Assembly: GCF_000014785.1 (NCBI RefSeq)
Contig: NC_008340.1
Coordinates: 1,020,001-1,052,000, forward strand
Origin: Alkalilimnicola ehrlichii MLHE-1
GTDB lineage: Bacteria > Pseudomonadota > Gammaproteobacteria > Nitrococcales > Halorhodospiraceae
Length of the DNA: 32,000 nt
Reading direction: 5' to 3'
How positions within the stretch are numbered: position 1 is the stretch's first letter; every line of letters begins with the position of its first letter. The translations under genes were made by a program, and so were the position numbers. The notes below the pieces were generated by a model, which ran no database searches, was not told the origin of the DNA, and worked only from the letters and a program-made list of their open reading frames with translations. Of the stretch, positions 1 through 32,000 are shown piece by piece.

Positions 1-1
1 G

Positions 2-1561
2 GCCGACCTGAACCGGGAGATCGTTCGCGAGCAGAACCGGGTCGGTCAGCCGCCCAACGACCTGCTGGACCAGCGGGATGAGTTGCTGCGCAGGATGGCC
101 GAGATCGCCGACGTGCGGGTGGTGGCCCAGACCGACGGGGCCGTGAATGTGGCGGTGGGCACCGGCCAGCCGGTGGTCAATGGCACCACCGCCAACCGCA
201 TCGAAATCGGCCCCGCTGACGGGGACCCCGAGCAACTGGACCTGTTCGTGGAGACCGCCGGCGGGCGGGTTAATGTCACGAGCAACCTCACCGGCGGCGG
301 GCTGGGTGGGCTGATGGAGTTCCGCGACCAGGTGCTCAACCCGGTGAACGACGAGCTGGGCCGGATCGCGGTCACCGTGGCCGAGACCCTCAACGCCCAG
401 CACAATCTCGGTGTTCAGTTCGACTCCGGGGAGCCCCGTCCGGGGGCCGACCTGTTCAGCGTGGCGCCCCCGCGGATGACCGAGGTGACCAACGCCGACC
501 CGGCCACACGCCCGGCGGTGGGCTTCGACCGAGAGCGGATCGATCAGCTCACCGGGCAGAACTACAGCCTGCGCTACGAGGGCGGTGACACCTGGCGGCT
601 GGTCAACGTCGATGACGCGGCGGGGACCCGCCGTTTCGACCTGGATGACCTGGAGACCGACGACGACGGTAACTATCTGCTGCGGGCCGACGGCCTGGCG
701 ATCAACCTGGGCCCCGACCCCGACGGTGACTTCTCCCGCGGCGACCGCTTCGATATCCAGCCCACCCGGCTGGGGGCGAGCAGTATCGAAACCCGCCTGA
801 GTCGTCCCAACCAAGTGGCGGCCGCCTCTGCGCTGATCTCGGGTGAGGGGGTGGACGGTGACGGCCAGTCGGCCAATACCGGCACCGGTCAGATCAGCCC
901 CATCCAGCTGACCGCGGCGGACGACGGCGCGATCCCCCTCGACGAAACGATCGAACTGAACTTCGTCCTGGCGGGGGGCGACAATGACGAACCCGGCTTC
1001 GAGGCCGAGGTGCCCGATGGCCAGGGTGGTATGGCGGCGGTCTTTTTGCCTTATGACCCGGAGGCACTGGACGTGGAGGTCGGTGCCACCTTCAGCCTCG
1101 GCGCCGAACCGGATGCGGGTGCGGACGAGGACGGTTTTGACGGTTACCTCGGCCTGCCCGGCCTGGCCGGCCGTTTCACGCTCTCGGGGGTGCCCCGCGA
1201 AGGCGATACCTTCTCTATCGGCGGCAACCGCAGCGCCGTGGGGGATAACGGCAATGCCCTGGCCATGGTGGGGCTGGAGGACCTGGAGACCCTGGACGGG
1301 GGCAACACCACCTTCCAGGAGGCCTACAGCAGTCTGGTGGGGGACGTGGGGGCCAATACCCTGCGGGCGCAGTCCAACCGGGACGCCCAGGAGACCCTGC
1401 TCAACCAGTCCATCGAGGCCCGCGAGGCCGTGTCCGGCGTCAACCTGGACGAGGAGGCGGCCAACATGCTGCGCTTCCAGCAGGCCTACTCGGCATCGGC
1501 CCAGGTCATTGCCGTTTCCAACGAATTGTTCCAGACCCTACTGGGCGCGGTGCAGAGGTAA
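2..1561 (+). CDS. flgK: Flagellar hook-associated protein 1 (FlgK); the N-terminus lies upstream of the window
   Basis: The frame is open from the window edge (ADLNREIVREQNRVGQPPNDLLDQRDELLRRM...), so the ATG at 83 is internal. The C-terminus NLDEEAANMLRFQQAYSASAQVIAVSNELFQTLLGAV is the conserved FlgK rod/hook-type C-terminal helix. flgL follows 6 nt downstream. Confidence 0.9.
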   Translation, partial: ADLNREIVREQNRVGQPPNDLLDQRDELLRRMAEIADVRVVAQTDGAVNVAVGTGQPVVNGTTANRIEIGPADGDPEQLDLFVETAGGRVNVTSNLTGGGLGGLMEFRDQVLNPVNDELGRIAVTVAETLNAQHNLGVQFDSGEPRPGADLFSVAPPRMTEVTNADPATRPAVGFDRERIDQLTGQNYSLRYEGGDTWRLVNVDDAAGTRRFDLDDLETDDDGNYLLRADGLAINLGPDPDGDFSRGDRFDIQPTRLGASSIETRLSRPNQVAAASALISGEGVDGDGQSANTGTGQISPIQLTAADDGAIPLDETIELNFVLAGGDNDEPGFEAEVPDGQGGMAAVFLPYDPEALDVEVGATFSLGAEPDAGADEDGFDGYLGLPGLAGRFTLSGVPREGDTFSIGGNRSAVGDNGNALAMVGLEDLETLDGGNTTFQEAYSSLVGDVGANTLRAQSNRDAQETLLNQSIEAREAVSGVNLDEEAANMLRFQQAYSASAQVIAVSNELFQTLLGAVQR

Positions 1562-1567
1562 GCAGCC

Positions 1568-2794
1568 ATGCGATTGTCCACCAGCCAACTGGCCCTGCAG
1601 GGGGTGAACAGCATCCTCTCCCAGCAGGCCTCGCTGTCGAAGACCCAGGCGCAACTGGCCAGCGGCCGGCAGATCCTGACCCCGTCGGACGACCCGGCCG
1701 GCGCCTCCCGCATCCTGGAGCTGGAGAAGGCCATCAATACCGTGGAGCGGTACAACCGCAACGCCGACCAGGCGGAGACCCGGTTGGGGCTATCGGAGAA
1801 CATCCTCAACGAGTTTGGCAACACCCTGCAGCGGGTGCGCGAGCTCTCCGTGCAGGCGGCCAACGGCTCGCAGGACCGGGAGACCCGGGCCTACATCGCC
1901 TCTGAGCTGCGCCAGGCCCAGGATCAACTCGTACAGCTCGCCAACACCGATGACGGCAACGGCGAGTTCCTGTTCGCCGGCTCCGAGACCCGCACCCAGC
2001 CCTTCACCAAGACCGCGGGCGGGAAGGTGGTGTACAACGGCGATCAGGGCCAGCGGGAGGTACGTATCGGCCCCTCGCGTACGCTGGCGGTGGACAGCTC
2101 GGGCTTCGACGCCTTCATGAAGATCCCCAACGGCAATGGGGATTACCAGGCCCGCGAGGCGCAGGGGAACAGCGGCAGCGGCATCATCACCGTCGGCGAC
2201 TCGCCCGCCCTGGTCCAGCCCGGGGAGGCGTACACCATCGCCTTCGAACAGGACGGGGCGGGAGGCATGACCTACCGGGTGCTGGATGGCGACGATCAGC
2301 CGGTGGCGGTGGACGGCGAGCCCGTCACCGGGCCCTACGAGCCCGGTATGACCCTCCGGTTTCCCGCCGAGAGCGGCCAGTCGCTGCAGGTGAAGCTGGA
2401 CGGCCGGCCGGAGGAGGGCGACCGGTTCGAGGTGAGCGCGGCCAGGCCTCAGTCTGTATTCGAGACCGTCAACAACCTCATCCGCACCCTGGAAGACGAC
2501 GGTGACGGTCCGGCCCTGAATAATGCCGTCAACCGCTTTCTGGCCGACATCGACCAGGGGATGGAGAACATCATCCGGGTACGCTCGGAGCTGGGGGCCC
2601 GGCTGAACACCCTGGACGCCAGTCGCGATGCCAACGAGGGCGCCCTGCTGGACCTGAATGCCGCGAAATCCAGGTTGGCGGACCTGGACTACGCCGAGGC
2701 CACCGGTCGCTTCAACCAGGAGCTGGTGGGGCTGCAGGCCGCGCAGCAGACCTATACCCGACTGCAGGGGCTGTCGCTCTTCGAGTTCATCTAG
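1568..2794 (+). CDS. flgL: Flagellar hook-associated protein 3 (FlgL)
   Basis: 408 aa. It has a flagellin-like N-terminus (MRLSTSQLALQGVNSILSQQASLSKTQAQLASGRQILTPSDDPAGAS) and C-terminus (LADLDYAEATGRFNQELVGLQAAQQTYTRLQGLSLFEFI). A GAGG lies upstream of the ATG, and the gene sits immediately after flgK. Confidence 0.9.
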   Translation: MRLSTSQLALQGVNSILSQQASLSKTQAQLASGRQILTPSDDPAGASRILELEKAINTVERYNRNADQAETRLGLSENILNEFGNTLQRVRELSVQAANGSQDRETRAYIASELRQAQDQLVQLANTDDGNGEFLFAGSETRTQPFTKTAGGKVVYNGDQGQREVRIGPSRTLAVDSSGFDAFMKIPNGNGDYQAREAQGNSGSGIITVGDSPALVQPGEAYTIAFEQDGAGGMTYRVLDGDDQPVAVDGEPVTGPYEPGMTLRFPAESGQSLQVKLDGRPEEGDRFEVSAARPQSVFETVNNLIRTLEDDGDGPALNNAVNRFLADIDQGMENIIRVRSELGARLNTLDASRDANEGALLDLNAAKSRLADLDYAEATGRFNQELVGLQAAQQTYTRLQGLSLFEFI

Positions 2795-3456
2795 GCCGAC
2801 TCGGCACTGGGGCAGCGGTCAGCCAGCGGGCAGACGCCGCAGCGGGGCCGCGGCCGGCAGGTGGCCTTGCCCAGGGCGACGATCTGGGCGTGGTAGTCGT
2901 TGTACAGCGCCACATCCGGCCCCAGGGCGCGCTCAAAGGCCGCGCGCAGGGGCTCATAGCCCGGGTCCCCGTCCACCAGCCCCAGTCGGGCGAAGATTCG
3001 CCGGGTGTAGGCGTCGATCACAAAGACCGGTCGCTCGAAGGCGTAGAGCAGGATATCGTCCGCGGTTTCGCGCCCCACCCCATGGACCGCCAGCAGCCGT
3101 TGGCGCAGGGTGGCGGTGTCCAGCGCCGCCAGGCCCGCCTCCCCGCCGGCGTCCTGCCAGGCCCGGCACAACGCCAGCAGCCGCCGCGCCTTGACGTTGA
3201 AGTAGCCGGAGGGCCGGATAACCTCGGCCAGGGCCTCCTGCGGGCAGTCCAGCATCGCCTCGGGGGCCAGCAGGCGACGCTCGCGGAGCCGCGTGATGGC
3301 CTTCTCCACGTTGCTCCAGGCGGTGTTCTGGGTGAGCACCGCGCCCACCGCAATCTCGAAGCAGCCGTTGCCCGGCCACCAGTCCAGGTGGCCGTGGTGG
3401 TCCCGCAGGGCCCGGTAGATGGCGTGCAGCCGGGGCCCGGTGAGGGCGTCGGTCAT
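2791..3456 (-). CDS. Endonuclease III-related HhH-GPD family protein with a 4Fe-4S cluster loop
   Basis: 221 aa. It has a helix-hairpin-helix/GPD region (LLAVHGVGRETADDILLYAF...VIDAYTRR) and a C-terminal Cys-X6-Cys-X2-Cys-X5-Cys (CRPRPRCGVCPLADRC). The Lys that Nth uses in its HhH motif is Glu here (GVGRET), so a bifunctional Nth-type lyase is unlikely. Confidence 0.75.
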   Translation of the reverse strand: MTDALTGPRLHAIYRALRDHHGHLDWWPGNGCFEIAVGAVLTQNTAWSNVEKAITRLRERRLLAPEAMLDCPQEALAEVIRPSGYFNVKARRLLALCRAWQDAGGEAGLAALDTATLRQRLLAVHGVGRETADDILLYAFERPVFVIDAYTRRIFARLGLVDGDPGYEPLRAAFERALGPDVALYNDYHAQIVALGKATCRPRPRCGVCPLADRCPSAESA

Positions 3457-3464
3457 GTCGCCGG

Positions 3465-4223
3465 TCAGCGCGCCAGGGTGAGGGACTGGCCGTGGACGTC
3501 GGCACTGTCCGCGCCCAGCAGCCAGACGAAGGCCCCGGCTACCTGGTCGGGGGTGGGCAGCTTCTCCTGGTCCTCGCCCGGGTAGGCCTGATAGCGCATT
3601 CGGGTGCGCACCGCACCCGGGTCCAGGCTGTTGACCCGCACCGGGGTGGTGTCGGCGAGCTCGGCGGCGAGGATGCGCATCAGACCTTCCACTCCGGCCG
3701 CCGAGACGCCGTAGGCGCCGGCATAGGGCATCTGTTCCCGGCCCTCACGGGCGCTGGTGAAGACGATGGAGGCGGCCGGCGATTGGCGCAGCAGCGGCAG
3801 GCAGGCCCGGGTGACCAGGAAGGGGGCGTGGAGATTGAGGTGGACGGTCCGGAACCAGGCTTCCATGTCGTAGATCTCCACCGGCGCCGGACGGCCGAGC
3901 ATCGCGGCGCAGTGCAGCAGACCATCGAGCCGCCCGAAGTTCTCCTCCAGGCGCACGCGCATGTCGTCGTAGTCCGCCGTGCTGGCGCCCTCCAGGTTCA
4001 TCGGGTAGAGCGCCGGTTCCGCCGGGCCGCGCTGGGCCAGGTCATCGTACAGGCGCTCCAGTGACTTCATGTCCTTGTCCAGGGCGACCACGGTGGCCCC
4101 GGCCTCGGCCAGCTGGCGGCAGACCGCCCCGCCGATCCCCCCACAGGCCCCGGTCACCAGGATGATGCGGTCCCGGAACAGCTCAGCCGCCGGGGTATAG
4201 TCGCCGGTCAGTGGATTGCTCAT
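3465..4223 (-). CDS. Short-chain dehydrogenase/reductase-fold protein (YciK-like) that lacks the catalytic Lys
   Basis: 252 aa. The Rossmann motif VTGACGGIGGAV (TGxxxGxG) is present and the overall layout resembles YciK-type SDRs. The expected YxxxK reads YGVSA (nt 3699-3713), and the NNAG-like motif reads HCAA. Confidence 0.75.
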   Translation of the reverse strand: MSNPLTGDYTPAAELFRDRIILVTGACGGIGGAVCRQLAEAGATVVALDKDMKSLERLYDDLAQRGPAEPALYPMNLEGASTADYDDMRVRLEENFGRLDGLLHCAAMLGRPAPVEIYDMEAWFRTVHLNLHAPFLVTRACLPLLRQSPAASIVFTSAREGREQMPYAGAYGVSAAGVEGLMRILAAELADTTPVRVNSLDPGAVRTRMRYQAYPGEDQEKLPTPDQVAGAFVWLLGADSADVHGQSLTLAR

Positions 4224-4236
4224 TGTGTTTCCTCTT

Positions 4237-5091
4237 CTATTGGTTTTGATGCCGCCGTTCCCTGCGCGCGGTGCGCCATGCCAGCCACAGCTTGCGCAGC
4301 GGTGTCAGGTGAACGCGCCGATGGAGCATGGGCAGCCCCTGGCGCTCCAGCTCCACCAGCAGTTGCCGGTAGAGGGCGGCCATGATCAGGGCCGGGCGCT
4401 GGGCATAGCGGTCGCGGTCGGCCAGGGCGGTATCCGCCTGGCGGAAGAAATCGCGCGCCCGGTCCACCTGCTGCTGCAGCAGGTGCTGCAGCCCCGGGTG
4501 GTCCGCGGGCAGTCGCAGCAGGCCCTCGCGGGACAGGCCTGCCGCGTGGATCTCGTCCTCCGGCAGATAGAACCGCCCGGCCCGGGCGTGGCGGCCCAGG
4601 TGGCGCAGTCGGCCGGTGAGCAGCAGGGCCATCCCCAGATGGTGCCCGAAGCGGGCACTGGCCGGGTCATTGTACCCCGCCTGGCGCAGGGCCAGATCGG
4701 CCATGGCACACCCCACTTGATGGCCGTAGGCCGACAGCTCGCGGAAGCTGGGATAGACGCCATACTCCAGGTCCAGCGCCGTGCCGGTGATGATGTCCTC
4801 GAAGCGCTCGCGGGGCAGTTCGGACTGCCGGATCACCGGGACCAGGGCGTGGCCCACCGGGTGCTCCGGTTGCCGCTCGAAGACGCGGTCGATCTCCCCG
4901 CGCCACCAGTCGAGCTTGGCCCGGCCCACAGCGGGATCGCTGACCTCACCGGGGATGGCCGTCACCTCGCGGTGAAAGGCGTGCAGCGCCAGCAGCCCGT
5001 CCCGTTGAACGGGGGTGGCGAACAGCAGGGCGTAATGCAGGCTGGACCCCGGTGGGGCGGCCTTTTTGCGGCAGTAGTCCAGAGCTTGCAC
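4237..5091 (-). CDS. Squalene/phytoene synthase-fold protein (HpnD/CrtB-like) with both Asp-rich motifs degenerate
   Basis: The N-terminus LDYCRKKAAPPGSSLHYALLF...LLALHAFHREV and the later GRFYLPEDEI match the SQS/PSY architecture. The ORF is open up to the ATG at 5229, but that start would leave only 17 bp to the divergent gene and adds an Arg-rich, non-homologous 46 aa. I therefore prefer the GTG at 5089-5091 (VQALDYC...). The exact start is uncertain. Confidence 0.7.
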   Translation of the reverse strand: MQALDYCRKKAAPPGSSLHYALLFATPVQRDGLLALHAFHREVTAIPGEVSDPAVGRAKLDWWRGEIDRVFERQPEHPVGHALVPVIRQSELPRERFEDIITGTALDLEYGVYPSFRELSAYGHQVGCAMADLALRQAGYNDPASARFGHHLGMALLLTGRLRHLGRHARAGRFYLPEDEIHAAGLSREGLLRLPADHPGLQHLLQQQVDRARDFFRQADTALADRDRYAQRPALIMAALYRQLLVELERQGLPMLHRRVHLTPLRKLWLAWRTARRERRHQNQ

Positions 5092-5246
5092 GGGCTGGGT
5101 GGCGGTGGCGGCGGATGGAGTGCGGCCTAATCTAACACGCTGGGGCCCCGGGGCGCAGCCGGTGCGCGCGCGGTTGCAAAACCGCAGGGCTACCCCCAGT
5201 CTCCAAGGTATCAGCGACTTGCCGAACACTGTAGCGGGGTTGCCTT

Positions 5247-6548
5247 ATGGTGGCGCACAAGAACATCTTCGTATTCGGGCTGGACGAGGAGAACCACGCG
5301 TTTCTCAAGCGCGTCCGGCACGCGGAGCACTATACGTTCCACGGCCTGCTGAACCGCTCCGAACTGGTGGAGCGGGACGATTACGACATCCCGCACCTCA
5401 TCGAGAAGGTGCGGACCCGGCTGAATGGCTTCGATGGGTCCGTGGACGGCCTGATCCACTACATCGATTTTCCGGTGAGCACCACGGTACCCCTGCTGGC
5501 CCGGGAGTACGGGCTGCCTTCGGCGTCCCTGGAGGCGGTGCTCTGCTGCGAGCACAAGTACTGGGCGCGGGTGGAGCAGGCCAGGGTGATCCCCGATGCC
5601 TGCCCGCCCTTTGCCGCCTTCGACCCCTTCGACGACCGTGCCCGGGCGCGGCTCGAGGCGGAGATCGGCTACCCGTTCTGGGTCAAGCCCATCAAGTCCT
5701 TCTCCAGCTACCTGGGTTTCCGTATTGACGGACCGGAGGACTTCGAGCACGCCCAGGCGCGGATGCGGGCGGGAATCGGTCGCTTCGCCGAGCCCTTCGA
5801 CTACCTGCTGGACCAGGTGGAACTCCCCCCGGAGGTGCGCGGCATCGGCGGCGGCCACTGCCTGGCCGAGGGCATCATTGGTGGCCATCAGTGCACCCTG
5901 GAGGGCTATGGCTACCAGGGCCATGTGTATGTCTACGGTGCGGTGGACTCGGTCCGCGAGCCCAACGGCTCTTCATTCCGGCGCTACCAATACCCGTCGG
6001 TGCTGCCCGAGCCGGTCCAGCAACGGATGATCGAGCAGGCGCGGCGGTTCATGACCCACATCGGCTACGACAATGCGCCCTTCAACATTGAGTTCTACTG
6101 GGACGAAGCCACAGACGATGTCTGGCTGTTGGAGGTCAACACCCGGCTGTCCCAGTCCCACTGCGACCTGTTCGAGAAGGTGGACGGGGTCTCGCACCAG
6201 GAGGTGGCCGTTGACCTGGCGCTGGGTCGGGCGCCGGAGTTCCCGCAGGGGCGGGGCGAGTTCCCCATGGCGGCGAAGTGCTTCCTGCGGGTGTTCGAGG
6301 ACGGCAAGGTCACCCGGGTGCCCAGTGCATCGGAGGTGCGCGCTTTGGAGGAGGCCTTCCCCGGGACCCGTATCCAGATCCAGGCTCGCGAGGGTGCCTG
6401 GCTGTCCCAGCTCTGGGATCAGGACAGTTACAGTTACTGCCTGGCGCTGATCTTCCTGGGCGGCGAGAATGAAGAGGACATAGAGGCCCGTTTCGAACAC
6501 ATCCGCGAGGGCCTGGACTTTCGGATCGAGAAGCCGGAGGCAGCGTGA
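5247..6548 (+). CDS. ATP-grasp domain ligase of unknown substrate
   Basis: 433 aa. ATP-grasp hallmarks are present: YPFWVKPIKSFSSYLGF (Lys/Gly-rich ATP-binding strand) and DVWLLEVNTRLSQSH (Mg/ATP-binding E-x-N). I recognise no closer subfamily. Confidence 0.7.
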   Translation: MVAHKNIFVFGLDEENHAFLKRVRHAEHYTFHGLLNRSELVERDDYDIPHLIEKVRTRLNGFDGSVDGLIHYIDFPVSTTVPLLAREYGLPSASLEAVLCCEHKYWARVEQARVIPDACPPFAAFDPFDDRARARLEAEIGYPFWVKPIKSFSSYLGFRIDGPEDFEHAQARMRAGIGRFAEPFDYLLDQVELPPEVRGIGGGHCLAEGIIGGHQCTLEGYGYQGHVYVYGAVDSVREPNGSSFRRYQYPSVLPEPVQQRMIEQARRFMTHIGYDNAPFNIEFYWDEATDDVWLLEVNTRLSQSHCDLFEKVDGVSHQEVAVDLALGRAPEFPQGRGEFPMAAKCFLRVFEDGKVTRVPSASEVRALEEAFPGTRIQIQAREGAWLSQLWDQDSYSYCLALIFLGGENEEDIEARFEHIREGLDFRIEKPEAA

Positions 6549-8590
6549 TGCCCGAGAAGGCGCGTGTAGTGCCGTTGAACGACCTGCCGGAGCGCATCCG
6601 GGTGGTCGAGAACCTGTGGATCCCGATGCCGGATGGCGTGCAGTTGGCGGCCCGGGCCTGGATCCCAGAATCTGCCGTGCACCAGGCGGTGCCGGCCATC
6701 CTGGAGTACATCCCCTACCGCAAACGGGAGTTCACCCGGCAGCGAGATGACGCCACCCACGCCTACCTGGCCGGTCACGGCTACGCCTGCGTGCGGGTGG
6801 ACATCCGCGGCAGCGGCGAATCGGACGGGGTGCTCACCGACGAGTACCTGCCCATCGAGCTGGAGGACGGCGAGGTGATCCTGCGCTGGCTGGCGGAACA
6901 GGACTGGTGCAACGGTCGGGTGGGGATGATCGGCATCTCCTGGGGCGGGTTCAACGGCCTGCAGCTGGCCGCCCGGCAGCCCAAGGAGCTGGGGGCCATT
7001 GTCACCGTCTGCTCCACCGACGACCGGTACACCGACGACGTCCACTATATGGGCGGCTGCCTGCTCGGCGACAACCTGTCCTGGGCCTCGGCCATGTACA
7101 GCCACTCGGCCCTGCCGCCGGATCCGGCCATCGTCGGCGACAGCTGGCGCGAGACCTGGCACCGGCGCATGGAGGGCAGCGGTTTCTGGCTGGAGGACTG
7201 GTTGAGCCACCAGCGCCGCGACGACTACTGGCGCCACGGCTCCATCAACGAGGACTATGGCGCGGTACAGATCCCGGTGATGGCCGTCTCCGGCTGGGCG
7301 GACGGCTACTCCAACTCGGTGTTCCGCATGCTGGAGCACCTGCCGGGGCCGCGCATGGGGCTGGTTGGCCCCTGGGGCCACAAGTACCCCCACCAGGGCA
7401 TCCCGGGCCCGGCCATCGACTTCCTCGGCGAGGTGCTGCGCTGGTTCGACCGCTGGCTGAAGGACGAACCCAACGGGGTGGAGGCCGAGCCCATGCTGCG
7501 GGCCTGGGTCCAGGACACCATGCCCCCCATCACCGGGGTCCGCCACCGGCCGGGGCGCTGGGTGGCCGAGCCGGGCTGGCCCAGCCCCGGGGTGCGCAGA
7601 GAGTGCCTGGACCTGCGTCCGGGGCAGATTGGCAACAGCAGCGCCCGGCCCGCCGAGCACACCGATTTGACGCTGCAATCGCCGCTGTCGGTGGGGCTGT
7701 TCGCCGGGCGCTGGTGCTCGTTCAGCGCCACCCCGGACCTGCCCCACGACCAGCGCGAGGAGGACGGCGGTGCGCTGATCTTCACCAGCGATCCGCTGGA
7801 GCAGCCGCTGGAACTGCTCGGGCAGCCGGCGGTGACCCTGGAGGTGGCGTCCGACAAGCCGGTGGCGCAGGTGGCCGTGCGCCTGTCTGAGGTGGCGGAG
7901 AGCGACGAGGCCACCCGGCTGACCTACGGGCTGCTCAACCTCACCCACCGCAACGGCCATGAGGACCCGGAGCCGTTGGAGCCGGGCCGGTTCTACACCG
8001 TAAGGGTCAAGCTCAACGACATCGGTCAGCGCATCCCCGCCGGCCACCGGTTGCGGGTGTCGATCTCCACCTCTTACTGGCCGCTGGCCTGGCCGGCGCC
8101 GGAGTCGCCGCGGCTCACCTTCCGTACCCAGGGCTGCTGCCTGGAGCTGCCGGTGCGCGAGTCTGCTGCCGAGGAGGAGAACCTGCGCCGCCCCGGCCCG
8201 CCGGTGCAGAGCCCGGGGCCGGCGATGACCCTGTTGCAGCCGCGGGACTACGGCTGGACGGTCACCCGGGACCTGGCGTCCGACCGCTCCACACTGGAGG
8301 TCAAGAAGGACGAGGGGGCCTTCCAACTGGATGAGATCGGCATGGGCATGCGCATTCACACCGTTGAGTGGTACAGCCATACGGGCAATCAGTACGACTC
8401 GGTGCGGGGCGAGACCCGCGCGGTGCGGGAGTTGCGCCGGGAGGGCTGGCAGGTGCGGGTGGAGACCCGCACGGTGCTCACCTCCGACGCCGGGAACTTC
8501 CACCTGCGCGCCGAGATGGACGCCTACGAGGGCGACGAGCGGGTGCATGCGCACAACATCTCGCGCAGCATCCCGCGTGACCTGATCTAG
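6545..8590 (+). CDS. CocE/NonD family alpha/beta hydrolase (Xaa-Pro dipeptidyl-peptidase S15-like)
   Basis: 681 aa. It has EYIPYRKREFT...VRVDIRGSGESDG and the nucleophile elbow GMIGISWGG (GxSxG), plus a long C-terminal beta-domain typical of the family. The start is GTG 6545 or ATG 6548, and both overlap the upstream TGA (GTGATG). Confidence 0.8.
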   Translation: MMPEKARVVPLNDLPERIRVVENLWIPMPDGVQLAARAWIPESAVHQAVPAILEYIPYRKREFTRQRDDATHAYLAGHGYACVRVDIRGSGESDGVLTDEYLPIELEDGEVILRWLAEQDWCNGRVGMIGISWGGFNGLQLAARQPKELGAIVTVCSTDDRYTDDVHYMGGCLLGDNLSWASAMYSHSALPPDPAIVGDSWRETWHRRMEGSGFWLEDWLSHQRRDDYWRHGSINEDYGAVQIPVMAVSGWADGYSNSVFRMLEHLPGPRMGLVGPWGHKYPHQGIPGPAIDFLGEVLRWFDRWLKDEPNGVEAEPMLRAWVQDTMPPITGVRHRPGRWVAEPGWPSPGVRRECLDLRPGQIGNSSARPAEHTDLTLQSPLSVGLFAGRWCSFSATPDLPHDQREEDGGALIFTSDPLEQPLELLGQPAVTLEVASDKPVAQVAVRLSEVAESDEATRLTYGLLNLTHRNGHEDPEPLEPGRFYTVRVKLNDIGQRIPAGHRLRVSISTSYWPLAWPAPESPRLTFRTQGCCLELPVRESAAEEENLRRPGPPVQSPGPAMTLLQPRDYGWTVTRDLASDRSTLEVKKDEGAFQLDEIGMGMRIHTVEWYSHTGNQYDSVRGETRAVRELRREGWQVRVETRTVLTSDAGNFHLRAEMDAYEGDERVHAHNISRSIPRDLI

Positions 8591-9255
8591 GCCGGGGGCA
8601 GCCAGCGCAGCAGGTCCTGCGGCGTGTTCAGCAGGCCATCGGCGCCCCAGCCGGCCGGGTGATCGCCGGCCCCCAGGTAGCCGAACAGGGCGGCCAGGGT
8701 CGGGCAGCCGGCATGCTGTCCGGCCTGGATATCGCGCAGGGCATCGCCGGCGGTCAGGCAACGGGCCGGCGCCACGCCCAGTGTCGCGCAGGCCGCCTCC
8801 ATGGGGTCGGGGTGGGGCTTGGGCCGTGGTGCGGTGTCACCGCAGACCACCGCCGCCGCCCGCCGGTCCAGTCCCAGCGCCGCCAGCAGGGGGTGGGTGA
8901 GCCGCGCCGGCTTGTTGGTGACGATGCCCCAGGGCAGCCCCAGTGCCTCCACCCGTGCCAGCACGGTCTCCATCCCGGGGAAGGGGCGCGTGCGCCCGGC
9001 GATATCCGCCTCGTAGTGGCGCAGCATGGCCTCGTGCAGCGCCGGCATGGCCGGGTCGTCCGGCGCCAGGGCGAAGGCGTGGCAGAGCATGACCACCGCC
9101 CCGTGGGAGACCGTGGGGCGGATGCGGGCCTCCGGCAGCGGTGACCGGCCCTGTTCGGCAAGTACCCGGTTCAGGGCCGTGGCCAGGTCCCCGGCGGTAT
9201 CCAGCAGGGTGCCGTCCAGGTCGAATAGTACCCCCTCGATGCGGGCCGCCCGCAT
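8587..9255 (-). CDS. HAD-IA phosphatase (phosphoglycolate phosphatase / MupP-like)
   Basis: 222 aa. The HAD motif I is VLFDLDGTLLDT, motif II is IVTNK, and motif IV is GDALRDIQAG. It sits directly downstream of ubiG, as in pseudomonads. Its ATG overlaps the ubiG TAA by 1 nt. Confidence 0.8.
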   Translation of the reverse strand: MRAARIEGVLFDLDGTLLDTAGDLATALNRVLAEQGRSPLPEARIRPTVSHGAVVMLCHAFALAPDDPAMPALHEAMLRHYEADIAGRTRPFPGMETVLARVEALGLPWGIVTNKPARLTHPLLAALGLDRRAAAVVCGDTAPRPKPHPDPMEAACATLGVAPARCLTAGDALRDIQAGQHAGCPTLAALFGYLGAGDHPAGWGADGLLNTPQDLLRWLPPA

Positions 9256-9998
9256 TACGACCCGGCCCGTGCCGGGCTGTGCTGGTAGTGGGCCAGGTAG
9301 TTGACGCTGGTGTCGTCGGTGAGCTTGTAGCGCTGATTCAGCGGGTTGTAGGTCAGCCCTTTCATGCTGCGCAGCACCAGATCGGCCTCGCGGGCCCAGC
9401 GGTCCAGCTCCGAGGGGCGGATGAACTGCTGCCAGTCGTGGGTGCCCTTGGGCAACAACTGCAGCAGATACTCCGCGCCCAGGATGGCGAAGAGGTAGCT
9501 CTTGGGGTTGCGATTGAGGGTGGAGAAAATCACGTGGCCGCCGGGTTTGACCAGCCGCGCGCAGGCGTGCACCGCCGAGGCCGGGTCGGGGACGTGCTCC
9601 AGCATCTCCAGACAGGTCACCGCATCGAACCGGGGCTCGTCAGAGTCGGCCAGCTCCTCCACGGTGATCTGACGGTAGGCCACCTCCACCTCCATCTCCA
9701 GCGCGTGCAGGCGCGCCACCTGCAGCGCCGCCTTGGACATGTCGATGCCGGTCACCTCGGCGCCCCGCCGGGCCATACCCTCGGCCAGCAGCCCGCCGCC
9801 GCACCCCACGTCGAGGATGCGCCGCCCCTCCAGTCCGCCCAGGCACTGGGCCACGTAGTCCAGCCGCAGCGGGTTGATGTCGTGCAGCGGCTTGCACTCC
9901 CCCTGCGGGTCCCACCAGCGCGAGGCGGCGGCGTCGAATTTGGCCACCTCGTGGTCGTGCACATTACGCCGGGTCGTGTCGGTCGCCGGGTCAGTCAT
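9255..9998 (-). CDS. ubiG: Bifunctional 3-demethylubiquinol 3-O-methyltransferase / 2-polyprenyl-6-hydroxyphenol methylase
   Basis: 247 aa. It has [33 protein letters not shown] and the SAM motif [16 protein letters not shown]. It overlaps the mtaD stop by 8 bp. Confidence 0.92.
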
Positions 9999-11319
9999 GG
10001 GTGTCCTCCGGGGCGATGCGGGCCTGCCAGGCCCGGGTCCGTTCCAGGATATCGGCCTCGTTCAGGGTGGTCAGACGGCGCTCGTTGAGCAGCAGCCGGC
10101 CCGCCACCCAGACGTGGCTGACGCGCTCCCGCTGGCCGGTGTAGACCAGCTGCGAGATAGGATTGTACAGCGGTTCGGTCTCCACACCGGAGAGATCCAC
10201 CGCGCAGAGGTCGGCGTACTTGCCCGGCACCAGCGAGCCGATCTCCCCGTCCAGGCCCAGCACCCGGGCGCCGTCCAGGGTGGCCATGCGCAATGCCCGG
10301 TGGGCGGGCAGGGCCGCCGGGTTGCCGCTGTAGCCCTTGGCCAACAGCGCGGCGGTGCGCAGCTCGCCGAGCAGATCCAGGTCGTTGTTGCTGGCCGCGC
10401 CGTCGGTGCCGATGGCCACGTGGATCCCGCGCCGCTGCAGGGCGTGCACCGGGCAGAACCCGCTGCCCAGCTTCAGGTTGGACTCCGGGCAGTGGACCAC
10501 GTTGACACCGGTTTCGGCCAGCCGGTCCATCTCCGCCTCGGTGAGCTGGGTCATGTGCACGGCGATCAGCGAAGGGTTGAGCAGCCCGAGTTGGTCGAGC
10601 CGCTGCAGCGGCCGCTGACCGGTGGACTGCACGCAGTCCTCCACCTCGCCGGCGGTCTCGTGGACATGCATGTGGACCCGGGTGTCCAGTTGGTCGGCCA
10701 GCACCCGCACCCGCTTCAGCCACTCCGGCGAGACGGTGTAGGGTGCGTGAGGGGCGAACACCGTCGAGATATGCGGGTGGTTGCGCCAGGCGTCGTGCAG
10801 GGCCACGCCCTTGTCCAGGTAGTCCTCCGGCCCGCTACCGTAGGGGGTGGGCATGTCGATCACGATCATCCCCAGCACCGCGCGCATCCCCACCCGGTCC
10901 GCCAGCCGGCCGGTGACCTCCGGGAAGAAGTACATATCGGAAAAGCAGGTGGTGCCGCCGCGTAGCATCTCGGCCATCGCCAGCGCCGTGCCGTCGTGCA
11001 CGAACTCCGGCGAGACATGCCGCCCCTCCGCCGGCCAGATGTGATCCTGCAGCCAGGTCATCAGCGGCAGGTCATCGGCCAGCCCGCGCAGCAGGCTCAT
11101 GGCGTTGTGGGTGTGGGCATTGACCAGACCCGGAAGCAGTGCGTGCCGCGCCAGCCGCTGATGCTGGCCCGCCTCGTACTGCCGTTCGGCCTGGTCAGTG
11201 GGCAGACAGTCGATGATGCGCCCGTCACGGATGGCCACCGTGTGGTGGGGCAGCACGGCGTCCTCCGGCTCCACCGGGATCACCCAGCGGGCGGAGACCA
11301 GACTGTCGACCTTCTGCAT
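9991..11319 (-). CDS. mtaD: TRZ/ATZ-family amidohydrolase, 5-methylthioadenosine/S-adenosylhomocysteine deaminase-like
   Basis: 442 aa. The amidohydrolase metal motif is [14 protein letters not shown], and the later HVHETAGEV and [12 protein letters not shown] motifs are present. It lies upstream of ubiG, as the characterised P. aeruginosa MTA deaminase does (from memory). Confidence 0.8.
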
Positions 11320-11542
11320 GGCGTCACTCCCGAAACGCAGTGGCGGATGGGGCTATTGTGGCACCAACCGGGGCGGGACTCGAGTTGGGGCCCGAACCTC
11401 CCGTGGCGGGCCGGGTTTCCCAGAACCGCGCGTGTTATAACGGCGGTGGTGCCCGACTCTGGGGCCTGGTGCGCGATGCAGGGCGGAAGGGCCCCATGGG
11501 GGTGTGTTTGACCGGAATCGGGGCAGGGCGACGCGGAGTGAC

Positions 11543-12064
11543 ATGGCCGGCATGACACCGGATCAATCCCTAATCCTCATCGGCATGCCGGCGGCGGGCA
11601 AGTCCACAGTGGGCCGCCGGCTCGCCGCCCGGCTGCAGCGTCCTTTCATCGACACCGATGCCGTGATGGAGGCGCGTTGCGGCCAATCCCTCCAGGCGCT
11701 GATGGCGGAGCGCGGGGTGGAGGGGTTCCGAGCCGCCGAGGCGCGGGTGCTGTGCGACCTGCAGCCCGCTGAGCCGGCGGTGATCGCCACCGGCGGTTCA
11801 GTGGTCTATGCCGCCCGTGGGATGGCGGCGCTCCGGCGGCTCGGCACGGTCGTCTTCCTGGACTGCCCGGTGGCGGTACTGGCGCACCGGGTCGGGGACC
11901 CGGTGGCGCGGGGCATGGTAATCGCCGCCGGGCAGTCACTGGCGGCGCTGCACCGGGAACGCCTGCCCCTCTACCGGCGCTATGCGGACCATACCATCGC
12001 CTGCGATGACGACCCCCCAGAGGTGGTGGCCGGGCGGGTGCTGCGGGTGCTGTCGCTGGATTGA
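11543..12064 (+). CDS. Shikimate kinase-fold P-loop kinase (AroK/AroL-like)
   Basis: It has the Walker A motif GMPAAGKST, then FIDTDAVME...GFRAAEARVL...VIATGGSVV, which follows the shikimate kinase pattern. I prefer the ATG at 11543 (GGAG 4 nt upstream) over the ORF-track ATG at 11504. ATG 11552 is also possible. Confidence 0.65.
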   Translation: MAGMTPDQSLILIGMPAAGKSTVGRRLAARLQRPFIDTDAVMEARCGQSLQALMAERGVEGFRAAEARVLCDLQPAEPAVIATGGSVVYAARGMAALRRLGTVVFLDCPVAVLAHRVGDPVARGMVIAAGQSLAALHRERLPLYRRYADHTIACDDDPPEVVAGRVLRVLSLD

Positions 12065-12151
12065 CCCCAGCCGGCGGCCTGGCGGATGGCCCGCACCGGT
12101 GCCTGTCGCGGTACCATGGGCCCTCGCCGATAGACGCAGACCGGAGCCGCC

Positions 12152-13192
12152 ATGCCCCGCAACGACACCGTACGGGCCCTCGATTGGCAGGGCGATCACC
12201 TGAAGCTGCTGGACCAGCGCCGCCTGCCGGCGGAGACGGTCTGGCTGGACTGCCACTCCGCCGCCGACACGGCCGACGCCATCCGCGACATGGTGGTGCG
12301 CGGCGCCCCGGCCATCGGCATCGCGGCCGCTTATGGTGTGGTGCTGGCGGCCCGGGCCGCCATGGCGCGCCGGCCGGCGGATTGGCCGGCCGCGATGGCG
12401 GCGGATCTGGCCCGGTTGCGCAGCGCCCGGCCGACGGCAGTCAATCTCTTCTGGGCGCTGGACCGGATGCAGCAAGTCGTCGACAGCGACCCCGCGGATC
12501 CGCTGGCGGCGCTGGAAGCGGCCGCCGTCGCCATCCACGAGGACGACCTGACCGCCAACCGGCGCATGGGCGAGCTCGGCGCCCATCTGATCCCGGCCGG
12601 CGCCGGTGTACTGACCCACTGCAATACCGGCTCGCTGGCCACCGGCGGTTACGGCACGGCCCTGGGGGTCATCCGCAGCGCCTGGTCCGGCAAGGGGCTG
12701 TCCGCGGTCTACGCCGACGAGACCCGACCCTGGCTGCAGGGCGCCCGGCTGACCGCCTGGGAGCTGGTGGCGGACGGTATCCCGGTGCGGTTGATTGCCG
12801 AGGGGGCGGCGCCGCTGTTGATGCAGCGCGGCCGGGTGGACTGGGTCATCGTGGGCGCCGACCGGGTCGCCGCCAATGGCGACACCGCCAACAAGATCGG
12901 CACCTACGCCCTGGCCCTCGCCTGCAAGGCCCACGGGGTGAAATTCATGGTGGTGGCGCCGTCCAGCACCATCGATCTTGACTGCCCCGGAGGCGACCGC
13001 ATCCCCATCGAGGAGCGCCCGCCGGAGGAGCTGCTCTGGCTCGGCGACCGTCGGGTGGCGGCCGAGGGCGCCGGGGCCTGGAACCCGGTGTTCGACGTGA
13101 CCCCCGCGGAGCTGATCGATGTGCTGGTCACTGAGCGAGGGGTGGTTACCGATTTTGGAGGTGCTGGGGTGCGGGCGCTGATCAACGGTTGA
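12152..13192 (+). CDS. mtnA: S-methyl-5-thioribose-1-phosphate isomerase
   Basis: 346 aa. It has [42 protein letters not shown] and [19 protein letters not shown], which are classic MtnA/eIF-2B-family motifs. Confidence 0.92.
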
Positions 13193-13245
13193 ACATTACC
13201 CGCCGGTACCGGGTGACTACACTGCAAGGGCAGGAGCCCGGTGCA

Positions 13246-14658
13246 ATGGTAGGAGGCGCGGTGAAGGAACAGCACTACGACGCGGTGGTGATCGGCAGCG
13301 GTCCCGGCGGCGAGGGCGCGGCACTGGCCCTGTCGAAAAGCGGCAGGGACGTGGTGGTGGTGGAGAGCCACGGCGAGGTGGGTGGGGGCTGTACCCACTG
13401 GGGGACGATCCCCTCCAAGGCGCTGCGCCACAACGTCCGGCGCATGATGGAGTACAACACCAATCCGCTGTTCCACGACGTGGCCGCGCCCAAGCGGCTG
13501 TCGTTCCCCCGGGTGTTGAAGTTCGCGGAGCGGGTGATCAACCGGCAGGTGAACCTGCGCGCCGGTTACTACAGTCGCAACGAGATCCCGGTGCTGCACG
13601 GCCGGGCCCGGTTTCTGGACGCCCACACGGTGGAGGTGCACGGTGCCGAGGGCAAGGTGCTGCGCCTGCGCGCCGGGCACTTTCTGATCGCGACCGGCTC
13701 CCGGCCCTACCGCCCGGAGGGGGTGCCCTTCGACCACCCCCGGGTGTGCGACAGCGACAAGATCCTCTCCCTGGATCACACCCCCCGCACCATCGCCATC
13801 TACGGCGCCGGCGTGATCGGCTGCGAGTACGCCTCCATCTTCCGCGGGCTCGGGGTCAAGGTGGACCTGATCGACACCCGGGAGCGGTTGCTCACCTTCC
13901 TGGACAACGAGATCTCGGACGCCCTCAGCTACCACCTGCGGGAACTGGGCGTGTTGATCCGCCACGACGAGGCCTTTACCCAAGTGGTGCCCCGTGACGA
14001 CCACGTGGTCGTCCACCTGGACTCGGGCAAGCAGATCAAGGTGGACATCCTCCTCTGGGCCAACGGCCGTAGTGGCAACTCGGAGGACATGGGGCTGGAG
14101 GCGTTGGGCATTGAGCCCAACAGCCGCGGTCAGATCCAGGTCAATGACAATTACCAGACCGCGCAGGAGCACATCTACGCGGTGGGCGATGTGATCGGCT
14201 ACCCCAGCCTGGCCAGTGCCGCCTTCGACCAGGGACGGTTCGCCGCCTCGCACATGCTCTGTGGCCAACGCGACTACCGGCTGGTGCAGGACATCCCCAC
14301 CGGCATCTACACCATCCCCGAGATCAGCTCGCTGGGTAAGACCGAGCAGGAGCTCACCGCGGCCAAGGTGCCCTATGAGGTGGGTCACGCCTTCTTCAAG
14401 GACCTGGCCCGGGCCCAGATCGCCAACCAGGGTGTCGGCATGCTCAAGCTGCTGTTCCACCCGGAGACCCTGGAGATCCTGGGCATCCACTGCTTCGGCG
14501 ACCAGGCTGCCGAGATCGTCCACATCGGCCAGGCCATCATGGCCCAGACCGGCGAGGCCAACACCCTGATGTATTTCCTGAATACCACCTTTAACTACCC
14601 GACCATGGCCGAGGCCTATCGGGTGGCGGCGCTGAACGGCTATAACCGGCTGGGTTAG
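13246..14658 (+). CDS. sthA: Soluble pyridine nucleotide transhydrogenase (Si-specific NAD(P)+ transhydrogenase)
   Basis: It has [16 protein letters not shown] (FAD-binding), [16 protein letters not shown] (SthA-type site with a single Cys) and a second dinucleotide fold [14 protein letters not shown]. The start is set at ATG 13246 (AGGAG 9 nt upstream). The longer ORF from 13189 would overlap mtnA. Confidence 0.88.
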
Positions 14659-14678
14659 GCAGGGCGGTCAGAGGTGGT

Positions 14679-14720
14679 GACGGGTCCGGGTGGCGCCGAT
14701 GGGCGCCACCCGGACCCGTC
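14679..14720. terminator. Perfect 19-bp GC-rich hairpin between convergent sthA and ompW (candidate bidirectional terminator)
   Basis: GACGGGTCCGGGTGGCGCC (14679-14697), loop GATG, GGCGCCACCCGGACCCGTC (14702-14720). It has no clear U-tract on either side, so its function as an intrinsic terminator is unproven. Confidence 0.5.
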
Positions 14721-14775
14721 AGGGGGTGCGGCCGCGCCGGTCACCCGTTCAGTGCCGGCGCGGCAGGGACGCGGC

Positions 14776-15429
14776 TCAGAAGCGCCGGCCCAGGCTGATG
14801 CCGATCGCGGTCGGGTCGACCTCCACAGTCCCGATATCGTCGCCGTTCAGTTTCGCGTCGGTCTCGATCTCGATATAGCGCACTTCGGCATTCACGAACC
14901 AGTCCTCGGCCACCGGCACGTCCACGCCGATCTGCACGCCCAGACCCCAGGAGTCGTCCAGGGAGAGCCGGTTGCCGTCCAGCGGGCCGCTGGTCTTGGT
15001 GTCAAAGAAGTTGGTGTAGTTCAGACCCACGCCGGCATAGGGCCGGAAGGGGAGGCCGAGGTCGCTGAAGTGGTACTGCACGCTGAGGGTGGGCGGTAGC
15101 TGCTTGGTGCTGCCCACCTTGCCCAGGCCGTCCAGGCGGATGTTGTGCTCGAAGGGCAGGGCCGCCAGCAGCTCGACGCCGATGTTGGGCGTGACCATGT
15201 AGGTCAGGGTGCCGCTCAGGCGGGTGCTGTCACCGACGTCCACGTCAATGTCGTTGGCCGTCAAAGAGCCGTTGTCGGACTTGGGTGAGACCTGGTGGAA
15301 ACCGCCCCGCACCAGGATGTTGCCGGCCTCCAGGCTGGTGCCTGCGGCGAGCACCGGGGTGGTGAGTGTGGCGCCGGCAGTGGCAACGGCAATGAGTGCA
15401 GCGGTCAGGGTTTGTTTGCGCATGGACAT
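14776..15429 (-). CDS. ompW: OmpW family outer-membrane beta-barrel protein
   Basis: The start is at ATG 15427-15429, preceded by GAGGAGG. It has a signal peptide MSMRKQTLTAALIAVATAGATLTTPVLAAG. It also has AGNILVRGGFHQVSPKSDNG and ends in ...IGISLGRRF with the terminal Phe typical of outer-membrane barrels. Confidence 0.88.
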   Translation of the reverse strand: MSMRKQTLTAALIAVATAGATLTTPVLAAGTSLEAGNILVRGGFHQVSPKSDNGSLTANDIDVDVGDSTRLSGTLTYMVTPNIGVELLAALPFEHNIRLDGLGKVGSTKQLPPTLSVQYHFSDLGLPFRPYAGVGLNYTNFFDTKTSGPLDGNRLSLDDSWGLGVQIGVDVPVAEDWFVNAEVRYIEIETDAKLNGDDIGTVEVDPTAIGISLGRRF

Positions 15430-15489
15430 GGTTTGCCTCCTCTTCATTGCGGCAAGGCAAATGGTCCCGCGTGTGAGGTGGTCCGAAAC

Positions 15490-15503
15490 TTGATCCGCGG
15501 CAA
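15490..15503. promoter_or_regulatory. FNR/ANR-like box upstream of ompW
   Basis: TTGATCCGCGGCAA matches the TTGAT-N4-ATCAA consensus with one perfect half-site and a 3/5 second half. Its centre is ~67 nt upstream of the ompW ATG. I see no convincing -10 element. Confidence 0.3.
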
Positions 15504-15535
15504 ACCACAAAAAAGGTACGAAATGTAAGATGTAT

Positions 15536-15913
15536 TTAATCGATGGGCTCCACCGTCAAAGTCAATCCCTCTGCGTCAATCACCCGCACCCCTCTGCCGG
15601 CCGGCACCGGCTCGCCGTGGGCGGACCGGGCGCGCCAGCTCTCGCCGTCGACGCGGACGCGCCCCACTGGATGCAGGGCCGTGATCACCGTCGCGTGCCG
15701 CCCCACCAGGGCCTGGCCGCCGCAAGGCACCTGCCGTTCCAGCGCGGGGCGGTAGAGCGGGTAGAGCAGGGCATCCTTGAGCAGCCACACCAGAAACAGT
15801 GCCACCGCCGTGCCGGCGCTGACCCAGCCGGAGGACCAGGCCCACCACCCCAGCGAGGCGATAAGGAGCAACCCCGGGAGTTGCAGCAGGCTGTAACGGA
15901 TGAGCGGTGTCAT
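15536..15913 (-). CDS. NfeD-like membrane protein (short form with a C-terminal OB-fold)
   Basis: 125 aa. It has two N-terminal hydrophobic helices (LLQLPGLLLIASLGWWAW..., GTAVALFLVWLL) followed by LVGRHATVITALHPVGRVRVDGESWRARSA...VRVIDAEGLTLTVEP, the NfeD C-terminal pattern. Confidence 0.7.
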   Translation of the reverse strand: MTPLIRYSLLQLPGLLLIASLGWWAWSSGWVSAGTAVALFLVWLLKDALLYPLYRPALERQVPCGGQALVGRHATVITALHPVGRVRVDGESWRARSAHGEPVPAGRGVRVIDAEGLTLTVEPID

Positions 15914-16009
15914 GGCGTCATGAGTTCCCCCAGGGGGCGTTCGATGGGTGCGCCGCTGGCGTGTCCCCCACCAGCGCGGTCGCGACCTGAGTCGTCGATG
16001 GCTACTCTC

Positions 16010-16044
16010 GAAGGGTAAGGCTTAAGGGTAAGCCTTACCCCTTC
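16010..16044. promoter_or_regulatory. Operator-like palindrome in the divergent nfeD / ggt promoter region
   Basis: GAAGGG-TAAGGCTTA-AGGG-TAAGCCTTA-CCCCTTC. A perfect 9-bp inverted repeat (16016-16024 / 16029-16037) has a 4-nt spacer and complementary flanks. It is AT-richer than its surroundings and lies between two diverging genes, so it is not a terminator. Confidence 0.3.
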
Positions 16045-16165
16045 CGCCTGTCACAGGGCGGTCGTGGGTCGGAATCGGGAAACGCTCCAGGAGGCGATAT
16101 GGCTCCGGCTCAGAACTTCGGTATCAGGCTGGCGGTCTGCCGGCCCGCGGCATCTGGGGGTGGCC

Positions 16166-17752
16166 ATGCGGTTCCGTAATCCGCACCCCTCCCGGCGCAG
16201 TCCGGTGATGGCGGACAATGTGGTGGCCACCTCACAACCGCTGGCCGCCCAGGCGGGTTTGCAGGCCATGGCCGAGGGTGGTAATGCGGTGGATGCGGCC
16301 CTGGCGGCGGCCATTACCCTGACGGTGGTCGAGCCCACCGGCAACGGGGTGGGGGGTGACGCCTTTGCCCTGGTCCACGACGGCAGGCAACTGCACGGGC
16401 TGAATGCCAGCGGTCGGGCACCGGCCGGGTGGTCGCCGGCGTTTTTCGCCGGTCGCGACGGCATGCCGCCGGTGGGCTGGCACTCGGTCACCACGCCGGG
16501 GGCCGTCTCGGCGTGGACCGCGCTCTCCCGGCGCTTCGGCGCGCTGCCTTTCGCGCGCCTGTTCCAGCGGGCGGTGGCACTGGCGGAATCGGGTTTCCTG
16601 GTCACCCCAGCGGTCGCCACCCTCTGGGCCATGGGCGCCCGCCAGCTTGAGCGGCAACCGGGCTTCGCTGACACCTTCCTGCCCGGCGGGCGGGCCCCGC
16701 GCACCGGTGAGCGCTTTCGCAATCCGGACCTGGCGGCCACGCTGCAGCGGATCGCCGAGACCGGCGGCGAGGCCTTTTACCGGGGCGAACTGGCCCGGCG
16801 CATCGCCGCCGAGGCGCGCCGGCACGGCGCGGCGCTCACCGAGGCCGACCTGGACGCCCACCGGCCGGCGTGGGTGTGCCCGCTGTCGCTGCCCTACCGC
16901 GGGGTAGAGGCCCACGAGCTGCCGCCCAACGGCCAGGGCATAGCAGCCCTGATCGCCCTGGGCATCCTGGCGCACACTGAGATGCCGGAGGTGGCACCGG
17001 ACAGCATTCCGGGGCTGCATCTGCAGATCGAGGCGATGAAGCTCGCGCTGGCGGATACGCAGGCCCACGTGGCCGACCCGGAGGCCATGACAGTGGAGCC
17101 GGCGGCACTGCTCGACCCGGGCTACCTGGCCGCGCGCGCCGCGACCATCGACCGGCAGGCGGCGGGTGACCCGGGTTACGGGGTGCCGAGGCCGGGTGGG
17201 ACCGTCTATGTCACCGCGGCCGATGCGCAGGGGCGCATGGTCTCCTATATCCAGTCCAACTACCTGGGGTTCGGTTCCGGGGTGGTGATTCCGGGGACGG
17301 GGATCAGCCTGCAGAACCGTGGCGCCGGCTTCACCCTGCAGCCCGGCCATCCGAACCGGGTTGGCCCCCGCAAGCGCCCCTTTCACACCATCATCCCCGG
17401 CTTTCTGACCACGCCTGACGGGGGCCCACTGACCAGTTACGGCGTGATGGGCGGCCCCATGCAGGCCCAGGGCCACGTGCAGGTGGGCGTCCGACTGGTG
17501 GACTTCGACCAGGATCCGCAGACCGCCTGTGACGCACCCCGCTGGCGGGTCCTCGGCGGACGCCGGGTGGCGGTGGAAGCAACATTGCCGGCGCGCACTC
17601 TGGAGGGGCTGAGTGAGTTGGGGCATGAGCTCACCGTGACCGCGCCGGAGGCCGCCTTCGGCTTCGGTGGCGCCCAGGTGGCTCAGCGGCTGTCCGGAGG
17701 CTATGTGGCCGGCTCTGATCCGCGCAAGGACGGCCAGGCGGTGGGCTTCTGA
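16166..17752 (+). CDS. ggt: Gamma-glutamyltransferase family protein with no obvious signal peptide
   Basis: It has VVATSQPLAAQAGLQAMAEGGNAVDAALAAAITLTVVEP and an autoprocessing-type Thr region PGGTVYVTAADAQGRMVSYIQSNYLGFGSG, with GVMGGPMQAQGHVQ near the C-terminus. The start is placed at ATG 16166. The ORF-track ATG at 16064 adds a non-homologous leader. Confidence 0.85.
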   Translation: MRFRNPHPSRRSPVMADNVVATSQPLAAQAGLQAMAEGGNAVDAALAAAITLTVVEPTGNGVGGDAFALVHDGRQLHGLNASGRAPAGWSPAFFAGRDGMPPVGWHSVTTPGAVSAWTALSRRFGALPFARLFQRAVALAESGFLVTPAVATLWAMGARQLERQPGFADTFLPGGRAPRTGERFRNPDLAATLQRIAETGGEAFYRGELARRIAAEARRHGAALTEADLDAHRPAWVCPLSLPYRGVEAHELPPNGQGIAALIALGILAHTEMPEVAPDSIPGLHLQIEAMKLALADTQAHVADPEAMTVEPAALLDPGYLAARAATIDRQAAGDPGYGVPRPGGTVYVTAADAQGRMVSYIQSNYLGFGSGVVIPGTGISLQNRGAGFTLQPGHPNRVGPRKRPFHTIIPGFLTTPDGGPLTSYGVMGGPMQAQGHVQVGVRLVDFDQDPQTACDAPRWRVLGGRRVAVEATLPARTLEGLSELGHELTVTAPEAAFGFGGAQVAQRLSGGYVAGSDPRKDGQAVGF

Positions 17753-17768
17753 ACGGCGCCGGGACCTG

Positions 17769-17788
17769 CCGCGACGCCCCGGTCGCGG
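17769..17788. terminator. Short GC hairpin between convergent ggt and the TRAP permease
   Basis: CCGCGAC (17769-17775), loop GCCCCG, GTCGCGG (17782-17788). It lies in a 37-nt convergent gap and has no U-tract. Confidence 0.3.
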
Positions 17789-17789
17789 G

Positions 17790-19838
17790 TCAGGCGGGGG
17801 CGCTGTCGGCCGCCTCCAGCGGTCGTGCCCGCAGGGCCCGGTGAGCCCGCAGCAGGCCCCAGAAGACCATGGCCAGTACCGGAGCGGTCACCACCCACGC
17901 CAGCCGCTCGTCCGGATGCAGCACCACCACCGCGCTCAGCAGCCCCAGGGCGAGGCGGGTGCCCCAGTCCCGAAGCCATCCCTGGGCATAGCGGCCCTGC
18001 AGGGCGAGAATGGTCCCCAGGGTTCCGACCAGCAGCAGGGCGAAGGCGGGAAGCTGCGGCCAACCCGGCTCTACCACCAGCGCCGGCCGGGTGTAGACGC
18101 CGACCATGAGGATCAGTAGCGGCACGCACATGCCCAGCGCCGAGATCATGGTGCGCACGAAGGGGGCCTCGGCGATTCGCGAGGTGACCGCCGCCACCAC
18201 CGAGGTGGGCGGGGAGAGCTCGCCGAACACCGCCACCAGGAAGGCGAAGAAGTGCGCCACCCAAGGGTCGACCCCGGCGCGGATCATGAAGGGGGTGATC
18301 ACCACTGCCACGATGATGTAGGTGGGCGCCACCGGCAGGCCCATGCCCACCAGGTAGCCGAAGGCGAAAGCCACCAGCACCATCAGGGCCAGGTGCGCGC
18401 CGGCCATCTCCATCAGCAGGATGCCCACCTTGGTGGGCACGCCGGTGATGGTGAAGGTGGCGGTGAGAATGCCCAGGGTGGCGAGCAGCACGGTCAGTTC
18501 CGCGGTGTTGGTGGTGAAGGTCTCGATCAGGCGCACGAAGGGGCGGCCGGCCTCTTGCAGGCGCGCCGGGGTGAGTCGCGGGCCGGACTGGTGGTAAAGC
18601 GCCCAGAGGAACCGCAGCAGGAATAGCGCACTGAGCACCGAGAACAGGGCGATAAACACCAACTGCGCCGAGGACATGGCCGCCCGCCGCTCCACCCCCA
18701 TCAGCCAGATCAGGCCGATCACCGCCAGGGCGTAAGCGGACAGGTTGATGATGTCCACATAATCAATCGGTTCCCGGCGCGGGGTGACCGCGCGCTGCAT
18801 GTAGCGGCCGGCCAGCAGGTAAACCGCGACACTGACGCCCAGGAAATAGAGGATCGCGGGGGCGAAACCGCGGGCGACCACATCGAAATAGCTGACCCGC
18901 AGGTACTCGGCCATCAGGAAGGCGGCGATGCCCATCAACGGCGGCATCAACTGCCCGCCGAGCGACGAGGCGGTCTCGATGGCGGCGGCCTTGACCCGCG
19001 GAAAGCCGGCCCGGATCAACACCGGGATGGTGGCCGAGCCGGTGGTCGCGGCGTTGGCCGCGCCGCTGCCGGAGACGGCGGCCACGGAAAAGCTGCCGAT
19101 CACCGCGGCCTGGGGCAACAGTCGGGGTGATCGGGCGGCCAGCCGGGAGCTGCCGGCCAGTATGGAGTCGATACAACCGAAGGCGCGCAGCACGGCCAGC
19201 ACCAGCATGAAGGAGCCGATCAGGGTCAGCCCCAACTGGGGCAGGCGCTCGAACACCCCGGTGGAGATCTCCAAACTGGTGGCGGTGAGAATGCGGTTCC
19301 AGCTCATCCCCGGGTGCTGGAACATGCCGGGCACCAGGTGGCCGTAGGCGGTGTACAGAATCAGCAGCAGGATCACGAGGGCCAGGGCCAGGTAGCGCCG
19401 CCGGGTGTACTCCAGGGTCAGCGCCACCACGATGGCGCCGGCCGCCTTGTCGGCGTCGTTCCAGAACCCCACCCGGTAGATGCGGATATTCTCGAACTCG
19501 GTGACCAGGTAGTAGGCCGCATAGATCAGCGCGGCAGCGTACGCGATGCCGATCAGGGTCGCAGGTAGCGGACCGAGCAGGGGGTAGAGATCGTCGTGGC
19601 GCAGGTCATTGGCGAAGGCAATGGCGACGGCGATGGGGACCAGCGTCACCGCCAGGAGCGTGGCCCCGCCGGCGCCGGTGAAGTAATAGATGCTGAGGTG
19701 GCTGAAGAAATAGAGCGCCAGGGCGTAGAACAGGCACTGGGCGACGATGTGACAGGCCAAGTGCAGCCGGGAGCGGCTGCGCCGGGGCTCCAGATCGGGC
19801 GTGGTGCGCCCCCCGCTGGCGTTCTCGCGCTCAGTCAT
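17790..19838 (-). CDS. TRAP transporter fused permease (TAXI-type, small and large membrane domains fused)
   Basis: About 680 aa and extremely hydrophobic, with many predicted helices. It lies immediately downstream of a TAXI binding-protein gene. The start is at ATG 19838 (MTERENAS...) or the ORF-track ATG at 19889. Confidence 0.85.
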   Translation of the reverse strand: MTERENASGGRTTPDLEPRRSRSRLHLACHIVAQCLFYALALYFFSHLSIYYFTGAGGATLLAVTLVPIAVAIAFANDLRHDDLYPLLGPLPATLIGIAYAAALIYAAYYLVTEFENIRIYRVGFWNDADKAAGAIVVALTLEYTRRRYLALALVILLLILYTAYGHLVPGMFQHPGMSWNRILTATSLEISTGVFERLPQLGLTLIGSFMLVLAVLRAFGCIDSILAGSSRLAARSPRLLPQAAVIGSFSVAAVSGSGAANAATTGSATIPVLIRAGFPRVKAAAIETASSLGGQLMPPLMGIAAFLMAEYLRVSYFDVVARGFAPAILYFLGVSVAVYLLAGRYMQRAVTPRREPIDYVDIINLSAYALAVIGLIWLMGVERRAAMSSAQLVFIALFSVLSALFLLRFLWALYHQSGPRLTPARLQEAGRPFVRLIETFTTNTAELTVLLATLGILTATFTITGVPTKVGILLMEMAGAHLALMVLVAFAFGYLVGMGLPVAPTYIIVAVVITPFMIRAGVDPWVAHFFAFLVAVFGELSPPTSVVAAVTSRIAEAPFVRTMISALGMCVPLLILMVGVYTRPALVVEPGWPQLPAFALLLVGTLGTILALQGRYAQGWLRDWGTRLALGLLSAVVVLHPDERLAWVVTAPVLAMVFWGLLRAHRALRARPLEAADSAPA

Positions 19839-19926
19839 CGGCCCGCCCTGTCCGGGGTGGTTCGGACAAGGGCGCCCCCGGCGGATCACAGGGGCGCCCC
19901 ACGACCGGGGTCAGGCCCTCACGGCC

Positions 19927-20961
19927 TTACCGGTAGACCCAGTCATCCCACGCCTCGTCCCAGGCGTCGTTCTCCTGCAGGAAGCGGGCAAGCCCCGGGT
20001 GGACCGGTACACTGCCGCCGCTGGCGGCCACCCCGCGGCGCTGCAGCTCGACCATATCCTCATCCACCTGGGCGAAGGCGGCATTGGCGGCGCGCAGCTC
20101 CTCGGACTTGGCCTGGATGATGGTGAGCATCTCGTACAGGTCCTCTTCCGGGACCTCCGGGCCGAGGTGGAAGCCGTAGAAGAAGGGTACGAAATGGGCC
20201 TCGTCAACGCCAATATCGGTATCGAAGCGCTCCGCCGGCACGGCCACCACCTCCATGCCCGCCGCCTCGATCTGGGCCCGCTCTTCATCGGTGGGGTTGA
20301 GGATGGCGGTATCCACCGACAGCATGGCCTCGTTGACCCAGGGGGCGACGCTGGTCTGCCCACTGGTGTAGGCGATGAAGGCGTCGATGGTGCCCTCGTT
20401 GAGCGAGGAACCCGCGATGCTCAGGTCAATCTCGGTGTAGTCATGGCCCACGTCCACGGCGGCCATGGCCCGTTCAAGTTGGGCGCGGACGTCCCACGGG
20501 GCGGGGCCGGTGAACACGGGGGCACCGGCCAGCCCCCCCCAGCCGTCGTACTCGTCCAGGTCGTCGGCGCGGACCGCCAGGCCCACCTCCATGGTGTAGG
20601 CCCAGAAGGACTGGACCGGCTCGCGCTCCATATGGGCGCGGAAATCCCGGAACCGGCCCGAGTCGTCGGCGAGTTCGGCGAAGGCCACGTCCGCACCGTA
20701 GTAGCCGTCAAACTCGCCCAGGGCGTAGCCGCGCACGGAGGCGACGGCGCCGGCGGTGGGCAAGACCGTGATGTTGTAACCGCTCCATTCGCGATTGAGG
20801 ATGGTCATCAGGTCCACTTTCACCGCGTAGCCGGTGGAACCGGTGGCGGAGGTGGCCCAGCGTAGCTGGGTGACCTCCTGGGCCATGGCCGCAGAGGGCA
20901 GACCGGCTATCAAGGCCAACGCGCCGGCGGCGGTGGCCGCTTTCAGGGTGCGACAGATCAT
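19927..20961 (-). CDS. TAXI family TRAP transporter solute-binding protein
   Basis: 344 aa. It has a signal peptide MICRTLKAATAAGALALIAGLPSAAMAQ and a strong GGAGGAG Shine-Dalgarno upstream. Its overall TAXI-like pattern and its pairing with a fused TRAP permease support the call. Confidence 0.8.
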   Translation of the reverse strand: MICRTLKAATAAGALALIAGLPSAAMAQEVTQLRWATSATGSTGYAVKVDLMTILNREWSGYNITVLPTAGAVASVRGYALGEFDGYYGADVAFAELADDSGRFRDFRAHMEREPVQSFWAYTMEVGLAVRADDLDEYDGWGGLAGAPVFTGPAPWDVRAQLERAMAAVDVGHDYTEIDLSIAGSSLNEGTIDAFIAYTSGQTSVAPWVNEAMLSVDTAILNPTDEERAQIEAAGMEVVAVPAERFDTDIGVDEAHFVPFFYGFHLGPEVPEEDLYEMLTIIQAKSEELRAANAAFAQVDEDMVELQRRGVAASGGSVPVHPGLARFLQENDAWDEAWDDWVYR

Positions 20962-21133
20962 CGGCTCTCCTCCCTTACATCCATTGTTCGGATCCCCTGC
21001 GTTCCCTTCCCGGGTTGCGGCAGGCGTGCATCGCGCCCACCTTTTCGGTTGTCATTGAACTGAGTGTTGTATGCGCCCGGTATCCGGTCAAGGCGGGCGT
21101 TTCGCAAGCGCAGCAAATCGGGGGAAGGGGGGG

Positions 21134-22384
21134 TCAGTCAGATCGGGATCGAACCGTTGTCAACGCCTCCGGATCGCGGGTCTGGGTGACCACGTCCATG
21201 ATGCGGTCGGCCCATTGCAGGGCCTCCAGGTAGGCCCCGGGGTAGCGCCGTCCGTCGGCGTCGTCCGTTTCCAGGGCCTGCCAGTGGCCTTGCTCATAAT
21301 CGCAAACCCGCTGCAGCAGGGCGCCGATGGCCCCCTCACGGTTGAGCAGGGCGCGTTCGATCGCCTGGGTCAGCGGCAGGGCCTGGACCAGCTCCGCCAT
21401 GGGCTGGTTCATCAGGGTGTCCAACAGCGAGAGCAGCCCGGCGGTGAAACAGGCCTCGGGGTTGGCGATGCCCGACTCCCGAGCCAGCAGCTCACACATG
21501 CGCGCCCGGGCCAGGGCGATGCGGCACAGCTCCGGCGGCTTGTCCTCCACCGCCGAGAGGGTGATCAGGATGATCCAGGTGCGCACGGTGCGGGTGCCCA
21601 GCAGGAGCAGCGCATTGTGCAGGGACTCGATGGGCCCGCGGGAGACCGCGGCCGAGTTGGCGCAGCGCAGCAGCCGGTAGACCAGCACCTGGTCCCGGGC
21701 GATCAACCGCTCCAGTTCCTGCAGGTCCGCGTCCGGGTCGTTGAGTTTGGCGAGCAGCGGCAGCAGCCCGACTTTGCTGCTGGCATGGCGCTGACCGGAG
21801 ACCAGGTTCGGACGGCTGAAGTAATAGCCCTGGAAGAAATCGAACCCCAGGTCGAGGCAAAGCTGGAACTGACGGTCGGTCTCGACCTTCTCGGCGAGGA
21901 GCTGCAGATCGAACTCCCGCAGGCGGCGGACCACCCGGGTCAGCGCCTCTGTAGAGGTGTCGTTGACCTCCAGTTTTACCAGGTCGGCACAGGCCAGGGC
22001 GGGTTCGTTCTCCGGCTGGTAGTCGAAGTCGTCCAGCACGATGACATAGCCCCGGTCGGAGAGGCTGCGCAGCCCGGCGAGCACCTGCTCGTCATCCAGC
22101 GCGACATCCTCCAGCACCTCCAATGCCACCTGATCGGGTGGGATGGGGAGTTCCAGCTCGCCGATCAGGTAGGGGCGGGTCAGGTTGATAAAGGCGGGCA
22201 CGTCACCGACCAGCCGCTCCAGCCCGAAATCCGTGAAGGTGTTGACCAGCAACTGCCCGGTGGCCTGATCCCCGTCGACCACATCAGCCCGATCCCGGGC
22301 GCCAGCGCGGTAAAGCAGTTCGTAGGCGACAACCTCCAATTCCCGGTTATAAATGGGTTGTCGCGCGAGAAAAATAGTGTCCAC
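21134..22384 (-). CDS. EAL + HDOD domain protein (c-di-GMP phosphodiesterase-like)
   Basis: From GTG 22382-22384: VDTIFLARQPIYNRELEVVAYELLYR (ELL variant of EAL), FINLT, LEVLEDV, VLDDFDY, KLEVN, AEKVET and FQGYYFSRP. The C-terminal HDOD pattern is ELERLIARDQVLVYRLLRCANSAAV...LLLLGTRTV. The 93 codons upstream of this GTG in the track ORF (to 22663) are translated repeat DNA. Confidence 0.85.
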   Translation of the reverse strand: MDTIFLARQPIYNRELEVVAYELLYRAGARDRADVVDGDQATGQLLVNTFTDFGLERLVGDVPAFINLTRPYLIGELELPIPPDQVALEVLEDVALDDEQVLAGLRSLSDRGYVIVLDDFDYQPENEPALACADLVKLEVNDTSTEALTRVVRRLREFDLQLLAEKVETDRQFQLCLDLGFDFFQGYYFSRPNLVSGQRHASSKVGLLPLLAKLNDPDADLQELERLIARDQVLVYRLLRCANSAAVSRGPIESLHNALLLLGTRTVRTWIILITLSAVEDKPPELCRIALARARMCELLARESGIANPEACFTAGLLSLLDTLMNQPMAELVQALPLTQAIERALLNREGAIGALLQRVCDYEQGHWQALETDDADGRRYPGAYLEALQWADRIMDVVTQTRDPEALTTVRSRSD

Positions 22385-22430
22385 GGGGGGAGGGTCCTTG
22401 CCTGCTTTCGATGGCCGCGCAATGGGCCTC

Positions 22431-22458
22431 AGTATCGTATAGATCGAATGCCTTTCAA
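22431..22458 (-). promoter_or_regulatory. Candidate sigma70 promoter for the EAL/HDOD gene
   Basis: On the minus strand this reads TTGAAA (22458-22453) - 16 nt - GATACT (22436-22431). It lies in the only AT-rich patch between the repeat array and the GTG start. This is a pattern match only. Confidence 0.25.
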
Positions 22459-22466
22459 AGGTATTG

Positions 22467-22526
22467 CCACCGTCTTCGCGAGGGCCGAAGGCTTCCCCAC
22501 CGTCATCGCGAGGGCCGCAGGCTTCC
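22467..22526. repeat. Two tandem 30-bp partial units (the first ~25 nt of the 97-bp unit)
   Basis: CCACCGTCTTCGCGAGGGCCGAAGGCTTCC (22467-22496) and CCACCGTCATCGCGAGGGCCGCAGGCTTCC (22497-22526). They are followed directly by the first full unit, which starts CCACCGTCATCGCGAGGGCCGCAGGCCCGCGG. Confidence 0.95.
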
Positions 22527-23590
22527 CCACCGTCATCGCGAGGGCCGCAGGCCCGCGGCGATCCATGCGGCGTGTGGACTGCCGCGTCGCTCCGCTCCTC
22601 GCAGTGACGTGGGGGGTGGACCCACCCCGTCATCGCGAGGGCCGCGGGCCCGCGGCGATCCATGCGGCGTGTGGACTGCCACGTCGCTCCGCTCCTCGCA
22701 GTGACGTGGGGGGTGGACCCACCCCGTCATCGCGAGGGCCGCAGGCCCGCGGCGATCCATGCGGCGTGTGGACTGCCGCGTCGCTCCGCTCCTCGCAGTG
22801 ACGTGGGGGGTGGACCCACCCCGTCATCGCGAGGGCCGCAGGCCCGCGGCGATCCATGCGGCGGGTGGACTGCCACGTCGCTCCGCTCCTCGCAGTGACG
22901 TGGGGGGTGCCCCCACCCCGTCATCGCGAGGGCCGCGGGCCCGCGGCGATCCATGCGGCGTGTGGACTGCCGCGTCGCTCCGCTCCTCGCAGTGACGTGG
23001 GGGTGCCTCCACCCCGTCATCGCGAGGGCCGCAGGCCCGCGGCGATCCATGCGGCGTGCGGACTGCCGCGTCGCTCCGCTCCTCGCAGTGACGTGGGGGT
23101 GCCCCCACCCCGTCATCGCGAGGGCCGCAGGCCCGTGGCGATCCATGCGGCGGGTGGACTGCCACGTCGCTTCGCTCCTCGCAGTGACGTGGGGGTGCCC
23201 CCACCCCGTCATCGCGAGGGCCGCAGGCCCGCGGCGATCCATGCGGCGTGTGGACTGCCGCGTCGCTTCGCTCCTCGCAGTGACGTGGGGGTGCCCCACC
23301 CCGTCATCGCGAGGGCCGCAGGCCCGCGGCGATCCATGCGGCGTGTGGACTGCCACGTCGCTCCGCTCCTCGCAGTGACGTGGGGGTGCCCCACCCCGTC
23401 ATCGCGAGGGCCGCAGGCCCGCGGCGATCCATGTGGCGGGTGGACTGCCGCGTCGCTTCGCTCCTCGCAGTGACGTGGGGGGTGCCCCCACCCCGTCATC
23501 GCGAGGGCCGCAGGCCCGCGGCGATCCATGCGGCGGGTGGACTGCCGCGTCGCTTCGCTCCTCGCAGTAACGTGGGCGGTGCGCCCGCAG
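22527..23590. repeat. Head-to-tail array of 11 near-identical 95-97 bp units, each an imperfect long palindrome
   Basis: The anchor CGTCATCGCGAGGGCCGC starts at 22531, 22628, 22725, 22822, 22919, 23015, 23111, 23207, 23302, 23397 and 23494. The periods are 97, 97, 97, 97, 96, 96, 96, 95, 95 and 97. The consensus is CCACCCCGTCATCGCGAGGGCCGCAGGCCCGCGGCGATCCATGCGGCGTGTGGACTGCCGCGTCGCTCCGCTCCTCGCAGTGACGTGGGGG(G)TG+3-4 nt. There are no unique spacers. Confidence 0.95.
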
Positions 23591-23594
23591 GGGG

Positions 23595-25319
23595 TCAGCC
23601 GCGCCCGAGTTTCAGGCCGACTTTGAGGATGCGGTTGCCCTCCATCTCCCGCACGGTGAACTGAAGGTGATCGAGGCGCACCCGGTCGCCCACCACCGCC
23701 TTGCCGCGGAACAGGTGGAGCAGGTACTCATCCAATGACTGCCCCGGGTCGACCCCCGGTGGCAGGTTGAAGCCGTAGACCGCCGCCAGGTCGCCCAGCC
23801 GCGTCTCGCCGTCCAGGGTGAATTCCCCGAAGAAGCGCTGCTCCTCCAGGTAGGCCGGCCCGGCCGGGGCGACGAACATGCGGTCGAGGAGGGGTAGATC
23901 GTCCGGCAGGCTGAGCAGGTAGACCTGATCGCCGGGCTGGAGGATGTCGCCGTCCTCTTCGCGTACCGGCGCCCCCTGCCGGAACAGGGTGAGGACCTGG
24001 GCGCTGTCCGGCAGCCGCAGGTTGTGCAGCGGCTTGAACAGGGCGGGGCTGTCGGACTTGACTCGATAGGAGACGAACTCGTAGTCCGCCTGCTGTGGTA
24101 CGTCCAGTTCCACCCGTTCCGTCTGGCCGGAGTCCGGGGGCAGTTCCAGGCCCAGCAGTCGGGCGGCGGGCGCGATGGTCCAGCCCTGCACTACCAGCGA
24201 CAGCAGCACCACGAAGAAGGCCACGTTGAAGAATTGTTCGGCCCCCGCCAGCCCCGCCACCAGCGGGAAGATGCCCAGGATGATGGGCACCGCGCCGCGC
24301 AGGCCCACCCAGGCGATGAACAACTGCTCCCGCCAGGGGAAGCGAAAGGGGGCCAGACAGGTGAAGACCGCCAGCGGCCGGGCCACCAAAATGAGGGCCA
24401 CGCCGACGATGGCCGCCTTCGGGGCCACTGGCAGCAGCTCCGAGGGGGTGACCAGCACGCCGAGCATGACGAACATGGTGATCTGCGACAGCCAGGCCAT
24501 GCCGTCGTTGAAGCGCTGGATGTTCTGTGCGGCCTGGATCCGGCGGTTGCCCACGATCAGGCCGGCCAGATAGACCGCCAGAAAACCGCTGCCGCCAGCC
24601 ACCCCGGTCGCACCGAAGACCACCAGCCCCCCGCCCAGGGCGAGCAGCGGGTACAGCCCCGGGGTCAGCGACAGGCCGTTGATGGTGTAGGCGAGCAGAA
24701 AGCCCCCGAGCACCCCTATTAAGGCCCCCAGCCCCATCTGCTGGACGAACTCCAGCGCCATGCCCCAGCCGATGCTGGTGTGCTGGCCCATGAGCAGCTC
24801 GATCAGGGCCACTGTCAGGAAGATGGCCATGGGGTCGTTGCTGCCGGATTCGATCTCCAGGGTGGCGGCGACACGCTGTTTCAGCTCCAGCCCCTTGGAG
24901 TGGAGCAGCGAGAACACCGCTGCGGCGTCGGTGGAGCCGACGATGGCCCCGATCAGGGCCGCCTCCAACCAGCCCAGGCCGAGGGCGTAGCGGGCCACCA
25001 GGCCGGTCAGGCCGGCGGTGATCACCACCCCCACGGTGGCCAGCACCACCGCCGGGCGCAGGCCGACGCGGAAGCTGCTGGTACGGGTGCGCAGGCCGCC
25101 GTCAAACAGGATGACCGCCAGCGCCAGGCTGCCGATGAGATGGGCGGTCTGGAAGTCGTCGAAGTAGAGCCCACCCAGACCCTCCTCGCCCAGCAGCATG
25201 CCGATCACCAGGAAGACCAACAACAGCGGAGCGCCTATCCTGTTGGATATGACGCTGGCCATGACGCTGACCAGCAGCAGCAGGCTGCCGAAGAATATGA
25301 CCTGGCTGGTAAAGTCCAA
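23595..25319 (-). CDS. nhaP2: K+/H+ antiporter, NhaP2/CvrA type (CPA1 family with a C-terminal TrkA-C domain)
   Basis: 574 aa. It has MDFTSQVIFFGSLLLLVSVMASVISNRIGAPLLLVFLVIGMLLGEEGLGG...FDGGLRT, followed by about 12 helices. The soluble C-terminus has GDILQPGDQVYLL (TrkA-C-like). Confidence 0.88.
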   Translation of the reverse strand: MDFTSQVIFFGSLLLLVSVMASVISNRIGAPLLLVFLVIGMLLGEEGLGGLYFDDFQTAHLIGSLALAVILFDGGLRTRTSSFRVGLRPAVVLATVGVVITAGLTGLVARYALGLGWLEAALIGAIVGSTDAAAVFSLLHSKGLELKQRVAATLEIESGSNDPMAIFLTVALIELLMGQHTSIGWGMALEFVQQMGLGALIGVLGGFLLAYTINGLSLTPGLYPLLALGGGLVVFGATGVAGGSGFLAVYLAGLIVGNRRIQAAQNIQRFNDGMAWLSQITMFVMLGVLVTPSELLPVAPKAAIVGVALILVARPLAVFTCLAPFRFPWREQLFIAWVGLRGAVPIILGIFPLVAGLAGAEQFFNVAFFVVLLSLVVQGWTIAPAARLLGLELPPDSGQTERVELDVPQQADYEFVSYRVKSDSPALFKPLHNLRLPDSAQVLTLFRQGAPVREEDGDILQPGDQVYLLSLPDDLPLLDRMFVAPAGPAYLEEQRFFGEFTLDGETRLGDLAAVYGFNLPPGVDPGQSLDEYLLHLFRGKAVVGDRVRLDHLQFTVREMEGNRILKVGLKLGRG

Positions 25320-25467
25320 GGATGCCTTCCGTATCGGGGTGCATGGTGCGACACGAGACCGCAGTTTAACGTAAGCCGCGGCCGGTTGTGGCTGCCAATG
25401 GCAACGCGCTGCGGTATCCTGAGCGCCCTTCAGATGTTACCGGGCGGACCGGACAGGGAGTATCGGC

Positions 25468-26097
25468 ATGGCGTTACGCTCAGCCCACAAACTGATCGCT
25501 TTCATGCTTTTCGTGATTTTCGCCGTCCTGTTGGTCGTCGGCGCCAAGGCCGTCGGCGGTGAACGGGATGATCAGGACAGCCAGCACGCGCAAATGGAGA
25601 CCCCCATGGTTGTATTCGAGACCAGCCACGGCAACCTCACCCTGGAACTCTTTCCGGACGAGGCCCCCATCACCGTTGAGAATTTCCTGCAGTACGTGGA
25701 TGACGGGTTCTACGACGGCACCATCTTCCACCGGGTTATCCCCGGTTTCGTGGTGCAGGGTGGCGGTTTCGACGAGGAGTTCCGGCAGAAGGAGACCCGT
25801 GCCCCGATCAAGAACGAGGCCGATAACGGCCTGCGGAACGAACGCGGCACGCTGTCGATGGCCCGGACCCAGCAGAAAGACAGCGCCACCTCCCAGTTCT
25901 TCATCAACCTGGCCGACAACGCCTTTCTCGACCACGGTACCCGCGACTTCGGTTACGCCGTCTTCGCCCGGGTGGCCGAGGGCATGGAGGTGGTCGACAA
26001 GATCGCCCAAGTGCGCACCGGCAACCGGGGTATGCACCAGGACGTCCCGGTGGAGGATATCGTGGTCAAGCGGGCCTACCGCCAGGGCGACGACTAA
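25468..26097 (+). CDS. Cyclophilin-type peptidyl-prolyl cis-trans isomerase with an N-terminal signal/anchor
   Basis: 209 aa. It has a hydrophobic N-terminus [18 protein letters not shown]. It then has [24 protein letters not shown]...[14 protein letters not shown]...GTLSMAR...SQFFINL, which are cyclophilin signatures. Confidence 0.9.
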
Positions 26098-26131
26098 CCC
26101 CACCAGCCAGCGCAGGCGCACCCCGCTCCTG

Positions 26132-26140
26132 TGCTAGAAT
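26132..26140 (+). promoter_or_regulatory. Candidate extended -10 promoter element for gyrA
   Basis: TGCTAGAAT (TGn-TAGAAT) lies ~100 nt upstream of the gyrA ATG. There is no good -35, as is common for extended -10 promoters. It is followed by an 8-bp inverted repeat CGCGCCCC (26165-26172) / GGGGCGCG (26189-26196) in the putative leader. Confidence 0.35.
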
Positions 26141-26241
26141 GACCGCCTTTACGCGGGCGCCCGGCGCGCCCCGGTCCCGGTGCGGGGCGGGGCGCGTCGT
26201 CGTGCGTCTCAGATCGTTTTTGCAGCGAGTCGAGATCCCGG

Positions 26242-28830
<2,589 letters not shown>

Positions 28831-28837
28831 GCCCGGT

Positions 28838-28867
28838 GCCCCCCGGCGGGGCGCCGCCGCCGGGGGC
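28838..28867 (+). terminator. GC-rich hairpin between gyrA and serC (possible attenuator/terminator)
   Basis: GCCCCCCGGCGG (28838-28849), a 7-nt loop, then CCGCCGGGGGC (28857-28867). This gives 11 bp with one bulged C and no U-tract. The serC Shine-Dalgarno AGGAG follows. Confidence 0.3.
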
Positions 28868-28900
28868 ATAGACAATCCAGAGTAAACAGGAGAACGCCGA

Positions 28901-29983
28901 ATGTCCCGTGTGTACAACTTCAGTGCCGGTCCGGCCATGCTGCCGGAGGAGGTTCTGCGTCAGGCCAGGGACGAGATGCTCGACTGGCAGGGCTCCGGCA
29001 TGTGCGTGATGGAGATGAGCCACCGCGGCAAGGAGTTCGTCAGCATCGCCGAGCGCGCCGAGGCCGACCTGCGGGAGCTGATGAACATCCCCGACAATTA
29101 CAAGGTGCTGTTTCTCCAGGGCGGGGCCACGGGCATGTTCTCCGCAGTTCCGCTCAATCTCCTGCGGGGCCGGACGCGGGCGGATTACGTCAACACCGGG
29201 GCCTGGTCCAAGAAGGCGATCGCCGAGGCGGGCAAGTATTGCCAGGTCAACGTCGCCGCCAGCGGTGAGGCCAGCCAGTTCATGAGCATCCCGCCGCGCA
29301 GCGCCTGGCAGCTCTCGGACGACGCCGCCTACCTGCACTACACCCCCAACGAGACCATCAGCGGGGTGGAGTTCCACCAGGTGCCGGAGGTGGGTGAAAC
29401 CCCACTGGTGGCGGACATGTCCTCCACCATCCTCTCCCGCCCGGTGGACGTCTCCCGGTTCGGGCTCATCTACGCCGGCGCGCAGAAGAACATCGGGCCA
29501 GCCGGCATTACCGTGGTCATTGTCCGCGAGGATTTGATCGGCGAGGCCCGTGCCGACACGCCCATGGTCTGGGACTTCGCCAAGCAGGCGGAGGCCGACT
29601 CCATGCTCAACACCCCGCCCACTTATGGGCTCTACCTGGCCGGCCTGGTGTTCCAGTGGCTCAAGCGCCAGGGCGGCCTGGAGGGCATGGCCGAGATCAA
29701 CCGGCGCAAGGCGGAGAAGCTCTACCGCGCCATCGATGACTCGGACTTCTACAGCAACCCGGTGGACCCGGACTGCCGGTCCTGGATGAACGTGCCCTTC
29801 GTGCTGGCCAAGCCGGCGCTGGACGCCACCTTCCTGGAAGAGGCCAAGCGCCAGGGCCTGACCACCCTCAAGGGCCACCGCTCGGTGGGCGGCATGCGCG
29901 CCAGCATCTACAACGCCATGCCCGAGGCCGGGGTGGACAAGCTCATCGACTTCATGCGCGACTTCGAACAGCGCAACGCCTGA
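28901..29983 (+). CDS. serC: 3-phosphoserine/phosphohydroxythreonine aminotransferase
   Basis: 360 aa. It has MSRVYNFSAGPAMLPEEVL...MEMSHRGKEF, and GGATGMF...AGAQKNIGPAGITVVIVRED contains the PLP-Lys region (QKN). Confidence 0.95.
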   Translation: MSRVYNFSAGPAMLPEEVLRQARDEMLDWQGSGMCVMEMSHRGKEFVSIAERAEADLRELMNIPDNYKVLFLQGGATGMFSAVPLNLLRGRTRADYVNTGAWSKKAIAEAGKYCQVNVAASGEASQFMSIPPRSAWQLSDDAAYLHYTPNETISGVEFHQVPEVGETPLVADMSSTILSRPVDVSRFGLIYAGAQKNIGPAGITVVIVREDLIGEARADTPMVWDFAKQAEADSMLNTPPTYGLYLAGLVFQWLKRQGGLEGMAEINRRKAEKLYRAIDDSDFYSNPVDPDCRSWMNVPFVLAKPALDATFLEEAKRQGLTTLKGHRSVGGMRASIYNAMPEAGVDKLIDFMRDFEQRNA

Positions 29984-29994
29984 GGAGGTGAGTC

Positions 29995-31164
29995 ATGTTC
30001 CGGATCCTCACCTTTAACAACATCTCGGTCAAAGGGCTGGAGCGCTTCCCGCGGGATCACTTCGAGACCTCCTCCGACATCGCCCACCCGGACGCCATCA
30101 TGCTGCGCTCCCACAAGCTACAGGAGAGCGAGGTGGCGGATACCGTGTTGGCGGTGGGCCGTGCCGGCGCCGGGGTCAACAACATCCCGGTGGAGGCCAT
30201 GAGCCGGCGGGGCGTCCCGGTGTTCAACGCCCCGGGCGCCAACGCCAACGCAGTGAAGGAGTTGACCATCGCCGGGCTGTTCCTGGCCGCCCGCAACATC
30301 TGCCAGGCCTGGGACTTTGCCCGCGCCCTGGAGGGGAGCGACCAGCAGATCAACGCCGAGGTGGAGGCGGGCAAAAAGCGCTTCACCGGCTTTGAGCTGC
30401 CGGGGCGCACCCTGGGCGTGATCGGCCTGGGTGCCATCGGGGTGGAGGTGGCCAACGCGGCTATGGCCCTGGGCATGAAGGTTGTCGGCTACGACCCGCA
30501 GATCACCGTGCACCGGGCCTGGCAGCTCTCCAGTCAGGTGGAACAGGCCCATAGCGTCGATGAACTGATGAGCCGGGCCGATGTGGTGACCATTCACGCC
30601 CCGCTGAATGAGGCCACCCGTGGGCTGATCAATGGTAGCCGCCTGGCCGCGGCCCACCCGGGGCTGACGGTGCTCAACTTCGCGCGTTCCGAGGTGGTGG
30701 ACGAGCAGGCCATCCTGGAGGCGTTGGACCGCGACCATCTGCGTGCCTATATCTGTGACTTCCCCAGCAATGCCCTGAAGGGGCGGGGCAACGTCATCGC
30801 CTTGCCCCACCTGGGTGCCTCCACGGTGGAGTCGCAGGAGAACTGCGCCGTCATGGTGGCGGATCAGCTCCGCGAGTACCTGGAGACGGGCAATATCCGC
30901 AACGCGGTCAACTTCCCCGAGGTGGTGATGCCGCGGGGGGGCAAGGGCAACCGGCTCTGCGTGGTGAATGCCAACGTGCCCAACATGCTGGGGCGGATCT
31001 CCACCGCGCTGGCGGAGGCGGGGTTGAACATTGACGATATGTACAACAAGTCTCACGAGGAGCTGGCCTACACCGTGGTGGACGTGGAGGGCGCCATCCC
31101 CGAGTCGGTAGTGCAGGCCATTGCCGAGGTGGAGGGCGTGTTGCGGGTTCGGGTCATCGAGTGA
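29995..31164 (+). CDS. serA: D-3-phosphoglycerate dehydrogenase-like 2-hydroxyacid dehydrogenase with a C-terminal ACT domain
   Basis: 389 aa. The NAD fold is GVIGLGAIGVEVA and the catalytic region is ALPHLGASTVES. The ACT-like tail is RLCVVNANVPNMLGRISTALAEAGLNIDDM. The gene symbol is by family and context (next to serC), not by proven orthology. Confidence 0.75.
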   Translation: MFRILTFNNISVKGLERFPRDHFETSSDIAHPDAIMLRSHKLQESEVADTVLAVGRAGAGVNNIPVEAMSRRGVPVFNAPGANANAVKELTIAGLFLAARNICQAWDFARALEGSDQQINAEVEAGKKRFTGFELPGRTLGVIGLGAIGVEVANAAMALGMKVVGYDPQITVHRAWQLSSQVEQAHSVDELMSRADVVTIHAPLNEATRGLINGSRLAAAHPGLTVLNFARSEVVDEQAILEALDRDHLRAYICDFPSNALKGRGNVIALPHLGASTVESQENCAVMVADQLREYLETGNIRNAVNFPEVVMPRGGKGNRLCVVNANVPNMLGRISTALAEAGLNIDDMYNKSHEELAYTVVDVEGAIPESVVQAIAEVEGVLRVRVIE

Positions 31165-31177
31165 GGCGTTGGCGAGC

Positions 31178-32000
31178 ATGAGTGACGAACAGACCTCCCC
31201 CGACGATCAGGCCGCGCTGCAGGCCGTGCGTGCGCGCATCGACGCCCTGGACGACGAGATCCTGCGGCTAATCAGCGAGCGCGCCCGGATGGCCGAAGAG
31301 GTGGCCCGGGTCAAGCGTGAGGCCGGGCACAGCAACGATTTCTACCGCCCCGAGCGCGAGGCGCAGGTGCTGCGCCGGGTCCGCCAGTCCAACCCCGGCC
31401 CGCTGGGCGAGGAGGCGGTGACCCGGCTGTTCCGCGAGATCATGTCCGCCTGCCTGGCCATCCAGCTGCCCTTGCAGGTGGCCTTCCTGGGGCCCGAAGG
31501 CACCTATACCCAGGAGGCGGCACTCAAGCACTTCGGCCACGCCATGGGCACGGCACCGCTGAGCACTATCGCCGCGGTCTTTCGTGAGGTGGAGTCCGGT
31601 GCCGCCCACTACGGGGTGGTGCCGGTGGAGAACTCCACCGAGGGGGTGGTCACCCACACGGTGGACCGCTTTCTCAACTCGCCGCTGCAGATCGTCGGCG
31701 AGGTGCAGTTACCCATCCACCACGCCCTGGCCAGCCGCGAGCAGGACTGGAACGCCATCCGGCGTATCTACTCCCACCAGCAGGGACTGGCCCAGTGCCG
31801 GGCCTGGGTCGATACCCATCTGCCGGGCGTGGAACGGGTGCCGGTCACCAGCACCGCCGAGGCGGCGCGGCTGGCGGCGGCCGAACGGGGTGCGGCGGCC
31901 ATCGCCAGTGAGGCGGCCTGCGAGCTCTACGACTTGCCGGTGCTTGCCACCCACATCGAGGACGAGCCGGGCAACACCACCCGCTTTCTGGTGGTGGGGC
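31178..32000 (+). CDS. pheA: Bifunctional chorismate mutase / prephenate dehydratase (P-protein); the 3' end is outside the window
   Basis: This is my own translation from ATG 31178: MSDEQTSPDDQAALQAVRARIDALDDEILRLISERARMAEEVARVK (chorismate mutase). It continues VAFLGPEGTYTQEAA...VVPVENSTEGVV...IEDEPGNTTRFLVVG (prephenate dehydratase). It is absent from the ORF track because no stop is reached. Confidence 0.92.
   Translation, partial: MSDEQTSPDDQAALQAVRARIDALDDEILRLISERARMAEEVARVKREAGHSNDFYRPEREAQVLRRVRQSNPGPLGEEAVTRLFREIMSACLAIQLPLQVAFLGPEGTYTQEAALKHFGHAMGTAPLSTIAAVFREVESGAAHYGVVPVENSTEGVVTHTVDRFLNSPLQIVGEVQLPIHHALASREQDWNAIRRIYSHQQGLAQCRAWVDTHLPGVERVPVTSTAEAARLAAAERGAAAIASEAACELYDLPVLATHIEDEPGNTTRFLVVG

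Follow-up and report, generated by a model that had tools for sequence, protein, structure and literature searches.

A probable tandemly amplified cluster of CGTC-tagged REP doublets downstream of nhaP2 in Alkalilimnicola ehrlichii

The 3' flank of nhaP2 in Alkalilimnicola ehrlichii MLHE-1 carries an array of eleven near-identical palindromic units, each composed of two different REP monomers facing head to head. We interpret this array, with a probability of about 75%, as a tandemly amplified REP-doublet cluster (REPIN-like or BIME-like) of the CGTC-tagged REP family that is mostly selfish or neutral. Apart from its exceptional length, it is typical of a kind of repeat cluster that has already been described. 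The analysis covered a 32-kb window (NC_008340.1, positions 1,020,001 to 1,052,000), and all coordinates below are window coordinates.

Results

Extent and composition of the array

TRF reported a period of 97 with 11.0 copies and 96% matches at 22530-23586, and a further 30-nt repeat with 2.9 copies at 22467-22552. A search of the window with the anchor GTCATCGCGAGG retrieved 11 full units, and anchors and alignment together place eleven head-to-tail units of 95-97 bp at 22532-23594. A pattern for the full 77-nt element gave 10 exact matches versus 0 expected from shuffles; unit 11 was missed by this pattern because it has GTAAC instead of GTGAC. The 1.1-kb tandem array of eleven 95-97 bp units that an earlier note had claimed from the sequence is thus confirmed by TRF, anchors and exact pattern. 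Its two 30-bp partial copies were also found, at 22472 and 22502, and domain calls and coordinates agree with the described borders (start 4 nt past the nhaP2 stop codon, end 82 nt ahead of the GTG of the EAL/HDOD gene) and with the position of both flanking genes on the minus strand. The features of the locus are as follows.

21134-22384, minus strand: EAL + HDOD gene with GTG start (Pfam, translation)
22431-22458, minus strand: promoter-like TTGAAA-16-GATACT for the EAL/HDOD gene, downstream of the array
22472-22531, plus strand: two 30-nt truncated "stutter" units, starting at 22472 and 22502 (alignment, strain comparison)
22532-23571, plus strand: eleven 77-nt head-to-head REP doublets separated by linkers of 18-20 nt (TRF, anchors, alignment, exact pattern)
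22531-22565, plus strand: REP monomer A, example from unit 1 (read from sequence)
22566-22574, no strand: 9-nt spacer separating the monomer tails (sequence)
22575-22609, minus strand: REP monomer B, example from unit 1 (read from sequence)
22609-22628, no strand: G/C linker, example GTGGGGGGTGGACCCACCCC (alignment)
23572-23594, no strand: terminal degenerate linker GTGGGCGGTGCGCCCGCAGGGGG, from unit 11 to the nhaP2 stop (read from sequence)
23595-25319, minus strand: nhaP2-type K+(Na+)/H+ antiporter, ABI56275.1 (Pfam Na_H_Exchanger, TrkA_C and CorC; exact MLHE-1 identity), stop codon at 23595-23597

The units start at 22532, 22629, 22726, 22823, 22920, 23016, 23112, 23208, 23303, 23398 and 23495, with lengths of 97, 97, 97, 97, 96, 96, 96, 95, 95 and 97 nt, followed by 77 + 23 nt for the last. 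The 11 units vary at seven element positions and in the length of the linker. On the mRNA strand, a 5-bp hairpin begins 9 nt past the nhaP2 stop, in the terminal linker.

In each stutter unit, the tag arm is followed by the initial 9 nt of REP-A and then by TTCCCCACC. Both are missing in a second A. ehrlichii strain (CP184336). Similar stutters were seen at many other loci of the REP family, and simple unequal recombination is no obvious source for such truncated units.

We considered whether the array could be an assembly artefact or a protein-coding repeat. Three short-read assemblies (L001, L129 and L251) fail to cross it and end exactly at the array, ORFs of 205-209 aa run through it, and another such array of this genome carries a protein annotation, Mlg_2297. 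Against this explanation, the units differ from one another and a second, independent complete genome of A. ehrlichii contains the array at the same site, again with distinct unit variants, which largely excludes the assembly error that the earlier note had wished to see checked. Coding was rejected because the period of 95-97 nt is variable and not a multiple of 3, so that the ORF frame changes from unit to unit; moreover, no Pfam domain and hardly any homologues were found for the pseudo-ORFs. We assign this explanation a negligible probability.

Monomer structure and conserved pairing

A unit comprises two different 34-nt REP monomers placed head to head and a G/C-rich linker, and within each monomer the order is CGTC tag, AT-initiated stem and CCA tail. 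In REP-A, the C-GTC tag precedes a 28-nt body, ATCGC-GA-GGGCC-GCA-GGCCC-GCG-GCGAT (5-bp stem, 2x3 internal loop, 5-bp stem, 3-nt loop), and the CCA tail. REP-B, on the minus strand, has C-GTC, the body ACTGC-GAGGAGCGGAGCGACGCG-GCAGT, in which a 5-bp closing stem encloses an 18-nt purine-rich segment, and again a CCA tail. The 9 nt between the tails, which had earlier been taken for an apical loop, form a spacer whose length varies across the REP family. The linker connects the right flank GGGGTGGGG of one unit with the following unit's left flank CCCCACCCC. Runs of G and C in the linker explain the unit lengths of 95, 96 and 97 nt, and its C-rich flank is also present in other arrays.

The earlier note had described the unit as one hairpin. 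All of its arm details were found in the sequence (outer arms complementary at 10 of 12 positions plus a G-T, inner arms at 9 of 11, an 11+11 interior and a 9-nt centre), as were the 16-mer GCCGCGGGCCCGCGGC, perfect in units 2 and 5, and a linker hairpin bridging neighbouring units. The arms therefore stand, but a single long hairpin was rejected as the conserved structure: among 76 independent dimers, selected by the inner arms alone, 65 have Watson-Crick pairing within both monomers and none (0/76) between monomers, so that the conserved pairing lies inside the monomers. The two-monomer description is preferred to one hairpin with an 11x11 interior loop, because folding the halves separately (ATCGC/GCGAT and ACTGC/GCAGT) removes the mismatches between the arms.

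The ACTGC/GCAGT pairing of REP-B is conserved in 69 of the 76 dimers, and the closing 5-mer pairing of REP-A covaries across the family. The closing 5-mers of 153 family monomers were ATTGC/GCAAT in 136 cases, ATCGC/GCGAT in 10, ACTGC/GCAGT in 4 and non-Watson-Crick in the remaining 3. Across the family, the inner hairpin occurred with 35 different stems and loops that were mostly GNA. Some of the conserved pairing may be due to shared ancestry in a single master doublet, and not to selection on structure.

The lowest-energy RNA fold of the 77-nt unit is nevertheless a single long imperfect hairpin (-40.8 kcal/mol, z = -2.4). Predicted energies were -57.7 kcal/mol for 97 nt (z = -3.6) and -122.8 kcal/mol for two units (z = -5.0), while the linker fold, at -12.1 kcal/mol, is unexceptional for its composition (z = 0.29).

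Assignment to the CGTC-tagged REPs

The CGTC-tagged REP superfamily was defined by Di Nocera, De Gregorio & Rocco (2013, BMC Genomics 14:522; PMC3733652) from a genome set outside which Alkalilimnicola lies. In the array, 21 of 22 monomers have C-GTC on their own strand, the exception being monomer B of unit 11 with GTT. Of 153 family monomers, 76 have a C and 65 a T directly before GTC. Both array monomers open the stem with A-T/T-A and end in a 3-nt CCA tail (ATCGC...GCGAT-CCA and ACTGC...GCAGT-CCA); family tails include CTC (54), CCA (38) and CCC (24). Tags are outside and tails inside in every unit, and likewise in sets of 125 and 76 family dimers. The monomers lack the uninterrupted stem of 8-9 bp and the loop of 4-5 nt seen in the published families, as the body is 28 nt long and contains an internal loop. 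By this feature, the family falls outside the published CGTC-1 to CGTC-4.

The earlier note had suggested a comparison with known RNA families; at the gathering score, Rfam covariance models matched neither the window nor 18 family loci, and by E-value the array gave only chance-level matches (E >= 0.8), none of them relevant. A full-text literature search for the element's sequence strings returned unrelated primers only. CRISPR was rejected, in agreement with the earlier note, because the segments between elements are one repeated linker of 18-20 nt throughout and not unique spacers. An integron attC site (termini unlike attC cores) and an ordinary MITE (flanks without visible target-site duplications) were also rejected, in both cases partly on general knowledge.

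Distribution of the family

Within the 32-kb MLHE-1 window there is no REP copy outside the array. A scan with the arms found bacteria of many phyla among the matches listed, and the 12-nt tag arm GTCAYYGCGAGG was nearly invariant in more than 15 phyla, including candidate-phyla-radiation lineages, again among the matches listed. The same doublet occurs in related soda-lake bacteria as dispersed single copies and small arrays, and dispersed copies are present on many soda-lake metagenome contigs. In the same genome, Mlg_2297 is a pseudo-ORF across another array, this second array being deduced from the protein. The earlier suspicion of a widespread dispersed palindromic family that yields pseudo-peptides is thereby borne out.

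The view that concatemers are unfamiliar for this family did not hold. Arrays of 2-4 units exist at other loci, with arrays at L203, L140, L248, L212, L066 and L122, of which the L203 array lies downstream of rpsT. Tandem REP doublets are also in the literature, both as tandemly repeated REP dimers that carry flanking DNA along (PMC3733652) and as tandem REPIN clusters including flanks in Pseudomonas fluorescens SBW25 (Bertels & Rainey, 2011; PMC3116915). For CGTC elements, clusters have been called rare (PMC3733652).

Strain comparison and proposed origin

In the second complete A. ehrlichii genome (CP184336.1), identical flanks enclose 7.0 units at this site, so copy number does vary, as the earlier note had thought worth checking: 11 units in MLHE-1 and 7 in CP184336.1. 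End units and variants are common to both strains, and adjacent units tend to have matching linker variants, a pattern that internal duplication and deletion would produce. In Alkalispirillum-type relatives, the orthologous spacer is 132 nt long and has no REP.

These observations suggest that a single doublet reached the 3' region of nhaP2 once the lineage had separated from Alkalispirillum, that the doublet and its flanks were then multiplied via unequal recombination or replication slippage, and that the array would now behave like a minisatellite. Most likely it is largely selfish or neutral.

Alternatively, the array could have grown, without recombination, by repeated transposition of a mobile REP doublet into or beside existing copies, with a putative nuclease or transposase acting at the CGTC tag and the stutters as abortive products. 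The family is indeed dispersed in many genomes, where its elements often sit centrally in older palindromes, truncated tag-arm stutters recur beside full dimers in many taxa, and the tag arm hardly varies between phyla among the matches listed. However, linker and flanks were duplicated with each unit and neighbours are most alike, which is what unequal crossing-over predicts. In addition, clustering of the ORFs bracketed by REP arms at 240 loci revealed no recurrent family, and no dedicated transposase is reported for CGTC REPs (PMC3733652). We consider transposition an unlikely route. Among 2.9 million viral contigs scanned, only 9 stretches with the element were found, so that phages are no obvious carrier.

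A related idea, which we regard as rather improbable, is that array and stutters are footprints of an uncharacterised, still active copying mechanism in which a conserved host enzyme or an unrecognised nuclease nicks the tag. Such a mechanism would generate both tandem doublets and partial copies of 21-30 nt. If this is true, the A. ehrlichii locus, with 11 versus 7 units and stutters in one strain, would be a tractable site to catch the copying.

Flanking genes and possible effects

A signal search at the array locus found no terminator-like site; nhaP2 transcripts probably enter the array, since no intrinsic terminator lies ahead of it. A transcribed array would fold into consecutive hairpins of very high stability (about -58 kcal/mol for every 97 nt). 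If they act as E. coli REPs do, they should stop 3' exonucleases and reduce read-through into the EAL/HDOD gene, for which a promoter-like site of its own is retained. By the same kind of analogy, the array may also lower nhaP2 translation, because the structure starts less than 15 nt from the stop codon; effects have been reported for REPs less than 16 nt from a stop codon (PMC12306157).

The earlier note had proposed the array as a 5' region of the EAL gene. It is probably not the leader of this gene, because the conserved promoter-like site lies downstream of the array. The counterpart in the Alkalispirillum-type locus without array is TTGACA-16-AATACT, and in CP184336 a 416-aa gene is called at the EAL/HDOD position.

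One could still imagine a selected regulatory device, in which an insulator or spacer of variable copy number would adjust expression of the c-di-GMP-related EAL/HDOD gene or of nhaP2 in the style of a contingency locus. The array comes 4 nt after the nhaP2 stop and directly precedes the promoter-like site of the EAL/HDOD gene, its copy number differs in two strains of one species, and it takes the position of a short AU-rich hairpin in relatives. On the other hand, the same doublet forms arrays at unrelated loci (downstream of rpsT at L203, and at Mlg_2297), close relatives do without the array, the strains with 7 and 11 units do not differ in promoter-like site or leader, and a 96-nt period has no known phase-variation logic. 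On this evidence a selected device is doubtful.

By analogy with BIME-2, the array might instead act mainly at the DNA level, with gyrase or nucleoid-protein sites or cruciforms that absorb transcription supercoiling at the nhaP2 end. The alternating inverted palindromic units parallel those of E. coli BIMEs, a transcription unit has its 3' end at the array, and BIME-2 is reported to be cut by gyrase (cited in PMC12306157 and PMC3733652). In sequence, though, the units do not resemble E. coli PUs, and the mechanism would matter only in REP-rich species (PMC3733652). We think such a platform very unlikely.

Significance

Recognition of the array as a REP-doublet cluster accounts for a 1.1-kb "gene-free" stretch and for spurious hypothetical ORFs such as Mlg_2297. 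The array is a reproducible break point of short-read assemblies, and its copy number (11 versus 7) is a ready marker for A. ehrlichii strain typing. The CGTC superfamily is extended to a bulged family with a 28-nt body that is very widespread, apparently uncatalogued in the literature and able to build long BIME-like arrays. If the array does alter the fate of nhaP2 mRNA or insulate the c-di-GMP-related gene, it would provide a test case for REP function outside enterobacteria.

Comparison with known repeat systems

Mycobacterial MIRU-type minisatellites share tandem units of tens to about 100 bp, co-directional genes and strain-variable copy number. MIRUs are not palindromic REP doublets, and some of them couple translation of flanking ORFs.

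With E. coli BIMEs, the array has in common two types of palindromic unit alternating in orientation, short conserved motifs between them and a location at the 3' ends of transcription units. The tag differs (GTAG versus CGTC here) and the sequence is unrelated to the GTAG-3 type PUs. Binding of IHF, gyrase and Pol I has been demonstrated for the E. coli elements only. Roles of BIMEs in mRNA 3' protection, attenuation, gyrase binding and near-stop translational down-regulation are accordingly carried over as hypotheses; by this analogy, the array is BIME-like in its working yet no member of the BIMEs.

The SBW25 REPINs are similar in that two inverted REPs form a long hairpin, as in the minimum-free-energy fold of the 77-nt unit, and in their ordered clusters of near-identical doublets including flanks. 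They are GTAG-type and RAYT-linked, whereas the A. ehrlichii array is CGTC-type with no RAYT link known, and the largest SBW25 cluster has four REPINs (>700 bp) compared to 11 units (about 1.1 kb) here.

With the CGTC superfamily itself, the array family shares an unpaired C/T-GTC tag, an A-T/T-A stem start, a 3-nt tail (here CCA), mostly head-to-head dimers that are often heterodimers, an extragenic location between co-directional genes and no associated transposase. REP-A shares CGTC-ATCGC...GCGAT-CCA with a Rhodopseudomonas palustris (R. palustris) element of the CGTC-3 type, a type deduced from the published peptide VIAGLDPAIH. The array family differs from the superfamily by its 5-bp closing stem, its internal loop and a second small hairpin or GCGRAGC-like motif, and its pseudo-peptides VIAR, SLRG, HCEE and LAMT are missing from the list of intragenic elements in PMC3733652.

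Tandem REP doublets between nhaP2 and the EAL/HDOD gene

The spacer between nhaP2 and the EAL/HDOD gene is occupied by a tandem cluster of a CGTC-tagged REP doublet that is real, varies in copy number and resembles BIMEs and REPINs. Tandem Repeats Finder reported a 97-nt period (11.0 copies, 96% matches) at 22530-23586 and a second repeat of 30-nt period (2.9 copies) at 22467-22552. Counting full units by the anchor GTCATCGCGAGG also gave the eleven copies claimed in an earlier note, and the pattern of the whole 77-nt element matched 10 times versus 0 expected. The flanking genes were those named there, with the array lying 4 nt past the nhaP2 stop at one end and 82 nt short of the EAL/HDOD GTG at the other.

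Features of the locus
21134-22384, minus strand: EAL+HDOD gene, GTG start
22458-22431, minus strand: promoter-like site TTGAAA-16-GATACT, downstream of the array and before the EAL/HDOD gene
22472, 22502: starts of two truncated units, 30 nt each
22532, 22629, 22726, 22823, 22920, 23016, 23112, 23208, 23303, 23398, 23495: starts of the eleven full units
23595-25319, minus strand: Na+/H+-exchanger gene (nhaP2) with TrkA_C and CorC domains

Stop-free ORFs of 75-209 aa run through the array on both strands (for example 22727-23356, minus, and 22856-23473, plus), and gene callers can take such open stretches for genes. Mlg_2297 of MLHE-1, a 182-aa 'hypothetical protein', is a pseudo-ORF spanning another array in that genome.

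Monomers, pairing and folding

The anatomy described in the earlier note (arms of 10/12 and 9/11 pairs, an 11+11 interior, a 9-nt centre, a linker hairpin, and perfect 16-mers in units 2 and 5) is readable in the sequence. Its arms are present as described; their mismatches vanish, and pairing becomes perfect, once each half is paired with itself. Each 77-nt element is a heterodimer of REP-A (C-GTC ATCGC-GA-GGGCC-GCA-GGCCC-GCG-GCGAT CCA) and, on the opposite strand, REP-B (C-GTC ACTGC-GAGGAGCGGAGCGACGCG-GCAGT CCA).

Among 153 distinct monomers, the closing 5-mers were ATTGC/GCAAT in 136, ATCGC/GCGAT in 10, ACTGC/GCAGT in 4 and non-Watson-Crick in 3. A further 76 dimers from metagenomes, an independent set selected solely via the inner arms, carried the tag-side 5-mers ATCGC (71/76) and GCAGT (69/76), which were Watson-Crick inside both monomers in 65 dimers and between monomers in none (0/76). 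The inner small hairpin of REP-A type occurred with 35 different stems, most with GNA loops.

The lowest-energy RNA fold of the whole doublet is one long imperfect hairpin, at -40.8 kcal/mol (z = -2.4) for the 77-nt element and -57.7 kcal/mol (z = -3.6) for the 97-nt unit including its G/C flanks; the monomers folded separately reach -11.8 and -16.8 kcal/mol, and a two-unit stretch about -123 kcal/mol. The REP monomer is the conserved module and the doublet the hairpin, which is the REPIN picture.

Variation between strains and relatives

The antiporter and GyrA of the window match the A. ehrlichii MLHE-1 proteins exactly. Copy-number variation, which the earlier note wanted checked, was found between the two A. 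ehrlichii genomes.

Spacer between nhaP2 and the EAL/HDOD gene
A. ehrlichii MLHE-1: 11 units and two 30-nt truncated units (stutters)
A. ehrlichii CP184336.1 (complete, 3,194,001 bp): 7.0 units of 96 nt, stutters absent, flanks identical
Relative of 96% identity (L129): the linker and a REP start directly past the stop, after which the contig ends
Alkalispirillum mobile-type genomes and MAGs: 132 nt without REP; same synteny, antiporter 93% identical

The first unit (GTTAC tag, 17A) and the last are common to both strains, as are the 53A variant and the GGGTCC linker type; this linker type is single in one strain and triple in the other, and adjacent units tend to match in linker variant. This distribution, as read from the sequences, is the apparent trace of internal duplication and deletion. 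The nearest sister lineage (Alkalispirillum-type) lacks the array, and each unit was duplicated together with its flanks. Three A. ehrlichii-like Logan short-read assemblies stop at most about 55 nt past the nhaP2 stop (L001 at 11781, L129 at 2778, L251 at 11765), making the array a reproducible contig break point.

Possible consequences for the flanking genes

A single doublet would have entered the 3' region of nhaP2 and then been amplified by unequal recombination or slippage. A scan found no terminator-like site between nhaP2 and the array; transcription of nhaP2 would run into it, and the hairpin stack could shield the 3' end and curb read-through. In the predicted fold a 5-bp hairpin lies 9 nt past the nhaP2 stop and a first long hairpin is possible within about 15 nt, so translation termination may be impeded, as for E. 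coli REPs less than 16 nt from a stop codon (PMC12306157).

The Alkalispirillum-type counterpart of the EAL/HDOD promoter-like site (TTGACA-16-AATACT) follows a small A/T-rich hairpin (caaaaacaac...gttgtttttg, L123 11744-11781, just upstream), not called a terminator by a simple scan. At 22447-22465 a 19-nt near-palindrome, AATGCCTTTCAAAGGTATT, overlaps the -35 hexamer in the window and may be an operator; its CP184336 counterpart is less symmetric, with GGTACC replacing AATACC.

Distribution of the family

Scanning one genome from each species with the two 12-nt arms located the family at no fewer than 120 loci. The matches listed include Bacteroidota, Chloroflexota, Verrucomicrobiota, anammox Planctomycetota, Omnitrophota, Margulisiibacteriota and others, together with Alpha-, Beta- and Gammaproteobacteria and two candidate-phyla-radiation lineages. 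Carriers of the GTCAYYGCGAGG...CCTCGCRRTGAC doublet among them include Berkelbacteria, Falkowbacteria, Gemmatimonadota and Calditrichia. Among the matches listed the consensus reads Y-GTCATTGCGAGG, CGAAGCAATCC, GGATTGCTTCG and CCTCGCAATGAC-R, separated by variable segments, with Y before the tag in 118/122 flanks and R following in 114/122. The doublet is rare in viral DNA, with 9 stretches among 2.9 million contigs; IMGVR_UViG_3300022552_000049 carries four copies of it.

Many single doublets are centred exactly in older inverted repeats (L067 3604-3743, L089 924-1062, L029 2989-3095, L044 3053-3152), some resembling terminator hairpins; this central position suggests insertion into hairpin loops. 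ORFs bracketed by REP arms at 240 loci yielded no transposase candidate for the family. In Lacinutrix venerupis (L016 2002-3247), REP tag arms lie on either side of each of two adjacent, mutually similar ORFs (about 205 aa).

On many contigs from soda-lake metagenomes the A/B doublet stands as a single copy, and it forms arrays of 95-nt period in L140 (2.9 copies) and L203 (at least 3 copies at a contig end, downstream of rpsT and beside murJ and ribF). L248 (89 nt, 3.9 copies), L212, L150, L122 and Comamonadaceae MAGs contain arrays built from related doublets. Copy numbers on short-read contigs are lower bounds.

Truncated tag arms at 21-30-nt spacing stand beside full doublets in many unrelated taxa (window 22472-22531; L069 7686-7760; L095 24-90 and 152-226; L036 1744-1856; L042 1887-1944; L190 183-329; L217 337-439; L240 6179-6284), in some cases symmetrically on both sides. 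Each copy comprises the tag arm GTCAYYGCGAGG, a few REP-body bases and a short piece of flank, which in high-GC proteobacterial copies is rich in C (like CCCCACC). These stutter arms, with the copying mechanism of so widespread a family, are the single less ordinary lead.

Relation to published REP families

CGTC-tagged REPs have an unpaired CGTC or TGTC tag, an AT-starting stem and a 3-nt tail of consensus CCA; they occur predominantly as head-to-head dimers, lack a dedicated transposase and were reported from five phyla in 2013 (PMC3733652). Our consensus fits this definition, and the phyla carrying the GTCAYYGCGAGG...CCTCGCRRTGAC doublet among the matches listed (L002-L121) far exceed five. 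In its tag, its ATCGC...GCGAT stretch and its CCA tail, REP-A agrees with the CGTC-3 type of R. palustris, from which it differs in its 28-nt body with an internal loop; we therefore place it in the CGTC superfamily, outside the four described families. Intragenic CGTC-1, -3 and -4 elements encode VIPAKAGI, SFPRKRES, VIAGLDPAIH and VIPWLDHGI (PMC3733652), peptides that imply uninterrupted stems of 8-9 bp; none of the pseudo-peptides of the present family is in that published list, and its authors presumed that their survey missed bulged members. A covariance-model search against known RNA families, proposed in the earlier note, matched no Rfam entry in the window and 18 family loci, and a full-text literature search did not find the element sequence in print.

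Tandem reiteration together with flanking DNA has been described for REP dimers (PMC3733652) and for REPINs, the largest cluster in Pseudomonas fluorescens SBW25 comprising four (PMC3116915). The window array is the same kind of object and, with short-read arrays taken as lower bounds, is longer than these published clusters and the other arrays listed.
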